Shown here: positions 1 through 64,000 of the stretch, piece by piece | How the letters are laid out: each line of letters opens with the position of its first letter | Position numbering within the stretch: position 1 is the stretch's first letter | Assembly: GCA_048887225.1 (NCBI GenBank) | Contig: JBHLJY010000003.1 | Span: 96,001 to 160,000 of the forward strand | Direction: 5' to 3' | DNA from: Candidatus Hodarchaeota archaeon | GTDB taxonomy: Archaea; Asgardarchaeota; Lokiarchaeia; Sigyniarchaeales; SOKP01 | Length of the DNA stretch: 64,000 nucleotides | The notes under the pieces: generated by a model | Seen by the model: the letters and a program-made list of their open reading frames with translations, nothing else | What the model was told of the DNA's origin: nothing | Databases searched by the model: none | Made by a program: the position numbers and the translations under genes

Positions 1-731
1 ATCTCTTTAAGTCCAATACAGTCTAATTGTTGCTTAAATTTTTTGAATGACTCGAAATTAACTACAATCATACCTAATTTTCTGGCAGGTACCAAGTTTT
101 GAATCTTATCATCGATATATATAACCTGTTTAGCTTTAGCATCTAATTTTTTCAAAACATATTTATATTTATCTATCTTAGGCTTGATAAGACCAATCTC
201 ATTCGAGAGAAACACGTAATCAAATGAATCATAAAATCCTCTTAATTCATTCGATTTAGCATATACATCATAAACGTTAGACATTAAGCTCACAGTATAT
301 CCAGCACTATGAAAAGTTTCAACAATATTCTTCATATCAGAGGATAATTTTGTTAATTTAGTATGTAATTCGAACCATAATTCTAGATAATAGTCCAAGT
401 TAACTTTTTTGGCTGGTAAGGCTCCATTATGTTTTTGATAAGGATAATAATATCTATCACTTATTTTTTCTAGAAATTCTCGTGAAGTTAATCGTCCAGA
501 GCTTAATTTTCGTTTAAGTTTTTTAATGTAAGGATTATCTATTCTAGGTATTTTAATCTTTAAATCGCTTTCAATACTATCTAGTAGATTCTTTAAAACG
601 AATGATCTCTCAGACATTACACCACCAAAATCAAATATTATATGCCTAATCTTATATAACTTAACTTTTTGGCGTCCAAACATTTTTGATGAAGAATTCT
701 TATAAGATTTATTGCTATTTTGAAGACTCAT
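1..731 (-). CDS. HAD-family phosphatase (IA/YihX-like), runs off the left edge; paralog of 752..1726
   Basis: Not in ORF track. Manual translation from ATG at 731: MSLQNSNK...IRHIIFDFGGVMSE...PAKKVNLDYYLELWF...SLMSN...SNEIGLIKP...YIDDKIQNL; HAD motifs I-IV present. Confidence 0.85.
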   Translation of the reverse strand, partial: MSLQNSNKSYKNSSSKMFGRQKVKLYKIRHIIFDFGGVMSERSFVLKNLLDSIESDLKIKIPRIDNPYIKKLKRKLSSGRLTSREFLEKISDRYYYPYQKHNGALPAKKVNLDYYLELWFELHTKLTKLSSDMKNIVETFHSAGYTVSLMSNVYDVYAKSNELRGFYDSFDYVFLSNEIGLIKPKIDKYKYVLKKLDAKAKQVIYIDDKIQNLVPARKLGMIVVNFESFKKFKQQLDCIGLKE

Positions 732-751
732 TCTCTTTATATAATAATTAC

Positions 752-1726
752 TCAATATATTTTAATTCTTGAAACTAATTCTTTCTTTTTCAATTTTGCT
801 TTTTTATATTCAGCTTTTTTAATCATATAATCTTCATATTTTATTTCAAGATTAGTTTTCTTTTTTGAGGAGTCCTTTTTATTTTTTAAATAGTAGTTTT
901 TTGCCTTCTTATATGCTCTTTTAGCCTTACGAAATTCTCTCTTTATTTCTTTATATAGTTTGTATTTGTTTTTAATTTCACGTCGAGATAACGAGCTTAT
1001 ATCTTTTATGCCAAGTTCTTTTAATTGCTCTTTAAATTTATCTATAGACTCAAATTTTAGGACATTCATACCCAATTGTTTAGCAGGAATGAGATTTTTG
1101 AGTTTATTGTCAATAAAAATGCAATATTTGGGTTTTGTTTTCAATTTTTTTATTACATATTTATATTTTTCTAAATCTGGTTTCCTAAATCCAATTTCGT
1201 TTGATAAAAAAATAAAATCAAATAAATTATAAAATCCTTTAAGCTTATTTGATTTTACATGAACATCAAAAGTATTTGACATTAAGCTAACCGTATATCC
1301 TGCTTTATGTAGTTTTAGGACAATTTCTTCCATGTCCATAGATAAATGGGAAAATTTAGAATATAATTGAAACCATAATTCTAAATAATAGTCCAAGTTA
1401 ACTTTTTTGGCTGGTAAGGGTCCATCATTTTTCTTATTTGGATAATAATATCTCTTAAGAACTTTCTCTATAAAATCACGTGATGTGATTATACCCGCGC
1501 CTAATTGCCTAAACAATTTTCTATAATAAGAATCTTCTGATCGAGGGATTATTATATTTAAATCGTTTTCTATTATATCAAATAGATTCTTAATACTATG
1601 AGTCGGTTTTATGAGTACACCTCCAAAATCAAAAATGAAGTGTTCAATTTCATATAATTTAACTTTTTGAAACCCGAATACTTTTCGAATAATATCTTCT
1701 TCTTGGTCTTGAAAGCTCATTATCAT
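752..1726 (-). CDS. HAD-family phosphatase with Lys-rich C-terminal tail
   Basis: FDFGGVL, MSNT, SNEIGFRKP, FIDNKLKNL motifs; last ~75 aa very K/R-rich. Confidence 0.85.
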   Translation of the reverse strand: MIMSFQDQEEDIIRKVFGFQKVKLYEIEHFIFDFGGVLIKPTHSIKNLFDIIENDLNIIIPRSEDSYYRKLFRQLGAGIITSRDFIEKVLKRYYYPNKKNDGPLPAKKVNLDYYLELWFQLYSKFSHLSMDMEEIVLKLHKAGYTVSLMSNTFDVHVKSNKLKGFYNLFDFIFLSNEIGFRKPDLEKYKYVIKKLKTKPKYCIFIDNKLKNLIPAKQLGMNVLKFESIDKFKEQLKELGIKDISSLSRREIKNKYKLYKEIKREFRKAKRAYKKAKNYYLKNKKDSSKKKTNLEIKYEDYMIKKAEYKKAKLKKKELVSRIKIY

Positions 1727-1759
1727 CTTAAACTAAATCAATTATTTAATAAATATATT

Positions 1760-2551
1760 TTAAATTTCCTTTTTTAATTTTTTAAACTCTCTCAAAATCA
1801 GATTCCCAATTTTAGAAACAGGATCTCCTCCACATTTCCAATTTGTAAACTCTGGAAATGATCCCGGATCAACAACAAACAATTTACCAGTATTTTTTTC
1901 TTTAACAATGTCTAAATGTCCGAATAATAGATTATAACTATTTTTCCATTTTAAAATAATTTCTAGGATATCATTAGGCGTATCTCTTTTTATCATATCA
2001 GAATGTTCATTTTTTAAAGGAAGTTTTTCTAAAGTACATATTTCATTATCAATAAAATAAACAGTATAATGTATGCCTTCAATAAATTTTTCTAAATATA
2101 AAATTTCATCTGAATTTGCTTCAAAATCTCTGAAGGTGTTTATAATTTTAACGCCTCTGCTTCCAGAACTCGTAATTGGCTTTAAAAGTAATGGAAAGTC
2201 GTTTTCTGTAAGATTTTTTATCAGAGCCTTTAATGCTCCGTAATAAATATGTGGATATAATAAACCGGCATTTTTTATTAGTAAATAAGCTTCTAATCTG
2301 TTTCTGTGTTTATAACTAATTTCTGGATTTGGTATAACTGGAATATTATTTGCCTCAATATAATATCCCGCATAGATAAAAGGTATTTGATGTTTAGATT
2401 TTAATATGTATAAATCATTCTCAAGTAATGACTCATCTATGCATAGATTTTCCTTTGTATAGATTTTAACACGATATCCTTTACTTTCATAAAATATTTT
2501 TAATTTCCCGGTAAAATATCCTGTTCTTTTAGATAATATTCCTATTTTCAT
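1760..2551 (-). CDS. ATP-grasp protein (RimK/ITPK1-like, divergent)
   Basis: FPLLLKPITSSGSRGV, LYLEKFIEG, GHLDIV...VVDPGSFPEF. Confidence 0.75.
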   Translation of the reverse strand: MKIGILSKRTGYFTGKLKIFYESKGYRVKIYTKENLCIDESLLENDLYILKSKHQIPFIYAGYYIEANNIPVIPNPEISYKHRNRLEAYLLIKNAGLLYPHIYYGALKALIKNLTENDFPLLLKPITSSGSRGVKIINTFRDFEANSDEILYLEKFIEGIHYTVYFIDNEICTLEKLPLKNEHSDMIKRDTPNDILEIILKWKNSYNLLFGHLDIVKEKNTGKLFVVDPGSFPEFTNWKCGGDPVSKIGNLILREFKKLKKEI

Positions 2552-2564
2552 GTTATAATTCTAT

Positions 2565-3392
2565 TTATTGTTTTTTAGCTTGTTCTATTAAAAATTCCGC
2601 AAATATTTTTGGTCCATTTTCAATATAATTAAAATTTGGCATGGAATTTATGTCTGTTAGATAATAAGTCCCATCTTTTGATTTTAAAAAGTCTAAAGAT
2701 GAAGCCTTAAGGTCTAGAATTTTTATTGCTTTTAATGCGATTTCTTTTAATTCAGAAATCTCTTGGATTTTTCTTCTGGTTTCCATTTTATCTGGGTTTA
2801 CTAAAAATGGAATTTGTTTATAGAAAAACAATTTATCTCCAAAACCATATATTTTATATTCCCACTTACTTTTAACGAATTTCTGGTAATAATAATATTG
2901 ATAATCCTCCTCTCCTCCATTAACTTCTTTAATTGCTCTCTCATCACTGATCTTTAGATGTCCATTTTCTTTTAAAATATTTGGCTTAAAAGTGTATGTT
3001 TTTTCGTCAACTATATTCTTTATAATATAATCTTTAAATGGGGCTTGACAAGTTGAGGGAAATAATGAAAAATCAGGTACACAGATACCAACTTTTCTTA
3101 ATAAAATACTATTTAAAAATCTATGTGATGCTAGCCAAATTGCTTTTGAAGGATTAATTACGGGGATTGAAGTTTCGTTTTCAATCATTCGAGCAAGAGA
3201 AACCAAAAATTTTCCTTTACCCTTAACAAAAAATAGATCTTCGTCAAATTCTAAATTTTTATTTTTAAGTAAGTAAGAATCTTCTACATATAGTTTTACA
3301 TTAGATTTAGATTTTAAATATTTTAATAAATCTGATATTTTATATTTCAAATGAAATTTATCAATAATGATTCCAATTTTTGGTTTTTTCAT
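2565..3392 (-). CDS. ATP-grasp protein, ITPK1-like
   Basis: YYQKFV..EYKIYGFG; SLDFL...YLTDINSMPNF. Confidence 0.75.
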   Translation of the reverse strand: MKKPKIGIIIDKFHLKYKISDLLKYLKSKSNVKLYVEDSYLLKNKNLEFDEDLFFVKGKGKFLVSLARMIENETSIPVINPSKAIWLASHRFLNSILLRKVGICVPDFSLFPSTCQAPFKDYIIKNIVDEKTYTFKPNILKENGHLKISDERAIKEVNGGEEDYQYYYYQKFVKSKWEYKIYGFGDKLFFYKQIPFLVNPDKMETRRKIQEISELKEIALKAIKILDLKASSLDFLKSKDGTYYLTDINSMPNFNYIENGPKIFAEFLIEQAKKQ

Positions 3393-3597
3393 AAATATCT
3401 AAATTATAATCTGATATTAAATACATGAGATTTATTCGATTTAAATGAATATATAATGATTTATATATTATAATTTAGATTAAAAAATTATTTAAGTAAA
3501 GCTGTTTGGCGATTCCCTATATAGATCCCATATATAAATAATAAATAGATTTATAAAGAATGTTTTTTATAAGAAACCAAACTGATGAGATTTTTTT

Positions 3598-4515
3598 ATG
3601 TCTAAAAAAATCATTGTTGGTTCGATCTGTAATCGAGATCTCGAAGTTTTTAACGAGATCAAGAGATTTTCTAAGATTCATTATAGAATAAAGTTTGTTA
3701 ATCTCATAAAAAACGATTCTTCTTTTTCTATCAAATATTTCAAAAAAAAATTGAAAAAATACAATATAGATTTCTTAATTGTTAAATTATATTCAGAGGA
3801 ATCAAATCATAAAGTATATGACGCAATTAAATCATATGCATCTAATATCCCCCGATTGAATAGTTTAAAATCTGTTCAAACATGCGAGAGCCGAAAGGAA
3901 ACATTTAAATTAGTAGAGGAAAAATGCAAAAAACTAAAGATTCCTAAATCTTTTTATTCAATAAACGCTGCGTTTGAAGCAGTATCGAATGGAACGCCTT
4001 TAATTATAAAATTAGATACACATAATATAAGAAATTTATCTAAATATGATCGAATTCTTGGTGTCGCGAAATCTAATGATGATTTCGTTAAGTTAATTAG
4101 AAAATATGATGTAGAGAATAACACTTTATTTTTCCAAGAATATTTAGGTAAACATGATGATATTTATAAAGTGTATGTAATTGATCGTTATGTACAAACA
4201 ATCACATCTCAAAATCTTTTATTACAACATAAGTTTTCCCCTTTAGAATTAGTACACCTTAGAGCACCGATAGAAAAAGAATTTAAAAGACAAATTTTAA
4301 GATTAGGGCGAAAATTTGGTATGACAATCTTCGGTGTTGATTATGTCTTAAAAGATGACATTCCCTATATAGTAGATATTAATGATTTTCCTAGTTTTAG
4401 ATATATCCCCGAGGCTATAAGCATGATATCTGATTATATATACAAGTTCTGTGTTGCGAGACAAACTCTTACTAAGATTCCAATGAGATTAAAAGTAAAA
4501 ACTTATACTATGTAA
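3598..4515 (+). CDS. ATP-grasp protein, ITPK1-like inositol phosphate kinase
   Basis: FFQEYLG..IYKVYVI; IFGVDYV...IVDINDFPSF matches the ITPK1 K-V-Y-V and D-I-N-x-F-P pattern. Confidence 0.75.
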   Translation: MSKKIIVGSICNRDLEVFNEIKRFSKIHYRIKFVNLIKNDSSFSIKYFKKKLKKYNIDFLIVKLYSEESNHKVYDAIKSYASNIPRLNSLKSVQTCESRKETFKLVEEKCKKLKIPKSFYSINAAFEAVSNGTPLIIKLDTHNIRNLSKYDRILGVAKSNDDFVKLIRKYDVENNTLFFQEYLGKHDDIYKVYVIDRYVQTITSQNLLLQHKFSPLELVHLRAPIEKEFKRQILRLGRKFGMTIFGVDYVLKDDIPYIVDINDFPSFRYIPEAISMISDYIYKFCVARQTLTKIPMRLKVKTYTM

Positions 4516-4542
4516 GAATAGCAATACAATTAAATTCTTATA

Positions 4543-5634
4543 TTATCGCGATCTTTTTCCTTGGATAAATCTTACAAGGCGTCGTTTCGCCCTAAAATCT
4601 TGGAGCTGTTTTGGAGGGTGTTTCATAAAAAAAGAACTTGCTGAATGTAATACGCCTCCAATCTGTCGATCTTTAGCTATTTTTGATATTCGAATGCAAT
4701 CTGCAATAATACCTGCTGAATTATTCCCGTCTTCAACAAACATGGTGATATCTACTCTGACAGGAGCGCCTCCAAAAATACGTCCTTCTAATCTCATATA
4801 TGCTTCTTTTTGATTTTTTAAGAATGGAATATAATCAACAGCAGAAATTTGACATTCAACAGTATCTTTATTTTGTAACTTAGCAACGACTGCCTCAGTT
4901 TTGGATTGGCGTTTTCCTTCTTCATAAATTAGCTCCCCGTTCGGTTTAGGTGTTAGAAGGTTCAAGAAATCGCTACATCCGCCCCAATCAAGCTGTATTG
5001 TTCTATCCAATATCGCTCCACGCATTGGAAAAAGATTTGCTAAAGCTCTATGAATAATTGTCGCACCAACCTGAGATTTCACATCGTCTCCAATTAAAGA
5101 AAGTCTTAATTCTTCTGCTTTTTGGACTATTTCTGGATCTTTCGCTACATTTGATGGTATTCCACACACAATACAGGCTCCTGCATCAAGAGCAGCCATT
5201 GCATAAAATTTCACAGCTCTATGGGCCCCAGTTGGTAGAAGAATTACAGCGACATCAACACTTCGTTCTCTTATTTCTCTAGCAATATCAGCTTCTTTTT
5301 GGTTATTATCAACAGGCACAATATTCTTTATGTTGCTATCCAAACCATCCATTATAGGACCTTTAATGACTGGAGCATTTAGAAAATCTGGACGATATAG
5401 TTCCATATTACAATTTGGTTCAGCAAATATGGCTTCACTAAGATCTTTTCCAACTTTGTTTGCGTTGACTTCTATGCCCAATACAAAACTTATATCATTG
5501 ATGCTATATTGTATTATTTCTGGTAGAATTCCTATAATTTTATCTGGATTTCTTTTATAGTTTTCGATTCCTTGGACAAGAGCAGATGCAACATCTCCAA
5601 TCCCTATCAGACAAACATTAATTTTATTTGTCAT
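4543..5634 (-). CDS. ino1: myo-inositol-1-phosphate synthase
   Basis: GIGDVASALVQG, GDDVKSQVGATIIHR, GGCSDFLNL, SKTEAV, NSAG, FFMKHPP. Confidence 0.9.
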   Translation of the reverse strand: MTNKINVCLIGIGDVASALVQGIENYKRNPDKIIGILPEIIQYSINDISFVLGIEVNANKVGKDLSEAIFAEPNCNMELYRPDFLNAPVIKGPIMDGLDSNIKNIVPVDNNQKEADIAREIRERSVDVAVILLPTGAHRAVKFYAMAALDAGACIVCGIPSNVAKDPEIVQKAEELRLSLIGDDVKSQVGATIIHRALANLFPMRGAILDRTIQLDWGGCSDFLNLLTPKPNGELIYEEGKRQSKTEAVVAKLQNKDTVECQISAVDYIPFLKNQKEAYMRLEGRIFGGAPVRVDITMFVEDGNNSAGIIADCIRISKIAKDRQIGGVLHSASSFFMKHPPKQLQDFRAKRRLVRFIQGKRSR

Positions 5635-5842
5635 GATAATGGGTATAATTAAATTATTATATTTAAATCATTACGAATAAGAATAAGATCTTTAAATCTT
5701 TCACAAAGTATCTTCAATTCTTTTTCCTTTAAATATGGTAAAAAATCATAATTCAATATGTATTAAATCGTAATCTATAAGTATAAAAAATTATAATTCA
5801 AGATAAGCAAACTATCAAACAATAAAAGACTGTTTTACTAAA

Positions 5843-7120
5843 ATGGAAAAAATAGAAAAATTACCTCGAAAAGTAAAGAGAACTGCCATCCTAGTAGGAA
5901 TCTTATTCGCTGGAGCGACTATATTCGGTTATTTCGAAGCCACTTTCTTCAATACTTACTTAGATCATCAATTAAATTTACCATATTATTACATCTCCAT
6001 AATGGTATCGTTATCAGCCACAATGGGATTAATAATGATGGTCGTTTGGGGAATAAAAAGTGACAATACGAGATCGAAATTTGGTAGACGAAGTCCATAC
6101 CTTCTATTGGGTTTTATAGCAGGATTTGCAATGATAGCTTTCGCTTTTGCTGAAGATTTTCTAATGTGTATAATTTTAGATGTGATTATTATTGGAATTG
6201 CGTCTAATGCATATTATGTAGCTCAAAGATCGTTTATTCCAGATTTAGTCGAATCTGAACATCGAGGGCGAGCTAATGGAATTACTAATGCTATAGGAAA
6301 TCTCGGATTATTAATTGCGATTGGTTTAACTTTAGTCGCAAATGAATTATTTACGGTTAAAAGAGGCACTGGAAACATTTTAACTCGCGAAGGTCATTTA
6401 TTTTTGTTCATTATGGGGGGTGGGGCAATTATACTATGTAGTATGATTGGTTTTATATTCATAAAAGAATTACCTCAATCGGAGTTGCCTCCAAAAAAAG
6501 CATTTATGCTTGAACTAAAAGAAATCTTTGATATTGAAGAATTCAGAAAACAAAACCAATTTTTTAGAATTGTTTTAGCAGAAACAATTTTTAGAGCACA
6601 TATCTATGTAGTATTACCATTTTTGTTTAGCTATTTATTCTCTTTAGCATTGACTACATTTGAGTTTATTTTAATCATTGCGGTGTCTACTCCGGTTATT
6701 GTTGTAGTAATGGTGATTTTAGGTAAAATGGCAGATAAATTTGGCCGAAAAACTTCATTAGCACCTGGAATCATTATTGCCAGTATAGGATTATTCATGA
6801 TGCCATTTGCTATATTCTTTCCTCAATATAAGATAATAATCTTACTTCTTGCATTTCCCTTGGTTTTAATCGGGCTTTTAGGGCTTGAAGTACCTCTTAA
6901 CGCTTGGTCCCAAGATCTTCTTCCAGAAGATAGAAGAGGTAAATTCTTGGGAATATTAAATGTAGTTAGAACAATATCACAAATTATAGGGGTAACCGTA
7001 GGAGGTATTGTTGCCACGATTTACGGTCTTGAATGGGTTTTTATTTTCGCTCCAATATTTCTAATTGGATCTATCTTCTTTTTCAGAAGAGTAAAAGAAA
7101 CACTAACATTTGAAGAATAA
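5843..7120 (+). CDS. MFS transporter (GPH/sugar-like)
   Basis: ~12 TM; SDNTRSKFGRRSPY and ADKFGRK MFS motif A. Confidence 0.9.
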   Translation: MEKIEKLPRKVKRTAILVGILFAGATIFGYFEATFFNTYLDHQLNLPYYYISIMVSLSATMGLIMMVVWGIKSDNTRSKFGRRSPYLLLGFIAGFAMIAFAFAEDFLMCIILDVIIIGIASNAYYVAQRSFIPDLVESEHRGRANGITNAIGNLGLLIAIGLTLVANELFTVKRGTGNILTREGHLFLFIMGGGAIILCSMIGFIFIKELPQSELPPKKAFMLELKEIFDIEEFRKQNQFFRIVLAETIFRAHIYVVLPFLFSYLFSLALTTFEFILIIAVSTPVIVVVMVILGKMADKFGRKTSLAPGIIIASIGLFMMPFAIFFPQYKIIILLLAFPLVLIGLLGLEVPLNAWSQDLLPEDRRGKFLGILNVVRTISQIIGVTVGGIVATIYGLEWVFIFAPIFLIGSIFFFRRVKETLTFEE

Positions 7121-7168
7121 CAAATATGATATTTTATTATTTATGCCTTAATTATGATTTTTTCATCT

Positions 7169-8878
7169 CTAAGATTTTTTCCATAATTTACGAAGCACAT
7201 GTGCTGCCATTTTTGGTCGGCGATCTCTTGTAAATACTCCTTTATAATTCAAACCTCCCGCCCTCAATATACCTTGTGCAGTTTTGAAATCACACAAGTT
7301 CCAGACATGTTGTCCTACAACATAATCTTTAGTATTTAAAAGCTCAATATATCTCCTTATGAATTCCATTTGATACTCTTCGCTAAACATTTCTGGAGGT
7401 TGAGCATGACATCCTGGAATGGTATCGGTTCCAAATTCAGATAAGATTATTGGTTTAGAGTATTTTTTATATAATTTGTCCAATTCTTCAGATAGTAATT
7501 CGATACCTTCTTCAATTCTTCCTGGTTGAGTATACCATCCATAATAACGATTTAAACAGATAATATCTAAGAATTTGAAAGTGTTTTCTCCTGTACCCAT
7601 CATATTAGCTATAGTAACTGGTCGAGTTGCATCTTTTTTCTTCGCAATTTCATATAATTTACGGAAAAAATCTCTTGCTCTAATACTCCTATGGGGTTCA
7701 TTAGCTAAACTCCACATTATTACGCTTGGATGATTTTTATCTCTTTCGATTAATTTTTGAATATATTGCTGGCATAATTCGAAATGACGATCAATAATTT
7801 TGAGATCAAATGTGAGCCCTACTGCTGGTGTTTCATCAATAACTAAAAAGCCTAGACGGTCAGCTAAGTCCATCATCTGTTCTGAATAAGGATAATGAGA
7901 TGTGCGAAAGGAATTGGCACCTATCCAACTTAATAAGGCGAAATCTTTAATCAAAATCACTGGAAAATAACCCTTTCCAATTATCGGAAAATCTTCATGA
8001 CGTCCAAATCCAGTCAATTTTATTGGTTTTCCATTTAGGAGTAATTGATTACCTTTAACTTCAATTGTTCGAATTCCTATTGATAAAGAGTACGAATCAA
8101 AAATAATGCCATCATGAGAGAGCTCTACAATCATATCGTATAAGTTTGGGGATTCTGGAGACCATAGTGCTGCATTATCCACTGATAAAGTGGTTTTTGC
8201 TAATTCTCCAGTAAGCGGAACTTCAGAAATAATATTTGCACTATGTCCGCTCAATTTAATCAATACATTTTCTCCATAGTTGCCAGTTCTCTGAATTTTA
8301 ATATTAATATATCCATTAGTACCTTCAATGGTAGTTATAACTGTCAGATCTTTAATCCCCTCTTTAGGCATTGTATAAATTAACACTGGGCGATGTATTC
8401 CACAGAAAGGAAAAAAATCAAAATTTGTATTAGGATAATTTAAAGGTCTACCACTAGGAGGAACATGTTCTTTGGCTAAATTCCCATCCACTCGCACAAT
8501 TAATCGATTTTTTTCTGTTTTTATTAAAGATGTAATATCATATTCGAAAGGCAAGTGGCCACCTTCGTGCTGACCAAGATTTTCACCATTTAACCAAACA
8601 TTTGCCACGTAGTTGACAGAGCCAAATCTCAAAAATATACGATGATTTTCCCAACTCCACGGCAGATTAAAAAAAGTCTGGTACCATGCGGGACCTAAAA
8701 AATCACGATTACCAGCGAATTGTTCGTTCCAACTAGCTGGTACTGCTATTGGGTGAGCATCATTAAGACCATTTTGCCAATTATTTATCAGACCTTCATC
8801 ATTAAAATCAAAACGAAAATCCCACAAACCAGATAAATCAATGCATTGGCGATATTTATTTATTTGAGGATAAAGCAT
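7169..8878 (-). CDS. uidA: beta-glucuronidase (GH2)
   Basis: GANSFRTSHYPY, WSLANEP, LNRYYGWY, SEFG, NYKGVFTRDRRPK (GUS N-x-K motif). Confidence 0.9.
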   Translation of the reverse strand: MLYPQINKYRQCIDLSGLWDFRFDFNDEGLINNWQNGLNDAHPIAVPASWNEQFAGNRDFLGPAWYQTFFNLPWSWENHRIFLRFGSVNYVANVWLNGENLGQHEGGHLPFEYDITSLIKTEKNRLIVRVDGNLAKEHVPPSGRPLNYPNTNFDFFPFCGIHRPVLIYTMPKEGIKDLTVITTIEGTNGYINIKIQRTGNYGENVLIKLSGHSANIISEVPLTGELAKTTLSVDNAALWSPESPNLYDMIVELSHDGIIFDSYSLSIGIRTIEVKGNQLLLNGKPIKLTGFGRHEDFPIIGKGYFPVILIKDFALLSWIGANSFRTSHYPYSEQMMDLADRLGFLVIDETPAVGLTFDLKIIDRHFELCQQYIQKLIERDKNHPSVIMWSLANEPHRSIRARDFFRKLYEIAKKKDATRPVTIANMMGTGENTFKFLDIICLNRYYGWYTQPGRIEEGIELLSEELDKLYKKYSKPIILSEFGTDTIPGCHAQPPEMFSEEYQMEFIRRYIELLNTKDYVVGQHVWNLCDFKTAQGILRAGGLNYKGVFTRDRRPKMAAHVLRKLWKKS

Positions 8879-8957
8879 ATTATTAAATATTAATAAAAGT
8901 TTTTATGCTTTTTTAGAATTTGAATAATTAAATAAAACGGCTTTAATCAGAGTTTAT

Positions 8958-10106
8958 ATGAATAGTAGAGAGAGAGTAAAAAAGGCGTTCCATTTCGATA
9001 AACCCGATAGAGTACCTATGTCTCAAATGAACTTAAAAACAGATTTTTTTCCAGTCCATCAATATCATCCTAAATCTTGGCAACCACAAAATTATCCTCC
9101 TCACGTAAGAGGGGGTGTTGAAAAAATAACTAAAATAACTTATAGAAAATTCGTATATAATTGGAAAAATACAATGAGAAAAGAAGCAGGATATTCTAAG
9201 AAGTGGTGGAAAAATCCTCATGAGAGTATTGATGAATGGAATACTATTTGGAAATCTTCAGGAACAGAAAGTGCTGATGTAACAAAAGGTCATCCCTTTA
9301 AAGGTTTTCTTCAAGATGATTGGGATAAAATTAATGATTACAAAATCCCTGACGCATCAAATCCGGAGCGATATAGGATGATAAAAACAAAAATATGGAA
9401 ATTATTAGGTAAGAATAGATATACGGTTGGCGAAATGGGAGCTAATGGTCTATTCAATCAATGTAGTCAAATTAGGGGTTTTACTAATCTTCTTATTGAC
9501 TTTGCTAGACATTCACAAGAAGTAGATCAATTAATCAATAAAATACTTCCTTTTTACCTGATTCAAATTGAAAAATTTAAAGGATATTATCCAACACTAG
9601 ATTCAATTATTATCGCAGATGATTTAGGAACTCAAAAATCGCCGTTCATCAGCCCAAGAATTTTTCAAAAATTTTTTAAAGAACCTTATAAAGAAATCAT
9701 AGATTTAACTCATGAATTAGGAATGGATTTTATTCTACATTCTTGCGGCCAAATTTTCGAATTAATGCCAGATATAATTGATATTAATGTTGACGTGTTT
9801 GAATTTGACAGCCCCCATATGACTGGAGTCGAAAATTTTAAAAAATTTGCAAAGGAACGAAAGGTGGCATTCTGGCTTTCATCAAATATTCAGAGTACAT
9901 ATCCTCTTGGAACACCTGAAGAAGTAGAAGAAGAAATAAAACATTACATTAAAGAAGTGGGTAATAATGAAGGAGGATTAGCTATTTATGAATATATGTC
10001 AAATAAGGTTTTAAGGACACCAAAAGGAAATATTATATCACAAAGAGAAGCTACTCTTAAATGGGGTAATTACAATGAAAATGGTTTTATTGATTGGTTA
10101 GCTTAG
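8958..10106 (+). CDS. uroporphyrinogen decarboxylase / MtaA-CmuA methyltransferase family protein
   Basis: MNSRERV start, ADDLGTQ..PFISP, ILHSCG, GTPEEV. Confidence 0.8.
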   Translation: MNSRERVKKAFHFDKPDRVPMSQMNLKTDFFPVHQYHPKSWQPQNYPPHVRGGVEKITKITYRKFVYNWKNTMRKEAGYSKKWWKNPHESIDEWNTIWKSSGTESADVTKGHPFKGFLQDDWDKINDYKIPDASNPERYRMIKTKIWKLLGKNRYTVGEMGANGLFNQCSQIRGFTNLLIDFARHSQEVDQLINKILPFYLIQIEKFKGYYPTLDSIIIADDLGTQKSPFISPRIFQKFFKEPYKEIIDLTHELGMDFILHSCGQIFELMPDIIDINVDVFEFDSPHMTGVENFKKFAKERKVAFWLSSNIQSTYPLGTPEEVEEEIKHYIKEVGNNEGGLAIYEYMSNKVLRTPKGNIISQREATLKWGNYNENGFIDWLA

Positions 10107-10159
10107 AATCGTTATTCTATCAAAACCTTAAGAAGTTAAATAATATTTTATTCCTTAAT

Positions 10160-11050
10160 ATGGCAAAAAAAATAGTTCTTTCCGCCAAAAAAGAACATGA
10201 TGTTATTATAAATGTTATAAAGAAGCTAAAAGAAATCCAAAATATTGATTTAATTTTACATGATCCAACTGAAGATTTTCTTAACTTAGAAGATATGCAT
10301 AATCAATTTGGAGATGCTGATTTTATAATAGCAAAAGTCGCAAGCGATTGTTCTATTGATTTACTCCATTTTGCTAAACTTTACAAAATTCCTACATTGC
10401 ATGATATTGACACAGTTCTAATGTGTAAAAATAGAGTTGCTCTTGACCATGTTTTAAGAAGAATTTTTAATAAATATTCGAAAGAGTTAGATAAATTTTT
10501 ATTACCAAAATCTTGGACGCATTCCTTATTAAATATAAATAGATTTAAGGAATGGGCTTCTTCACGATTGCCAATAGTTATTAAAAGTCATTATCAACAC
10601 GATAAATACAATCGATTTAATTTCTTGGTTCGGGAAATAGAAGAAGTTAATAAATTTTGTAAATTATATTCAAATTTTTTATACTATGATGTATATATTC
10701 AAGAATTTGTGGAATGTGATGGAATAGAGCTAAAAGTATATGTGGTTGGAGATAAAGTATTTGGAATTAAAAGAGAAAATCCAATTTACATTTTTTTAAG
10801 AGATAAACTCATTTCTATTGATGTTGAGACTATAGAAAGAGTCAAATTTAAAGTCCCAGATGATATGAAAAATTTAGCTAAAGTTCTTGCAAAAGAACTA
10901 AATTTAAAACTATTTGGGTTTGATTTAGTTAAACCTCTTAATCAAGAGGGATATTTTCTAATTGATTTAAACGATTTTCCTGGTTTTAGGGGTATTAACA
11001 ATATTGATAAAGTAATAGCTGACTTTATTAAAAAATATTTAAATCGATGA
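10160..11050 (+). CDS. ATP-grasp protein, ITPK1-like inositol phosphate kinase
   Basis: YIQEFVECDGIELKVYVVGDKV; LFGFDLV...LIDLNDFPGF. ATG at 10160 preferred over the overlapping TTG at 10094. Confidence 0.8.
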   Translation: MAKKIVLSAKKEHDVIINVIKKLKEIQNIDLILHDPTEDFLNLEDMHNQFGDADFIIAKVASDCSIDLLHFAKLYKIPTLHDIDTVLMCKNRVALDHVLRRIFNKYSKELDKFLLPKSWTHSLLNINRFKEWASSRLPIVIKSHYQHDKYNRFNFLVREIEEVNKFCKLYSNFLYYDVYIQEFVECDGIELKVYVVGDKVFGIKRENPIYIFLRDKLISIDVETIERVKFKVPDDMKNLAKVLAKELNLKLFGFDLVKPLNQEGYFLIDLNDFPGFRGINNIDKVIADFIKKYLNR

Positions 11051-11149
11051 GAAGCATAATCTATAAATTTTTATTCAAATTTATTGAGTAAATTCATATC
11101 AAATTTTTTTATATTTTTAAATAACTAAGTTCTATTATTAATAGTAAAA

Positions 11150-12655
11150 ATGTCTCAAAGTGAAGTTTTATTAGATTGGACTTCTCCCCTACAATCGCCT
11201 CCACTTTTTAATTACCTTCGACAAGAAATACCGATTGAAGATCTTCGTGATTATGCTAGTCCTAGAAGGATTAAATCGATAGATTTCGTAAAGGGCTTAG
11301 CAATAATTTTAATTATGATGGCGCACATATCCGAAGCATGGTTAGATTCAGATTGGGTATATATTTACGCAATGATTTTTTGTATAATGGATGTCTTTGG
11401 TCCATCATTATTTATCTTCCTTTCAGCACTCAGCGTAGTTTTTAGTATAAAAAAAAAACAAGGAAAAGTCCACCCTAAAATTATTAGAAACCAAATTCTT
11501 TCGCGTGGAGCGTCAATCGCAGTAATTGGAATGATAATAAATCTAGCATGGTTAAATCAAGGACCTACAGATTATCGCCCAATATTTCCTCTAAGTTTAT
11601 GGGGTTGGAATATTCTTATGTTTTTAGGCTTTTCTCAAGTATTTTCATATTATGCATTAAAATTAACTAAAAAATGGCGGATCATTATCGGCTTAATAAT
11701 TATCTTTATTTCTATGCCCCTTAGACAATTTCTTATATATTACAGAGAAGATTATTTAATGGTTTGGATATTACATTTCATTATAACTTCGCCTGCTCCT
11801 CAATTGCCGCTTTTTCCTTGGCTTTCAATATGTTTTTTATCTACAATATTCGGTGAATATCTGTACGAGGCAATGATTGAAGGAACTGAAGATGCTTATG
11901 TAGGACTCATTCGGATTTTTCTATTCTGGGGGGTAATATTTATAATTTTTGGAGTTATTGCTCCCTCTATAAATTTGGGATTACCCCCTAAAATATCTTG
12001 GGGATGGGAACTACAAACCACCGAAACGATGAATATGAATGAATATCCCCATTTATACGTCTTGGGTATTATGAACCAGCAAAAATATTATAAATTTCAT
12101 GGAATTCCTCTATTTTTAATAAGGAGTACAACAGCAAATATGATTTATAATTTAGGCGCAGCTCTGTTAATCATTGGAATTTTCTTCTATATTATTGATT
12201 TAAAGAAGAAAGAAAATAATTTTACCTCAATGTTAATATATTACGGAAAAGTGTCGTTAAGTCTATTTCTCATACATTTTATTTTTATTCTGATTTTCGT
12301 TAGTCAATTTAGTATAGTAGTATTTCCGTTTGTTATTCTCGCTTATGTGGGATTAATGGGCTTTTCTATGTATATATGGAATGAGTATGGTAATGGGGTA
12401 GGTTCTCCAGAATGGGTGATGATACAAATCAGCAGAATCGGTCAAAAGACAGGAGAACAAGTCAAAAGAGAACTTAGAAAAACGGAGGATTTAATTAAAA
12501 ACTTTACAAAAATGATAATGCCTAAAAAGACTTTACAAAAGATGGAGGACTTTATAGCGGAGAGAAAAGAAAAGAGATTAGAAAAAATAAGGAAACAAGA
12601 ATTAAGAAAAAAGAGAAAAAAGCTTGAAGATAGAGTTGGTCATATAGAAGATTAA
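11150..12655 (+). CDS. DUF1624/HGSNAT-like membrane acyltransferase-family protein
   Basis: RRIKSIDFVKGLAIILIMMAH, LFIFLSALS, PLFPWL; ~10-11 TM; basic C-tail. Confidence 0.7.
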   Translation: MSQSEVLLDWTSPLQSPPLFNYLRQEIPIEDLRDYASPRRIKSIDFVKGLAIILIMMAHISEAWLDSDWVYIYAMIFCIMDVFGPSLFIFLSALSVVFSIKKKQGKVHPKIIRNQILSRGASIAVIGMIINLAWLNQGPTDYRPIFPLSLWGWNILMFLGFSQVFSYYALKLTKKWRIIIGLIIIFISMPLRQFLIYYREDYLMVWILHFIITSPAPQLPLFPWLSICFLSTIFGEYLYEAMIEGTEDAYVGLIRIFLFWGVIFIIFGVIAPSINLGLPPKISWGWELQTTETMNMNEYPHLYVLGIMNQQKYYKFHGIPLFLIRSTTANMIYNLGAALLIIGIFFYIIDLKKKENNFTSMLIYYGKVSLSLFLIHFIFILIFVSQFSIVVFPFVILAYVGLMGFSMYIWNEYGNGVGSPEWVMIQISRIGQKTGEQVKRELRKTEDLIKNFTKMIMPKKTLQKMEDFIAERKEKRLEKIRKQELRKKRKKLEDRVGHIED

Positions 12656-12706
12656 TTTCTTTTAACAATTCAAAATTCTTTTTATTTATCTTAAAATTCT
12701 TTAATT

Positions 12707-13186
12707 TTAACAAGAAAATTTTTCTAAACCTTTCATTAAACATTCTGTAATTTCGTCCCGAGCAATTCTAAATCCTTCTATTCCTTTCATAGAGGGATCT
12801 GCAATATCACCGTATTCACCTGCGAATTCTTTTATTGTAAAGACCTCTTTATTATCAACTTCTTCATATTTCAGTATTTCTTCTTTATGCTCCTTAGTAA
12901 GGGTTAATATTAAATCTGCCTTTTTAATTAATCCTTTATGTCTTTTTAAATCGAAAGACTTAGATTTATCAGATAAATTAATTCCAATTTCTTCCATTGC
13001 TAATTTAGCATCCATTGAAATCAACATTCCGTCCCTTGCATTTGAAGCAATACCTCCTGAATTAACCTTAACCTCTAAATTATTTTTTAAGAAATAGTCT
13101 TTTAATAAACCCTCAGCCATACAACTTCTCGCAGTATTAACACTACAGACAACTAAAATAGATTTGTATGGAAAATCATTAACCAT
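12707..13186 (-). CDS. low-molecular-weight protein phosphatase (LMW-PTP/ArsC/YwlE family)
   Basis: VCSVNTARS P-loop, ADLILTL, DIADP. Confidence 0.85.
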   Translation of the reverse strand: MVNDFPYKSILVVCSVNTARSCMAEGLLKDYFLKNNLEVKVNSGGIASNARDGMLISMDAKLAMEEIGINLSDKSKSFDLKRHKGLIKKADLILTLTKEHKEEILKYEEVDNKEVFTIKEFAGEYGDIADPSMKGIEGFRIARDEITECLMKGLEKFSC

Positions 13187-13233
13187 GATTTAGAAAAAGA
13201 TAACTATCATTAATTTTTTATCTATGAAAATAA

Positions 13234-13911
13234 TTAGTTTTTGAAACTGTCTTTATTCGCAAATTTAATACTTTTATTAACCATATTTTCTAAGGAGTTT
13301 GAAATGTTTCCAGGAGGGAGATCAATTCCTTTTGTCAAATCAACTAAGAAATATACTTCAAATCCTAAATCAACACCATCTATGGCAGTAAAATAACAAC
13401 AATAATCTAATGCTAATCCACACACAAAAATCTTGTCAATTCCTAAAGATCTTAATTTATTAGCTAAGCCTGTTTCTGATTTCTTATCATTTTCGATGAA
13501 TCCTGAATAACTGTCAATTTCAGGATTCATTCCTTTTTGGATAATTGCATCCGCCAAATTTTTTTTTAAATCCTTATGAAAGTCTGCACCTATAGAATCT
13601 TGTACACAATGGTCTGGCCATAATATGGGGCCAATTCCCTCTGATTGAAATTCATCGCCCGCATTTTTATTTAGATGTTGACTTGCAAAAGACTTATGAT
13701 TTTTCGGGTGCCAATCTTGAGTTAAAACCACTTTTCCATTTTTTTTTTTGAAAAAATCTGCAACTTTATTTATCCCATCTACTATTAGATCGCCTTCTTC
13801 TACAGGCAAAGCACCATTAGGCATAAAATCATTTTGCATATCAACTATGATTAGAGCATCTTTAATGTTAATCTCAATTTCTTTATCAATCTTTAAATCT
13901 TCAATATTCAT
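13234..13911 (-). CDS. pncA: nicotinamidase/pyrazinamidase
   Basis: VDMQNDF, QDWHP, WPDHC, KG..DSYSGF, GLALDYC. Confidence 0.92.
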   Translation of the reverse strand: MNIEDLKIDKEIEINIKDALIIVDMQNDFMPNGALPVEEGDLIVDGINKVADFFKKKNGKVVLTQDWHPKNHKSFASQHLNKNAGDEFQSEGIGPILWPDHCVQDSIGADFHKDLKKNLADAIIQKGMNPEIDSYSGFIENDKKSETGLANKLRSLGIDKIFVCGLALDYCCYFTAIDGVDLGFEVYFLVDLTKGIDLPPGNISNSLENMVNKSIKFANKDSFKN

Positions 13912-14004
13912 TTTTATCCTGAAATTTGCTTTTCTTAATTATTACAAAATATTTTTTTTAATAAATAAACCTAGTTCCTATGAAATGAAATAGAAAGACA
14001 ATTT

Positions 14005-14634
14005 CTACACTTTCAATCTTTTATAAAGAGTGTATATACTAATTTCTATAGTCCAAGCGCCTAAAACGAAAAAAACGATCCATTCTACTATAGACCATCT
14101 TACTGCTATATAAAAAATAATTAATCCAGCAGTGATAAATCCGAAATATGCATGCATCTTTGAAAATTTATTTTCTCTTAACATTATTAAACTAAAATAG
14201 ATAAGTGATAAACATTCACCTACAAAAAATATAACTGCTAACATAGCATGAATTACAATCATAACTAAATTTATTACTGGGAAAAAGGCTATTAATGATA
14301 AAGCTATACAACTCGTTATAGATATTTTTACAGCTCGCTTTGTTAATTTCTTATTCTCGTTTTCTTGCTGTAAAATTCGTCCAAGAAAAATAACAAATGG
14401 TATAGCAAAAACACCTATCAAAATTAAACCTATTGCAAAAAATATCGCTGCTAACCCAGGACCTATTCCTAAAACACTAACATCATTATTTATCATGTCA
14501 TAACCAGGAAAATTTGAATATGAAAGAAATACGAATAGGGAACCAAAGCAGGTTGATAATAATCCATAAATCCCCCCTGGAATCTTTAGCAGTTTATCTA
14601 CAAATTTATTTAATTTTTCTATATTTTTCACCAA
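14005..14634 (-). CDS. DUF998-like membrane protein
   Basis: NDVSVLG, FFP, H..LA; ~6-7 TM; paralog of the next gene. Confidence 0.65.
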   Translation of the reverse strand: MVKNIEKLNKFVDKLLKIPGGIYGLLSTCFGSLFVFLSYSNFPGYDMINNDVSVLGIGPGLAAIFFAIGLILIGVFAIPFVIFLGRILQQENENKKLTKRAVKISITSCIALSLIAFFPVINLVMIVIHAMLAVIFFVGECLSLIYFSLIMLRENKFSKMHAYFGFITAGLIIFYIAVRWSIVEWIVFFVLGAWTIEISIYTLYKRLKV

Positions 14635-14637
14635 ATC

Positions 14638-15249
14638 TTAAAGCTTATAATATAGCAGATATAGTGAATTAACAGCTATCCATGATATTATGGCAAAAGT
14701 CGCGATCCATTCTGTTATTGGTCGCCATGTAAGTAAAAATAAAATATATGTCCCAGCGACAATAAATCCATAGTAAGCTTGCAAGTTCATATATTTACTA
14801 TCCCTTAACATTAGAATACTAAATAATGTTAAATAAATTGCTCCGCTTGCCAAAGATATAAACGCAAACGTTCCATGAGTGATAAAAATAATGTAATTTT
14901 CTTCAATAGATGGGAAAACACCAACTAAGACATATGCAATAATCGAAATGAGCGAGAAAATTATTGCACTTTTTCTCAGAATTGGATTTACACGTTCTAC
15001 ATCGAAAGATCTGTAAAGAGAAATATAATATGGAATAGAAACGATGCCCGAAATTACTAATCCGAGATTAAAAAATATCCCGTAAGGCCCACGTCCTAGT
15101 TCTGATATCATATTTTCAAAGAAGCTATAACCTCCTGGAAATAAAACGATCGATATTATGTCTCCGCTTAATACTATAACAACCGATATAAGTCCAAATA
15201 TTCCTCCCGGGAATATTTTGAAGAACTGATCCATTTTTGTGTTTTCCAT
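14638..15249 (-). CDS. DUF998-like membrane protein
   Basis: YSFFENMISELG, FNLGLVISG, GVFP, THGTFA. Confidence 0.7.
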   Translation of the reverse strand: MENTKMDQFFKIFPGGIFGLISVVIVLSGDIISIVLFPGGYSFFENMISELGRGPYGIFFNLGLVISGIVSIPYYISLYRSFDVERVNPILRKSAIIFSLISIIAYVLVGVFPSIEENYIIFITHGTFAFISLASGAIYLTLFSILMLRDSKYMNLQAYYGFIVAGTYILFLLTWRPITEWIATFAIISWIAVNSLYLLYYKL

Positions 15250-15338
15250 ATCAATAATATATTTTACCTTAATTTTTAAAAATTTTTTTATAATTCATTT
15301 AACATTAAAAATATCAAATTAATTGAATCAAGAAATAA

Positions 15339-16496
15339 TTAATAAATTGTAAATCTATGTTTCGCTTGTTCCTGACTTTTTAATGTTTTCTTTCTGATTT
15401 CTTTATTAATTAGCCCTTCGATATGGCATAAATATTCATATTCATCCTTTAAAACTAAGGTAATTGCATATCCTTTTTTACTCATTCGCGAAGTTCTCCC
15501 AATACGATGTATATAAACCTCTGGGAATTTGGGGATATCATAATTAATTACATGAGAAATATTATCTATGTCTAGGCCTCTTGCTGCAACGTCGGTTGCT
15601 ATTAACATGTTAACTTTATATTCTCTGAATTCTTTTAAGATTTCTTCACGTTGAAATTGTGATAATTTACCTGATATTAATCCAACTTTGTAACCTGTTT
15701 TTTTTGAAGTTAACCTATTATATAACCAATTTGCAGTTTTTTTCGTATTAACAAATATAAGGGCATGTGTGGGTTTCTCTTTTCTCAAGATTTCAAGAAA
15801 ATTTCTAAATTTTTCTTCATAGAAATCAATTAAGTAATAATATTGTTGAGTACTCCTTACTGTTAAATCATCCCTACTCAAATTGAGAAATTTAAATCTG
15901 TTTCCTGAGTATTTTTTGACTAATTGCCTAATATCGTAATCTAAAGTTGCTGAAAATAGCATAAATTGATAATTTGTTTTAATTTGGTTTAAGATATATT
16001 TAACATCGGGTGCAAAACCCATATCCCAGAGCCGATCTGCCTCATCGAGAACGACAAATCTAATATTATTAAATCTTAAATTTCTTCTTTTCCATAAATC
16101 AATGAGTCTTCCAGGAGTTCCAACAATAACATGTACACCTTTCTCCAATTTTTTGATTTGATTATTAATTGAGACTCCACCGTAAATGGTCATAGATTTA
16201 ACTCTCTTATCTCCCATATCTTCAATAACTTGATTAATCTGTTTTGCGAGTTCACGCGTTGGAACTATAATAAGAGCTTCGACATCTTTGAATGTTAATT
16301 TTTCTTTAATTGGAACTATAAATGCTAATGTTTTACCTGTACCCGTCTTCGATTGAGCCATAATATTATATCCTTGCAAAATAAGCGGTACTGCCTTTTT
16401 TTGTACAGGAGTGGGGACAGTAATATTCAAATTTTTTAAAGCGTTAACATTTTTAGCGCTAATACCTAAATCCTCGAAATTCAAATCAAAATTCAC
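15339..16496 (-). CDS. DEAD-box RNA helicase
   Basis: Q motif, SKTGTGKT, PTRELA, DEAD, SAT, ARGLD, HRIGRTSR. Confidence 0.95.
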   Translation of the reverse strand: MNFDLNFEDLGISAKNVNALKNLNITVPTPVQKKAVPLILQGYNIMAQSKTGTGKTLAFIVPIKEKLTFKDVEALIIVPTRELAKQINQVIEDMGDKRVKSMTIYGGVSINNQIKKLEKGVHVIVGTPGRLIDLWKRRNLRFNNIRFVVLDEADRLWDMGFAPDVKYILNQIKTNYQFMLFSATLDYDIRQLVKKYSGNRFKFLNLSRDDLTVRSTQQYYYLIDFYEEKFRNFLEILRKEKPTHALIFVNTKKTANWLYNRLTSKKTGYKVGLISGKLSQFQREEILKEFREYKVNMLIATDVAARGLDIDNISHVINYDIPKFPEVYIHRIGRTSRMSKKGYAITLVLKDEYEYLCHIEGLINKEIRKKTLKSQEQAKHRFTIY

Positions 16497-16709
16497 AATA
16501 TTTCCTTGTTTTTAACACACTTTTTCAATTATTTGAAATCATTTAAAACAATTAAACTTATTCAAAACCATAAAGCGAAAAATTTAGTTCGTGAAATTTA
16601 GTTTTTAAATTAATTTAATTTTTCTAGAGAATTTTAGTAATCTTTTTACGCAAATTATTATTATTTTCTCTTAATATAAGGAAAATTTCTTGATTTAGTA
16701 TAATATAAA

Positions 16710-17069
16710 GTGAAAAGTATGAGATCAAAAGTAAAATTTTTTCTATTAATTGCTATATTTCAAGTGTTTCTACTCATTGTAGTGCTTTCAAGCGTAAATG
16801 GATTAATAATATTTGTTGCTGCACAGCAAGCTGGTACTGTCACCAATCCCGTTACGGCTGGTGTACTGGCTATTGCAGCAGCAATCGCAGTGGGAGCATC
16901 TGTGATGGCTAGTGCTTGGGCAATAAGAACGGTTGGTACCGCTGCGATATCTTCTCTGACAGAACGCGAAGAAACATTTTTTAAAGCATTCTTAATTGTA
17001 GCACTTGCTGAAGCGCTGGCAGTCTATGGCTTAATCGTTGCGATACTTTTATGGACAAAAATCGGTTAA
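16710..17069 (+). CDS. atpK: A/V-type ATPase proteolipid subunit K (c)
   Basis: Hairpin with VALAEALAVYGLIVA carboxylate plus an extra N-terminal hydrophobic segment; ATG at 16719 is an alternative start. Confidence 0.9.
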   Translation: MKSMRSKVKFFLLIAIFQVFLLIVVLSSVNGLIIFVAAQQAGTVTNPVTAGVLAIAAAIAVGASVMASAWAIRTVGTAAISSLTEREETFFKAFLIVALAEALAVYGLIVAILLWTKIG

Positions 17070-17120
17070 ACAACGTTTCAATTAATTAAATTAATAATCT
17101 CTATTTTTGGTGATTAACTA

Positions 17121-18179
17121 ACGAGTATTATTGTTCCTTCTTATACTTATACATATATTAAACTGGATTTTTTAAAACAGTTAATAATGGATGACGATAT
17201 GTTAAAAAAACTGAGAGAGATTGATGATATAAAAGAATTTATTGATTTTATAAGTCCATATTACCCTAATATAAAAGTTAAGAATTATACAATAGAAGAA
17301 ATCGAAAAATCACTCTATAATACGTTTATTAAGTTGATTGGAAAACTTATTTTTTATTCACCTAAAAATATGAGACGCTTTTTAAGAGATTATTTATTGC
17401 AATTTGAAATTATGAATATTAAACAAATCATTCTTGGATCAATAATAGGTTTGAATAAAAAAGCTATATCAGAAAAAGTCAATTTTTTGACCGAGAAATT
17501 ATTAGGTAATGTAGAATTTGTAAATAACTTGCTTGAAATTTCTTCTTTAGACGAAATTCAATTGTTTATGAAAGGTACTAAATATTATAAAGTAATAAGA
17601 GAAGGTTTGCTTTACTTTAAAAATTATAATGAAGTTTTCGTATTAGAGGCTTTTTTAGATCAACTATATTATATAAACATGATAAGGGAGGAAAAAACCT
17701 TTTCTAGAAAAGAAAGAAAAATAATAAATTTATATATAGACAGTATAACTGAGATTTATAACTTAAATGTAATTTATAGAGGCATACTAAATAAAATCGA
17801 TAAAAAATTATTATCTCAATTCTTAGTTGAAAATTACCTTTTTTTGGATAAGAGTAAAATTGAGAATCTATTAAATCAAGAAAATTTTAACGAGTTTATT
17901 TCTAATATTAAAGAGATTTTTAGTAATGTTAAAGGTATAAAGAAATTCTATGATATACGTGGTATTAATATAGAGCATCTATATTGGTGGATTGAGGGAT
18001 TGTATATAAATTATTTTTTTAATAAATTTAAACCAAAATTCGATGATATTGATTATTCGACGATACTTAAAGTTATTGAGATTTTAATAAAAAAACAAAA
18101 AGAGATTCAATTTGATATATTACCTAATGCCATTAAAATTATTCACAAAAAATTTGAAATATTAGAGGAAAGCGGTTGA
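17121..18179 (+). CDS. atpC: A/V-type ATPase subunit C (d)
   Basis: EIMNIKQII, LEAFLDQLYY, EIYNLNVIYRG. Frame is open upstream of ATG 17187 to 17118 and encodes SYTYTYIKL; exact start uncertain. Confidence 0.75.
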   Translation, partial: TSIIVPSYTYTYIKLDFLKQLIMDDDMLKKLREIDDIKEFIDFISPYYPNIKVKNYTIEEIEKSLYNTFIKLIGKLIFYSPKNMRRFLRDYLLQFEIMNIKQIILGSIIGLNKKAISEKVNFLTEKLLGNVEFVNNLLEISSLDEIQLFMKGTKYYKVIREGLLYFKNYNEVFVLEAFLDQLYYINMIREEKTFSRKERKIINLYIDSITEIYNLNVIYRGILNKIDKKLLSQFLVENYLFLDKSKIENLLNQENFNEFISNIKEIFSNVKGIKKFYDIRGINIEHLYWWIEGLYINYFFNKFKPKFDDIDYSTILKVIEILIKKQKEIQFDILPNAIKIIHKKFEILEESG

Positions 18180-18186
18180 ATAAATA

Positions 18187-18498
18187 ATGGAAATATTTAA
18201 ATGGGCTAGTGAAATAGAGAAAGTCTACAAGGACTTAATTGATGATGCTAAAGAAGCAAGTTTTGCTGAACTTCAAGCTTTAAGAAATAATCAAGAAAAG
18301 ATGACAGAATATGCGATTAACCAAAAAAGAGAACTTGTAAATTTAGCTTTAAAAAACCTTTCAGAAGAAGTAGATAAAAGAATTAACAAATATAAAAATG
18401 AACTAAATAATGTTATAAAAAATATTGAAGAAAAATATCAAAAAAATAAAAAGAACTTGCAAAAATTAATTATTGAAGATTTAGGATTAGATTTTTAA
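18187..18498 (+). CDS. atpH: A/V-type ATPase peripheral stalk subunit H (G)
   Basis: 103-aa coiled coil inside the ATPase operon. Confidence 0.65.
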   Translation: MEIFKWASEIEKVYKDLIDDAKEASFAELQALRNNQEKMTEYAINQKRELVNLALKNLSEEVDKRINKYKNELNNVIKNIEEKYQKNKKNLQKLIIEDLGLDF

Positions 18499-18818
18499 TG
18501 GCTGATAATGAAATTTTTGTTATAGGTTATGATGAAATCGTTTTATTATTAGGGCTACTAGGAATAGAAGGCATAGTTCTTGAAAATCAAGATAAGTTTT
18601 TAAAAACCTTTAATGATATAATAAAAAAACCTTCAATAGGGATGGTGATTGTTGCTTTGGATTTGCCTGACAATATTATTGATTTTTTAATAGATTTTAA
18701 ATTAAATAATAGAAGGCCTTTTATATTTTATTTGCCAGACATTTTCAAACCAAATATTGAAAACGAAAATATTTTTTTGAAAAGAATTAGTGAATTGTTA
18801 AGTGAAATTCTATCATAG
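18498..18818 (+). CDS. atpF: A/V-type ATPase subunit F
   Basis: IFVIG.DE.VLLLGLLGIEG; size and operon context. Confidence 0.85.
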   Translation: MADNEIFVIGYDEIVLLLGLLGIEGIVLENQDKFLKTFNDIIKKPSIGMVIVALDLPDNIIDFLIDFKLNNRRPFIFYLPDIFKPNIENENIFLKRISELLSEILS

Positions 18819-18868
18819 GGGAAAAATAAATCGAAGGAAGATGGATTAATATTTCAGAAGAGAAAGAT

Positions 18869-19573
18869 TTGAAGGAAAGATTTGGAAATCTTGGATTATA
18901 TCTAATTGAAAAAGCTAAAGAAGAGATCAGAGCGGTAAACCGCCAAGCTCTATTTCAAAAGGCAGAAATCAGAAAAAGATACATAGAAAGAGCCAACGAA
19001 AATTCATTAAAAATAAGAAAGCAATTTATTAAGACGTATAATCAATACCTAAATAATATATTGTCAGAAACACTCCTCAAATCCAAAGAAAAAATTTTAG
19101 ATTTAAAAAATAGAATTTTAGAAGATTTAAAAAACTCTATAAATCACTTTATAAAGGAAAAAATAAATAAAAATTACACAAATTACATAAATTTCTTATT
19201 AAATATATTTAGAAGCTACAAGAGTTTTATTGATAAATCATCCAAAATAATTATACTATTTAACTCTAAAGATTTCGATTATTTTAGCAAATCTTCTGTA
19301 AAAATAAAAAATCTGTTTAAAAATGACATTGAAATACAGAAATATTCAGAAGAACTTATTGGAGGTTTTAAAGTTAAGTTATTTAAAGGAACAATATACT
19401 ACGATTATTCAATAGATAATTTAATAAATGAAAGTTCGTCGCATATTCAAAAAAATTTTTCAACATTAGTTACTGATCCTGAGATCAAAGATATTGAGCA
19501 TAATTTTGAGGAATTCATTCAAAATAAAAAATTAGGTATAAAGGATTATTTAAAAGATTATGACCGAATCTGA
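18869..19573 (+). CDS. atpE: A/V-type ATPase subunit E
   Basis: N-terminal coiled coil; IGGFKV...IYYDYSIDNL. Confidence 0.8.
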   Translation: MKERFGNLGLYLIEKAKEEIRAVNRQALFQKAEIRKRYIERANENSLKIRKQFIKTYNQYLNNILSETLLKSKEKILDLKNRILEDLKNSINHFIKEKINKNYTNYINFLLNIFRSYKSFIDKSSKIIILFNSKDFDYFSKSSVKIKNLFKNDIEIQKYSEELIGGFKVKLFKGTIYYDYSIDNLINESSSHIQKNFSTLVTDPEIKDIEHNFEEFIQNKKLGIKDYLKDYDRI

Positions 19574-21398
19574 AAAGGATTCAAATACTGGGTATATTTC
19601 AAGAATTCGTGGTTCGCTGATTGAAGTAAAAGGATTAGAAAATGAAATACGCCTTAATGATTTAATTAGAATCTCTAAACATAATATTAAGGGTCAAGTT
19701 ATTCAAATTTACTCAGATCATATTATTGCGCAGTGTTTTGAAAGTACTTCAAATTTAGAATTAAGAGAGAAAGTTGAAAATCTCCATAAACCATTATCTA
19801 TGGAATTGGCTCCTGGATTATTATCTAACATTTTTGATGGTATTCAACGACCTTTAAAAGAGGCTTTTGCATATTCTAAAAATGAAGGCTTTTTAGAGAG
19901 AGGTCTAAATTTGCCCCCTTTATCAAGAACGAAAAAATGGTTTTTTAAACCTCTAAAAAAGCAAAACGATTATGTTATTGGTGGAGATATATTAGGAACT
20001 GTACAAGAAACAGATTTAATTGAACATAGAATAATGGTACCTCTAGGTGGAGATGGAAAACTAATAAGTATTGTTAAAGAAGGAGAATTTACAATCATAG
20101 ATGAAATATATAGAATAAAACAAAAAAATAAGGAAAAATCTTATAGTATGCTTCAAAGTTGGCCAATTACAAAAAGTAGACCATATACTAAACGAGTTTC
20201 ACCTAAAGAACCTTTAATTACGGGAATTCGAGTAATAGATCTATTATTTCCTGTAGTAAAAGGAGGTACAGTCGCAGTTCCTGGTGGATTTGGAACAGGT
20301 AAGACAGTTATTCAACAATCTTTAGCTAAATGGTGTAATGCAGATGTTATTCTTTTTATTGGATGTGGAGAACGAGGAAATGAAATTGCAGACGTATTAA
20401 AACAATTTTCAGAAATTATTGATCCTCAAAGTGGTCATCCTTTATTGGAACGTATAGTACTAATAGCAAATACCTCAAATATGCCTGTTTCTGCTCGTGG
20501 GGCAAGTATTTTTTCTGGAGTTACAATAGCAGAATATTATAGAGATATGGGATATGATGTCGCGGTTTTAGCAGATAGTACTTCAAGATACGCAGAGTCT
20601 TTAAGAGAAATTTCTGGTTTGCTGGAAGAAATGCCTGCAGAAGAAGGATATCCCGCATATTTTCCCTCAAAACTTTCAAATTTTTATGAAAGAGCAGGTG
20701 TAATAAAAACTTTAGGGAATTATGCTTCTGGCGAAGAAAAATTTGGTTCTTTGACTATAATTGGTACAATATCCCCCCCATCAGGAGATTTTAGTGAACC
20801 TATTACATCAACAACCAAACGTTTTGTGCAAGCTTTCTGGGCATTAGATGCAAACTTGGCCTATAGCAAGCATTATCCTGCTATTAATTGGCTTGAATCA
20901 TATTCAAATTATCCTGAATATATTGAAGATTGGTGGTTTGAAAGAGATATTGATTGGTCAGAAATAGATATTGATTGGTTAGAATGCCGAAAACAAGTTA
21001 ATGAAATTTTATCTATAGAAAATGATTTAAAAAATGTAGTACAATTAATAGGAGAAGAAAACCTACCAGAGTCTCAACAATTAGATCTATTTATTGCGAA
21101 AATTATTAAAAACGGATTTTTAATTCAGAATGCTTTTGATACTATTGATAATTATACAAATATTCAGAAATTATTAGGACTCATAAAAATAATTCTTTTA
21201 TTGTATCACCAAGGTAAGGATCTTTTGAAACAAGGATTTATTGTTGAAGATATTAAAGATTTAGAGATACTTAACGATATCTTAAGAATCAGCCATACAA
21301 TTCCGAATAATAATTTTACCAATATAGTCAAAGTAAGAAATAAATTATTAAATGAAATTGAGACATTAAAATTATCGTCGCGGGCGATTAGAAAATAA
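19560..21398 (+). CDS. atpA: A/V-type ATPase catalytic subunit A
   Basis: [31 protein letters not shown]. Confidence 0.97.
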
Positions 21399-22790
21399 AT
21401 GAGTGTGATATATAAAAAAATACAAGATATCGTTGGACCTTTGTTATTTTTAAAAAACGAGCATAATGTTAAATATGGTGAAATCATTAGAATTTATTCA
21501 GATGGAGGAAATGTACGTACGGGTCAAGTTGTAGAAATAAGTGAAGAGATAATTATAGTAGAAGTTTTTGAAGATACAAGCGGAATATCTTCAGAAAATT
21601 CTGAAATATTCTTTACAAACGATACCTTTAAAATAAAAATATCGGTTGATATGGCTGGTCGAACTTTTAATTCATTAGGCCAATCGATTGATCTTAAAAC
21701 TAAATCCATTTTAAAATCAGATATTTTAACTGATGTGGAAAGAGATATTAATAGTAAACCAATTAATCCTTTTGCAAGAGAATATCCATCAGATGTTATT
21801 CAAACTGGTATATCCACAATAGACGGTTTATTTACTTTGATAAGAGGTCAGAAGCTTCCTATTTTTAGCGGACAAGGCTTACCACATGATAAATTAGCGG
21901 CTCAAATTGCCACTCAAGCAAAAGTATTGACAGAAGAGCCATTTTTAATTATTTTTTGTGGAATTGGAATTCTTCAAGATGAGGCAATTTATTTCATAAA
22001 TCGATTCAAGGAGAGTGGAAACATTCAGAATATTATTTCTTTTATTAATTTTTCTGACGATCCAATAATGGAAAGATTAATTATTCCAAGAGTAGCCTTA
22101 ACAACTGCAGAATACTTCGCGTTTGAACAAGAAATGCATGTTTTAGTAATTTTAATAAATATGACAAATTATGCAGAAGCTCTTAGAGAATTAAGCGCAG
22201 CCAAAGAAGAAGTACCGAGTAGAAAAGGATTTCCTGGATACCTTTATTCTGATTTCGCCTCTTTATTCGAAAGAACGGGAAAAATAAAAGGCAGGAATGG
22301 ATCAATAACTCAGATCGCTATTTTAACCATGCCAAACGATGATATTTCACACCCTATACCTGATACAACTGGTTATATTACCGAAGGGCAATTAGTTCTC
22401 AATAGAAATCTTCATAAGAAGGGGATTTATCCTCCTTTTGATGTTCTGGCATCTATATCCCGCCTAATGAAAGATTCCATTGGTAGGGAAACCACAAGGG
22501 AAGATCATGCTAGCATTAGCTCACAATTATTAGCGTCTTATGCAAAAGCCATTGAAATGAGAGATTTAATCTCTATAATTGGAGAAGATGGTTTAAATAT
22601 AGAACAATTAGATTTATTAAAATTTGGAGACGATTTTGAACAGAAAATTATGAATCAAGGAGCAAGCGAGAATAGAAATTTCTCAGACACATTTAAGATT
22701 ATATGGGAAGTATTATCTAGATTATCAAAAAATCAATTATTCAGAATCAATCAAAAATTTATAGAAAAATATTATCTTGAAGAGGTGTAA
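21399..22790 (+). CDS. atpB: A/V-type ATPase subunit B
   Basis: RGQKLPIFSG, NYAEALRE, MPNDDISHPIPD, GYITEGQ, SRLM. Confidence 0.97.
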   Translation: MSVIYKKIQDIVGPLLFLKNEHNVKYGEIIRIYSDGGNVRTGQVVEISEEIIIVEVFEDTSGISSENSEIFFTNDTFKIKISVDMAGRTFNSLGQSIDLKTKSILKSDILTDVERDINSKPINPFAREYPSDVIQTGISTIDGLFTLIRGQKLPIFSGQGLPHDKLAAQIATQAKVLTEEPFLIIFCGIGILQDEAIYFINRFKESGNIQNIISFINFSDDPIMERLIIPRVALTTAEYFAFEQEMHVLVILINMTNYAEALRELSAAKEEVPSRKGFPGYLYSDFASLFERTGKIKGRNGSITQIAILTMPNDDISHPIPDTTGYITEGQLVLNRNLHKKGIYPPFDVLASISRLMKDSIGRETTREDHASISSQLLASYAKAIEMRDLISIIGEDGLNIEQLDLLKFGDDFEQKIMNQGASENRNFSDTFKIIWEVLSRLSKNQLFRINQKFIEKYYLEEV

Positions 22791-22796
22791 ACCACA

Positions 22797-23447
22797 ATAA
22801 GTTTTAAAAAAATTAAGCCCACAAAAACTAATTTAATTACTTTACAGAGGAAATTAGATTTTGCGAATCGGGGCAAGAATTTTTTGGAGTTTAAACGAGA
22901 ACAATTAATTTTTCAGATAAAAAATTACTTCTCTAATTATAGAATACATCAAAAAAAATTCTTCTCAATATATAGAAACGCTTTGATTAAATTGAATCAA
23001 ACATATAGAGAAATGGGCAAATTTAATTTAGGCTTCATTAATGACTTGAGTAAGATTAGATTTAAACCCCTGGTTAATATAAATTATAAAAAAAAAGCTG
23101 GTATGATTATACCGCTAATTGATTATGAATTATTATTAGAAAAGCAACTCCCTTCATATTCTTTTGAAAATACGAGTCATTATCTTGATGAGTTAATTGA
23201 TATTTCAAAGAAATTTTTTGAAAAACTTATTGTCTTAGCAGAACTGGAAGATTTAATGTTAAAATTTACATATACTTTTAAAAAAATCAACAGAAGAATA
23301 AATAGCTTAGATAACATAATTATTCCCACTCTTCAATTAGATATAAAAAAAATTAAAGATATTATAGAAGAAAGCGAAAGAGAAGAATATGTTAGATTAA
23401 AAATTACAAAAGAAACAATATATAAAAAAAAATCCGTTAGGTTCTAG
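22797..23447 (+). CDS. atpD: A/V-type ATPase subunit D
   Basis: RRINSLDNIIIP, EESEREE. Conserved N-terminus KPTKTNL..LQRKLDFANRG lies upstream of TTG 22884; inferred ATA start at 22797. Confidence 0.88.
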   Translation: MSFKKIKPTKTNLITLQRKLDFANRGKNFLEFKREQLIFQIKNYFSNYRIHQKKFFSIYRNALIKLNQTYREMGKFNLGFINDLSKIRFKPLVNINYKKKAGMIIPLIDYELLLEKQLPSYSFENTSHYLDELIDISKKFFEKLIVLAELEDLMLKFTYTFKKINRRINSLDNIIIPTLQLDIKKIKDIIEESEREEYVRLKITKETIYKKKSVRF

Positions 23448-23452
23448 CCAAT

Positions 23453-25747
23453 ATGACAATTAAGAATCAGATGAGTTTAATCAATGTTGTTATTAAAAGA
23501 AATTATAAAAATCAACTTCTAACTCTGCTGTCTAGTTTAAATGCTGTTCATATAAAATCAAAATCTGAAGTTAAAAAAGAAATTGAAGGAGATAGAGCTT
23601 TTTCAGAGAAATTAAAAAATTTAAGACAAAATCTCGATTTATTATTTAAGAAAATTAGAATTAGCGATTCAGATTTTCAAGAATTAAAGATTAGTAGAAC
23701 CGAGCGCGTCGAATTTTTAGTAAAAGATTTACAAGAGTTATTAAATCATACTTTAGAAGAAATTAATTTTTTCTATAACCGTGTGGATGAATTAGAAAGA
23801 TATACTGTAAGAGCGAAAATAGAGTTAGAAAATTTAAATACGATTAATAGCTGTTATAATTTTTTAGATAAATTCAATTTGACGCGGGAAAGCTTATCCG
23901 CTTTAGATCAGTTTGGATTTAAGGTTTATACATCTTTTTCTAAAAATTTGCCTAATTTAAAAAATCTGTTTGAATTCACAGTATTTCCAAACATTTATCA
24001 ATATAATTTTATTTCTGATGACCGAATTGTTTTTTATGTAATGTATCCACAAGATAGAGAAAACGATTTAAAAGAACGAATAAGTATTATACATGCAGAA
24101 GAAATCCCAATTTTAAAAAAATATTTAACTCCTGAAGGAATTAACTTTACTAGAATTTCTAAAGAAATTGATTTAATAAAAAATTCCCTTTCAAAATACG
24201 CAAAAGAACTTCATCGCATCATAGAAAATAACTTACTTAAATTCGCTGCTATTAATGAAGTTGTTGAAAATATCGAAGAATATTCGTGGGCTTCCAAACA
24301 ATTTGAAGAATTATCATCAGGTCGTTTAGTTCTTAAATTCTTTGTTCCTATTGAAAAAAAACAGGAAGTCATTCTATATTTAAAGAAAAATTTGAAAAAA
24401 AATATAATAATCAACTCAATAGATATATCTAAAAAACGCATAATCAGCGATACTGGGGAATTTAAAGAAAAATACGAAGAATTAGAAGGAAGATACCCAT
24501 TGAATACTAGAACTTTGGATGAGAGTGGAAGAGAAATATCTAAAAGTGATACTGAAGAGGAAGATTTGCGGGAAAAAACTCCAACAGTTATGCATAATTT
24601 CTTTTTGTTTAGACCATTTGAGACATTAACAAAATTGTACGGAACTCCTTCTTATTCTGAAGTTGATCCAACTCCAGTTTTATTCTTTACCTTTCCTCTA
24701 TTATTTGGATTAATGTTTGGAGATATTGGTCATGGTATGTGTTTAATAATAGCAGGATTAATTGGAGCAATTACTTTTAGAAAACGAAAAAGAAATGATT
24801 TATATAATTTATGTTGGATTATATTCTGGTGTGGCTGGGGTGCTGTTTTAATTGGATTTTTATATGGAGAATTTTTTGGAATGCAAGAGATTCCGATTTT
24901 AGGACTTAAACTGCAGCCTGTTCCAATTTATGTCCCATTAATGGGATTCATTACTCTACATAATCCTTTAGATAATATAATGACTCTTTTTATCTTTGTG
25001 TTATTAGTTGGTGTATTTCATATTAACTTAGGATGGTTTATACAATTCTTAAATTATTGGAAGCAAAAACGTAAATATCTTGCTTTTACAGATTCATTAT
25101 GTAAAATTGCATTTTTAACTGGAGGTACTTGCTTAATTTTTATATTTGGACTAAATATTAACGTCTGGTTTGCTTTTCCATACCCTATTCTATTACCTTT
25201 AGTGCCAGGATTGTTATTAATAATATTAAAACCTCTAGGTAAAGTAATAAATATATCTTATTTAAGAGAAGATTCTTACGGCGAATTGTTAGGGGAAGGA
25301 TCGCTAGAAACATTCGAAACAGTTTTATCTGTTTTAAGTAATGTTGCCTCTTATATAAGACTATTAGCTTTAGCGTTAGCACATATTGCTTTGATGGTTG
25401 CGATTCAAGCAATGATAGGATTAATTCAAGGTGAAGGAATAGTATTTCAAATTCTAATTGTAATTGGATTAATTCTTGGAAACTTAGTTGTCATTTTAAT
25501 AGAAGGAATCCTTGTTTTCATTAACACAATAAGACTCCATTTTTACGAATTTTTCTTTAAATTTTATCAAGGGAAGGGTATTTTCTTTTTTCCTTTCTTT
25601 TTAGATGAAGATTATTCACATATATCCTTTAAAGTTGAGCTGGAAACGGATGTAATTTCTGAAGAAATAGAAAAAGAAATTGATACAAAGGAAACTAAAG
25701 AGGTAATTGACAAAGCCGTAAAATACATCTCTGATAAATTTTTTTAA
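23453..25747 (+). CDS. atpI: A/V-type ATPase subunit I (a)
   Basis: YGTPSYSEVDPT, FGLMFGDIGHG, SYIRLLAL (essential Arg), RLHFYEFF. Confidence 0.95.
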   Translation: MTIKNQMSLINVVIKRNYKNQLLTLLSSLNAVHIKSKSEVKKEIEGDRAFSEKLKNLRQNLDLLFKKIRISDSDFQELKISRTERVEFLVKDLQELLNHTLEEINFFYNRVDELERYTVRAKIELENLNTINSCYNFLDKFNLTRESLSALDQFGFKVYTSFSKNLPNLKNLFEFTVFPNIYQYNFISDDRIVFYVMYPQDRENDLKERISIIHAEEIPILKKYLTPEGINFTRISKEIDLIKNSLSKYAKELHRIIENNLLKFAAINEVVENIEEYSWASKQFEELSSGRLVLKFFVPIEKKQEVILYLKKNLKKNIIINSIDISKKRIISDTGEFKEKYEELEGRYPLNTRTLDESGREISKSDTEEEDLREKTPTVMHNFFLFRPFETLTKLYGTPSYSEVDPTPVLFFTFPLLFGLMFGDIGHGMCLIIAGLIGAITFRKRKRNDLYNLCWIIFWCGWGAVLIGFLYGEFFGMQEIPILGLKLQPVPIYVPLMGFITLHNPLDNIMTLFIFVLLVGVFHINLGWFIQFLNYWKQKRKYLAFTDSLCKIAFLTGGTCLIFIFGLNINVWFAFPYPILLPLVPGLLLIILKPLGKVINISYLREDSYGELLGEGSLETFETVLSVLSNVASYIRLLALALAHIALMVAIQAMIGLIQGEGIVFQILIVIGLILGNLVVILIEGILVFINTIRLHFYEFFFKFYQGKGIFFFPFFLDEDYSHISFKVELETDVISEEIEKEIDTKETKEVIDKAVKYISDKFF

Positions 25748-25774
25748 TTTAGATTTATCCCTATTGACTAAAAA

Positions 25775-26191
25775 ATGGAAACTATAAAAAGAAAGAATTC
25801 TAGAAAATGGTTTCAAAAAAAGATTATTTTAAAAACAATATTTTTATTCATTAGTGTTATTATTATTCTTTTTTTATTTGTGCTATTAAATGAATTGGGG
25901 GCTACTTCTCTTATTATTGTCTTAATATTTTTATTTGTGTTTGTAGTCTTTCTAGGTCCTTTTTTCATTAAGAAAAATAAAGGAAAATTTAAATTACAAC
26001 CACATTATTCCCGAATTTTTCCTTCAAAAATTAATACTGAAGTAAGACAAAAGGAAAATAGAGTAATAGATCTTGATACTAAATATCGAGAACCTTCAAA
26101 ACCACTAATCCTAAAATGTAATAAATGTAGAATGATTTTGCCTAGTTTTGTAAAAAAGTGTCCGCAGTGTGGTAAACCTGTTATAGAATAA
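25775..26191 (+). CDS. 2-TM membrane protein with C-terminal Zn ribbon
   Basis: Two hydrophobic helices; CNKC-x10-CPQCG. Confidence 0.75.
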   Translation: METIKRKNSRKWFQKKIILKTIFLFISVIIILFLFVLLNELGATSLIIVLIFLFVFVVFLGPFFIKKNKGKFKLQPHYSRIFPSKINTEVRQKENRVIDLDTKYREPSKPLILKCNKCRMILPSFVKKCPQCGKPVIE

Positions 26192-26235
26192 ATTTAAATT
26201 TAATGAGAAAAAATTTTAAATTAATTATTAATCAA

Positions 26236-26307
26236 GCGCTCGTAGTATAGTGGTTAGTATGCTGGGTTCCCAACCCCGCGACCCGGGTTCAATTCCCGGC
26301 GGGCGCA
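26236..26307 (+). tRNA. tRNA-Gly(CCC)
   Basis: GCGCTCG/CGGGCGC acceptor, loop TTCCCAA, GTTCAATT T-loop; one U-C mismatch in anticodon stem; CCA not encoded. Confidence 0.93.
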
Positions 26308-26320
26308 CCTTTTTATTTAC

Positions 26321-28510
26321 TTACCACGATAATCCTTTAATAAATCGTAAATCACTTATTAATGCTCTTGATTCTTGTGGAGGGACTTCCAAAAAGGCAT
26401 AAAACTCATTCTGCCAAAAGGCCTTGCCTGAAGTTGTTGACCGTATATCTTCTGTAAACCTAATTGAATTTCTAACAGGTAATAAAATTTCAATAATAGC
26501 TTGAAAATCATTTTCTTGATTTATTTCTTTTATTTTTGCCGAATATTTTGTTAATATAGAAACGACATTTTTAATATATTCAGGAGGAAGTTGAATAATA
26601 GTATGATAAATTGGCTCCATTAGGATAAGTTCTGCTTCATTTAGCGCTTTTTTAATTGCATCATAAAACATCGCAGATAATTCAGTAAAGGCTGTGGATT
26701 CATCGAATCTAATCATATTTAAATCTTTAATAATAATTTTAAGTTCTGTTAGTTTTTCTCCACATAACGGGCCATTCAGACTGATCTTTTCCACTATCTC
26801 AATTATATGATTTTTAAAAATGTCATCTAATTCCGTGGTTCCTTGATAAATCAATATATTTTGATGGTCATCGCATTTCCAAAAATTCTCAATTTCCTCG
26901 TTTGAAAGATTAGTATTTTGTGCTAATGCATCCTTTAATCTATCGACTGGTTTAAATGCTTTATAATCATGTGTTTGAAAAAATTTTAAAGATTTATTGT
27001 CTAATCTCTCAATTTTAAGTATTAAATTATTATCATTATTAGGAGATAATACTTTTATCTCTGATGATTGAGTTCTACATGACTCCTTAAAAACTGGTCT
27101 TGGTTCCGAAGTCGTAACTTTTACGCCTCTTTTCTCAATATCATTTGCTGTAATTTCAAGATGCAGCGGACCCATTCCAGATAGTAAGAATTCTCCATTT
27201 TCTTCATTAATTTCAAATTTGAGATTTGGATCTTCTATTAAAAAATTCTCAATTAACTCCTTCAATTTATCTAAATCTCTTAAATATTCTGGTTCTATGG
27301 AGACTGTAACTACCGGTGTGGTTACATATTTTACGTTTTCAAAAGGTATCATCTTGTCAATGTAATTGGGATCTACTATTGTTTCACCACTCCGAATCTC
27401 TTTAAGTCCTTCAAGAGCCACAATATTCCCAACTGGAATTGCATCAACTTGTTCTCTCCTTTGTCCCATAAATATTGCTATTCGTTGAATTGTCTCAAAA
27501 TTATTTTCTCTTAACAGAAAAACTTCTTTTTTATTGGTACATTGACCGGAAAAAATTCTTCCGGTTGCTACTAATCTATTCTTATCAGCCTGAACCTTGC
27601 TCAAACAAATAATTAATGGTCCACTACGATCACAAGATGTCATTGCATTTCCTACTTCTGAATTAATATCTCCTTCATAGATTTTCTCAATTCTATATTT
27701 TTGGGCTTCCTTTGGATTAGGAAGATGATTTACGACCATTTCTAATATAGCTTTATATATAGGAAAATAAATAGCTAAATCAGCATGTTTTTCTTTAGTG
27801 TATGTTTCTTTTTTATATCGTTCTTTAATATCCTTAAATTTTATATTACTCTTATCTAAAATTTTTGAGGTAAATCCCCATTTGTGAAGTGCTGACCCAA
27901 AAGCTACATTCCCAGTCGCAGGGGACACTTTCCATTCTTCATTAAAAGGCGGATCAGCATATCTTTCTAAAAGAGTATTGAAATCTTTAATAATTCTTAC
28001 ATATTTTTTTCTAATTGCCTCATCTGATAGTTTTAATTCTCGTATCAGGCGATCTACTTTATTAATAAAAAGCACAGGTTTGACACCCTCTTGTAAGGCT
28101 TGTCTTATTACCGTTTCTGACTGAGTTATTATTTCTTCGACAGCATCAACAACGACGACTACACCATCTACTAATCTTAAGGCACGAGTAACCTTACCAC
28201 TAAAATCTAGGTGTCCTGGTGTATCCACTAAATTTATTAAAAATGGCTCTCGCTCTTCTAACGTTTTCTCATAGTAAAGGGAAATATTGGTCGATTTCAT
28301 TGTAATACCGCGCTTTTGTTCTTCTTCGAGATAATCTAAAGCTCGAGCCTCTCCTGCTAAATCCGGACTCAATAATCCAGCTTCACTGAGAAGTGAATCT
28401 GTTAATGTAGTCTTTCCATGATCTATATGGCCAACAAAACCGATATTTCTAATATTGTGAGTTTTTTCCATTAAATTCAAAATTTCTGAAATCTCCTTAC
28501 GACGAGGCAT
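26321..28510 (-). CDS. fusA: elongation factor 2 paralog (aEF-2p type, no diphthamide HRG motif)
   Basis: GHIDHGKTT, RGITM, DTPGH, NKVD, SAL, GMGPLHLE intact; domain IV loop lacks HRG. Confidence 0.9.
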   Translation of the reverse strand: MPRRKEISEILNLMEKTHNIRNIGFVGHIDHGKTTLTDSLLSEAGLLSPDLAGEARALDYLEEEQKRGITMKSTNISLYYEKTLEEREPFLINLVDTPGHLDFSGKVTRALRLVDGVVVVVDAVEEIITQSETVIRQALQEGVKPVLFINKVDRLIRELKLSDEAIRKKYVRIIKDFNTLLERYADPPFNEEWKVSPATGNVAFGSALHKWGFTSKILDKSNIKFKDIKERYKKETYTKEKHADLAIYFPIYKAILEMVVNHLPNPKEAQKYRIEKIYEGDINSEVGNAMTSCDRSGPLIICLSKVQADKNRLVATGRIFSGQCTNKKEVFLLRENNFETIQRIAIFMGQRREQVDAIPVGNIVALEGLKEIRSGETIVDPNYIDKMIPFENVKYVTTPVVTVSIEPEYLRDLDKLKELIENFLIEDPNLKFEINEENGEFLLSGMGPLHLEITANDIEKRGVKVTTSEPRPVFKESCRTQSSEIKVLSPNNDNNLILKIERLDNKSLKFFQTHDYKAFKPVDRLKDALAQNTNLSNEEIENFWKCDDHQNILIYQGTTELDDIFKNHIIEIVEKISLNGPLCGEKLTELKIIIKDLNMIRFDESTAFTELSAMFYDAIKKALNEAELILMEPIYHTIIQLPPEYIKNVVSILTKYSAKIKEINQENDFQAIIEILLPVRNSIRFTEDIRSTTSGKAFWQNEFYAFLEVPPQESRALISDLRFIKGLSW

Positions 28511-28589
28511 ATTCTTTTATAAAATTATAACAAGGTTTATGTTTTAATCTAATTCTCCATGAGATTAAAGTTTTGGTATTAAAATAGGA

Positions 28590-28683
28590 GGGAAATGATT
28601 TTCAATTCACCACTCAAGATCTTCTACATTTATCGAAATCGATTTCAGATGGGTCAGAGAGTACATTTTAAAAATCATTTCCC
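28590..28683. repeat. 13-bp perfect inverted repeat enclosing a 12-bp palindrome (structured element)
   Basis: GGGAAATGATTTT (28590-28602) / AAAATCATTTCCC (28671-28683); GAAATCGATTTC at 28635-28646. Confidence 0.7.
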
Positions 28684-28702
28684 ATGGATAAATAAATAAA
28701 AA

Positions 28703-29335
28703 TTATAATTTAACCTCACCATCAATACGGACAATTCTTCCATCAATATGCAATCGATTATCACAAAATAATTCTATAGCTTTTGGAAATGCTTTATGCT
28801 CCCATTTTAATATTCTAGGTCCTAAAGTTTCTTTAGTATCCGTATCATAAACAGGTACGCATTTTTGAATAATAATAGGGCCATGGTCCGCATGGACGTC
28901 TACAAAATGGACTGTAACTCCTGAAACTTTTACACCATAAGCTAATGCATCTTCATGACCATGCATTCCTCGGAAAGATGGCAAAAGAGCTGGGTGAATG
29001 TTCATTACATTCCCGTTAAAATGTTTTATAAACAACTGACTTACTAACCGCATATATCCAACAAGTACAATAAGCTCGCATTCATATTCATCTAGTACTT
29101 TAATCATCTTTTGGTCAAATTCCTCTCTAGTACCTTTATGTTTGTCTGATTCTATCAGGAAATAAGGAATATTATGATTCTTAGCGCGTTCCAGACTATA
29201 TGCTCCAGCTTTATTGCATATTAATACCTCTACTGAAGCTTTGTCTTTTAAAATTCCAGTTTCGGTTGCTTGAACTATTGCTTCAAAATTTGAGCCACTA
29301 CCCGAAGCTATTGCACCAATTTTTAAAGTTGCCAT
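28703..29335 (-). CDS. purN: phosphoribosylglycinamide formyltransferase
   Basis: SGSGSNFEAI, GYMR, NIHPALLPSF, GVTVHFV..DHGPII.Q. Confidence 0.95.
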   Translation of the reverse strand: MATLKIGAIASGSGSNFEAIVQATETGILKDKASVEVLICNKAGAYSLERAKNHNIPYFLIESDKHKGTREEFDQKMIKVLDEYECELIVLVGYMRLVSQLFIKHFNGNVMNIHPALLPSFRGMHGHEDALAYGVKVSGVTVHFVDVHADHGPIIIQKCVPVYDTDTKETLGPRILKWEHKAFPKAIELFCDNRLHIDGRIVRIDGEVKL

Positions 29336-29653
29336 AATAGTATTTAATATTCAATTTAAAAAAAAATTGTATAAATTAATGCAGAAATGAAAATATAGCT
29401 TCTATTTAAATATAATCAAAAGATTTTTATTTGACAAGTATATATTTTACTTAGAAATTTAGAAATTGTTTTTTTAAATTTAATTCTCTTATAAAATAAG
29501 ATCCAAGAGAATTGTAAATTGTTTGTTCCGAAAATACCATTAACATATAATCAAAACATATTCACATATAAATGAACTTTATAGTGAAATAAATAATAAT
29601 TTCAATACATAATATCATGTTTAATTGTTTAATTTAAAATAGAGTGATGAAAT

Positions 29654-31564
29654 TTGAGTTATGAAAGTGAATTACAAAGAATCAAGCAAGAAATAATTCA
29701 AAACCTACCTAAGGAAATAAACGTTAAAAATATTGAATTTGAGGGCCCTGAAATCGCAGTGTACTCCGAGAATTCAGATTTAAGCATTACTGATAACTCA
29801 AATGTTTTAAAAGATTTAGCAAAGTTAATGAGAAAAAGAGTTGTTTTTCGCTGGAATGTTGATAAAAGAATGGAACCAAGCGAAACTGAAGAATATATAA
29901 GAAGTCTTGTTGGAGAGGAAGCAGAAATTTCTGCTATTGAATTCGATCATACGAGAGGTGAAGTCATAATAGAGTCTTTAAAACCTGGGTTAGTTATCGG
30001 TAAAAAAGGAGTTAATTTAAAAGAAATACGGGCTAATACATTTTGGCAACCAAAAACAATTCGAACGCCTCCATTAACGTCAAGGACTATTCAGTTGATT
30101 AGAGGCATGCTTAAGAAGGAGCGTGGTCATCAGAAGGAAGTTCTTCTTAAGATTGGGAAAAGAATACATCGTCCAACACTTTTTAACGATTTAAGCATAA
30201 GAATGACTTCTTTAGGAGGATTTAGAGAAGTCGGTAGATCATGTATATTGATGCAAACAAAAGATAGTGACGTCTTAATTGATTGTGGATTAAATGTCGG
30301 CAATCCTAACGAAAGTTTCCCGTTCTTCGATATTCGAGAGTTTTCATTAAGAGATTTAGATGCTGTAATTATATCTCATGCACATTTAGATCACTGTGGA
30401 CTAGTTCCATTTCTCTTCAAATATGGTTATAAAGGCCCCGTATATTCTACATTGCCTACAAGGAATTTATCTACTATGTTACAATTGGATTATATTCAAA
30501 TTTGCGAAAAGGAAGGAATCTACCCTCCATATTCAAAAAGGGATGTGAAGACAACAGTCTTACATACCATCCCTCTATCATGGGGAAAAGTAACTGATAT
30601 AGCTCCAGATATTAAATTAACACTTCACAATTCTGGACATATATTAGGTTCTTCTTTAGTACATTTACATTTTGGAAAGGGAGGATATAATTTTGTTTAT
30701 ACAGGTGATTTTAAATTTCAGAAAACAAGACTCCTTGAAAAAGCTGCGGTTAAATTCCCTAGAGTTGAAAGCTTGCTTATTGAAGCCACTTATGGTGGCC
30801 CACAAGATCGAATCCCAAGTCGACATGAATCAGAGAAAGAACTTAAACAAATCTTAACTACAACGATTAAAAAAGGAGGGAAAATTTTAATACCAGTTTT
30901 AGCTGTAGGCAGAGCTCAAGAATTAATTATAATTTTAGAAGAATTAATATCTAAAGGTATTATAGAAAAAGTCCCAATATTTCTTGATGGATTAATTAGT
31001 GAAGCTACAGCAATACATACTGCTAATCCTGATTTTCTTAGTAGTGATCTCAGAGAAAAGATTTTACATCAAGGAAAAAATCCATTTTTATCTGATTTTT
31101 TCACTACTGTAGCTTCCCACGAAGAAAGGTTAGATATTATTAAGGGCGGACCGTGTATTATCATGGCAACAAGTGGAATGCTCATTGGAGGGCCTTCAGT
31201 TCAGTACCTAAAAGGGCTCGCAAACGATAACACTAATTCGCTAATTTTTGTATCTTATCAAGTAGCTGGCACGCTAGGAAATAGAATTCAAAGAGGTTTT
31301 AAAGAATTTCAATATGTAGATGCAAAAGGAAGAACTCAACTAGTAAAATTAAATTTAAAGGTATTCACACTCGAGGGATTCAGTGGTCATAGTTCACGTA
31401 GTCAAATTTCTCAATTTTTAAGAAGGATTCAGCCTAGGCCGAAATTAGTTATCACAAATCACGGAGAAGCTACAAAGTGTGTAAGTCTATCAACCATGAT
31501 TCACAAGAAACTAAGGAAAGCAACCAAGGCTCCACAAAACCGAGAGACGATTCTATTGAAATAA
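29654..31564 (+). CDS. fttA: beta-CASP ribonuclease aCPSF1 / transcription termination factor FttA
   Basis: N-terminal KH domains (FEGPEI, KPGLVIGKKG), HAHLDH, GHILGS, GFSGHS, NHGE. Confidence 0.95.
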   Translation: MSYESELQRIKQEIIQNLPKEINVKNIEFEGPEIAVYSENSDLSITDNSNVLKDLAKLMRKRVVFRWNVDKRMEPSETEEYIRSLVGEEAEISAIEFDHTRGEVIIESLKPGLVIGKKGVNLKEIRANTFWQPKTIRTPPLTSRTIQLIRGMLKKERGHQKEVLLKIGKRIHRPTLFNDLSIRMTSLGGFREVGRSCILMQTKDSDVLIDCGLNVGNPNESFPFFDIREFSLRDLDAVIISHAHLDHCGLVPFLFKYGYKGPVYSTLPTRNLSTMLQLDYIQICEKEGIYPPYSKRDVKTTVLHTIPLSWGKVTDIAPDIKLTLHNSGHILGSSLVHLHFGKGGYNFVYTGDFKFQKTRLLEKAAVKFPRVESLLIEATYGGPQDRIPSRHESEKELKQILTTTIKKGGKILIPVLAVGRAQELIIILEELISKGIIEKVPIFLDGLISEATAIHTANPDFLSSDLREKILHQGKNPFLSDFFTTVASHEERLDIIKGGPCIIMATSGMLIGGPSVQYLKGLANDNTNSLIFVSYQVAGTLGNRIQRGFKEFQYVDAKGRTQLVKLNLKVFTLEGFSGHSSRSQISQFLRRIQPRPKLVITNHGEATKCVSLSTMIHKKLRKATKAPQNRETILLK

Positions 31565-31652
31565 ATACTCTATTTCTTTTTAGAAAACTAATTTTTTTTA
31601 AAAAGCAATTATTTTTAGAATTATCAAAAAGACTATCCCTAAGTGGTATTTT

Positions 31653-32603
31653 TTGAGTAAAATAGTATCTAAACTAGCATCTAATAAAACTACTATAGTT
31701 AGGCGAATCGTTCAGATTTCTGCATTTCTTTTTATAAATTATGTTATAATTGAGATCATTTTTTCAATTAATTTGAAAAGTTTTGAAGTTTTAGTAAAAG
31801 CTCTTCCGATTTTAAACTCACCCCGTAACCCACTTTCAAAAGGAGCAGGACTTGTAGAATACTTATTCCATTCTTTTGCGGAAGGAAAATTTCCATTTTT
31901 AATTTTGGCTATATTTATATTATTTATTTTGTTTACAAGTAGATTTTTTTGTGGGTGGATTTGCCCTGTGGGAACTATCCAAGATGGTTTATCCACACTT
32001 CGCTCTGAAAATAAAACAGTTAGGATGGAGACACATAATGCTTTCCTGAAATTGAAATTTATGATTGTTATATTATTATTGATCATTATTGTCCCTTTAG
32101 GAGTATCTAAAACTACTGACATCGTATTTCATAGAAATTATAAAAAAAATCTAGGGCCTTGGGCAACCCAAGCTGTAGGATTCTTTTCATTATCAGAATA
32201 TATTTTTGTCTTTTTTCCGAATTTAATGACTGAAATATTTGAAAATTGGGAAGAGGCTGCGTTAGCACCACTTTTTTCTGATTTTTGGGTTTTCTTTTTT
32301 TTTCTTTTCTATCTAATTGTTATATTATGCGCAATATTTTATCCACGATTCTATTGCAGATATTTATGCCCATTTGGCGCTATAGCCTCCACAGTGAGCG
32401 AATATTCTTTTCTGAAATTATCAAGAAGTCCCGTTCGATGTGTTGGCAGAGCAGATTGCGGCATTTGCGAAAGGAAATGCCCAAAACAGATAAGAATCTT
32501 AGATGAGCCTTTTGAATTTTTTACTGGTAATGGAGAGTGTAATTTTTGCTTAAAATGCAAAGAATCTTGTCCTTATGATGCAATAGGTATAAGATTTTTT
32601 TAA
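31653..32603 (+). CDS. NapH/MauN-like 4Fe-4S membrane protein
   Basis: RFFCGWICPVG, RFYCRYLCPFGA, C-terminal ferredoxin Cys motifs. Confidence 0.85.
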   Translation: MSKIVSKLASNKTTIVRRIVQISAFLFINYVIIEIIFSINLKSFEVLVKALPILNSPRNPLSKGAGLVEYLFHSFAEGKFPFLILAIFILFILFTSRFFCGWICPVGTIQDGLSTLRSENKTVRMETHNAFLKLKFMIVILLLIIIVPLGVSKTTDIVFHRNYKKNLGPWATQAVGFFSLSEYIFVFFPNLMTEIFENWEEAALAPLFSDFWVFFFFLFYLIVILCAIFYPRFYCRYLCPFGAIASTVSEYSFLKLSRSPVRCVGRADCGICERKCPKQIRILDEPFEFFTGNGECNFCLKCKESCPYDAIGIRFF

Positions 32604-32673
32604 TATGTTGCGAATATTTTATTATTGCTTATTTTATTTATTTATATAACGAACAAAGGGCTTATTTTATATT

Positions 32674-33888
32674 ATGGATCCCAACAGGATAGAACAATTA
32701 CGATTGCGTTTGAGAAAGGATAGCGATATTGGAATCCATGGAATATTAGATTCGCAAGCTGTAAGATATTATAAAGAAGAAGTAAATAATAAAAATTATT
32801 CTGATCTTAGATCTCCTTTTTTCAGAGATGTAGATCGAATTGTTCATTCGAAAGCTTACGCTCGATATATAGATAAAACTCAAGTGTTTTTTGATGTAAA
32901 TAACGCAAATATCACTCACCGATCTTTACACGTAATTATGGTATCAAGGATTAGCCGACAAATTGGGCGCGTCCTAAAACTAAATACAGATTTAATAGAA
33001 GCAATTGCTTTGGGACATGACATCGGACATTCTCCATTTGGGCATCTTGGTGAATCTATTCTAAATGAAATTAGCAAGAAATATAGTTTGGGAAGTTTTT
33101 TACATAATGCTCAGAGTATTCGATGGTTATCTTGTCTTGAAAAAAGATTTCCAACAAAACCAGCCAAAGGACTTAACCTCACTTTACAAGTTTTAGACGG
33201 AATTTTATGTCACGATGGTGAAATCAATGAACAAAAATTAAAACCAGTAAAAATCAATGGTAAAACTTGGGATGACCATTTCAGAGAATATAAAGATAGT
33301 TTTAATGAAAATAAAATCAAAAGAATTCCTATGTCATACGAAGCTATTGCTGTGAGATTTGCTGATGCTATTTCTTACATAGGAAAAGATATTGAAGACG
33401 CAATCTTGTTAAAATTCATAAAACGATCGGATATACCTGAAACTTGCAAGAAAATCCTTGGAGATACAAATCGAAAGATTATTAATACGTTAATAATGGA
33501 TCTTCTTAATTTTAGCTTAGATAATGACACTATTGGCTATAGTGAAAAAATATTTGAGACTTTGAAAGAATTAAAATCTTTTAATTATGAAAAAATATAT
33601 CTTAGACGAGATTTACTTAAAAAGCGGGAGTTAAAAAGCACTTTTGTAAATGAGTTAACTAAAAAATTTTTACTTATATTTGAAAAATGCCTTACCGATT
33701 TAGAAAAAGAAAATTACGACACGCCTATTTTTAAAGATCACATCGAGTATATCGATGACGATGATTATACAACTTATTTTAAACCTCTCAAAAAAGAAAA
33801 TAATTTGACTTTAATTGTTCGAGATTATATTGCGGGGATGAGCGACAACTACTTTAAAGAAATTTACGAGATACTTAGTAAAAGTTAA
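32674..33888 (+). CDS. dgt: HD-domain dGTP triphosphohydrolase-like protein
   Basis: RDVDRIVHS..KTQVF, HRSLH, GHDIGHSPFGHLGE, ADAISY, DYIAGMSD. Confidence 0.88.
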   Translation: MDPNRIEQLRLRLRKDSDIGIHGILDSQAVRYYKEEVNNKNYSDLRSPFFRDVDRIVHSKAYARYIDKTQVFFDVNNANITHRSLHVIMVSRISRQIGRVLKLNTDLIEAIALGHDIGHSPFGHLGESILNEISKKYSLGSFLHNAQSIRWLSCLEKRFPTKPAKGLNLTLQVLDGILCHDGEINEQKLKPVKINGKTWDDHFREYKDSFNENKIKRIPMSYEAIAVRFADAISYIGKDIEDAILLKFIKRSDIPETCKKILGDTNRKIINTLIMDLLNFSLDNDTIGYSEKIFETLKELKSFNYEKIYLRRDLLKKRELKSTFVNELTKKFLLIFEKCLTDLEKENYDTPIFKDHIEYIDDDDYTTYFKPLKKENNLTLIVRDYIAGMSDNYFKEIYEILSKS

Positions 33889-33983
33889 TTATTCTAAAGA
33901 ATTTCAAATATCTATTTTTATTACGCCCTATAAAGCGAAATTTCAACCTTATCATATATATGTGATATTTTAATTTAAATAGG

Positions 33984-34163
33984 TGGATTACACACATGGA
34001 AGAAAAAAACAGGGTTTTTTTTCAGTCACGGGGTTTTTTACGCTTCATGAAGAAACGAATTTTTTTCAGTTATTTTACGGGGTTTTTAAAGAATTAGTTT
34101 TTTAACTGATTTTTTTTTTTAAATCCTCCATGATCAATTGTAAAATTGAATTTGTGTAATCCA
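33984..34163. repeat. 180-bp element bounded by 11-bp inverted repeats with internal direct repeats
   Basis: TGGATTACACA (33984-33994) / TGTGTAATCCA (34153-34163); two copies of TTTTTTCAGT..ACGGGGTTTTT. Confidence 0.6.
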
Positions 34164-34276
34164 TGTAATTATATGATCTTCTTCAATAAAAATTTATCTA
34201 ATCATTATATTCAAATTCAATTTTGTACGTGAAAGAAAAACTTTTTAGAAAGATTGGATTATAATTACCTAGCTTT

Positions 34277-34349
34277 AGCCCAGTGGTGTAGCGGTCAAGC
34301 ATCGGGGGCCCTGAACCCCTGGACCACGGTTCGAATCCGTGCTGGGCTA
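34277..34349 (+). tRNA. tRNA-Gln(CTG)
   Basis: A1-U72 acceptor AGCCCAG/CTGGGCT, anticodon loop CC-CTG-AA, GTTCGAAT T-loop. Confidence 0.9.
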
Positions 34350-34579
34350 TTTTATTAATCATATTTTAAGAGTTTCATTGTTTTTTAGCTTGTACGTTTA
34401 ATTATATGATATTCAAATTGAGTTTATACAGGTAGGGAGATTTTCCCAATTTCTAATTTTGTCCACGCGTTCCAGAATTCAGATACCTTTTTCCCTCTAA
34501 AATTGATTTATCGCAATTAATTAGAATTAAGATCAAATTCAAACAAAAATAGAAATTTTCAAAAAATATTAGAATAAGT

Positions 34580-35005
34580 TTAGTTAATAATCAGATATCT
34601 AAAATTTTTAATTTCCTTTATACTATTTATCTCAACAACGATTTTATGGAATTCTTGAAGGCTTCCTTCAAAAACAATAAAGATTGTTATGTGAGGGTTA
34701 TTAGGGTAAAATTGTTGATTTTTACTTACAATCTGATCGTTATAACTATTTTCAATTTTATTTAATTTTTTTAGAATATTTGTATCGTTAGGTGTGACAA
34801 TAATCATATTTCCGATAATTCTTTTAGTTATTGGAGTAAAGAAATCGCTCGTAGCAATGTCCATGCTTGAAAAGTCGGGACTTTGCTGTAATCGCAATAA
34901 GGCATCCCTAATGAGTTTAGATTTGTTTTTGTATTTATTTTTTGAAACCAGTTTATCTAAAAACTTTTTTAGGTTCTCATTAATCGATATACTAATTATC
35001 GGAAT
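34580..35005 (-). CDS. NikR-like ribbon-helix-helix + ACT regulator
   Basis: PIISISINENL...LD.LV...YKNKSKLIRDAL RHH followed by an ACT-like domain; ATT 35005 after AGGTG, or TTG 35029 per ORF track. Confidence 0.75.
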   Translation of the reverse strand: MPIISISINENLKKFLDKLVSKNKYKNKSKLIRDALLRLQQSPDFSSMDIATSDFFTPITKRIIGNMIIVTPNDTNILKKLNKIENSYNDQIVSKNQQFYPNNPHITIFIVFEGSLQEFHKIVVEINSIKEIKNFRYLIIN

Positions 35006-35088
35006 TAAAAGCACCTTTTTCTTAATCAATATACCCTTATTTTATATATTATTAGATGTCAAAATATATATATTTATTGGTAGATATT

Positions 35089-37461
35089 TTAAATCTTTAA
35101 AGACCTCGCAATAACATTTCTGAAATTTTCTACATCATTAACTAACTTATCAGCGTCCTCATCACTAATATTATCATCTTTCTCATATTTATTTAATGTC
35201 GTAAGCCAGAACTCAATCCTACCCAGCACTGGACTATCATCTCCAATTATTTTTCTCAACCGTATAAATGTATCATGAAGTTTTGTCCTAATATTTTGAG
35301 CTTTCCATCTTAGCATACAGTAATCAGAAACTTCTGCGAGATTCTGTGTTATGGCCATGATATCTAGGGTTTTCCCTCGTTCCTCACTTTTTATCTTACG
35401 TATAATCTCGATTTGTTCAAACAATAACTCTATTACTTTTGCAAGAAACCCTGTTAGCTGCCCTGGATTTGCGCACCACACTCTTATTTCTAAAGATTGA
35501 CTTGTTGCTGAAACATATACTCTTATAATTATTCGACCACCAGTCACCTTTGCTTCACTACAGAACCAAGCTTCTGCTTCATAATTCTTTTCTGTATCTC
35601 CTCCTTCATGAGAAGTGACCATACTTGTTTCAAAATTCTTTAGAGTCCTTATACCAGCTCTATAAGCTAACCTTGGGTCTAAATCGGCAATTAAAAAAGC
35701 CCTAGCGTCATTAGGGAGATCTTGAATAGATAATTGACAGTCCTCTATAGTAGTTAAAGAGGCACAAACTAGAGGGCACTTAATCTGAACCTCTTTTTTT
35801 CTCAAGAGAATTGTCTTTTGCTCTCCTATGGCGTTTTTATATATAACTGTGCCTGCTATATTAGAGATACCACACTCTCGTGGTTCTAAATAAAAGTCTA
35901 CTCCTCTTGAGTTATTTGATTCTATGACTGGAATAGTAATCAGAGGTTGTTTTAAGGAGTAACTAGAAGGAGCATCTAATACAACCTTTACGTTATTTAT
36001 TGCCATATCACTATGATTTCTCACGACTATTTTAAAATGTAATTGACCCCCTACAAAATCATAATCTCTTAATACCTCAATTTTTCCTTCATCCGTTGGT
36101 TTGATTTTTTCTTTTGCAACTTGAACAGCCTTCTTAGGGACTATTGGAACTTCGTAAGCTACCAACATCTTCTTTGAGGAGTCAATATATCCATCTATCT
36201 CTCCTTTTCCGATTAATATTGCTAAAGTCTCTTCAATACTCGCCTCTGTTACTCCCAATCTATTTACTAATTCTCTCAATCTTAAATTTCTATACGCTCT
36301 CGCGAGTTCTTTTAGTTTTGTCTCAAGATGGTTCGTTGTCATGAATTCTCTTCGTTGAGTAAATATTCCTGATATATTACCACTTTTTATCATTTCGTGG
36401 AGGCTTTTCCTACTTAATTCCACGGCAATATTCTGTTTTTCAGCTAGTTTATTAAGTTTAAATACACCCATATCTTTAGCATATTTTTTAATCTCTTTAT
36501 AAATTTGATTTGAAGTGATTATCTCTTTACCTCGATCAGCAAAATATCCGTCAATTGCCTTAGCACTCATTATGTTGCGACAAAAATTCTTAATTAGCTC
36601 AGGAACTATATTAAAGTTCTTTGCGAGTTCAATTATGGATACTCGGCCTTTTTTATTAATAGTTTTTATAAGATTGTCTGTAATATATTTTTGAGTATAA
36701 TAGAATTTTTTATCTTTTGAAAAAGATCCTTTAACTTGGTATTGACTGATTTGTTTATATATTACCTTAAGAGCCATCTCTACACTCATATCCAGCATAA
36801 TCGCCAAATCTTCAACCTTTATAATACCCTCTTTCTGAATTTTTGATACTAATTGTTTCCGCATCTCAGGAGATATATAATAAAAAATTCGATTTGTGGA
36901 ATCTATGATTCCATATATTTGCTCTTCTTCGTTATATTTCTTAATTAATTTTACCAATTGTTCTGCTGAGATGTGAAACGCATCCATTATTGAACTAAAA
37001 TTCGTAGTAGAGGCTCTCTTTAAAAGATCTAAGAAACATTTAGGGCAAATCTCCTTTCCAATATTATGTTTTAATTTTTTATTACACTTTGAAGAAGTTT
37101 TAATAAGGTTGTAGCGTCGAGCTTCTTTTTTTAATTGTTCTTCAGAAGGAAAAAAAATTCCGGGCGTTTTAAGATATGAATTCCAAGCATCCTTTGGATT
37201 TATACATTGCAAATAGTATTGACCAGAAGATAATTGCTCGATTCTTAAAAGAGAACCGCATTCTGGGCAAGAACTATCTTCCATAACTGTACATTTATAA
37301 TTCAACTCTGCTGCTTTCGCTTTTGAGTATTCAAGATTATGTCTTTTACACTCCCATAACTCTGTTGTAGCAGTATGATTAATACAAAAGCTTGATTTAC
37401 ATTTTTCGCATTTAAAGTCAATTTGTGAATTATCACAAATTAAGCATTTTTTTGCTGTCAT
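35089..37461 (-). CDS. multidomain protein: Zn fingers + tandem winged-helix (PCI/UFL1/DDRGK-like) + Ig-like/platform appendage
   Basis: Several CxxC pairs at N-terminus; ~5 repeats of ..LA..L....G.I.G.; KIVVRNHS..INNVKVVL beta-sandwich. Confidence 0.7.
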   Translation of the reverse strand: MTAKKCLICDNSQIDFKCEKCKSSFCINHTATTELWECKRHNLEYSKAKAAELNYKCTVMEDSSCPECGSLLRIEQLSSGQYYLQCINPKDAWNSYLKTPGIFFPSEEQLKKEARRYNLIKTSSKCNKKLKHNIGKEICPKCFLDLLKRASTTNFSSIMDAFHISAEQLVKLIKKYNEEEQIYGIIDSTNRIFYYISPEMRKQLVSKIQKEGIIKVEDLAIMLDMSVEMALKVIYKQISQYQVKGSFSKDKKFYYTQKYITDNLIKTINKKGRVSIIELAKNFNIVPELIKNFCRNIMSAKAIDGYFADRGKEIITSNQIYKEIKKYAKDMGVFKLNKLAEKQNIAVELSRKSLHEMIKSGNISGIFTQRREFMTTNHLETKLKELARAYRNLRLRELVNRLGVTEASIEETLAILIGKGEIDGYIDSSKKMLVAYEVPIVPKKAVQVAKEKIKPTDEGKIEVLRDYDFVGGQLHFKIVVRNHSDMAINNVKVVLDAPSSYSLKQPLITIPVIESNNSRGVDFYLEPRECGISNIAGTVIYKNAIGEQKTILLRKKEVQIKCPLVCASLTTIEDCQLSIQDLPNDARAFLIADLDPRLAYRAGIRTLKNFETSMVTSHEGGDTEKNYEAEAWFCSEAKVTGGRIIIRVYVSATSQSLEIRVWCANPGQLTGFLAKVIELLFEQIEIIRKIKSEERGKTLDIMAITQNLAEVSDYCMLRWKAQNIRTKLHDTFIRLRKIIGDDSPVLGRIEFWLTTLNKYEKDDNISDEDADKLVNDVENFRNVIARSLKI

Positions 37462-37601
37462 AATTTATTTTTTTAATAATACAATATTATGGTTGAATTA
37501 TAAGATTTAAAAATATCCTACATAGTTTTTTATTATTTTAAGTCTATAATATTATAAAAAAATTCAAATTTAAATTCTTTACATAGTCCATTTTTTATTT
37601 T

Positions 37602-38345
37602 TTATCGCAACCTTTCCACAGGAAATATATGTATTCTTAAGAAGCTTAGAATCATAATAACAATATTGAAACCTATTATTATCAATAACATAATTATATA
37701 AATGGTATTTTTTCTTTTTTTCTTAGATTCTTCCATTTCCTTCGGAATAATGGTTTCAGCAGTTTGTTTAGCAAGTGCCAATGGGAATAAGCCTATAAAT
37801 GTCCCTAGGGAAAAATAAAATACTGTAAAAAAACCTTCTAACCACCCGTAACTTAAAGAAAAGATTAAACATTGAGAATATATGTATAATTCGAATAAAC
37901 ATGGGGGAAATCCCGCGAGGAGTCCGAAGATATAAGGTGTTCTTCGTTTATCCCAGTCCAAATTCATAATGCTGTCCTTGCGCTTAGAATGTGGTAAATA
38001 TTCTCTTCTTGTTATAAAAAATAAGAAGAAAATCGCTACAAATGTAGAAGAAAATGCTCCAAAAAAAGTTATAGTATAGGGATCTAAAACAATTGTGGGG
38101 AGGAAAATTAGCGGGATTAAACTAACTAGTATTGTTATGATTGCAATAGTTAAATTGGCAGTAATTAGGCCAAGACCATAGCTTATCAATATTAAGACGT
38201 TTCTTTTAGGTTCTTTTGAAATCCCAAATGACCAAAAACAAAAAATTGCCTTGTCTTCGCACGGCATAACAGTATGCAATAAACCTAATAGAAATGCAGG
38301 TAGGAAAATTATTAAATATTCTTGTAAAATAAGATATTGATACAT
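37602..38345 (-). CDS. NicO/RcnA/DsbD_2-like membrane transporter
   Basis: GLLHTVMPCED, GLLAGFPPC, FSLGT; ~6 TM. Confidence 0.6.
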   Translation of the reverse strand: MYQYLILQEYLIIFLPAFLLGLLHTVMPCEDKAIFCFWSFGISKEPKRNVLILISYGLGLITANLTIAIITILVSLIPLIFLPTIVLDPYTITFFGAFSSTFVAIFFLFFITRREYLPHSKRKDSIMNLDWDKRRTPYIFGLLAGFPPCLFELYIYSQCLIFSLSYGWLEGFFTVFYFSLGTFIGLFPLALAKQTAETIIPKEMEESKKKRKNTIYIIMLLIIIGFNIVIMILSFLRIHIFPVERLR

Positions 38346-38404
38346 TTTTTTTAGTTTTGTTAATTTTTAGTTAAATCAAATAAATTTTTCTGTATTCTGT
38401 GTAA

Positions 38405-39136
38405 TTACTTTAAATCATTATATTTAGCATTTTTGATTATTGAGGGAGAGAGTTTCTTTTCGTAAAAAGCTTTCCCAACAATAACTCCATGGACTCCAAT
38501 CTTTTTTAATTTTATAAGATCCTCTTCATTTCTGATTCCTCCCGCAATATAAATTGGAAGGTTTACTGAATTAACCATTTTTTCAATATTTTGGAGATCT
38601 GGACCTGTGAACGTACCATCAGCTTCTACTGAAGAAAAGAGGATATATCCTGCACCGAAATCAGCTATTTTTTTTCCAAATGTAAAAGGGTCTATATTAG
38701 TTTGTTTCGTCCACCCGTGCGTAGTTATTTTACCGCTTTTATAATCAAGTGCCACAATTATATGTTCTGAGCCAATTTCTTTAGCTAATTTTTCAATAAT
38801 CTCTGGATTTTTTATTGCAAGTGTACCAATAATAATGCGATTAGCACCAACTTCAAATAATTCAATAGCCATTTCATAACTTCTTATACCTCCGCCTATT
38901 TGAATTTTTACTATCTCTGAGGCTTTTATTATCATATTTTTTAATAGTTGTTTATTTATATCTGATCCCCATGCTCCGTCTAGATCTACGAAATGCAATC
39001 GCGGTGCCCCTTGGTTAATCCAAAAATCCAGAGCATCAATAGGATTCTCGTAATATATTTTTTCTGTTCCTTTTTTTCCCTTATACAATCTTACGCACTT
39101 ACCATTACTAATATCAATAGCAGGTATTATTTCTAT
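38405..39136 (-). CDS. hisA: ProFAR isomerase HisA
   Basis: LHFVDLDGA, QIGGGIR, ALD, DGT..GPD, AGGI. N-terminal EIIPAIDISNGKCVRL lies upstream of TTG 39088; inferred ATA start at 39136. Confidence 0.93.
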   Translation of the reverse strand: MEIIPAIDISNGKCVRLYKGKKGTEKIYYENPIDALDFWINQGAPRLHFVDLDGAWGSDINKQLLKNMIIKASEIVKIQIGGGIRSYEMAIELFEVGANRIIIGTLAIKNPEIIEKLAKEIGSEHIIVALDYKSGKITTHGWTKQTNIDPFTFGKKIADFGAGYILFSSVEADGTFTGPDLQNIEKMVNSVNLPIYIAGGIRNEEDLIKLKKIGVHGVIVGKAFYEKKLSPSIIKNAKYNDLK

Positions 39137-39166
39137 TTCATATCACCTTTCTTGCAAAAACTATCC

Positions 39167-39952
39167 TTAGCCTATTAAGATTTTTTTATAAATGAAATAT
39201 AAAAGTCCAATGTAAAATATACCTATTATTAACGGGATAAAAATTTCTATTATCGTAGGAAAGAAAACAAATTCATTTTCTAAAAAAATTTCAACAATTA
39301 TTTGATTATCTTCAATGTATAGTTTATACGACCTTAAAATGCCTTGATCATTATACATTGCTTGAATTTTAATGAATTTGGTAGGATAATCATCCTCTAA
39401 ATCATATTTCTCAATTTCACAGTTTAAAGCTGATATAGATCTGGCATCTATTGAATAACCCTCATATAAGTCTACTTCTTTTAAATACTCATCTATTGGA
39501 ATTGGAAGCCATATTGGAGCAAAATTCTGAAATATTAAATCATCAGAAAAATCTTTTGGATCAGTATAATGTGTTATCTGATCTACATAATCATCATCAC
39601 CAAAAGATTTATCTTCATCTGTCCAAATCCATTTTTTAAAAGTAATAGAGAAAAATTCTTCATTTTCTTGTGATTTAGGATTATATATTTTAGTATCTTC
39701 ATCAATTTCTTCTATTATAAATTTCATCCGAGTTCCTCGTTCTAATTCCTCAAAAAGACCTGTTCCGTTAGAATCCCAAATTTTACCAAAAAGATCTTCC
39801 ATTTTCTCTTTATCACATATAGTACATTTCCAGATAAATTGATCACCTTCTTCAACCCCTATATCATAATTCGCTGCGACTCCATTTGAAGCTGTCACAA
39901 TAATAGATACCATAAACACCGTTGCAACTAATAAACAGAGTTTAATCTTCAA
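39167..39952 (-). CDS. exported acidic protein with signal peptide and C-terminal TM anchor
   Basis: Hydrophobic N-terminus, YDIGVEEGD.FIW, D/E-rich body, C-terminal TM + KK. Confidence 0.7.
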   Translation of the reverse strand: MKIKLCLLVATVFMVSIIVTASNGVAANYDIGVEEGDQFIWKCTICDKEKMEDLFGKIWDSNGTGLFEELERGTRMKFIIEEIDEDTKIYNPKSQENEEFFSITFKKWIWTDEDKSFGDDDYVDQITHYTDPKDFSDDLIFQNFAPIWLPIPIDEYLKEVDLYEGYSIDARSISALNCEIEKYDLEDDYPTKFIKIQAMYNDQGILRSYKLYIEDNQIIVEIFLENEFVFFPTIIEIFIPLIIGIFYIGLLYFIYKKILIG

Positions 39953-41232
39953 AATTTACTCCCTCTAATTCTTTTCAAACCGCTCCTATTTTTTCTCTGG
40001 ATTAATGCATATTTGCTTATTCCATAAAAAATCAATATTAAAAAAATTGTGCTTGCAAAATTATAGGGAAAGTAAAACCATATTAGAAACCAAATTCCCA
40101 TAAAAGCTAAGTCAAAACAGCTAAAAAAGAGTAAACTTTTTCTTATATATTTTTCAGTAATTTCTGAATGTCTTGGTAAATTAAATATCATGATAATCAA
40201 TAATGGTGTTAAATTTAAGAGATGATGGTCCCAAGAATCATAATATCCAAGAAACATAATTGTTATTCCGAGAGTTATCCCATAAATTATCTGGGATTTT
40301 TTATCAAATTTTCCAATTATAAATATTATAAATCCTAACCCTGCTATAATACTCAAAACACCAATTAAAACATATAATTGATTGAAGGGAATATTATAAA
40401 CATAGCAAAAATTTAGAATTAATTTTGTAATGCTAAATGAGAAATTTAAAGTAAGTGGATTACTCCCCGTCAAATTTGTTTCTATAAATCCTTCCAATAA
40501 TATTGGATATGCTAGAAATAAGATAATATTTAATGATCCTGGTAAAAATACTCCAATTAACCTTACGATGCTAGTTGAAAAATCAATAGTTAACTTTTTC
40601 CTTTTTTTTAAATCTAGATTGACCACTAATAAGAAGGGAATTAAAAAGAGGGCAGTAGGTTTTAGGATTATACCTATCCCTAAAATCAAGCTACCAACAA
40701 ATTGCCATTTAAGTTTTTCATATTTGAGAAATATATAAAGAGATATTAATATAAAAAAGGTAATATATAAATTAATCTGCCCTAAAATATAATTGAACAT
40801 TTGAGGTAATCCCACCAAATAAACGCTAATATATATAATAATCCTTTTATCGTCTTTTTCATGATCTTCTCCTTTAACAAGTTTACAGATTTTGTATAAA
40901 ACAATACAAATTAAGATATTAAGAATTAAATTTAAAATATGGAAAACAATGAAACCTACTTCAAAGCCTAATAGATAAAATGGAACAAAAAACATCGCTG
41001 AGAGGGGCAAATATCTATAATCCCATAAATAATGTTCTTGATTATATAAATCTTCTATATTTTTGTAGAATATTCCCCCAGCATTAAAATATATTATGAA
41101 ATCATTTTGATCTCTGAGAATTGTAAGAACTATGATTAATGAGACAATAAAATAACCTAAATGAAGTATTACCGTATATCGAAAAAATTTGAAATTAATC
41201 CAGAGTTCTTTAAATCTTTTAATCGGTTTCAT
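39949..41232 (-). CDS. GT87/DUF2029 GT-C glycosyltransferase
   Basis: DFIIYFNAG..LY..YRYLP, LGQIN, ILKP, WDHH. Confidence 0.82.
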   Translation of the reverse strand: MKPIKRFKELWINFKFFRYTVILHLGYFIVSLIIVLTILRDQNDFIIYFNAGGIFYKNIEDLYNQEHYLWDYRYLPLSAMFFVPFYLLGFEVGFIVFHILNLILNILICIVLYKICKLVKGEDHEKDDKRIIIYISVYLVGLPQMFNYILGQINLYITFFILISLYIFLKYEKLKWQFVGSLILGIGIILKPTALFLIPFLLVVNLDLKKRKKLTIDFSTSIVRLIGVFLPGSLNIILFLAYPILLEGFIETNLTGSNPLTLNFSFSITKLILNFCYVYNIPFNQLYVLIGVLSIIAGLGFIIFIIGKFDKKSQIIYGITLGITIMFLGYYDSWDHHLLNLTPLLIIMIFNLPRHSEITEKYIRKSLLFFSCFDLAFMGIWFLIWFYFPYNFASTIFLILIFYGISKYALIQRKNRSGLKRIRGSKF

Positions 41233-41337
41233 TGAATTTTAAAAGATTTATCTAATTTACATAAATTTAATTTTCTATTAAATTCTTAAATTAAATTAGT
41301 AAAATTAATTTTTTTAAAATTTTAGAAGGGATTTTAA

Positions 41338-42750
41338 ATGAACCCTACTTTTGGTGTAATCATTGGAAATCGAGATGCTTTTCCCGATCATCTCGCAAAA
41401 GAAGGAAGGGTAGAAATCATTGATATTTTAAATGAATTGGGCTATGATTACGTTATTTTAGGAGAAAATGAAACAAATTTTGGAGCAGTAGAAACTTATT
41501 CAGATGCTAAAAAATGTGCAGAGTTATTCAAAAAGAATTCTGATAAAATTTTTGGAATATTAATAGTACTATGTAATTTTGGAAATGAAAAAGGAATAGT
41601 CACAACGCTCAAACTCGCAAACCTTAATGTTCCTGTTTTAATCCAAGCCTCCTCAGATGAAATTGATAAAATGAATAGGAAATTCAGAAGGGATGCCTTT
41701 TGTGGAAAAATTTCTGTTTGTAACGTTCTTTATCAACACGGGATTCCCTTTAGTCTCACTTCTCTTCATACATGTCCTATTAAATCAGAAATTTACAAAG
41801 AAGATATAAAAAGATTTGAAAAAATTTGCAAAATCGTATATAAGCTCAAAAAGGCGAGATTAGGACAAATTGGAACAAGACCAAACGCATTTGAAACTGT
41901 TAGGTATAGTGAAAAAATTTTAGCTTTTAATGGGATAACCGTTGAACCAATTGATCTTTCTGAAATTTTGAGTCTAATTGGAGAATTGGATGATAATGAC
42001 AATAAAGTTAAAGAAAAAATTGAATTTCTTAAAAATTATACTTCTACTGCTCAATTTCCAGAAGAAAGTATTATAAAATTAGGAAAATTAGCAGTAGTTA
42101 TTGATAAATGGGTAAAAGAAAAGGAATTAGATGGATTTGCTTTCCAATGTTGGCCCTCAATCGAATCAAACCTCGGTATTGTCCCATGTGCTGTTTTAAG
42201 TACATTTAGCGAGGGTCTAGTTCCAGCTGCATGTGAAGTTGATATTTCAGGATTAATTGGAATGTTAATACTACAAATAGCTACTAATACTCCATCAGCA
42301 ATTTTAGACTGGAACAACAATTATGGTGATGATCCAAATAAAATGGTTCTTTTCCATTGTAGTAATCTTCCAAAATCGTTTTTCCAAGATACTAAAATGA
42401 CCCTACATCCAATTATGAAAGATTTCAGAGGTGAAGAAAATACATTTGGTGCTATTCAGGGCAGAATTAAAAAAAGACCTTGTACACTCTTAAGAATAGA
42501 AACAGATGATTTATTTGGTGAGATGAAAGCAATACTTGCTGAAGGAGAATATACAGACGATCCTTTAGAAACATATGGTGGATATGGCGTTATTGAAATA
42601 CCTAATTTACAAGCTCTATTGAAAAAGTTATGTTTAGGTGGATTTGCCCATCATGTTGCAGCAAGTTTAAGTGAAGTTGGTGATATCATTTATGAGGCAT
42701 TATCTAATTATCTAGGATATAATATCGAATATCATAATAAAAATCTATAA
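41338..42750 (+). CDS. L-fucose/L-arabinose isomerase family protein
   Basis: NFGNE, RRDAFCGKIS, QCWP, ACEVD, FHCSN, GFAHH. Confidence 0.85.
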   Translation: MNPTFGVIIGNRDAFPDHLAKEGRVEIIDILNELGYDYVILGENETNFGAVETYSDAKKCAELFKKNSDKIFGILIVLCNFGNEKGIVTTLKLANLNVPVLIQASSDEIDKMNRKFRRDAFCGKISVCNVLYQHGIPFSLTSLHTCPIKSEIYKEDIKRFEKICKIVYKLKKARLGQIGTRPNAFETVRYSEKILAFNGITVEPIDLSEILSLIGELDDNDNKVKEKIEFLKNYTSTAQFPEESIIKLGKLAVVIDKWVKEKELDGFAFQCWPSIESNLGIVPCAVLSTFSEGLVPAACEVDISGLIGMLILQIATNTPSAILDWNNNYGDDPNKMVLFHCSNLPKSFFQDTKMTLHPIMKDFRGEENTFGAIQGRIKKRPCTLLRIETDDLFGEMKAILAEGEYTDDPLETYGGYGVIEIPNLQALLKKLCLGGFAHHVAASLSEVGDIIYEALSNYLGYNIEYHNKNL

Positions 42751-42765
42751 GATTTATTTTTTAAT

Positions 42766-43863
42766 CTATATTTTTCTTTTAATTTTTAACTCTTTTTCAA
42801 AAAAGCCAGACTCAATAATTTTTTTTCTTTTTTCAGTTAAAATTGTATATATCTTAATAGGATTATATTGTTTTAGATTATTTTCAAGAAAATTCGTAAT
42901 TCTTTTTCTGGTTAAATATATCGAATATTCTGAAATGTCGCATCCTATCCATCTCCTTTTCAACTTCTCCGCAGCTAATAATGTTGTACCAGAACCACAA
43001 AAAAAGTCTGCAATTAGATCCCCTTCATTAGACCCTAATTGAATAATTCTTTCAAGTAATTCGTGATGTTTTTGAGTAGGGTATCCTGTCCATTCTTTTG
43101 AAGCAGGTTGCATACATGGAATTTTCCATACATCATCTAGTTTTTTATCTGTTACAATTCTATATATAACATGGCCATTATTGTTCTTAACATTTTTTAG
43201 AACACCATTTACCATTTGTCTTTTAAGTTGCTTCCTAGGTTTTTTACGTGGAATTCGAATTTCGTTAAAATTATAGTTATTTGATTTCGAGTATACTAAA
43301 ATATTATCGTATGCCCGTGGTAAATTTTTCTTCCCAGCTGAATATTTATTATAATAATACCAAACGATATTGTTTACAAATCTATTTTTTCCAAAAACCT
43401 CGTCCAAAATTAGTCTTATATAATGACTTGCATGCCAGTCTATATGAACGAAAATTAATCCGGTTTTAGATAATAACTCTTTAAATAAAATTATCCTCTC
43501 ATATAACATTTGCAAATATGAATCTAAATCATCTTCCCAATGATCGTAATAGGCTATGGAATCATAATTTAAATCATTATCATTAATTTTTATATGATAA
43601 TTAGAACCAGTAAAGAATGGGGGATCTATATAAATCAAATTAATTTTTTCTTCATAATTATTTAATAAATAAAATAAAACTTCCAAATTATCCCCCCAAA
43701 ATAATTTATTTGTCCAATTATCTGAAGAGGACAAATCTTTAGAATTTATTATTGAATCATTAAGGATACTATTGACAAGCTTAAATTCATTGTAGTATTT
43801 TTTTTTAAATCCTTCAATCTTATCATGTAATTTTGCCTTATTCTTCCAAGTTAATTTAACCAT
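42766..43863 (-). CDS. site-specific DNA methyltransferase (N6/N4, beta class), orphan
   Basis: IYIDPPF, YPTQK, DFFCGSGTT. Confidence 0.9.
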   Translation of the reverse strand: MVKLTWKNKAKLHDKIEGFKKKYYNEFKLVNSILNDSIINSKDLSSSDNWTNKLFWGDNLEVLFYLLNNYEEKINLIYIDPPFFTGSNYHIKINDNDLNYDSIAYYDHWEDDLDSYLQMLYERIILFKELLSKTGLIFVHIDWHASHYIRLILDEVFGKNRFVNNIVWYYYNKYSAGKKNLPRAYDNILVYSKSNNYNFNEIRIPRKKPRKQLKRQMVNGVLKNVKNNNGHVIYRIVTDKKLDDVWKIPCMQPASKEWTGYPTQKHHELLERIIQLGSNEGDLIADFFCGSGTTLLAAEKLKRRWIGCDISEYSIYLTRKRITNFLENNLKQYNPIKIYTILTEKRKKIIESGFFEKELKIKRKI

Positions 43864-43883
43864 TTAAATCTACAATCGTTTAA

Positions 43884-45140
43884 TTATAATTTAAATAATA
43901 ATATTGTTAAAAAAGTCGTTCCTATTAATATTGAAATAGTTAATAATTGGTATCCTAATAAATGGATACAATAAAGTTTTTTTTCTTTATCAGGATTTAA
44001 AACTCTTAATGAATAAAACATTTTATTTACAATAGCTCCAGTTAAACCAATTGATAACATAATTAAGGCATCTGTTTCAGTTACTAAACCTCCTAAATAG
44101 GCAGTTACTGCGAATAAAGAAGAAGCACCGCCAGAGAGTAAACCTATAGCAAAAGCAATCAAATAAATTGTAAAGATATTTAAAGTGAAAAATTCTAAAA
44201 TAAGGGTAATTATTAACGCTAAAGAGTATGTTCCAGCAAAAATAAGTGCCCCTTTTAATGACAAAGGATTTTTGATTCTATCTAATGTAAGAGATGTTTC
44301 TTTTTTTCTTAATATTAAAAAGGATCCGATTAATCCAATCCCAGCAGTTATTAAAATTGGCATTAAAGCATATCTTAATAATAAAGGTGCTAAAAGTAAA
44401 ACAAGAATCATTCTTATTAACATTGTTTGAATTACGAGCCATATGGATGATGAAGATGCTCCTGCTTCTGCTAAATCTTCAGTGGTTGCTTCGGAATGAG
44501 CAAGACCACCTAAAAACGACATATAATATAAATTGTGCTTAACAGAACTGCGGAGTAAGAAATAACTTATATATTTAATTGCTAATATAGTTATGAATAT
44601 AATAATTATAGATTTTAAATTGATATTTGCTATTATGATGTTGTCAGGAATTAGAATAAATAATAAAACTACGATTGCTATGAATTCCACAGTTCCCGTC
44701 CATTCGATTGTTTCTAGTTTCGTTATTTTTTGGAACTGTGTTTTAGTTGATAAAATAATTAAAAATATGACGGAGATTACAATAGCTAAAAAATACATAT
44801 AATAACTTAATATTCCAACTACTATTGATAAAAGCATTGATACGGTGGTTGTATATCCTGGATCTTCTGTATGAAATAATCGATAAACGGCACCAATTAA
44901 GAGAAATACGACCATACCAGAAAAAATTATAATTAATAATACAATTCCCAAATCTTTAAAAAAATTCTCATAGATAATTATTAATGACGTTGATATTAAT
45001 GAGAAAAAAATATGGTCACGTGCACCAAATTGTTTTTTACCTCTTTCACGTTCAATCCCAATAATAAACCCACAAAAAAAAGAAACAATAATCGCGAAGA
45101 AATATGAGTAAAACTCGTCTTTTATTATATATTGCATCAA
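43884..45140 (-). CDS. MgtC/SapB + DUF4010 membrane protein
   Basis: GFIIGIERE...FGARDH, GYTT, LGGLAHSEATT, NPLSLK.AL.FA. Confidence 0.82.
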   Translation of the reverse strand: MMQYIIKDEFYSYFFAIIVSFFCGFIIGIERERGKKQFGARDHIFFSLISTSLIIIYENFFKDLGIVLLIIIFSGMVVFLLIGAVYRLFHTEDPGYTTTVSMLLSIVVGILSYYMYFLAIVISVIFLIILSTKTQFQKITKLETIEWTGTVEFIAIVVLLFILIPDNIIIANINLKSIIIIFITILAIKYISYFLLRSSVKHNLYYMSFLGGLAHSEATTEDLAEAGASSSSIWLVIQTMLIRMILVLLLAPLLLRYALMPILITAGIGLIGSFLILRKKETSLTLDRIKNPLSLKGALIFAGTYSLALIITLILEFFTLNIFTIYLIAFAIGLLSGGASSLFAVTAYLGGLVTETDALIMLSIGLTGAIVNKMFYSLRVLNPDKEKKLYCIHLLGYQLLTISILIGTTFLTILLFKL

Positions 45141-45301
45141 TTTAACTTCAGATTTTTCCTAATGTTTTTATTATGAATAAATATTAGCTTTTTGAAATAT
45201 ATAAAATATATGAAATAAGACTTAACTAATTAGACTTATCATCTATAGATTATAATAATTAAAGTAAAATTTTTGAAAAACTTTGATATTAATGATATAT
45301 T

Positions 45302-46102
45302 ATGGCTAAAATATATGTAGGGTGTGCTGGTTGGGATTATAAAGATTGGATTGGTCCATTTTATCCAAAAAAACTCGAAAAATATCGTCATTTGGAATAT
45401 TACGCGAAATACTTCGATTTAACTGAGATAAATTCTACATTTTATAATCTTCCTGCTGAAGATACGGTGTATAAATGGGCAAATCGCGTTCCAGAAGGCT
45501 TTCGCTGCATTGTAAAAGTATGGCAAGATATTACACATAAATTAAATGATCCAGAGATAGAATCTCGTATAGCGCAATTCTTTTATCGAATGCAACCTCT
45601 ACATGAGAAAATTATTGCTTTCCTGTTTCAATTTCCCCCTTGGTTTAAATATGCTGATAAGCATCTAAAACGTTTAATTTGGTTGCTTACTGAAATTCCC
45701 TCAGAATATCAGTACATCATTGAACTGCGAGATAAATCATGGTTTGACCTACAAATCCTTTCGAACTTCATAGATGGTTCTCAAAAAATTCTTGGAACTT
45801 CATATATACCATACACAAAACCATATTACCTCCCTGATCAACAATATTACTATATTAGACTTATTGGAGATCGAGAACTCACTGTTTTTAATCGAATTCA
45901 AAGAGAACAAAAAGAAGCAATGAACCACTTAAATAAAAATGTTAAAAAGCTGATAAAAAAACCGAATATAAATGAGATATTCATCATTGTTAATAATCAT
46001 TTTGCAGGTTTTGCTCCTGAATCTGCAAATGAACTTAAAAAGCGATTTGGTTTATCATTCCATCGATTTAATCAGCAGAAAAAATTATTTGACTTTTTTT
46101 AA
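45302..46102 (+). CDS. DUF72 family protein
   Basis: YVGCAGWDYKDW.G.FYP, EINSTFY, QFPP, ELR..SW, YIRL, NNH. Confidence 0.92.
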   Translation: MAKIYVGCAGWDYKDWIGPFYPKKLEKYRHLEYYAKYFDLTEINSTFYNLPAEDTVYKWANRVPEGFRCIVKVWQDITHKLNDPEIESRIAQFFYRMQPLHEKIIAFLFQFPPWFKYADKHLKRLIWLLTEIPSEYQYIIELRDKSWFDLQILSNFIDGSQKILGTSYIPYTKPYYLPDQQYYYIRLIGDRELTVFNRIQREQKEAMNHLNKNVKKLIKKPNINEIFIIVNNHFAGFAPESANELKKRFGLSFHRFNQQKKLFDFF

Positions 46103-46190
46103 CATAAATCTTTTTGTAAATGTTAAATTGAAATTATAAATATTTTCGAATTTTAAATATTATAAAATCAAAATATGAAGTAGATTAAAA

Positions 46191-47195
46191 ATGGGTTTTT
46201 CTGGATTAATTAGGCTTTTTAAAAAAAGATATAGGATTTTTTTATTTATTGTTCTCTGGCTTTTAATTGGGATTTTGGTTTCTACGCTCAGTTTCGATCT
46301 TGGTATAATTATTCTGACACCATTAATCCCACTCTGCATTGTTTTATTTGCGATATCAATTATTACCGATTTAAGAGACATGAGCTTTTTAATATTTATT
46401 ATAGTTATTATTGTAACAGCAATATTGGTTCTCGGTTTCTTTGTATTTCGTAATATTATAGTCCCTTTTTTATTTGATCTATCAATAATAAGCTATATAA
46501 TAATTACAGCTTTTTTTACTTTGTACGCTTGCTACGAGGGCGGAAGAAATCTCGATGAATTTATCTATACAAGATTTCCTAGCCCAACACACCACATAAT
46601 GAGGTGGATAGAGTTTGCAGGAGGAATAGCTTTAGGTCTTTTAATCATTTGGTTTACATTTATTTTTACAGGCTCTCAATTATATCTTATCACATGGATT
46701 GTTATTATAACTATTCTAGTGTTAGCTGGAATAGCTGTATTATTAATATTAACAGGAAAATTTAATGCTTGGTTTGGGACTTTCTCTCTATATGCTGGAT
46801 TTTATTTTGCATATTTGGTTGTTGCTTTTCTTATAGGACCCGCGCTGCTTGAGCAGGGAGGTACCTATCCAATAATGATCCTGGTCATTTTTGCTCTATT
46901 TGATATTATAATCCTTCTATATACAGTAGGGGTTTTAGTGGGTGAAAGAGCAGATATAATTAGTAAAAAAATTAAAATCGGACCAGATACAATTCTAATG
47001 TGGCTGATCTTTTCGAAAGCCTCCTACGAACTTGCAAAGCTGTTAAATCCTTTAATAATCTCATTCAAGTATTGGTGGGTATTAGTAATATTTGTTGTTT
47101 TGCTCGGAATCGTGGGATTTGTCGGGATTGTGAAGTATAAGAAATTCAGGACAAATATAAAAAGAAAAAGAACTATAAGGAAAGGAAAAAAATAA
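46191..47195 (+). CDS. uncharacterised multipass membrane protein, paralog 1 of 4
   Basis: ~9-10 TM; shared WLIFSKA.YE motif. Confidence 0.8.
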   Translation: MGFSGLIRLFKKRYRIFLFIVLWLLIGILVSTLSFDLGIIILTPLIPLCIVLFAISIITDLRDMSFLIFIIVIIVTAILVLGFFVFRNIIVPFLFDLSIISYIIITAFFTLYACYEGGRNLDEFIYTRFPSPTHHIMRWIEFAGGIALGLLIIWFTFIFTGSQLYLITWIVIITILVLAGIAVLLILTGKFNAWFGTFSLYAGFYFAYLVVAFLIGPALLEQGGTYPIMILVIFALFDIIILLYTVGVLVGERADIISKKIKIGPDTILMWLIFSKASYELAKLLNPLIISFKYWWVLVIFVVLLGIVGFVGIVKYKKFRTNIKRKRTIRKGKK

Positions 47196-47253
47196 GGTTT
47201 AAATAACCTTAGAATTAATATAACCTCATTAATACTTTAAAAGGTTTGTTTAT

Positions 47254-48297
47254 ATGGTTATAGAAGATTTGAAAGCATTATTTACTAGTAAAGAAAATAG
47301 AATTATTCTAATTCTAACTATTTGGTTAATTATCGGATTCACAATTTTTTCATTTCCACAATTTTTTTCAGTAGATGTTGGAAATCTTATATTTCCCCCT
47401 CTTTTAGGTTTTTGTTTTGCTTTTTTTGTTGTATCTCTGGTGACTCGAAAAGATATAAGAGGATTAAATTGGAAATGGCTTTTTTTAGCAATAGGTATAG
47501 GTTTTGCGATAGCTTTTTTATTTACAGGAATTTGGAGATTTATTGTATTTGGCCTCTATCGATTTGGAATTATTTCCTATGTCTTTATAACGGCTATCTT
47601 CTATATGTATGCTTGCTACAAATATGCATTTAAAGCAGACGAGAAAGCATATAAATTGGAGAAACCAAAAAACCATCTTTTAAGATGGACAATGTTTATC
47701 GGGGGGACTCTAGTAGCACTAGTCTTAACTCGCCTTATTGCCATAATTGGAGTAAGATGGGCTAGAAGATCACCTGAAATTGTAAAGGGTATTGGTTTAA
47801 TTGCGATTATCATTTATTGGATAATAATTACTTTAGCTATTATTGGGGTTTTGACTTTAATTGTTAAGCGATTGAATTCCTGGCTAGGTGTATTTTTTTT
47901 ACTTGTAACATTGTTCACCGCTTTTCTAATGTTTAATGCTTATTATGCATTAGGTTCTAGCAGGGATACGACTTACGGTTTATGGATGCAAATTGGGCTA
48001 TATCTTTTTGATTTAGGTTTGATAATTTATACAATTTCAACTATTATTGGAGAAAAATCCGAAAAAATCAGTGAAAAACTAAAAATTATGAAAGTCGATG
48101 CTATAATTATGTGGCTGATATTTTCCAAGGCAGCCTATGAACTTGCTGTTGTAGCAGATCCAAATATACCGGCAGATCTTATAAACGCAGTATTAGGATT
48201 TCTCCTATTTATTCCATTATTAGCTATTGCAGGTATTTATGGAATCATTAACTATGGTAAAGTCAAGAGGGAGAAAGAATCCATACAAAATCAATAG
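47254..48297 (+). CDS. uncharacterised multipass membrane protein, paralog 2 of 4
   Basis: DAIIMWLIFSKAAYE. Confidence 0.8.
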   Translation: MVIEDLKALFTSKENRIILILTIWLIIGFTIFSFPQFFSVDVGNLIFPPLLGFCFAFFVVSLVTRKDIRGLNWKWLFLAIGIGFAIAFLFTGIWRFIVFGLYRFGIISYVFITAIFYMYACYKYAFKADEKAYKLEKPKNHLLRWTMFIGGTLVALVLTRLIAIIGVRWARRSPEIVKGIGLIAIIIYWIIITLAIIGVLTLIVKRLNSWLGVFFLLVTLFTAFLMFNAYYALGSSRDTTYGLWMQIGLYLFDLGLIIYTISTIIGEKSEKISEKLKIMKVDAIIMWLIFSKAAYELAVVADPNIPADLINAVLGFLLFIPLLAIAGIYGIINYGKVKREKESIQNQ

Positions 48298-48388
48298 ATT
48301 CTAAAAAAATCGCAAATATTAAAAACTCTAATTTTTTCTTATTTTCTATCGTTTTGTTAAAAATTTTTACAACTAAAGGTGAGAATTT

Positions 48389-49429
48389 TTGGTATTTAGC
48401 GAACTCAAAAAATTATTTACACAAAAAGAATATAGATTATTTCTAGTATTAGTTCTTTGGCTCTTAATCGGTTTTACAATATTTCAGTTTAAATTTTTTA
48501 TTCCCATATGGTTAGGGTACGTGATCTTTTTACCATTGTTGGTATTATGCGCTATACTTTATATAATGTCATTAATTTTTCGAACCGATTTAAAAGAATT
48601 GACTCTTAAGAGAATAATTATTTATTGTGTCATTGCTGCTGTGATTCTAGTTATTTTTATTTCCCTTGCTGCTGCGATTTTCTTATTGCTTTTTGTATTG
48701 GCTTTAATTTCATATGTACTTATTACTGCTACATTCTATATGTATTCCTGTTATCGATATGGGGTCGATTTGGATGAAAAAATCAGTAAAGTTGAAGGAG
48801 CTGGGAGAAGTATATTGAGAGGGGTAATGTTCCTTGGAGGTACTATTATTTCTCTTATAATTATGATTATTATTGTTGGTATAGGAATATATTGGGGAAC
48901 AACAACTGGAGAGGTTCAATTTTCATTTGGCGGGATGGCTATCGTGATGATGGTTATTATGATTTTTCTATTGTCTGTAGGAATCATATCATTATTTAGA
49001 GGTAAATTAAATGCTTGGCTAGGTATTTTCTTCTTATTTGTTAGTTTTTATTTCATATATTTAATGATTAGCGCATATTACATAATAACATCCAGTGGCG
49101 ACACTACTTATGATTTAGGAACGCAAATTGCTCTATATGTTTTTGATGTTTTACTCATAATCTATACTACTACAACGTTAATGGGGATTAAAACTGAGGT
49201 ATTGAGCGAAAAGCTCAAATTTATTAAACCAGATGGTGTATTAATGTGGTTAATATTTTCTAAAGCAACTTACGAATTTGCCAAGGCAGGTTTAGAAAAT
49301 ATAAATATCGGCGTTTTTAATGCCATAGCTGGACTATTGGTCTTCGTTGTGTTATTCTTTATGGCTGGTTTGTATGGAATTATTTCATATGGGAAAAGAA
49401 AAGAAGAATTTATAGAATCAGAAGATTAA
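48389..49429 (+). CDS. uncharacterised multipass membrane protein, paralog 3 of 4
   Basis: DGVLMWLIFSKATYE; AGGTGA SD before TTG. Confidence 0.8.
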   Translation: MVFSELKKLFTQKEYRLFLVLVLWLLIGFTIFQFKFFIPIWLGYVIFLPLLVLCAILYIMSLIFRTDLKELTLKRIIIYCVIAAVILVIFISLAAAIFLLLFVLALISYVLITATFYMYSCYRYGVDLDEKISKVEGAGRSILRGVMFLGGTIISLIIMIIIVGIGIYWGTTTGEVQFSFGGMAIVMMVIMIFLLSVGIISLFRGKLNAWLGIFFLFVSFYFIYLMISAYYIITSSGDTTYDLGTQIALYVFDVLLIIYTTTTLMGIKTEVLSEKLKFIKPDGVLMWLIFSKATYEFAKAGLENINIGVFNAIAGLLVFVVLFFMAGLYGIISYGKRKEEFIESED

Positions 49430-49511
49430 ATAAAATCTTAATAAATTATCTTTTTTTTTTACTTTTTTTTAATTGACAAATTTTAAATAATTCCTGTTTG
49501 ATTAAGTTTTT

Positions 49512-50771
49512 ATGGAATTTATTAATAATCTTAAAAAGTTAAGTGAAGAAGAAAACAGAGTATTCTTATTTTTAGTAATATGGCTCCTAATCGCTTTTAT
49601 TTGTATGGCGATATTTAACCTTATTAATTTACCGATAATAGGAATTGTCATCTATTACCCATTACTAGGATTTGCGCTTTTTCTTTGGTTTATTTCTTTA
49701 TATAGAAAAAAAATAAGGGACATCTCGACTAAAAAATTAATACTATTACTTACAATTGATATTTTTCTGATGGTAATTTTATTGTTTGTTGTTGTAATAA
49801 TATTAATAATATCTATTTTTTCTTATATCGTCCTAACAAGCTATTTTATATTGCAAGGATGTTACTCCGCTGGCAAAAGACTTGACGAGAAATTATACTA
49901 TAAAAAAGGAGCTTGGTTATGGAGGCGTCTAGAATATCATGGAGGTTTAGCTGTTTCTCTTATTCTATTATTTATTTTTTTAATAGCAACTTGGACTGCT
50001 GCAATACAAACTGGCGTAACAGTATTAATTATTATTGCATATTTAGCGGTTATCATAGTTATTATTAGTGTTGCTATTTATGGTGTTTTTATATCATTAA
50101 TCAAAAAGAGATTAAATGGGTGGCTTGGTACATATTTTATAATTGTTACAGGATACACATTCTATTTAGTTTTAAAGGTATTTATGGGATTATATAGTGG
50201 ATCTAAGAGTGAATCTCCACTTTATATGGAAATAGCTTTAATAATTTTAGATGTTGTTATTCTTTTATATTCTATAGGCTCAATCCTAGGGACTAAAGGA
50301 GAGATATTAGCTGAAAAAATAAAAATCTTTAATATTGATTCAGCGCTACTTTGGTTAATCTTCTCTAAGGCAGCATTGGAATTCGCAATAAATTATCCTT
50401 ATGGTATTTTCGGGGGCCCTCAAGCATTGGGCATTCAAGAAGTCCGACAATTAGGTGCCTATATCAATTTAATTGCAAATATACTTATTTTAGCTATATT
50501 CTTCTTTTCGATCATAATTTTTGGATTCTACGGAATAAGCAAATATAGCGAAGAAAAAGAAATGATGAAAGCAACAAGAAAAGAAATGAAGGCAAGTAAA
50601 TCTGGAAAGAGAGAAGAAGTTGAGATAAAATTCAATGATGAAATGTATAAAATTAAAGAGGAATATATTGATGATTATGAGAGGACAGTCGAAAAATCCG
50701 AAGTTGAAGATGAATTAGCTGAAGAAAAATCAGATGCAAAAGATATAGATAACGAAGATATAAATATTTAA
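49512..50771 (+). CDS. uncharacterised multipass membrane protein, paralog 4 of 4, with acidic C-tail
   Basis: DSALLWLIFSKAALE; charged ~75-aa tail. Confidence 0.8.
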   Translation: MEFINNLKKLSEEENRVFLFLVIWLLIAFICMAIFNLINLPIIGIVIYYPLLGFALFLWFISLYRKKIRDISTKKLILLLTIDIFLMVILLFVVVIILIISIFSYIVLTSYFILQGCYSAGKRLDEKLYYKKGAWLWRRLEYHGGLAVSLILLFIFLIATWTAAIQTGVTVLIIIAYLAVIIVIISVAIYGVFISLIKKRLNGWLGTYFIIVTGYTFYLVLKVFMGLYSGSKSESPLYMEIALIILDVVILLYSIGSILGTKGEILAEKIKIFNIDSALLWLIFSKAALEFAINYPYGIFGGPQALGIQEVRQLGAYINLIANILILAIFFFSIIIFGFYGISKYSEEKEMMKATRKEMKASKSGKREEVEIKFNDEMYKIKEEYIDDYERTVEKSEVEDELAEEKSDAKDIDNEDINI

Positions 50772-50924
50772 TAAAATCCGATTTTAATTTTCAGATTTAA
50801 TAACGATCTCTTTATTCTTTTATTTTTACAAATCAAAAAATCGGGATAGATTAACAATTTAATAATTAGATTTATTAAACATAATTTCAAGAGTTATCAT
50901 ACTTAATTTCATAAGAAGTTTTAT

Positions 50925-51449
50925 ATGAAGAATCTTGAAATCAATGTTGATATAAAAGAAGCTTTTCTTGAAAAATTTGAAAAATTATTTCTAAAAGTGG
51001 AACAATTAACAGAAGAAGTATCCAAAATGAAAATAAAATTGGATAAATCAAATAAAATGAGTAGGACTTTCGGACTCAAGTCGCTTCGAAATTCAGAGCC
51101 TTTAGATTTTGCAAAAAATATAAACGGCATCGGAAGTCCCACTAAAAATTATATTTTATCTATAAGAGCCATAACTGAGGAGTGGAAAGGGCGAAAAAAC
51201 GATATTATGATATCAATTCGTCAACAAGATAAGGAAACTCACCAGGATCTCAAGTCCCTTGGTGTTCGTATTCCCATAAATGACATAAAAAAGATTAGGA
51301 AGCTGTCTAAAGAAGTAATTTCTTTATTATACGTTGCTTGTGAATTAAAAGGGATTGAAGTAAATGATATCCTACGAGAGATTTTATTAGAAGTCAATGA
51401 TGATGGCTCTAAAATGATTAATGAAATTAAAAAAAAAATGATTCTTTAA
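50925..51449 (+). CDS. hypothetical protein, coiled coil + possible PC4/YdbC-like ssDNA-binding domain
   Basis: ITEEWKGR..ISIRQ....LGVRIP resembles the PC4 signature. Confidence 0.5.
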   Translation: MKNLEINVDIKEAFLEKFEKLFLKVEQLTEEVSKMKIKLDKSNKMSRTFGLKSLRNSEPLDFAKNINGIGSPTKNYILSIRAITEEWKGRKNDIMISIRQQDKETHQDLKSLGVRIPINDIKKIRKLSKEVISLLYVACELKGIEVNDILREILLEVNDDGSKMINEIKKKMIL

Positions 51450-51612
51450 GTTCTTCTAATAATCTGTATTATTTTTCTTAGCAAGGATTTTCTTATTTTC
51501 TTAGGATACAATCATAATTTTTTAGAGAGATTGCTTTAAATATGTTAAAATCATTTTAAATGATAACTCATTAAAAACGAAATATTTCTAATATTATGGA
51601 GTTGGGAAAAAT

Positions 51613-52404
51613 ATGAGTGATTATGAAGATATAATTTATGAAGTGAAGGATAGAATTGCCCGGATAACTATCAATCGACCTCAACGTTATAATGCATGCA
51701 CCCAGCAAACCGTCCATGAATTAATTGATGCGTTTGATCGCTGCATGGGCAGTGAAATTGGTGTCGTGGTTTTCACTGGCGCTGGAGAAAAGGCTTTTTG
51801 TACTGGTGGGGATCAGGCTACCCGTGAGAAGGGTGGATATAAGGGAGGACATATGCTACCTCTAGAAGTAGGTTGGCAGCGCGTGACTCTTCTGATTCGC
51901 ACCCTACCCAAGCCAGTCATCGCTCGAGTAAATGGTTACGCAATTGGCGGAGGTCATGTATGGCATGTTAATTGTGATCTTAGTATTGCGGCGGAGCATG
52001 CGCAATTAGGCCAAGCAGGACCACGAGTTGGATCTTTTGATCCTGGTTATGGAACGGGCGATTTAATGCGAGCAGTAGGTGTGAAGCGTGCTAAAGAAAT
52101 TTGGTATCTATGCCGTCGATATACTGCACAACAGGCATTGGAGATGGGACTTGTGAACGCTGTTGTACCCTATGAAAAATTAGATGAGGAAGTGGAAAAT
52201 TGGTGTCAAGAACTGTTAGAGAAGAGCCCAACGGCTCTGAAAATGCTGAAGTATTCTTTTTTGGCTGAAACTGATGGGGTGTCTGGCATCACACATTTGG
52301 GAGTTGGCGGCTTGTCTCTTTACTATGGCACAGACGAGGCTGTGGAAGGAAAGAATGCATTTATAGAGAAGCGAAAAGCCGATTTTAACCAATTCAGAAA
52401 ATAG
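51613..52404 (+). CDS. MenB/BadI-type crotonase (DHNA-CoA synthase or 2-ketocyclohexanecarboxyl-CoA hydrolase-like)
   Basis: AFCTGGDQ, YAIGGGH, GPRVGSFDPGYG, EIWYLCRRY, LYYGTDE. Confidence 0.85.
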   Translation: MSDYEDIIYEVKDRIARITINRPQRYNACTQQTVHELIDAFDRCMGSEIGVVVFTGAGEKAFCTGGDQATREKGGYKGGHMLPLEVGWQRVTLLIRTLPKPVIARVNGYAIGGGHVWHVNCDLSIAAEHAQLGQAGPRVGSFDPGYGTGDLMRAVGVKRAKEIWYLCRRYTAQQALEMGLVNAVVPYEKLDEEVENWCQELLEKSPTALKMLKYSFLAETDGVSGITHLGVGGLSLYYGTDEAVEGKNAFIEKRKADFNQFRK

Positions 52405-53264
52405 TGAGGAAAATGGAAATTAGAAAAGTTTGTATTATAGGAGCTGGCATAATGGGAGCAGGAATCGCACAATTAGCAGCAACTCATGAGTATGACGTGA
52501 CCCTAGTAGATATAAATGAAGATATTTTAAATAAAGCAAAAAATGCTGTTGAAAAAAATCTAAATAAATTTTTTGTCGCAAAAAATAAAATAACTATTGA
52601 AGAAGCGGATAATATCCTTAATAGAATTGATTTAAACGTAAATAGAGATGAAGCTGTAAAAGATGTGCAGATGGTCATAGAAGCTGTATTTGAAGATATG
52701 TCTTTAAAACAACAACTATTTTCAGATTTAGATTCAATCTGCGATAAAAATGTAATATTGGCATCTAATACTTCCTCTTTAAGTATAACAGATATAGCAT
52801 TGAAATCTAAAAATCAAGAAAGAATTATAGGAATACATTTTTTCAATCCAGCGCCTGTTATGAAATTAATAGAACTGATAAAAGGTAAGAAAACTTCTGA
52901 GGAAGTTTTTGAAACATCAAAAAAATTTTCTGAGAGTTTAGGTAAAACTGTAGTGACCGTAAAAGATGCTCCTGGTTTCGTGACAACTCGGCTCATTTAT
53001 GTTTTATGTAATGAAGCTGCGAATATAAAAATGGAAGGAATCGCCAGCTCAAAAAATATTGATATTGCTTGTAAATTAGCTTTCAATTTTCCTATGGGCC
53101 CATTGGAACTCAGTGATCTCGTGGGCAACGATATATATCTACATATTGGAGAATATTTAGAAAAGGAATTCGGAGAAAAATATAAACCGAGCGTTCTTCT
53201 AAAAAAAATGGTTGATAACAAATTTTTGGGCAGAAAATCTAAAAAAGGATTTTACGACTATTAA
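52404..53264 (+). CDS. 3-hydroxyacyl(butyryl)-CoA dehydrogenase
   Basis: GAGIMGAGIA, IEAVFE, ASNTSS, GIHFFNP, PMGPLEL.D; ATG at 52413 is the likely start. Confidence 0.92.
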   Translation: MRKMEIRKVCIIGAGIMGAGIAQLAATHEYDVTLVDINEDILNKAKNAVEKNLNKFFVAKNKITIEEADNILNRIDLNVNRDEAVKDVQMVIEAVFEDMSLKQQLFSDLDSICDKNVILASNTSSLSITDIALKSKNQERIIGIHFFNPAPVMKLIELIKGKKTSEEVFETSKKFSESLGKTVVTVKDAPGFVTTRLIYVLCNEAANIKMEGIASSKNIDIACKLAFNFPMGPLELSDLVGNDIYLHIGEYLEKEFGEKYKPSVLLKKMVDNKFLGRKSKKGFYDY

Positions 53265-53308
53265 CTAGTAGTTCAAACCCTTAATTATTTTCTTTTACTT
53301 CAACTTTT

Positions 53309-54451
53309 TTATTTTAACTCTTCCCGTGCAATAACTAGGTTTTGTATTTCAGAAGTTCCGCCCCCGATCATAAAGAACTTAGCATCTCTCATATATCGTT
53401 CGACGGAATAATCATCTGTATATCCATCTCCTCCATGAATCTGAACGGCTTCTGACGTGATTTCAACAGCACTTTTACTTGAAAAGGCTTTTGCCATTGA
53501 TGCTTCCTTGGTTATATTTCGATCCATTTCAGCTAATTTTGCCGCGCTATAAGTTAATAATCGCGCAGATTGTAATTTAGTAGCCATTTCTGCTATTTTT
53601 AATCTAATCATTTGAAATGAAGATATTGGTCTATTAAATTGAATTTTCTTTTTTGCGTAATGTTTTGAATCTTCTAAAGCAGCCAAAGATATTCCGTTAC
53701 ATTCAGAACTCAATGTTAATCTTTCTACATTAAATGTAGCCATTAAACTTTGAAATGCGCTTCCTTCTTCACCGATCAAATTTTCTTTTAAAACCTCTAC
53801 ATCTTCAAAGTGAAGTATTCCATTATATATACCATTTATTCCCATTAATCCATAAGGATTTTCGATTGTAAAACCTGGAGTCTCTTTTTCCACGATAAAT
53901 ACACTCATTCCATTTCTTGGATTCACATTCGGATTAGTAATACACCAAATAAAATAATAATCAGCGATTCCTGCGTTTGTAATGAATCGTTTAGAACCAT
54001 TTAAAAGGTATGAGTCTCCTTTTTTTTCAGCTGTGGTTTTTATACCTGCTACATTAGAACCAGCTTCTTTTTCTGTAACACAGATAGCGCATAATTTCTC
54101 ACCAGTAGCCATTTTTTTTAAGAAATTTTCTTTTTGATATTCATTTCCATTTTGAGTAACTAGATAGCTCATTAATATACATGGAGTTCGTGTCACAGAA
54201 ACTGCTACATTTACTCTTGATATTTCTTCGGTTATCAGGCAATGGGCAACCATTCCTTGCTCTAATCCCTCATACTTTTTAGGAATTAGAGGGCCAATTA
54301 ATCCCTTTTTTCCAAGCTTTTTTATTAATGTAAGAGGTATTTTCTTTTTTTGATTAATATCATCTTTAATTGGCTCTAATTCTTTCAATAACCATTCTCT
54401 TAAATCCTCTTGTAAGGCGTAATGTTTCTCTGAAAAAAATAATTCGTTCAT
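53309..54451 (-). CDS. acyl-CoA dehydrogenase
   Basis: TEKEAGSN, LNGSKRFITN, QIHGGDGY, IGGGTSEIQ. Confidence 0.92.
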   Translation of the reverse strand: MNELFFSEKHYALQEDLREWLLKELEPIKDDINQKKKIPLTLIKKLGKKGLIGPLIPKKYEGLEQGMVAHCLITEEISRVNVAVSVTRTPCILMSYLVTQNGNEYQKENFLKKMATGEKLCAICVTEKEAGSNVAGIKTTAEKKGDSYLLNGSKRFITNAGIADYYFIWCITNPNVNPRNGMSVFIVEKETPGFTIENPYGLMGINGIYNGILHFEDVEVLKENLIGEEGSAFQSLMATFNVERLTLSSECNGISLAALEDSKHYAKKKIQFNRPISSFQMIRLKIAEMATKLQSARLLTYSAAKLAEMDRNITKEASMAKAFSSKSAVEITSEAVQIHGGDGYTDDYSVERYMRDAKFFMIGGGTSEIQNLVIAREELK

Positions 54452-54686
54452 ACAATCATTCTTGAAATTATTTTTGTGCTTATTTATGATATAAGTTATT
54501 TATATTTTGAGAATATGGATGAACCCATCTTATAATTAATAAAAAAATATTGCTCTTTTCTGTTTTTTCAGTTCAAAAACAAAAAAATAAAGGAATCCTA
54601 AATTTTTTAAGGTAATAAATTGATTTTTAATTATCTTTATTAAATTGGAAAAAACAAATTAGAAAATCTTAAAGTGAAAATATAAA

Positions 54687-55637
54687 ATGGGAATGTTGGA
54701 TGGAAAAGTCGCTCTTATTACTGGCGCCGGTCGTGGACTTGGGCGCGAGGAAGCTTTAGCAATGGCTAAAGAAGGATGTAACTTAGTACTTAATGATTTA
54801 GGTGCGGGGTTTGACGGATCTGGAGGGGAAGCTAAAATTGCTGATTTAATTGTGGATGAGGTTAAGAAGTTGGATGTTAAAGCAGTTGGAAATTATGATT
54901 CCGTTACTGATTTCAATAAAGCAAAAGGCATGATCGACCAAGCGATTTCTGAATTTGGAAAATTAGATATAGTTGTAAATAATGCTGGAATCCTCAGAGA
55001 CCGTATGCTTATCAATATGTCCGAATCAGAATTCGACGATGTGATAGCAGTTCATTTAAAGGGGACATTTAATGTTACCCGACATGCTTGCGCATACTTT
55101 AGAGAACTAGTTAAAGGAAATCCGAAACTGAAATTTCCTGGTAGAATTATCAATACAGCCTCAGATGCTGGATTACTTGGAAATATGGGACAAACCAACT
55201 ATGGAGCAGCAAAAGCAGGAATCGCTGCTTTTACTGTTATAACCTCAATGGAAATGAAAAGAGGTAAATATGCCGCAGTTAACTGTATTGTTCCCGTAGC
55301 TAGAACGCGTTTAACTACTGACGCCACTCCTAAAATGATTGAAATAATGAATAAATTAGATGAACGTGGCTTTGATGTCTTTAATCCTGCTAATATTGCA
55401 CCTATGGTTGTATTTCTTGGATCTGATGATGGGGCTAAAATCAGTGGAGAAGTTTTTAGGGTTGTAGCTGATCGCGTATGGATTTTTCAAGGATGGCATA
55501 CAATAAATTCAATTAATAACGATGGAAAACCATTCACACCACAAAATTTAGCTGAGCGCGTAAAGTCAGAGTTAATGAAGGGAATGCCTAGAAAAGAAAC
55601 TTTGATGGATGCAATTGGTAGTATGATTAAGATGTAA
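54687..55637 (+). CDS. SDR oxidoreductase (MFE-2/HSD17B4-like hydroxyacyl-CoA dehydrogenase)
   Basis: TGAGRGLG, VLNDLG, NNAGILRD, VHLKGTF, YGAAK. Confidence 0.9.
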   Translation: MGMLDGKVALITGAGRGLGREEALAMAKEGCNLVLNDLGAGFDGSGGEAKIADLIVDEVKKLDVKAVGNYDSVTDFNKAKGMIDQAISEFGKLDIVVNNAGILRDRMLINMSESEFDDVIAVHLKGTFNVTRHACAYFRELVKGNPKLKFPGRIINTASDAGLLGNMGQTNYGAAKAGIAAFTVITSMEMKRGKYAAVNCIVPVARTRLTTDATPKMIEIMNKLDERGFDVFNPANIAPMVVFLGSDDGAKISGEVFRVVADRVWIFQGWHTINSINNDGKPFTPQNLAERVKSELMKGMPRKETLMDAIGSMIKM

Positions 55638-55711
55638 AATTTTTAACTCTTTTTTTTTATCTTATTCGAAAAATATTGAAAAAATTAAAAGAAAAAATAT
55701 TTTAAATTTAT

Positions 55712-56491
55712 TTAATCCCTATCAAATCCTTTCTTTCCTTTTGTTATAGCTTTTTTAGCAACTTTTTTAGCAATATTAGCAGGATCCGCTAATTTTTGTA
55801 TCCCCTGTACAGCTGCGTCACCAGCTTGACCAATTACATCCCCAGTAATAGTACCACCTCCCATAAGCTCCGCAGCTACAACTCCCCCTGCTGGTGTTAA
55901 TGCTGCTGATACTATCATTGTAACCGCTGCAACAGCCACGACTTTAGCAATTTTCTGAGAGGTTGGATGATCTGCTCCTTTCTTGTCCTTTACATCCTCT
56001 CCAACAGCTTCTAGTGCTCTCTTCAATCCTTTTATTAAAGCATTTAAAGCGTCTTCTTTTTTCTCTTCCTTTCCTTTATGAAAAACCCCTTCCTTATAAG
56101 CGTATTCTAGAAACTTAGTTAAAGATTTAAACTTCTTGACTTTTTTATATCCATTCCAATCATCTTCTTTAAAGTTTTTAAGCGCATTTTTAATAGGTCT
56201 ACCTTTATCAACTTGAAACATATATAGATAAGGTTCCTTTTTATCATCTAAATATACGGCTTCATAAATCCAATCTCCAGGTTCTTTGTCTTCTCCAATT
56301 AATATTCTAAAATTTATTTTGTTTGTTTTACCAACTAATCCTTTTGAGAATTTAACCATCGCTACTTCATCTCTTCGAGCCCCTTTAATCTTTTCCGCAA
56401 TCTCATCGGACCTCTTCTCGTCGAAAAAATCATTAAGGGCATCCCAGCCTTCTTCAAATACCTTTTTTGCTATCTTAACTTCTTTTTCCAA
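55712..56491 (-). CDS. hypothetical protein with Ala/Gly-rich hydrophobic C-terminal segment
   Basis: Long ORF; AGTGA SD before TTG; VVAVAAVTMIVSAALTPAGGVVAA. Confidence 0.7.
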   Translation of the reverse strand: MEKEVKIAKKVFEEGWDALNDFFDEKRSDEIAEKIKGARRDEVAMVKFSKGLVGKTNKINFRILIGEDKEPGDWIYEAVYLDDKKEPYLYMFQVDKGRPIKNALKNFKEDDWNGYKKVKKFKSLTKFLEYAYKEGVFHKGKEEKKEDALNALIKGLKRALEAVGEDVKDKKGADHPTSQKIAKVVAVAAVTMIVSAALTPAGGVVAAELMGGGTITGDVIGQAGDAAVQGIQKLADPANIAKKVAKKAITKGKKGFDRD

Positions 56492-56663
56492 GAGTAATCA
56501 CTTCAAAATTCGATTTTAGTTTTTTTTTTTATTATAATAATAATAAAAGTATTTATTATTATGTCTAAGGAATCTCGTTGAATTTCAAAAATTTTTAGAC
56601 TTAAATATTATTAAATCTTACTTAATAAATATAGAATTATTATTCACAAAAATATAAGATAAA

Positions 56664-57026
56664 TTGATTCAGATGAGTGAAAAGATATCTAATATTTTAG
56701 AATCCCTTAAAGCGATAAAAGGTGTACACGGAGCTGCCTTAATCGAAAAGTTTGGGTTAATTAAAGGTAGCGCTTTGCCTGGTTGGGTGGACCCTGAAGC
56801 AGTGGCGGCAATGGTAACACTTATTTTGAAAGCCTCTCAAAGAGCAACTAAAGAATTAGAACAGGGAGTTTTTAAAAATGCGACAATTGAGAGTGAAAAG
56901 GGTAAAATTCTCTTTTCAGAAGTTAAGGGTAATATAATTACAATTATTACAACTACAGATTGCAAATTAGGAATCGTAAATTTAAAGTTATCAGCAGCGA
57001 GTTCCGCTTTAGAAAGTATGTTATAA
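56664..57026 (+). CDS. Roadblock/LC7 domain protein
   Basis: GVHGAALIEKFGL..S, AVAAM, ELEQG, IESEKGKI, KLGIV; ATG at 56673 likely. Confidence 0.85.
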   Translation: MIQMSEKISNILESLKAIKGVHGAALIEKFGLIKGSALPGWVDPEAVAAMVTLILKASQRATKELEQGVFKNATIESEKGKILFSEVKGNIITIITTTDCKLGIVNLKLSAASSALESML

Positions 57027-57053
57027 AACTTTTTTTTCTAATTCCTCTTTCTT

Positions 57054-58514
57054 TTAAACAAATTCTTTTAATAATTTATCCAAAATATCATTTGCTAGTT
57101 CGGGATCTGCTTGTCCTTTTGTTTCCTTCATTATCTTTCCTACTAATGCCATTTTCGCTTTAGGATTTTTGCGATAATCTTCTATTATTTTTGGATTCCC
57201 TTCTATAACGTTCCTACATAAATCTTCTAAAAATTTCTCATCAGCTATTCTTACTTTCCCGCTTTTTTTGATGATAGTTGATATAGGAATTCCTTTCATC
57301 ATCTCATCAATATAAGTTTTTGCAATCTTTGTTGTAATTTTCCCTACTTTAATTAAATTAATTAAATCTACAACTTGCTTCGGTTTTAAGCTGGTTTCTT
57401 TGATCTGTTTATTATTCTCATTCAGCCAACGGGCGACATCATTCATTACCCAATTACAATATAATTTATAATCTTCTTGCTCAAAATTTTTATCAATCTG
57501 AACCCCCTCTTCATAGAAATCTGCAATATTCTTATCGAGAACTAATAAATCAGCATCAAATTCAGAAAGATGATATGCTTCTTGAAGTCTTTTTGATCTA
57601 GCCATTGGCATTTCGGGCATCTGTTTTTTGACGTTTTCAATGAACTCATCATCTAATTCAATTTTCGGTAAGTCTTGTTCTGGATAATATCGATAATCTT
57701 CTTCAAATTCCTTTTTTCTCATTTCGACGGTGATACGTCTTTTTTCATCCCAACCACGTGTCTCTTGAATGAGCGCTTTTCCTCTTTCTATCATTTGTCG
57801 ATGTCTTCTGATTTCCCATTTCAGTGCTCTTTCTACTTCCTTAAAACTATTAATATTTTTTACCTCAACACGGGCGCTCCCTTTAATGGAGATATTTGCA
57901 TCCACTCTGCATGTTCCCTCTATATTTAAATCCGAAATCCCGGTATATTGAATGATACTTTTTAATTGGTTGAGATATTCTCTCGCTTCTTCTGGTGACC
58001 TTATGACGGGGTCGGTAACAATTTCTATTAGAGCGATTCCAGAACGGTTATAATCGACTAAGGTATAAGGCGAAATAGTTATACTCCCTTTATGTACAAG
58101 TCGAGCAGGATCCTCTTCTAGATGAATTCGATTCAGTTTGATATTCTTTTTGATGCCATTAATTTTTATAGGAACAATCCCACCATCCGCAAACGCATTT
58201 CCTCCTAATTTATTATAGAGTGTTAATTGAAAGTTCCTTGCCATATCGGGGTAATAATATTGCTTTCTAAAGAAGAAAATAGATTTATTTATTTTGCATT
58301 CTAAAGCTAACGCCAAACGAGTTGCGAACTCAAGAGCTCTTTTATTTATTAAGGGGAGTATACCTGGGAAGCCAAGACATCCGGGACAAACATACGTATT
58401 TGGTTCTTTTCCGTAATAATCGCTATTACAACCGCAGAAAAATTTAGTTTTTAAATTTGATAATTGAATGTGGGTTTCCAAACCAATAATTACATCCTCA
58501 TAATTTTCAGTCAT
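57054..58514 (-). CDS. gatB: Asp/Glu-tRNA amidotransferase subunit B, divergent copy
   Basis: IGLETH, RKQYYYPD, HLEED, DYNRSG, RVDANIS, EVKN, DYRYYPE, YqeY-like tail. Confidence 0.92.
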   Translation of the reverse strand: MTENYEDVIIGLETHIQLSNLKTKFFCGCNSDYYGKEPNTYVCPGCLGFPGILPLINKRALEFATRLALALECKINKSIFFFRKQYYYPDMARNFQLTLYNKLGGNAFADGGIVPIKINGIKKNIKLNRIHLEEDPARLVHKGSITISPYTLVDYNRSGIALIEIVTDPVIRSPEEAREYLNQLKSIIQYTGISDLNIEGTCRVDANISIKGSARVEVKNINSFKEVERALKWEIRRHRQMIERGKALIQETRGWDEKRRITVEMRKKEFEEDYRYYPEQDLPKIELDDEFIENVKKQMPEMPMARSKRLQEAYHLSEFDADLLVLDKNIADFYEEGVQIDKNFEQEDYKLYCNWVMNDVARWLNENNKQIKETSLKPKQVVDLINLIKVGKITTKIAKTYIDEMMKGIPISTIIKKSGKVRIADEKFLEDLCRNVIEGNPKIIEDYRKNPKAKMALVGKIMKETKGQADPELANDILDKLLKEFV

Positions 58515-58524
58515 ACAAAAATCC

Positions 58525-60000
58525 TCAATTTTTAATTGCAGGCATTTTTCTAAATATATTTAATTCTTGTTCGAGTAAATAACCAATATTTAGTATTGAT
58601 TTTTCATCCAAATAATTCCCTATTATCTGTATACCGATGGGGAGCTGTTTCTTATCAAACCCGCAGGGTATAGATAATGCTGGCAAACCTGAAAGGTTCG
58701 CAGGACAAGTTAAGCTGTTCATATCATACATTTTTAAAGGTTGATCTATTAATTCGTTAATTTTAAATGCTGTTTTTGGCATTGTAGGAGAGATCAACGC
58801 ATTACATTGTTTCAGAGCATTTTGAATATCATTTTTAATCAATGTCCTAACTTTTTGGGCTTTAATATAAAAAGGCTTGTAATATTTTTTGGTCAATAAA
58901 TAAGTCCCTAACAATGATCTTCTTTTAGCTTCTATACCAAGTTTTTCTCCTCGTGTTTTGCTATATACCTCAAAAACATCTTTTGTTTGATCAAAAAACA
59001 ACATCTTACCGTATCTTAAACCATCAAATTTTGCGATATTTGATGCTTCTTCACTAAGCGCAATTAAAAAATATGCGGGTAAAGCAAATTGGAAATTAGG
59101 AAAGGAGATCTCCAGAAATTCTATCCCCAAATTTTCTAGCTTCTTAATAGCTTTAAATACGACTTCTTTGGTTGAAGGATCAATGTCACCATTAAAAAAT
59201 TCTTTAGGAATTCCAACTATTTTGTTTTCAATACTCTCCTCCAAAAAATCGAAGTAGTTTTCAATTTTTTCATGTAGGGTAGTTGGATCTAATGAGTCGC
59301 GTCCTGCTATGATTTGAAGTAATAACGCACAATCTTTAACACATTTAGTAATTGGACCTATTTGTTCAAGAGAATTTCCATAAGAAGCTAATCCGAATTT
59401 TGATACTAAACCCGTTGTAGGTTTTAATCCAACAACACCACAAAACGAAGCAGTACATCGTATGCTCCCGCCAATATCACTACCGAGAGCAAAAATTGTT
59501 TGTTTCGACGCAACTGCGGCTCCCGAACCTCCACTTGCTCCTCCTGGAACATAATCTAAATTCCATGGATTATAAGTCGCAAAATAGCAACTTGTTTCAG
59601 TGGAACATCCCATTCCGAATTCATCCATGTTAGTACTTCCAATAAATATAGCTGAATCTTTTTCAACTAATTTCTCGATTACAGTTGCGTTAAATGGGGG
59701 AATATAACCTTCTAAAATTTTTGAAGCACAAGTAGTAGGATAGTTTTTAACACAAATACCATCATCGACAACAAGGGGCAATCCAGATAATCTTCCTTTA
59801 AGTTTTTTTTGCTTTAATTTCTTGTCCAATTCTTTTGCTCTAATCAATGCATTTTCCTTGGTTAAATACACGAAGGAATGTAAATAAGGTTCAGTTTCAT
59901 CAATGATTTTAAAAGTATCCTCAATGATTTCTTGAATTGTTAATTCTTTATTGTTTATTTTTTCCAATAATTCATACCCCATAAGTTCCTGCATTTTCAT
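58525..60000 (-). CDS. gatA: amidotransferase subunit A, divergent copy with degenerate catalytic triad
   Basis: Amidase fold; VVDDG replaces IKD, GGAS replaces GGSS, GGSIR retained. Confidence 0.88.
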   Translation of the reverse strand: MKMQELMGYELLEKINNKELTIQEIIEDTFKIIDETEPYLHSFVYLTKENALIRAKELDKKLKQKKLKGRLSGLPLVVDDGICVKNYPTTCASKILEGYIPPFNATVIEKLVEKDSAIFIGSTNMDEFGMGCSTETSCYFATYNPWNLDYVPGGASGGSGAAVASKQTIFALGSDIGGSIRCTASFCGVVGLKPTTGLVSKFGLASYGNSLEQIGPITKCVKDCALLLQIIAGRDSLDPTTLHEKIENYFDFLEESIENKIVGIPKEFFNGDIDPSTKEVVFKAIKKLENLGIEFLEISFPNFQFALPAYFLIALSEEASNIAKFDGLRYGKMLFFDQTKDVFEVYSKTRGEKLGIEAKRRSLLGTYLLTKKYYKPFYIKAQKVRTLIKNDIQNALKQCNALISPTMPKTAFKINELIDQPLKMYDMNSLTCPANLSGLPALSIPCGFDKKQLPIGIQIIGNYLDEKSILNIGYLLEQELNIFRKMPAIKN

Positions 60001-60183
60001 TAGTATCTAACCGAAATTCATATGATATATATTCTAGAACATTTGTAAAATTAATTTAACTGGTATAATTATGAATTTCTAAAAAATCTCACTAAAATTA
60101 AATCATAACCTATGGGAGTTTTGAAATGTTATAGTCTACAAAAAAGATATAAAATAAGAATAATGGTAAGAGATACTAACTTT

Positions 60184-61638
60184 TTACTTTTTAATAATCC
60201 TTAATATAATTTCCCTTGTTTTTTCTGGATCCAATTGACCTCTGGTTTTTTGCATACATTTTCCTATTAATGCTTCCAACGCTTTAGGATTTTTTTTTAA
60301 ATCCTCAACGATACTTTTATTTTCTTTTATGACATCTCTTACAATTGAAATAATTTTTTCCTCATCGGCGATTCTTTTTTTTCCAGTTTTTTTCATTATT
60401 TCGGAGATGGAGGTTCCTTTCATCATTTCATTGATATATGATTTTGCGATTTTTCCAGTAATCTTTCCTTGCTTGATGAAATTAATCAAATCTATCACTT
60501 GTTTAGGTTTTAACTTAGTTTCTCTTATATGTTTTTTGTTAAAATTTAGCCAGCGCGAGATATCTCCTTTTAACCAATTACAGAATTGTTTATAGTCGTC
60601 TAATTGAAAAGACTTTTGAGATTTTACACCTTCCTCATAGAAGTCGGCAATATCTTTATCTATAACTAGAATTTCTGCATCAAATTCAGACAATCCATAC
60701 TCTTTTTGGAAACGTATAGATCTTGCCTTTGGCATCTCTGGTAATTTATCTTTGATTTCTTTTATGAATTTCTTGTCAATTTCAAAGGGAGGTAGATCTT
60801 GTTCTGGAAAATATCGATAATCCTTTTCAAATTCTTTTGTTCTGAGACCAATAGTTATCCTTCTTTTATCATCCCAATGACGGGTTTCCTGAATTAATTC
60901 TTTACCTCTTTTTAATAAATTCTTTTGTCGCTGAATTTCCCATTTTAACGCTCGCTCAACTTCTTTAAAACTATTTATGTTCTTAACTTCAGATCGTGCA
61001 TGCCCTTTAATTGAAATATTCGCGTCCACACGACAAGACCCCTCTAAATCTAAGTCAGATATGCCTGTATATTGCACAATTGATTTTAATTGTCTTAAAT
61101 ATTCACGAGCCTCCTCAGGAGATTTCATTACAGGGTCAGATACAATTTCTATGAGAGTAACGCCTGAACGATTATAATCAACTAAAGTAAATGGAGATGT
61201 GGCAATCGATCCTTTATGGACTAAGCGCGCAGGATCTTCCTCAAGATGTATCCTATTAAGTTTTAAATCCTTTTTCTTGCCGTCTAATTTTATTGTGATT
61301 TTTCCTCCATCAGCAAAAGCGCTTCCCCCAGCTTTATGAAATTGGGATATTTGGTAGTTTTTCGACATGTCTGGATAGAAGTAATTCTTTCTAAAGAACC
61401 AAAATGATTCATTTATATCACAACCTAATGCTAAAGCCAATCTCGTCGCAAATTCAATAGCCCTCTTATTCACTACAGGTAATGAGCCCGGTAAACCAAG
61501 ACAAATTGGGCAAGTATGAGTATTTGGTCTTGCTCCTCGATAATCGCTATTGCAACTACAAAATAATTTTGTTTTTAAATTTGTGATTTGAATATGGGTT
61601 TCTAATCCTATAATTATGTCCTCATATTTTTTACTCAA
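60184..61638 (-). CDS. gatB: Asp/Glu-tRNA amidotransferase subunit B
   Basis: RKNYFYPD..YQISQ, HLEED, DYNRSG, DYRYFPE. Confidence 0.95.
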   Translation of the reverse strand: MSKKYEDIIIGLETHIQITNLKTKLFCSCNSDYRGARPNTHTCPICLGLPGSLPVVNKRAIEFATRLALALGCDINESFWFFRKNYFYPDMSKNYQISQFHKAGGSAFADGGKITIKLDGKKKDLKLNRIHLEEDPARLVHKGSIATSPFTLVDYNRSGVTLIEIVSDPVMKSPEEAREYLRQLKSIVQYTGISDLDLEGSCRVDANISIKGHARSEVKNINSFKEVERALKWEIQRQKNLLKRGKELIQETRHWDDKRRITIGLRTKEFEKDYRYFPEQDLPPFEIDKKFIKEIKDKLPEMPKARSIRFQKEYGLSEFDAEILVIDKDIADFYEEGVKSQKSFQLDDYKQFCNWLKGDISRWLNFNKKHIRETKLKPKQVIDLINFIKQGKITGKIAKSYINEMMKGTSISEIMKKTGKKRIADEEKIISIVRDVIKENKSIVEDLKKNPKALEALIGKCMQKTRGQLDPEKTREIILRIIKK

Positions 61639-61648
61639 TTCTTTTGCC

Positions 61649-63121
61649 TCATTTTGTAATAGGGGCTAATTTTCTAAAAATATTTAATTTTTGCTCAAGT
61701 AAATAAGCAATATTAAGAATCGTTTTTTCATCAAAATAATTTCCGATAATTTGAAAACCGATAGGTAATCCCTTACCATCAAATCCGCATGGAACTGATA
61801 ATGCTGGTAATCCTGCAAGATTAACGGGACAAGTTAAAATATCCATCATATACATCTGCAATGGGTCGTCTACTAACTCGCCAATTTTAAAGGCGGTTGT
61901 TGGCATTGTTGGGCAGACGATTGCGTCGCACTTCTTAAACGCGTTTTGAAAATCATTCCTAATCAAAGTCCGTACTTTTAGCGCTTTAATATAAAACATG
62001 TCGTAATAACCAGCTGATAAAGCGTACGTCCCTAATATTATTCTTCTTCTTACTTCAGGACCAAATTTTTCTCCACGAGTTTTACTAAATATTTCAAACA
62101 CATCTCCATTTGGAACTTCGGACATTTTTCCATGTCTCAATCCATCATACCTCTCTAAATTAGAACTTGCTTCACTCATTGCTATTAAGTAGTATGTAGG
62201 AATAGTATATTCAAGATGTGGTAATGAAATTTCAATTGTCTTAGCTCCAATACTCTTTAATATATCAATTGATTTATTTACAGAATTTTTAATGGAAGAA
62301 TTTACTCCCTCTCTAAAGAATTCCTTAGGAACGCCAAGAGTTTTATTTTCTATTGGTTTGTTTAATTCTTCAGTATATTTCTCAACTTTAATCTCAACAG
62401 AGGTTGAATCTAATGGATCCTTTCCAGCTATAATTTCCAATAATAATGCACAATCGTAAACACATCTGGTTATTGGCCCAATTTGATCTAAAGAATTTGC
62501 GTAAGAAACTAACCCATATCTCGAAACTCTGCCATATGTTGGTTTTAATCCTACAACTCCGCAATATGATGCTGGACATCTTATACTACCACCAGTGTCA
62601 CTACCTAAAGAAAAAATAACTTGTCCTGAGGCCACACACGATCCTGAACCTCCACTTGAACCTCCAGGTACGTATTCTAGATTCCATGGATTATATGTAG
62701 GACCATAACAGCTATTTTCCGTAGAGGAACCCATAGCAAACTCGTCCATATTTGTACGACCGATGGAGATTGCCCCTCTTTGTTTAATTAATCGTTCGAT
62801 AACTGTCGCATTATAAGGGGGATGATAACCTTCTAAAATTTTTGAACAACATGTTGTTGGATTATCTTTTATACATATGAGGTCCTTTATTGCAATTGGC
62901 ACTCCATACAGTTTCCCGATAGTTTTTCCATTTTTTAATTCTTTATCCTTTTGTTTTGCTTCGCTTATTGCTTTCTCTTTAGATACATGAACAAAAGAAT
63001 GTAAAAGATTATCTGTTTTTTCAATTCTATCAAGATAAAACCGAATAATTTCCTGAATTTGAATTTCTCTATTTTTAACTTTTTCAATTAACTCGTATCC
63101 CATGTATTCAAGGATATTCAT
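61649..63121 (-). CDS. gatA: Asp/Glu-tRNA amidotransferase subunit A
   Basis: PIAIKD, GGSSGGS, GSDTGGSIR, RRIILG, MYMMD intact. Confidence 0.95.
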   Translation of the reverse strand: MNILEYMGYELIEKVKNREIQIQEIIRFYLDRIEKTDNLLHSFVHVSKEKAISEAKQKDKELKNGKTIGKLYGVPIAIKDLICIKDNPTTCCSKILEGYHPPYNATVIERLIKQRGAISIGRTNMDEFAMGSSTENSCYGPTYNPWNLEYVPGGSSGGSGSCVASGQVIFSLGSDTGGSIRCPASYCGVVGLKPTYGRVSRYGLVSYANSLDQIGPITRCVYDCALLLEIIAGKDPLDSTSVEIKVEKYTEELNKPIENKTLGVPKEFFREGVNSSIKNSVNKSIDILKSIGAKTIEISLPHLEYTIPTYYLIAMSEASSNLERYDGLRHGKMSEVPNGDVFEIFSKTRGEKFGPEVRRRIILGTYALSAGYYDMFYIKALKVRTLIRNDFQNAFKKCDAIVCPTMPTTAFKIGELVDDPLQMYMMDILTCPVNLAGLPALSVPCGFDGKGLPIGFQIIGNYFDEKTILNIAYLLEQKLNIFRKLAPITK

Positions 63122-63263
63122 TTTAAAATAACCAAATAAATCAATAAATACTGTAGAATGATCTCAAGATTAGCTTATCTTTATAAATCATCTATTTCTA
63201 AAAAATTCATTTATTTATTTTTAAAATAAAAAAAAGAACAAATATATAATGGGCAGATATAAC

Positions 63264-63351
63264 TAATTACTCTTCATTTGAAAAATCAAGAGTAATTATG
63301 AAAAATTTGATTATTTATGCTAATAATCGCACTCAAGAAACAGAGCGATTA
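63264..63351 (-). terminator. two hairpins followed (on - strand) by a U-tract downstream of cofE
   Basis: TAATTACTCTT/AAGAGTAATTA (63264-63298) and TAATCGC/GCGATTA (63324-63351). Confidence 0.4.
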
Positions 63352-63352
63352 A

Positions 63353-64000
63353 TTACTTAGAGAATTTTTTTTTATTCTTTTTCAAAAGATATTTAGAAAA
63401 AATGTTCATATATAAGCATTCTTCGGGAGGCATCTCTGTTGTGAATTTTGGATTTTCAGTAAATTCCACATTAGCTCCTCTGATTATAACTATAGGTGTT
63501 TGTTGATTTGCTTCGTTCAATAGAAATTGAGCCGCACTTGTGAGATCATCTGCTATCGCTCGCATAGTAATTTCTAAAGGTCTGCCATATAAATCTGGAT
63601 GACCTCTTAAATCCTCAACTGGTTCGAATCCTGCCGTTGCTATAGCAATGCCTATTGTTCCCTTTCTTAAAGGTTGGACTCTCGAATCTGCAAAAATAAC
63701 TCCAAGATCTTTTATGTTAAATTCCTCTCTTAATCTTTTCCAAAAATCCCAAACCTCTTTTTTAATATTTTTAGGTAGGAGAACTACATTATTAGGTCCA
63801 GCGTTAGATTGGTCAATTCCAGCATTCGCAATTAAGAAATCGTTAACTTTTGCTAATATTACGTGTCCTTGAGGTAGTCCTCCTAAAATCATAGATGCTT
63901 CTTTCAATATTAATTCCACATATCTCTCATCCATATTGCATATTTTAGCCATTTTTTTTGCTTTTTCTGATACGGTTTTTATACTAGATAAATTTATCAC
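63353..64000 (-). CDS. cofE: coenzyme F420:L-glutamate ligase (CofE-like), 5' end outside window
   Basis: ANAGIDQSN, ADS..PLRKG..GIAI, DLRG..DLYGRPL..T..AIADDL..AA. Confidence 0.85.
   Translation of the reverse strand: MINLSSIKTVSEKAKKMAKICNMDERYVELILKEASMILGGLPQGHVILAKVNDFLIANAGIDQSNAGPNNVVLLPKNIKKEVWDFWKRLREEFNIKDLGVIFADSRVQPLRKGTIGIAIATAGFEPVEDLRGHPDLYGRPLEITMRAIADDLTSAAQFLLNEANQQTPIVIIRGANVEFTENPKFTTEMPPEECLYMNIFSKYLLKKNKKKFSK

Follow-up and report, generated by a model that had tools for sequence, protein, structure and literature searches.

Organisation of the locus

A gene cluster in a Lokiarchaeia genome probably directs the synthesis of soluble inositol phosphates. From the genes present, their conserved linkage and the patterns of their residues we infer a lipid-independent route orthologous to the LcIK/IPS locus of Lokiarchaeum, a reading to which, including its individual steps, we assign a probability of about 0.6. 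A dedicated extra myo-inositol-phosphate synthase (MIPS, ino1), apart from the other MIPS genes, would convert glucose-6-phosphate to Ins3P or a close cyclitol phosphate, and two proteins, 10160 and 3598, would add phosphates from ATP in the manner of ITPK1. Two further ATP-grasp proteins, 2565 and 1760, would act as one heterodimer, with the active site in 2565 and with 1760 as a non-catalytic or regulatory subunit, while the HAD protein would serve as an optional sugar- or cyclitol-phosphate phosphatase.

The window analysed is a stretch of 64,000 nucleotides, in which the labels 1760, 2565, 3598 and 10160 denote ORF start positions. Every ORF listed in a preliminary description of this DNA was recovered at its position. 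The genes of the region are:

1–755, minus strand: HAD phosphatase copy 1, YihX/soluble epoxide hydrolase N-terminal type, D-x-G motif I, Lys-rich C-terminal helix; accessory
752–1726, minus strand: HAD phosphatase copy 2, 58% identity to copy 1; accessory
1760–2551, minus strand: degenerate ATP-grasp protein 1760, D-P-G in place of D-x-N, catalytic Lys missing
2565–3392, minus strand: ATP-grasp protein 2565, kinase-type signature K57, K125, K180-x-Y, D234, D247-x-N249
3598–4515, plus strand: ITPK1-like ATP-grasp kinase 3598, member of the mobile core
4543–5634, minus strand: variant MIPS (ino1), separate clade, catalytic Lys/Asp core kept
5843–7120, plus strand: MFS transporter, variable cargo (28/75 loci)
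7169–8878, minus strand: GH2 beta-glucuronidase, variable cargo (3/75 loci), outside the system
8958–10106, plus strand: URO-D/MtaA-like protein, variable cargo (1/75 loci), outside the system
10160–11050, plus strand: ITPK1-like ATP-grasp kinase 10160, clearest ITPK1 match among the four ATP-grasps

HAD copy 1 extends 250 bases beyond the left edge of the window and measures 334 aa in full. The variable cargo (MFS, GH2 and URO-D-like genes, 5843–10106) occupies about 4.3 kb; 10160 directly adjoins MIPS in 17 loci.

Conservation and distribution of the cluster

Linkage to ino1 proved to be conserved far beyond chance in the synteny comparison: loci with an orthologue of 3598, drawn from related and non-independent genomes, contained MIPS in 68/69, 2565 in 71/71 and 1760 in 69/70 cases. 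The block HAD-1760-2565-3598-MIPS, located between an FKBP gene and 10160, is present or absent as a unit, and is absent as such from near-complete genomes of several genera; 10160 is a resident gene of the family, retained in genera whose genomes gave no sign of the remaining block. In Thermoplasmatota, MIPS-1760-2565-3598 appears again, lacking 10160 and HAD, and recurrence with other neighbours, in Thermoplasmatota and two high-GC Promethearchaeota, always involves the same MIPS clade (support 100). It could be argued that these genes are adjacent merely through slow change of gene order within the family, as synteny extends to the unrelated flanks (radical SAM, FKBP, LMW-PTP, isochorismatase); loss of the block as a unit, together with its recurrence in a second phylum, amid different flanks and with MIPS in a changed orientation, nevertheless makes this highly improbable and largely refutes it for MIPS, 1760, 2565 and 3598.

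Among Asgards, clear orthologues were found essentially in one Loki family (10160 in 58 of 61 genomes, 1760 in 98 of 128); other Asgards gave weak matches in 5/190 (10160) and 1/251 (1760), and in the sister family three genomes assembled as single contigs gave no match. This one-family pattern, taken with the four-gene version in Thermoplasmatota, fits a transferred patchy module no less well than it fits an ancestral trait, and any eukaryogenesis story is tempered by the same distribution. BacA, LMW-PTP and MFS were rejected as pathway members because they also flank 10160 in genomes devoid of the block, BacA being absent from the present locus.

The clustered synthase

The clustered MIPS matches PF01658 (3.5e-21) and TIGR03450 (3.4e-85; 286 bits, cut-off 638) and forms a distinct clade (support 100). 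Actinobacterial-type MIPS, represented by TIGR03450 and Mycobacterium tuberculosis Ino1 (PDB 1GR0), aligns over its full length (5e-79) and shares the catalytic Lys and Asp residues: in the alignment to 1GR0, K241, K245, K276, D222 and D302 are the equivalents of yeast K369, K373, K412, D356 and D438, reported as substrate/NADH contacts. The clustered clade is nevertheless separate from the Ino1 type and differs from it in the active-site loop. At the positions of yeast N350 and N354, listed among the conserved catalytic-domain residues, all 21 clustered-clade members carry Asp and Cys/Ser/Asp/Gly, respectively, versus Asn in 18/18 canonical paralogues; two further conserved positions are altered in the same 21/21 members. 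A canonical MIPS paralogue is also present in the genome, outside the cluster (contig C2), while in two genomes of unspecified completeness the clustered variant was the sole MIPS found.

ATP-grasp proteins

The four ATP-grasp paralogues share 23–32% identity. All had been described as ITPK1-like kinases, an attribution that holds for 10160 and 3598, which are ITPK1-like by profile, and fails for 2565, of kinase-type signature and separate family, and for 1760, which lacks both motifs; under the reading given above, the likely catalytic kinases number three, not four. The motifs K-(V/I)-Y and D-(I/L)-N-x-(F/M)-P are indeed found in three of the proteins, and both are invariant across orthologues.

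Only 10160 passes the PF05770 gathering cut-off (53.6 bits against 23), and its profile ranks ITPK structures at the top (2e-12, against 3e-4 for RimK). Its K192, R205, D255, D269 and N271 are invariant in 20/20 aligned members, the K199 and R212 columns of ITPK1 having been matched through the same profile search. Protein 3598 scores 20.8 bits, below that cut-off, although 13/13 orthologues match PF05770 (best 1e-8), and its profile search is headed by ten ITPK chains (1e-6); K191, D248, D260 and N262, comprising the K199-column Lys and D-x-N, are invariant, with Ser/Ala in the R212 column. Eukaryotic ITPK1 proteins (PF05770; PDB 2QB5, 8OXE, 7TN5, 1Z2N), the nearest structural relatives of 10160 and 3598 by profile, likewise combine the ATP-grasp fold with K-x-Y and D-x-N-x-x-P. 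Similarity to them is, however, low and mainly C-terminal, the R212-column Arg is retained in 10160 alone, and 2565 and 1760 fail PF05770. No fusion or lengthened version of 10160 turned up among proteins of 549–2000 aa, which counts as weak evidence.

Protein 2565 constitutes a family distinct from both RimK and ITPK1 proper. It has no PF05770 match, 12 of 21 orthologues matching weakly (best 1e-3), and its profile places ArgX (4e-4) ahead of EhITPK1 (0.13). K180, D234, D247 and N249, which include the K199-column Lys and D-x-N, occur in 21/21 members, the proteins closest to it are without exception of the K/D-x-N kind, and Foldseek ranks the kinases Vip1 and PPIP5K2 second and fifth; four distant relatives checked for genomic context were not near MIPS. 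In 1760, hydrophobic or small residues replace the catalytic Lys (Leu/Ile/Asn/Thr in that column) and D-x-G, here D-P-G, replaces D-x-N with its metal-binding Asn, in 11/11 aligned members. A RimK-like Gly-rich loop is retained, and 1760 is probably non-catalytic or chemically altered.

These two proteins are the steadiest partners of the clustered MIPS, each having been found once without the other. They are predicted to form a heterodimer (score 0.89, against 0.01 for the best of 3 controls), the dimer-score mark being reached by 58/80 solved pairs and 2/110 mismatched pairs; contact agreement between runs was at least 95% and partner pLDDT at least 89, with alignments made in this analysis. 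The score may stem from likeness to solved LysX/RimK homo-oligomers. Both models resemble LysX/ArgX (1760: Z 25.3, rmsd 2.5, 252 aligned; 2565: Z 23.2, rmsd 3.0, 254 aligned) more than human ITPK1 (Z 19.4 and 18.6, respectively); these fold ranks were not taken as evidence of function, as they came without a control model of 10160.

In fold, the models of 1760 and 2565 come closest to RimK/LysX/ArgX ligases (PF08443; PDB 3VPB, 5K2M, 4IWX), which are compact and oligomeric, as predicted for that pair, but differ in their Arg and E-x-N. Neither Arg in the central strand nor E-x-N occurs in any of the 66 sequences aligned for the four families, whereas Arg occupies the Lys column in 44/47 E-x-N relatives; in 10160, 3598 and 2565, K-x-Y and D-x-N show no variation. 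Another column, which we take to be ITPK1 K59, has Lys in all four where 33/47 RimK-type proteins carry Arg. In the careful tree, whose sampling holds unnamed library proteins and no identified eukaryotic ITPK1, all four lie outside the sampled RimK/E-x-N clade (99/99 branch). The position of 1760 varies: it joins the RimK side in a FastTree run and groups weakly with 2565 in the careful tree (81/65), and a topology with 1760 as sister to the RimK side was not rejected (p-AU 0.33). A RimK-type gene of this genome is found away from the cluster (contig C18), in a separate well-supported clade, and K/D-x-N ATP-grasps form a wide prokaryotic group, often distant from MIPS.

HAD phosphatases

The two tandem HAD phosphatases noted earlier are both present, yet a pair occurs in only 2 of 64 loci: HAD adjoins the cluster in 50/64, single in 48 of these 50, and its duplication beside the cluster was seen only in the genus of the source organism. 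The notion of "dedicated erasers" and of a "code" is unsupported on account of these counts. Motifs I–IV (D33, S150, K182, D206) are invariant in 16/16 sequences, and the tail is highly basic, with 30–32 K+R in the last 80 aa. The best PDB match (5e-14) is of the YihX/soluble epoxide hydrolase N-terminal type, which shares the D-x-G motif I, Ser, Lys-Pro and acidic motif IV; the window's HADs add the long Lys-rich C-terminal helix. Within the Loki family, HAD was found only in cluster-bearing genomes, and it was not found in genome G024 or in the Thermoplasmatota carriers. A separate canonical inositol monophosphatase-family gene is located on contig C5. In plant ITPK4, a capless HAD-like domain with no activity found is fused to the kinase (PMC7614388); it was not used as Rosetta-stone support because this domain is absent among the 60 HAD-profile matches listed.

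Alternative interpretations

The clustered pathway from glucose-6-phosphate through Ins3P to higher inositol phosphates, as originally proposed, survives as the likeliest reading with its MIPS linkage conserved, stripped of the four kinases, the dedicated erasers and the code. In its strong form, four position-specialised kinases and two dedicated phosphatases would constitute a prokaryotic inositol-phosphate code. Four long-diverged paralogues kept together in about 70 loci, and an adjacent, very basic HAD limited within the family to cluster-bearing genomes, speak for such a code; it is nonetheless quite unlikely given the degenerate 1760, the mostly single and not universally present HAD, the failure to find any IPK-family kinase (PF03770) in this 98%-complete genome, and the fact that no receptor or effector was identified. 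A metabolic product (phosphate store, chelator or solute) is more likely than a signalling code. It is also unlikely that 2565 and 1760 form a RimK-like ligase dimer acylating a MIPS-derived cyclitol into a solute or envelope building block, leaving 3598 and 10160 as the only kinases. The first ranks of LysX/ArgX/RimK in fold searches with both proteins, the Gly-rich loop of 1760, a minimal conserved 2565-1760-MIPS unit at two loci with no ITPK1-like gene nearby, and a dimer resembling RimK would all suit it, ITPK1 being a monomer whereas RimK-like proteins form dimers. Against this stand Lys and Asp at the ligase Arg and Glu positions of 2565 in 21/21 members, its K/D-x-N relatives and the Foldseek ranks of Vip1 and PPIP5K2.

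The altered synthase might instead yield some cyclitol phosphate that is not myo-Ins3P, or accept another sugar phosphate, so that the ATP-grasps would build a phosphorylated non-myo cyclitol. Such an outcome would agree with the four changed positions, the canonical MIPS kept elsewhere, a MIPS homologue of different product (PDB 6K96, a five-membered-cyclitol-phosphate synthase) and, after 3598 in Thermoplasmatota, an AP_endonuc_2-type TIM-barrel gene with weak epimerase matches. We consider it rather unlikely in view of the retained contact residues, the best match to M. tuberculosis Ino1 (5e-79 vs 3e-41), the two genomes with the variant as sole MIPS found, and the activity of a Loki homologue on myo-inositol phosphates in yeast, as reported in the 2019 study. 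More speculatively, a mobile Loki/Thermoplasmatota module could unite a re-tooled synthase with a 2565+1760 kinase/pseudokinase heterodimer, assisted by 3598, to make a phosphorylated cyclitol unlike the inositol phosphates known from eukaryotes. On that view, soluble cyclitol-polyphosphate chemistry would be neither confined to Asgards nor simply a matter of ITPK1.

Relation to the Lokiarchaeum locus

The preliminary description knew of no such cluster, although its core was published in 2019: four Lokiarchaeum ITPK1 homologues (LcIKA–LcIKD) flank inositol-phosphate synthase (IPS) genes, kinase activity is published only for LcIKC, by which IP6 is partly restored in plc1-null yeast, and the same route from Ins3P is proposed (Desfougeres et al., 2019, PMC6900528). 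The window's locus follows this pattern, being a Loki locus in which ITPK1 homologues flank an IPS gene, but differs from the published arrangement as described there in having four distinct paralogues around one IPS gene rather than two pairs around two. The accessible part of that paper makes no mention of HAD, an altered MIPS, a degenerate 1760 or non-Asgard carriers. Relative to it, the altered MIPS clade, the 2565/1760 pair, the Thermoplasmatota recurrence and the essentially one-family Asgard spread are additional. In the partial literature covered, later work on Asgard inositol kinases amounted to papers citing the 2019 study, and no description of the odd 2565/1760 pair or of the clustered altered synthase was found. 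The locus names a full enzyme set for reconstitution, in which 2565 and 1760 would best be produced together, and so bears on whether any prokaryote makes higher inositol phosphates in vivo. An attempt to place LcIKC by means of its Arg156 gave no assignment, since the Arg residues of the orthologues from Loki's Castle are Arg152 and Arg153; in the Loki's Castle metagenome, the orthologues of HAD-1760-2565-3598-MIPS-10160 are 58–77% identical and stand in the same order.

Organisation and conservation of the cluster

The cluster is real and conserved, with a core that has already been published, and it most likely makes soluble inositol phosphates by way of three catalytic ATP-grasp kinases (probability about 0.6). 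All genes claimed in the preliminary description were found in their reported places, on contig C3 (96001-160000). The genome, 3.27 Mb in size and 98% complete, encodes proteins that match records from Promethearchaeota (Lokiarchaeia). The ATP-grasp genes are named by window start position:

1-1726, minus strand: two tandem HAD phosphatase genes, the first extending beyond the window edge
1760, minus strand: ATP-grasp gene
2565, minus strand: ATP-grasp gene
3598, divergent from the 2565/1760/HAD run: ATP-grasp gene
4543-5634, convergent on 3598: myo-inositol-phosphate synthase (MIPS) gene
10160, 4.5 kb further, past MFS, GH2 glucuronidase and URO-D-like genes: ATP-grasp gene
11150-12655, after 10160: HGSNAT-like acyltransferase, where BacA stands in 40/46 relatives' loci

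From 2565 through 1760 to the two HAD genes, the intergenic gaps measure 13 and 33 bases and the last two genes overlap by 4; so close a spacing suggests that the four probably form one transcript.

Synteny was assessed in 75 loci selected by their 3598 orthologue, from genomes related to one another. Among testable loci, MIPS was present in 68/69, 2565 in 71/71 and 1760 in 69/70, bearing out the expected MIPS linkage, while HAD occurred in 50/64 (two copies in 2) and 10160 in 51, directly adjoining MIPS in 17; these counts alone are weak proof, because the genomes are related and synteny extends to unrelated flanking genes. Elsewhere in the family the block (HAD-1760-2565-3598-MIPS) is absent as a unit: several genera with 94-100% complete genomes carry an FKBP gene adjoining or near 10160, and no orthologue of 1760, 3598, HAD or the clustered MIPS clade was found in them. 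Therefore 10160 is the resident gene, and the remaining genes make up a block that was gained or lost together. In the phylum as a whole, the 10160 profile matched 58/61 genomes in the family and, weakly, 5/190 others, and the 1760 profile 98/128 in the family and 1/251 outside, absence meaning not found among the genomes searched with these queries.

The genes between MIPS and 10160 vary, GH2 occurring in 3 of the 75 loci and URO-D in 1. The commonest cargo (15/75 loci) is a protein of ~940 aa (L039:3387-6215 and orthologues), without Pfam or NCBIfam match and often accompanied by a Zn-dependent polyol dehydrogenase and an MFS gene. A contig labelled Nanopelagicaceae bacterium (L161) bears the Loki locus including archaeal flanks; it is most likely misbinned or mislabelled rather than a bacterial copy.

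The 10160 orthologue LCGC14_1122880 lies in the order HAD-1760-2565-3598-MIPS-10160, its locus encoding proteins 58-77% identical to those of the window; LCGC14 we take to be Loki's Castle core GC14. As the core also appears in Desfougeres et al. (2019; PMC6900528), the statement that no such cluster had been described was wrong. A 2026 preprint likewise recovers Asgard sequences in a sister position to eukaryotic ITPK1. No description was found of the altered synthase, the predicted heterodimer or the Thermoplasmatota copies.

Identity of the ATP-grasp proteins

The proposal of four ITPK1-like kinases holds for 10160, probably for 3598, in part for 2565 and not for 1760. Judged by sequence, 10160 is ITPK1-like: it scores above the PF05770 cut-off, its profile search places ITPK structures ahead of RimK by eight orders of magnitude, and its catalytic residues, Lys, Arg, Asp and D-x-N, do not vary. 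Its closest paralogue, 3598, is probably ITPK1-like too, with a profile search headed by ten ITPK chains and PF05770 matched by 13/13 orthologues. The evidence on 2565 is mixed: 21/21 members share the Lys and D-x-N of 10160, and every one of its nearest relatives among 1.8 billion proteins is of this type, but it gives no PF05770 match above the cut-off, and profile and fold searches both put ArgX first, with the kinases Vip1 and PPIP5K2 close behind (Foldseek). In every member of 1760 the Lys is gone and D-P-G replaces D-x-N, and its model best matches LysX/ArgX.

In the careful tree, which has long branches and includes no identified eukaryotic ITPK1, a 99/99 branch parts all four families from the RimK-type clade, which contains the genome's own RimK-like gene; outside that clade, 1760 may take more than one position. 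Outside Asgard, library proteins P0126-P0270 make up a wide and largely unannotated group of prokaryotic compact ATP-grasps with K-x-Y and D-x-N, many of which may be mislabelled as RimK-type ligases.

The complex prediction for 2565 and 1760 scored 0.89 (best of three controls, 0.01), a mark attained by 58/80 solved and 2/110 mismatched pairs, although these benchmark counts are only roughly valid because own alignments were used for this pair. Runs shared at least 95% of contacts, with partner pLDDT of at least 89. The predicted interface is pseudo-symmetric, and the score may derive from likeness to solved LysX/RimK oligomers; the prediction thus supports binding but does not show it. Taken with the close linkage of the two genes and the missing catalytic residues of 1760, the prediction is most simply read as a pair that would comprise one active and one inactive subunit.

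The module outside the Loki family

In a lineage of 46-51% GC (L182, L196, L202-L204), whose ribosomal proteins group with records named Thermoplasmatota, MIPS-1760-2565 stands opposite 3598 and a TIM-barrel gene, and the neighbouring genes differ. The one genome tested yielded no 10160 orthologue, and the Thermoplasmatota-type carriers yielded no HAD orthologue. The AP_endonuc_2 TIM-barrel gene (L182:10854-11642, L196:6117-6905, L202:5966-6727) follows the 3598 orthologue and has weak epimerase matches; its product may isomerise or epimerise a cyclitol. Two high-GC contigs, with 1760 orthologues named Promethearchaeota, hold only 2565-1760, facing MIPS. Thus the two least ITPK1-like genes are the steadiest partners of the variant synthase. 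At L206 and L208 the pair is found with no MIPS nearby, and each gene turns up once without the other (L201, L216). The lone 1760 homologue (L201:9001-9786, 44% identical) lies amid pterin and F420 biosynthesis genes, and a major vault protein gene (L200:16353-17972) lies ~5.5 kb from the module on a high-GC Promethearchaeota contig.

The HAD phosphatases and the variant synthase

The HADs are YihX/sEH-N-type phosphatases by sequence; their motifs are intact and the C-terminal helix is basic. Their suggested role as dedicated erasers is unproven: they were found only in block-bearing genomes, which may point to a link, but in four genomes their place is away from the cluster, none was found in genome G024, doubling beside the cluster is limited to the window's genus, and a canonical inositol monophosphatase-family gene is present separately in the genome. 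At three loci (L043, L055, L069) the HAD stands away from the cluster in another conserved setting, next to genes for a radical SAM/SPASM protein and a GtrA-like membrane protein.

The clustered MIPS sequences (21/21) form a single clade (support 100, stem 0.73). Canonical archaeal copies fall outside it, and the window's genome carries one of these as well, on contig C2. The clade retains the Lys and Asp reportedly in contact with substrate and NADH; both active-site-loop Asn and two other conserved positions are replaced. The enzyme is most likely still a MIPS, and a changed product is possible, for which PDB 6K96 offers a precedent in a MIPS homologue.

At L070:8539-10747 (G000:C2:264541-266746, in the window's genome) two tandem MIPS-family genes, one canonical and one strongly diverged, adjoin NTP-transferase and CDP-glycerol glycerophosphotransferase genes. 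The diverged copy is without the Lys of the G-D-D-x-K-S-Q motif and was found in at least 5 Loki genomes, in one of which (G001) both it and the canonical gene directly adjoin the clustered MIPS.

Follow-up and report, generated by a model that had tools for sequence, protein, structure and literature searches.

To our knowledge, in every GatCAB enzyme characterised so far the amidation of tRNA is coupled to a glutaminase of the enzyme's own. Ammonia-only counterparts of glutamine amidotransferases are known elsewhere, AsnA versus AsnB being one case. The ammonia-only, single-domain NadE likewise stands opposite the glutamine-using NAD synthetase, and both forms occur in some genomes, e.g. that of T. 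maritima (PMC3376133). Archaeal GatCAB is an Asp-tRNA(Asn) amidotransferase, or Asp-AdT (PMC2330236). GatB-type enzymes can use NH4Cl, and yeast GatFAB with a damaged glutaminase side gave more NH4Cl-driven transamidation (PMC4027206). Tse8, an amidase-fold effector of P. aeruginosa, takes the place of GatA (bioRxiv 10.1101/733030). A literature search returned no paper on a glutaminase-dead GatA.

The locus described here belongs to a genome of the Lokiarchaeia (Promethearchaeia) and lies in a stretch of 64,000 nucleotides (the window). As an earlier note on this DNA had described, a canonical pair of genes is followed by a second pair, all four ORFs being on the minus strand. The first pair consists of gatA (61649..63121, 490 aa), a canonical glutaminase subunit with K79, S155, S179, T176, R360 and D427 intact, and gatB (60184..61638, 484 aa), a canonical kinase/amidotransferase subunit. 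Next come gatA' (58525..60000, 491 aa), a full-length putative pseudo-glutaminase, and gatB' (57054..58514, 486 aa). All four ORFs passed the curated NCBIfam cut-offs: gatA and gatA' scored 635 bits (cut-off 481) and 536.5 bits (cut-off 481.1) with TIGR00132, the amidase-signature fold, and gatB and gatB' 521 bits (cut-off 315) and 491.5 bits (cut-off 314.8) with TIGR00133. In databases, the genes of the second pair are plainly named gatA and gatB. Protein identity is 61% between GatA and GatA' and 67% between GatB and GatB', and the DNA of the two operons aligns colinearly over 2,959 nt with 68% identity. The arrangement is thus an old tandem duplication; an assembly artefact or a recent duplication is ruled out by this DNA identity together with the same gene order in independent assemblies.

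The second pair has the folds and gene order of GatCAB (TIGR00132/TIGR00133; 3IP4, 2F2A, 3H0L, 3AL0, 3KFU, 4WJ3) and shares with it the metal, ATP and Zn residues of GatB. It differs in that GatA' lacks the catalytic Lys and other residues of the glutamine site, that GatB' carries Q99L and a remodelled Zn-loop/interface region, and that it comes in addition to an intact pair. NadE and AsnA show that a glutamine amidotransferase can have an ammonia-using counterpart, but their folds are unrelated and the glutaminase module is missing altogether, whereas GatA' is a presumably dead subunit retained at full length. GatDE likewise is a second amidotransferase dependent on tRNA and based on a paralogue of GatB; GatB', however, nests inside the GatB of its own family, lacks the GatE insertion, and scored only 154 and 133 bits with GatE models, far under their cut-offs of 456 and 320. 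Both gatD and gatE are intact in the genome (contig C5), and the idea of a stand-in for a missing GatDE was therefore rejected.

Each operon is preceded by the same promoter-like element, a putative promoter. Upstream of gatA' (60062..60092, minus strand), it reads GTGAGATTTTTTAGAAAT and then TTATA and stops 74 nt short of the start of the gene, and upstream of gatA (63179..63210, minus strand) ATTTTTTAGAAAT is followed by TTTATAAA, 72 nt before the start. The gatA' element is also kept in other lineages, and the promoter was most likely duplicated along with the operon. No NrpR-type operator was found upstream of gatA'. A sigma-70 promoter scan, with a model unsuited to archaea, gave a chance-level result.

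The earlier note had proposed that GatA' is catalytically dead, and the loss of the catalytic Lys and of further glutamine-site residues supports it. Changes are given in GatA numbering (S. aureus equivalents by alignment: K79, S154, T175 and D425). Position 79 is Lys in all 53 canonical GatA covering the site, and Asp or Glu in 10 of 10 distinct GatA' (K79D in the studied genome), where positions 79-80 form a conserved acidic pair. The Ser-cisSer-Lys triad is incomplete everywhere, Lys79 being gone and Ser179 retained, and the cis-Ser155, Ala in the studied genome (S155A), is Ala, Ser or Gly across lineages. The glutamine-binding set (S. aureus Y309, R358, D425) and the oxyanion-hole Thr are incomplete as well: R360 and Y310 are kept, and the D427N and T176I changes of the studied genome correspond to D427 to Asn and T176 to Ile or Met in 4 of 6 lineages. 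We take T176 to be the Thr at the entry of the ammonia tunnel. All GatA' retain S179, the GGS motif, D175 and R181. Overall, GatA' kept 83 of 131 invariant positions, against 111 of 128 for GatB' (Fisher p = 1.4e-5). From these residues, GatA' of every lineage looks glutaminase-dead.

GatB' presents the opposite picture. That it keeps the metal and ATP residues, the Zn cysteines and the tail was borne out by all the motifs named for it (GLETH, HLEED, EIV, RVDAN, EVKN, and the four Zn cysteines and tail, in the studied genome). In 13 of 13 GatB', E13, H15, E133, E164, E217, K84, Y86, Q96, N207, K219, N220, R266, K268 and the Zn cysteines are present; likewise, all 13 have the residues that bind the metal (His, Glu, Glu) and line the ATP site, namely H15, E133, E164, E13, E217, N220 and S223. 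GatB' thus looks like an active kinase. Its structure model, of pLDDT 67 at first, improved with a deeper alignment to pLDDT 94, with cradle, helical and YqeY tail domains and a TM of 0.7-0.8 to solved GatB chains. Conservation of the cradle among lineages is 82%, versus 79% for canonical GatB.

The altered active-site loop pointed out in the earlier note stood in part. Only I97L and Q99L are both fixed in and specific to GatB'; the loop invariants K84, Y86, Y88, D90 and Q96 are all retained, N85Q is found in just 7 of 13 GatB' and occurs in 4 of the canonical GatB too, and F95 is what the family normally has, so that 'RKQ' and 'FQ' were rejected as GatB' markers. Q99L, the diagnostic change, is present in 13 of 13 GatB' and K93R in 10 of 13; among 135 diverse GatB, 132 have Q at the first of these sites (S. 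aureus Q94) and 130 have K at the second (S. aureus K88). Q99L, at a near-invariant site, could impair or redirect GatB'. In the H. pylori enzyme, changes equivalent to those of the second pair, T149V in GatA and K89R in GatB, reportedly reduced kinase activity. Changes at Q99 or K93 were rejected as a marker of dead GatA elsewhere, since bacterial GatB with Q99H or K93Q adjoin an intact GatA.

As to the genomic context, gatC is absent from the gat locus, as had been noticed, which is ordinary since the only copy found in the genome sits elsewhere (contig C15). The inventory also returned a non-discriminating AspRS gene (aspS_nondisc, contig C7), and asnS is absent from the studied genome. Given this AspRS, a gatC, intact gatD and gatE genes and the lack of asnS, the substrate left to be served is Asp-tRNA(Asn). 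A search of the assembly turned up no tRNA-Asn.

The reading we favour, to which we give an even chance, is that GatA'-GatB', probably with the shared GatC, amidates Asp-tRNA(Asn) with ammonia and independently of glutamine, and stands beside the normal GatCAB. Free ammonia had also been suggested in the earlier note. Asp-tRNA(Asn) would be made by the non-discriminating AspRS, its side-chain carboxylate would be phosphorylated by GatB' with ATP and Mg, and attack by free NH3/NH4+ would give Asn-tRNA(Asn). GatA', no longer splitting glutamine, would serve as a scaffold and structural partner, and remodelling of the interface and around the tunnel would uncouple GatB' from a glutaminase. In a lineage without AsnRS, the benefit might be to spare glutamine, and the ATP for remaking it, when ammonium is plentiful. 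Against this reading, normal GatCAB already uses ammonium in vitro, so that a second enzyme is not strictly required, and the second pair is also missing from close relatives that have no asnS, and is therefore dispensable. Q99L, the reduced kinase activity of the H. pylori variants, the less conserved tail of GatB' and the loss of its Lys-rich motif in one lineage weigh against it as well. No ammonium transporter was found in the studied genome, an observation that may count for or against it.

Next, the partnership of the two subunits was considered. GatA' and GatB' are always found together. A model of the complex of GatA' with the GatB' cradle, built without GatC, reached 0.85, versus 0.02 for the best control, although solved GatAB structures exist and the score may be recall; runs agreed in at least 87% of contacts, with a partner pLDDT of at least 85, and of 80 solved complexes 58 attained the mark used, as did 2 of 110 mismatched pairs. 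Four of the 6 fixed changes specific to GatA' map to the modelled interface (p = 7e-4), which suggests that GatA' was fitted to its own GatB'. This speaks against the possibility of a regulator or decoy, in which GatA', as a pseudo-enzyme, would sense a metabolite or vie for GatC, GatB or Asp-tRNA(Asn) and so tune the canonical GatCAB, GatB' being slow or inert. The single gatC is in its favour, as is the GatA' pocket, which retains R360, Y310, D175, S179 and the acidic pair 79-80; Tse8, GatA-like, replaces GatA on GatB/GatC without amidase activity (bioRxiv 10.1101/733030), and GatA', judged by its residues, resembles it in this. Tse8, however, is an inhibitor of foreign and distant origin with its triad retained, whereas GatA' is a paralogue, 61% identical to GatA, and has a GatB' of its own. 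A decoy would need neither every kinase residue nor a cradle conserved at the canonical level, and we consider this reading unlikely, if the best placed of the alternatives.

Is the second pair simply redundant? GatB' might be an extra ordinary GatB pairing with canonical GatA, and GatA' on its way out. The distribution is patchy: only 1 of 161 genomes of the class has the pair, and it is missing from the 160 others, including sister species in which the locus is fully assembled. GatA' is under relaxed selection, with dN/dS as high as 0.39 between close pairs, where changes are few. These points speak for decay. The pair was nevertheless found, whole or in part, on 14 other contigs, seven lineages in all including the studied genome, which dispels the concern that it might be restricted to this assembly, and the trees (quick LG+G4 trees, SH-aLRT branch supports) indicate that its origin is single. 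Two further family matches to the GatA' DNA pattern were unrelated genes. Informative pairs gave dN/dS of 0.10-0.23, i.e. purifying selection, and not one stop or frameshift was seen in any GatA' or GatB', with dS between the lineages close to 1 or higher; a pseudogene is thereby ruled out. The constant association of GatA' with GatB' and the interface changes also argue against redundancy, which comes next in our ranking and is improbable.

Novel chemistry, the bolder line of the earlier note, follows, and we doubt it more. Here GatB' would activate an aminoacyl-tRNA or another carboxylate and couple it with some amine that is not ammonia; the product would be a non-standard aminoacyl-tRNA or a compound unrelated to translation. 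About 6 fixed differences were counted in GatA' and 11 in GatB', including R34Y, I45G, L49F, I97L, Q99L and A103L, and 6 of these 11 fall in residues 24-56 and 83-103 (p = 4e-4, the region being picked after the fact). Divergence sits in the catalytic and interface domain rather than in the tRNA-binding tail. The cradle underwent a burst of change, then strong conservation, which favours this reading; Q99L, fixed at a nearly invariant site, points the same way. The tail is somewhat relaxed (28% identical columns, versus 42% for canonical GatB), and its Lys-rich motif for the tRNA variable loop, KKSGKVR in the studied genome, is present in most GatB' and lost in one lineage (L060). On the other hand, the tRNA-binding domains show no GatB'-specific signature or directional change, the invariant active-site residues are all unchanged, no partner gene travels with the pair, whose flanks are those of the native locus, and no unusual tRNA was seen among those of an incomplete inventory. 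Moreover, any amine held in the pocket of GatA' would need to travel through a tunnel about 30 Å long that conveys ammonia, not larger amines (PMC2330236), and whose entry Thr is Ile or Met in most GatA'.

Least probable of all, GatA' might still be a hydrolase freeing ammonia from a different amide donor, with S179 and the acidic pair replacing Lys, as the universal S179, GGS motif, D175, R181 and acidic position 79 would allow; yet the cis-Ser varies freely, the oxyanion-hole Thr is gone in most lineages, retention of S179 is unsurprising when 63% of invariants are kept, and among amidase-signature enzymes none is known to us that carries an acid where the Lys would be.

If the ammonia-using amidotransferase is the true explanation, the second pair would be a GatAB that occurs in nature, is maintained by selection and has no working glutaminase, a dedicated ammonia version of the enzyme, and translation would be tied to ammonium supply. 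The intact and the dead pair, adjoining at 61-67% identity, would form a built-in control, and swapping the fixed changes between them could probe active-site coupling and the route of ammonia to GatB.

Four open reading frames, in the order gatA, gatB, gatA', gatB', were found on the minus strand at window positions 57054-63121, as the earlier note had proposed, and every one of them exceeded the curated gatA or gatB cut-off. The nearest named relatives belong to Promethearchaeota/Lokiarchaeia. Protein identity is 61% between GatA and GatA' and 67% between GatB and GatB', and gatAB and gatA'B' share 68% DNA identity across 2,959 colinear bases, which points to an old duplication of the gatAB operon. 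The promoter-like element ATTTTTTAGAAAT is found in 14 copies in the genome, one of them 72 nt before gatA and another 74 nt before gatA'. Other lineages retain a similar element ahead of both genes, and it is a putative duplicated promoter. A roadblock/LC7 gene convergent with gatB' (56664-57026) and the gene of a 259-aa protein that matches no NCBIfam family (55712-56491) are kept at the locus in carriers and non-carriers of the second pair. A CofE-like gamma-glutamyl ligase gene and a pterin-binding (DHPS-like) gene stand back to back, and gyrase genes come next (window 63353-64000 and source genome G000:C3:160197 onward), an arrangement also kept in contigs L041 and L042, the latter with an intein within gyrB (L042:3391-6648).

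The second GatAB pair is real and conserved. Sequence searches recovered further 90%-clusters, seven of GatB' and four of GatA'. Among contigs of other assemblies, the order gatB-gatA'-gatB' was seen in L040-L046, L048, L049, L061 and L062, while L060 and L063 carry gatA'-gatB' and the short contig L047 only gatA'. All GatB' fall into one clade (SH-aLRT 100) and all GatA' into another (99), both nested in the family of the source genome and covering seven lineages. The distribution is patchy: a second full gatB was found in 0 of the 160 other genomes of the class, and a search of the species-genome collection with the GatB' motif as a DNA pattern gave zero matches. The absence of the pair from the sister species is real, because gatB is there directly followed by the roadblock gene. 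Carriers are interleaved with non-carriers in the canonical tree, which implies either repeated loss or exchange from lineage to lineage. Between L043 and L062, dS is 0.24-0.34 in gatA/gatB and 0.01-0.05 in gatA'/gatB', which hints at a recent exchange of one pair, unless a contig is chimeric. L043 also has an enoyl-CoA hydratase gene inserted between canonical gatA and gatB (3927-4712), and L057 a 2.3-kb gap at the same position. Literature searches, which covered few subscription papers, turned up no account of a GatCAB in Asgard archaea that is duplicated or has a dead glutaminase. As GatA' nests within the Lokiarchaeia GatA, it arose independently of any glutaminase-dead GatA in bacteria.

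The suspicion that GatA' is catalytically dead was supported by alignment to S. aureus GatA: four functional residues are lost, namely catalytic Lys (K79D), cis-Ser (S155A), oxyanion-hole Thr (T176I) and glutamine-binding Asp (D427N), while the nucleophile S179 and R360 are retained (for the roles of the triad and glutamine-binding residues, see PMC2330236, PMC4027206, PMC2811023). At position 79, every GatA' carries Asp or Glu. Lacking the defining triad, GatA' is, by its residues, a GatA-derived pseudo-enzyme. Relative to canonical Lokiarchaeia copies, GatA' keeps 83 of 131 canonical-invariant positions and GatB' 111 of 128 (p = 1.4e-5, six lineages). Two more amidase-signature genes of the source genome (G000:C7:27885-29228 and C6:140316-141662) are distant, with 32-33% identity to GatA.

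GatB' is a variant GatB. All positions invariant in 135 diverse GatB are retained, among them, as seen in the earlier note, the metal ligands and the ATP site. The loop changes N85Q and F95, read there as part of an altered active site, turned out not to be diagnostic. Among the 65 positions with at least 90% conservation in the same 135 proteins, Q99 alone is replaced in every GatB' yet kept in the canonical copies of the family; K93 is Arg in 10 of the 13 GatB'. In the H. pylori enzyme, the tunnel mutations T149V and K89R, equivalent to changes at T176 and K93 here, reportedly lowered kinase activity. GatB'-specific divergence is limited to the cradle (catalytic and interface domain), where identity is 82% among GatB' copies and about 72% between GatB' and GatB, so that this domain was remodelled and afterwards conserved. 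In the helical and tail domains GatB' copies are no closer to one another than to GatB and form no clade; no directional change is thus seen in tRNA-body recognition, although the tail is somewhat relaxed. A limited test of convergence was negative, as bacterial GatB with Q99H or K93Q adjoined an intact GatA. One bacterial gatB with the motif YQITSAT (L085:6001-7512) has neither gatA nor gatC among its neighbours.

The GatB' model (pLDDT 94) matches the fold of solved GatB chains. For a modelled complex of GatA' and the GatB' cradle the score was 0.85, the best control reaching 0.02 (58 of the 80 solved complexes and 2 of the 110 mismatched pairs attained the mark), runs sharing at least 87% of contacts with partner pLDDT of at least 85; since GatAB structures are already solved, this score speaks for resemblance rather more than for binding. 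Of six fixed changes specific to GatA', four map to the modelled GatB' interface (p = 7e-4). For GatB' only 2 of 11 do (p = 0.14), and 6 of 11 lie next to the interface, in the Zn-loop and the 83-103 region; Q99 is absent from the interface list.

The inventory of the source genome, whose assembly is 98% complete, gave a single gatC (contig C15), gatE and gatD (C5), a non-discriminating AspRS, GluRS, glutamine synthetase and AsnB-type genes, and no Amt ammonium transporter. Among relatives without the second pair, such a transporter adjoins glutamine synthetase in G002 and G008 and is missing from G004. As the likeliest reading, at about even odds, we predict that GatA'-GatB' would pair with the shared GatC as an ammonia-using amidotransferase, amidating Asp-tRNA(Asn) with free ammonia, GatA' serving as a scaffold. 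GatAB-type amidotransferases take NH4Cl in vitro, and in yeast GatFAB a weaker glutaminase side raises NH4Cl-driven activity (PMC4027206). The NAD synthetase family, with ammonia-only counterparts alongside glutamine forms (PMC3376133), offers a precedent.

That the pair, with its retained GatB' core, is a regulator or decoy seems unlikely. Slightly less probable again is a redundant or decaying copy: no stops or frameshifts occur in any GatA' or GatB', and dN/dS against L062 (Nei-Gojobori script, deep pairs being close to saturation) comes to 0.12 (gatA') and 0.15 (gatB'), compared to 0.09 and 0.10 for canonical gatA and gatB. Against L063, gatB' gives 0.11; L042 against L045 gives 0.20-0.23, and close pairs with few changes reach 0.39. 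Use of a new amine, or a new product, from the remodelled cradle ranks just below decay in our estimate, and a GatA' hydrolase of altered chemistry, with S179 in place and K79 lost, is the most doubtful reading.

The predicted ammonia-using amidotransferase would act on Asp-tRNA(Asn), and asnS is absent from the source genome and the nine other genomes of the genus (0/10). In the family, 83 of 134 genomes carry it, in many cases immediately upstream of gatA-gatB (e.g. L054:1780, L056:11697, L059:3582), counter to the statement that archaeal GatCAB occurs only where AsnRS is absent (PMC2330236). For five carrier loci the upstream DNA is available, and asnS lies ahead of gatA in none of them. 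Relatives without asnS survive without the second pair. Given the lack of asnS in the genus and upstream at carrier loci, the pair is found in organisms that apparently depend on GatCAB for Asn-tRNA.

Follow-up and report, generated by a model that had tools for sequence, protein, structure and literature searches.

The window, that is, the whole stretch of 64,000 nucleotides analysed here, contains four consecutive genes on the minus strand, in the order gatA1-gatB1-gatA2-gatB2, and a promoter-like motif upstream of the second gatA:

gatA1, 61649..63121, minus strand: canonical glutaminase subunit; TIGR00132 634.8 bits (cut-off 481.1)
gatB1, 60184..61638, minus strand: canonical GatB; TIGR00133 521 bits
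promoter-like AT-rich motif, 60066..60098, minus strand: upstream of gatA2, putative promoter
gatA2, 58525..60000, minus strand: full-length GatA paralog without the catalytic Lys; TIGR00132 536.5 bits
gatB2, 57054..58514, minus strand: GatB paralog with Mg, ATP, and transamidase residues and tail domain intact; TIGR00133 491.5 bits

In GatA1 the Ser-cisSer-Lys triad is whole (K80, S155, and S179), and D427 is also present. The two GatA share 61% identity and the two GatB 67%. Both paralogs passed their family HMMs (cut-offs of 481.1 bits for GatA2 and 314.8 bits for GatB2), and GatA2 has the amidase-signature fold: its AlphaFold model (pLDDT 92) matches S. aureus GatA (2df4_A) with a TM of 0.96, so that the fold is intact. 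A preliminary description of this DNA had claimed an intact 491-aa open reading frame at 58525-60000, and this was borne out. An assembly artefact or contamination was ruled out, since a single contig of 238 kb carries both pairs, the tandem recurs in independent ENA, JGI, and NCBI assemblies (with the order gatA-gatB-gatA2-gatB2 wherever the contig was long enough), and gatA2 nests within Lokiarchaeia GatA.

The AT-rich motif was found 40-84 nt before the ATG in 8/8 gatA2 loci examined, and a related motif also precedes gatA1 in most loci; judging from these sequences, the motif before gatA2 is probably a duplicated gatA promoter. A nitrogen regulon acting through it was rejected, since the genome has no strong second match (the next best score was 19 versus 40.5, the latter being inflated by training) and the motif resembles the gatA1 upstream region. 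A sigma-70 promoter scan gave chance-level results only. A roadblock/LC7 gene and an unassigned 259-aa ORF flank gatB2 (55712-56491, minus strand, and 56664-57026, plus strand); the roadblock gene beside gatB2 is conserved in all loci reaching that far, and the next ORF varies by lineage. Elsewhere in the window (47254-50771, plus strand) there are three tandem, seemingly paralogous ORFs for multi-pass membrane proteins (347, 346, and 419 aa).

In the alignment with 2df4_A, positions 79, 155, 428, and 179 of GatA2 correspond to K79, S154, D425, and S178 of S. aureus GatA. The preliminary description had read at these positions the replacement of the catalytic Lys by Asp, of the cis-Ser by Ala, and of the Gln-binding Asp by Asn, with retention of the nucleophile Ser, and the codons agree in every case: GAT at 59766-59764, GCA at 59538-59536 (24 residues before the nucleophile), AAC at 58719-58717, and AGC at 59466-59464. 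Further changes that it had not listed are T176I, A318E, R201K, and R324K, plus the co-divergence of gatB2. The main positions are:

K79D, 59764..59766, minus strand: general base replaced; Asp in five lineages, Glu in two
S155A, 59536..59538, minus strand: cis-Ser; A, S, or G among orthologs
T176I, 59473..59475, minus strand: I or M in five main lineages; Thr in all 196 canonical GatA
S179, 59464..59466, minus strand: nucleophile position; kept in 7/7 lineages
A318E, 59047..59049, minus strand: new acid fixed in five main lineages, with V358A and I362A/S
D428N, 58717..58719, minus strand: glutamine-binding Asp (S. aureus D425; role per PMC4027206)

Canonical proteins are nearly uniform at these sites: Lys79 was found in 116/116 canonical Lokiarchaeia GatA and in 80/80 distant GatA, Asp428 in 196/196 canonical GatA, and Ser155 in 195/196. 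Thirteen otherwise canonical Lokiarchaeia GatA (P0021, P0026, P0031) carry Gly for the near-invariant Asp that follows the catalytic Lys. Relative to S. aureus GatA, GatA2 also has Ile for T175 and Phe for Y310, and it retains R358 and Y309. Its glutamine clamp (S. aureus D425, Y310, R358, and Y309) is thus incomplete, with N428 and F311 changed and R361 and Y310 kept; the D425/Y310 pair is Asn/Phe in the GatA2 of the window and in most main lineages. D425 binds Gln (PMC4027206), and D425 and Y310 form a hydrogen-bond pair in Gln-bound S. aureus GatA (PMC2811023). In amidase-signature catalysis, Ser, cis-Ser, and Lys act as one hydrogen-bonded relay (PMC2330236; PMC11708778), and in GatA2 this triad is broken (D79, A155, and S179). 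From the known triad mechanism we infer that GatA2 would be glutaminase-null; lacking the defining triad, it does not belong among functional glutaminases, although automatic annotation labels proteins of this type as normal GatA.

In the databases, the sequences nearest to GatA2 (76, 69, and 67% identity) resemble it more than any canonical GatA does, share its changes, and bear Promethearchaeota/Lokiarchaeia names. A profile search recovered six 90% clusters holding 40 sequences, which together with a partial sequence (L116) make seven lineages that are 54-88% identical. A search for related loci across genome contigs returned distant GatA only, and an apparent second gatA in genome G010 was discarded because both fragments are canonical. 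GatA2 forms one clade inside Lokiarchaeia GatA (support 100/99), and GatB2 forms one clade as well (100/100). The expectation that the same substitutions would recur in other Lokiarchaeia held for the Lys, which is lost in 7/7 lineages, but not throughout for S155A, which is absent from some lineages (Ser in 2/7); no ortholog retains the triad. On the sequences compared, the change that defines GatA2 is therefore that of Lys to an acid and not S155A: the cis-Ser position drifts (A/S/G), and in one lineage S156 is also replaced. D175, G177, G178, S179, R181, and R361 are kept in 7/7 lineages; since 63/96 universal GatA positions are kept in all GatA2, the retention of S179 alone proves little. 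The basal GatA2 (L124 and P0114) have K79E and retain T176 and D428, and the five main lineages have K79D, T176I/M, A208G, A318E, and R201K, plus D428N where sequenced, indicating that loss of the Lys, through a single-base change to Glu, preceded the remodelling of the pocket. Together these data show a single tandem gatAB duplication in an AsnRS-less Lokiarchaeia lineage, followed by early Lys loss and by later remodelling of the pocket and the GatB interface.

Several of these loci have peculiarities of their own. In a JGI contig (L113:215-1619) gatA1 is split into two ORFs, probably by an assembly error, and it is whole in the sister contig L114. An enoyl-CoA hydratase-family gene lies between gatA1 and gatB1 in L111 (3927-4712), L126 (5605-6390), and L127 (3124-3909); it is missing from the close relative L117, and the gatA1 of the strains with the insertion is 5 aa longer. 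L115 carries an intein-bearing gyrB, plus gyrA, near the gat locus (1391-4648).

All four main GatA2 lineages are changed at 18 conserved positions; the pocket or the predicted GatB interface accounts for 10 of these, compared with 36/231 unchanged positions (Fisher p=2.6e-4, the interface being taken from the complex model); for the pocket alone the figure is 3/18 (p=0.06). The earlier claim that the changes are concentrated in the active site stands as an enrichment there, but changes are also found outside it. GatB2 keeps H15, E133, E164, E13, K84, Q96, R203, and the tail domain, with H15, E133, E164, E13, and N220 invariant. Its fixed changes are R34Y, I97L, Q99L, A103L, H254G, and L265M in 15/15 sequences and K93R in 13/15, and their enrichment at the interface was not significant (p=0.17). 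A separate GatB group outside the GatB2 clade (P0234, P0236, and P0250) has K93R, Q99M, R275K, and F224I at conserved sites. The predicted A2-B2 complex gave an ipSAE of 0.84 (best control 0.00; contact agreement at least 88%; partner pLDDT at least 89), although the model may recall solved GatCAB; solved pairs reached the ipSAE mark in 58/80 cases and mismatched pairs in 2/110. The T176 position of GatA2 is changed in the main lineages and so is the K93 position of GatB; we take these to be T149 and K89 of H. pylori, tunnel residues that couple the active sites, where GatA T149V and GatB K89R reportedly reduce kinase activity.

Selection on the second pair was estimated from well-diverged, unsaturated pairs (NG86). 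The dN/dS of gatA2 was 0.10-0.22 (bootstrap upper bound at most 0.39), that of gatA1 0.05-0.11, and that of gatB2 mostly 0.06-0.20. The gatA2 values are far from 1 and rule out a pseudogene; with the Lys lost in all lineages, they support the earlier reading of neofunctionalisation rather than decay. Constraint on gatA2 is somewhat relaxed but far from neutral, as expected with catalysis lost, and the selected unit is the GatA2-GatB2 pair, not GatA2 alone. Between L116 and L117, dS was 2.5 for gatA1 and 2.8 for the upstream cofE but only 0.30 for gatA2, and third-position identity climbs across the 3' half of gatB1; a smaller-scale pattern of the same kind separates L117 and L126 (dS about 0.25-0.36 in the flanks and 0.013 in gatA2). 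This low gatA2 dS against high flank dS indicates that the second pair has probably been transferred between hosts by homologous recombination. The GatB2-specific motif was found in 0/160 other Lokiarchaeia species genomes. In L114, gatA1 (213-1694) and gatA2 (3509-4975) reach a third-position identity of 0.85 near the 3' end and have K324 and T132 in common, which suggests possible gene conversion between them.

The host genome (G000, 98% complete) encodes one ND-AspRS, one GluRS, gatD, gatE, and one gatC, which lies elsewhere in the genome and not at the gat locus, and no AsnRS was found in it. This is the archaeal Asp-AdT genome pattern (ND-AspRS and GatDE, no AsnRS), and GatCAB is the Asp-AdT in archaea without AsnRS (PMC2811023). 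Formation of Asn-tRNA therefore requires GatCAB in this host, and with an ND-AspRS, no AsnRS, and GatDE serving Gln, Asp-tRNA(Asn) is the likely substrate. The second pair is unlikely to have replaced GatDE: both gatD and gatE are there, and the Thr-Asp and Lys motifs of GatD are retained. Within the family, 83/134 genomes have AsnRS, versus 0/9 congeners. In most family genomes AsnRS and GatCAB coexist, and wherever checked (L013, L024, L028, and others) asnS lies immediately upstream of gatA. No asnS was found in A2B2 loci with visible upstream DNA, as read at the gat locus only for L115, L124, and L125. The gatA1 of each A2B2 host is nearest to the genus of the window, a decisive result in some hosts (82-94%) and a weak one in others (74-78%). 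The link between AsnRS absence and A2B2 carriage is an association only, as kin are not independent. Glutamine synthetase and AsnB homologs are encoded in G000, so glutamine is available; Amt was not found in it and is present in 5/9 congeners. Asn makes up about 6% of the residues in long ORFs. Among the 32 tRNAs found by ARAGORN there was no tRNA-Asn or tRNA-Glu; many tRNAs of this genome are intron-bearing, some with introns apparently at non-canonical positions.

GatA2B2 is a real, conserved, and mobile GatCAB variant, apparently undescribed, whose function we infer from sequence; in the literature on Asgard GatAB paralogs or free-ammonia GatCAB, within the limited coverage of our search, no description of the subfamily was found. 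The best explanation, to which we give a probability of about one half, is that GatA2-GatB2, probably together with the single GatC, amidates Asp-tRNA(Asn) from ammonia and independently of glutamine, GatA2 serving as a non-catalytic scaffold. GatB2 would still phosphorylate Asp-tRNA(Asn) with ATP and would amidate it using free NH3/NH4+; GatA2 would carry out no hydrolysis and would stabilise GatB2, and its emptied pocket may let ammonium in. The acid at 79 and S179 would line the cavity vacated by the lysine. More speculatively, this acid might line an ammonium site, and E318, with the smaller residues at 358 and 362, might neutralise R361. The ATP spent by glutamine synthetase per amide would be skipped, which would benefit a cell short of energy where ammonium is plentiful. 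GatA1B1C would remain the glutamine-fed route, and GatA2B2 need not be essential because the intact pair coexists.

In favour of an ammonia-fed enzyme we count the loss of the Lys in 7/7 lineages, the drifting cis-Ser, the loss of S156 in one lineage, the altered glutamine clamp pair, the retained catalytic residues of GatB2, the low dN/dS, the genomic setting (ND-AspRS and GatDE, with no AsnRS found), and the A2-B2 complex model with its caveat; that Amt was not found in the host is weak support. It also speaks for such an enzyme that AdTs accept NH4Cl in vitro and that a damaged yeast GatA scaffold gives more NH4Cl-driven transamidation (PMC4027206). Against it stands the retention of S179, R361, the oxyanion loop, and an invariably acidic position 79, a pattern also compatible with a remodelled hydrolase; so do the availability of glutamine in the host, the kinase drop said to occur in H. 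pylori T149V and K89R, and the fact that no tRNA-Asn was located. We also count against it that canonical AdTs already take ammonium, so that the advantage of a special copy is an assumption. A tentative extension is that the dead glutaminase pocket was rebuilt (acid at 79, E318, and retuned interface) as the dedicated ammonium or small-amine entry site of a horizontally spreading Asgard AdT, in which case Asn-codon translation would be coupled directly to environmental ammonium.

The retained residues just mentioned are the core of the first alternative, which we consider unlikely: GatA2 would be a hydrolase for another donor of nitrogen, one that is more labile, carries an anion, and lacks an alpha-amino group (carbamoyl phosphate, carbamate, or 2-oxoglutaramate, for example), S179 being activated through water by the acid at 79 and ammonia being passed to GatB2. 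This would suit the retention of S179, D175, G177, G178, R181, and R361 in 7/7 lineages and the acid always found at position 79; D428N removes the partner of the substrate amino group while the carboxylate-binding Arg stays, and FAAH Lys-to-Glu mutants reportedly retain some activity. The cis-Ser relay is nevertheless unconstrained (A/S/G); in amidase-signature catalysis Lys, cis-Ser, and nucleophile make up a single chain (PMC11708778). Besides, no donor-producing gene is conserved beside the locus, and in the basal lineages the Lys was gone before D428 changed.

A regulatory role is improbable. GatA2B2 would bind Asp-tRNA(Asn), GatC, or ND-AspRS and make little Asn-tRNA, so that mischarged tRNA would be tuned, stored, or destroyed and Asn-to-Asp mistranslation adjusted or nitrogen sensed. 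One gatC for two GatAB pairs and the promoter-like motif of gatA2 itself would suit such a role, as would the control of mistranslation in mycobacteria by GatCAB stability (PMC8406222) and the non-enzymatic role of Toc64, a catalytically dead amidase-fold protein (PMC2174300). It does not explain why GatB2 retains all of its catalytic residues under purifying selection similar in strength to that on GatB1, and the change in the ligand pocket is not what one would expect of a glutamine sensor.

Still more doubtful is that GatA2 has kept a genuine, if slow, glutaminase/asparaginase activity or is a duplicate that is slowly decaying. The roughly twofold higher dN/dS of gatA2 over gatA1 (0.10-0.22 vs 0.05-0.11), the lack of a second copy in the 160 other Lokiarchaeia genomes, and the cis-Ser retained in part of the lineages could be read in this way, but in every DNA copy read the frame has stayed open over divergences at which synonymous sites are saturated, the lineages have fixed identical non-canonical residues, and the horizontal spread is recent. 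Least probable is the joining of a non-ammonia amine to Asp- or Glu-tRNA, or to another acceptor, to give a non-standard product: both subunits changed together, and K93R, I97L, Q99L, and A103L of GatB2 adjoin the conserved K84-Q96 segment and lie at the predicted A-B interface. However, no tailoring gene, unusual tRNA, or dedicated synthetase was seen at the locus or in the tRNA set of the genome, an ordinary single-copy GatB group (P0234) likewise departs from Q99 (with Met), and GatB1 and GatB2 do not differ in the length of the 3-10-turn region, which is the archaeal one.

In the limited literature available, the tRNA-dependent amidotransferases described obtain nitrogen from Gln or Asn with a glutaminase subunit that is intact. 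A mobile GatAB pair that is under selection and lacks the catalytic Lys would offer a natural test of the GatA-GatB tunnel and inter-site coupling, and of whether aminoacyl-tRNA can be amidated in vivo with free ammonia, the intact twin in the same genome being the control. The ammonia-fed reading suggests an energy-saving adaptation of Asgard translation.

Among known systems, S. aureus GatCAB (2df4) resembles GatA2B2 in the GatA fold (43% identity), the gatA-gatB order, the kinase/transamidase site and tail of GatB, and the predicted A-B interface. GatA2B2 differs from canonical GatCAB in that GatA2 lacks the catalytic Lys, has a drifting cis-Ser, an altered glutamine clamp, and a co-varied interface, and forms part of a second pair beside an intact one. 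The behaviour proposed for GatA2B2 is that of yeast GatFAB N-terminal truncation mutants (PMC4027206), in which glutaminase activity is reduced and NH4Cl use is better; those changes are engineered, affect the small subunit, and leave the triad intact, whereas the change in GatA2 is natural and lies in the active site. Toc64 (PMC2174300) is likewise an amidase-signature protein kept after losing a catalytic residue, but there it is the Ser that is lost, membrane and TPR parts were added, and its function in protein import is unrelated to GatA2. NAD synthetases (PMC3376133) also carry out one amidation in ammonia-fed and glutamine-fed forms, sometimes in the same genome and with gene transfer; in the ammonia-fed NAD synthetase the glutaminase domain is wholly absent, whereas GatA2B2 keeps a dead one.
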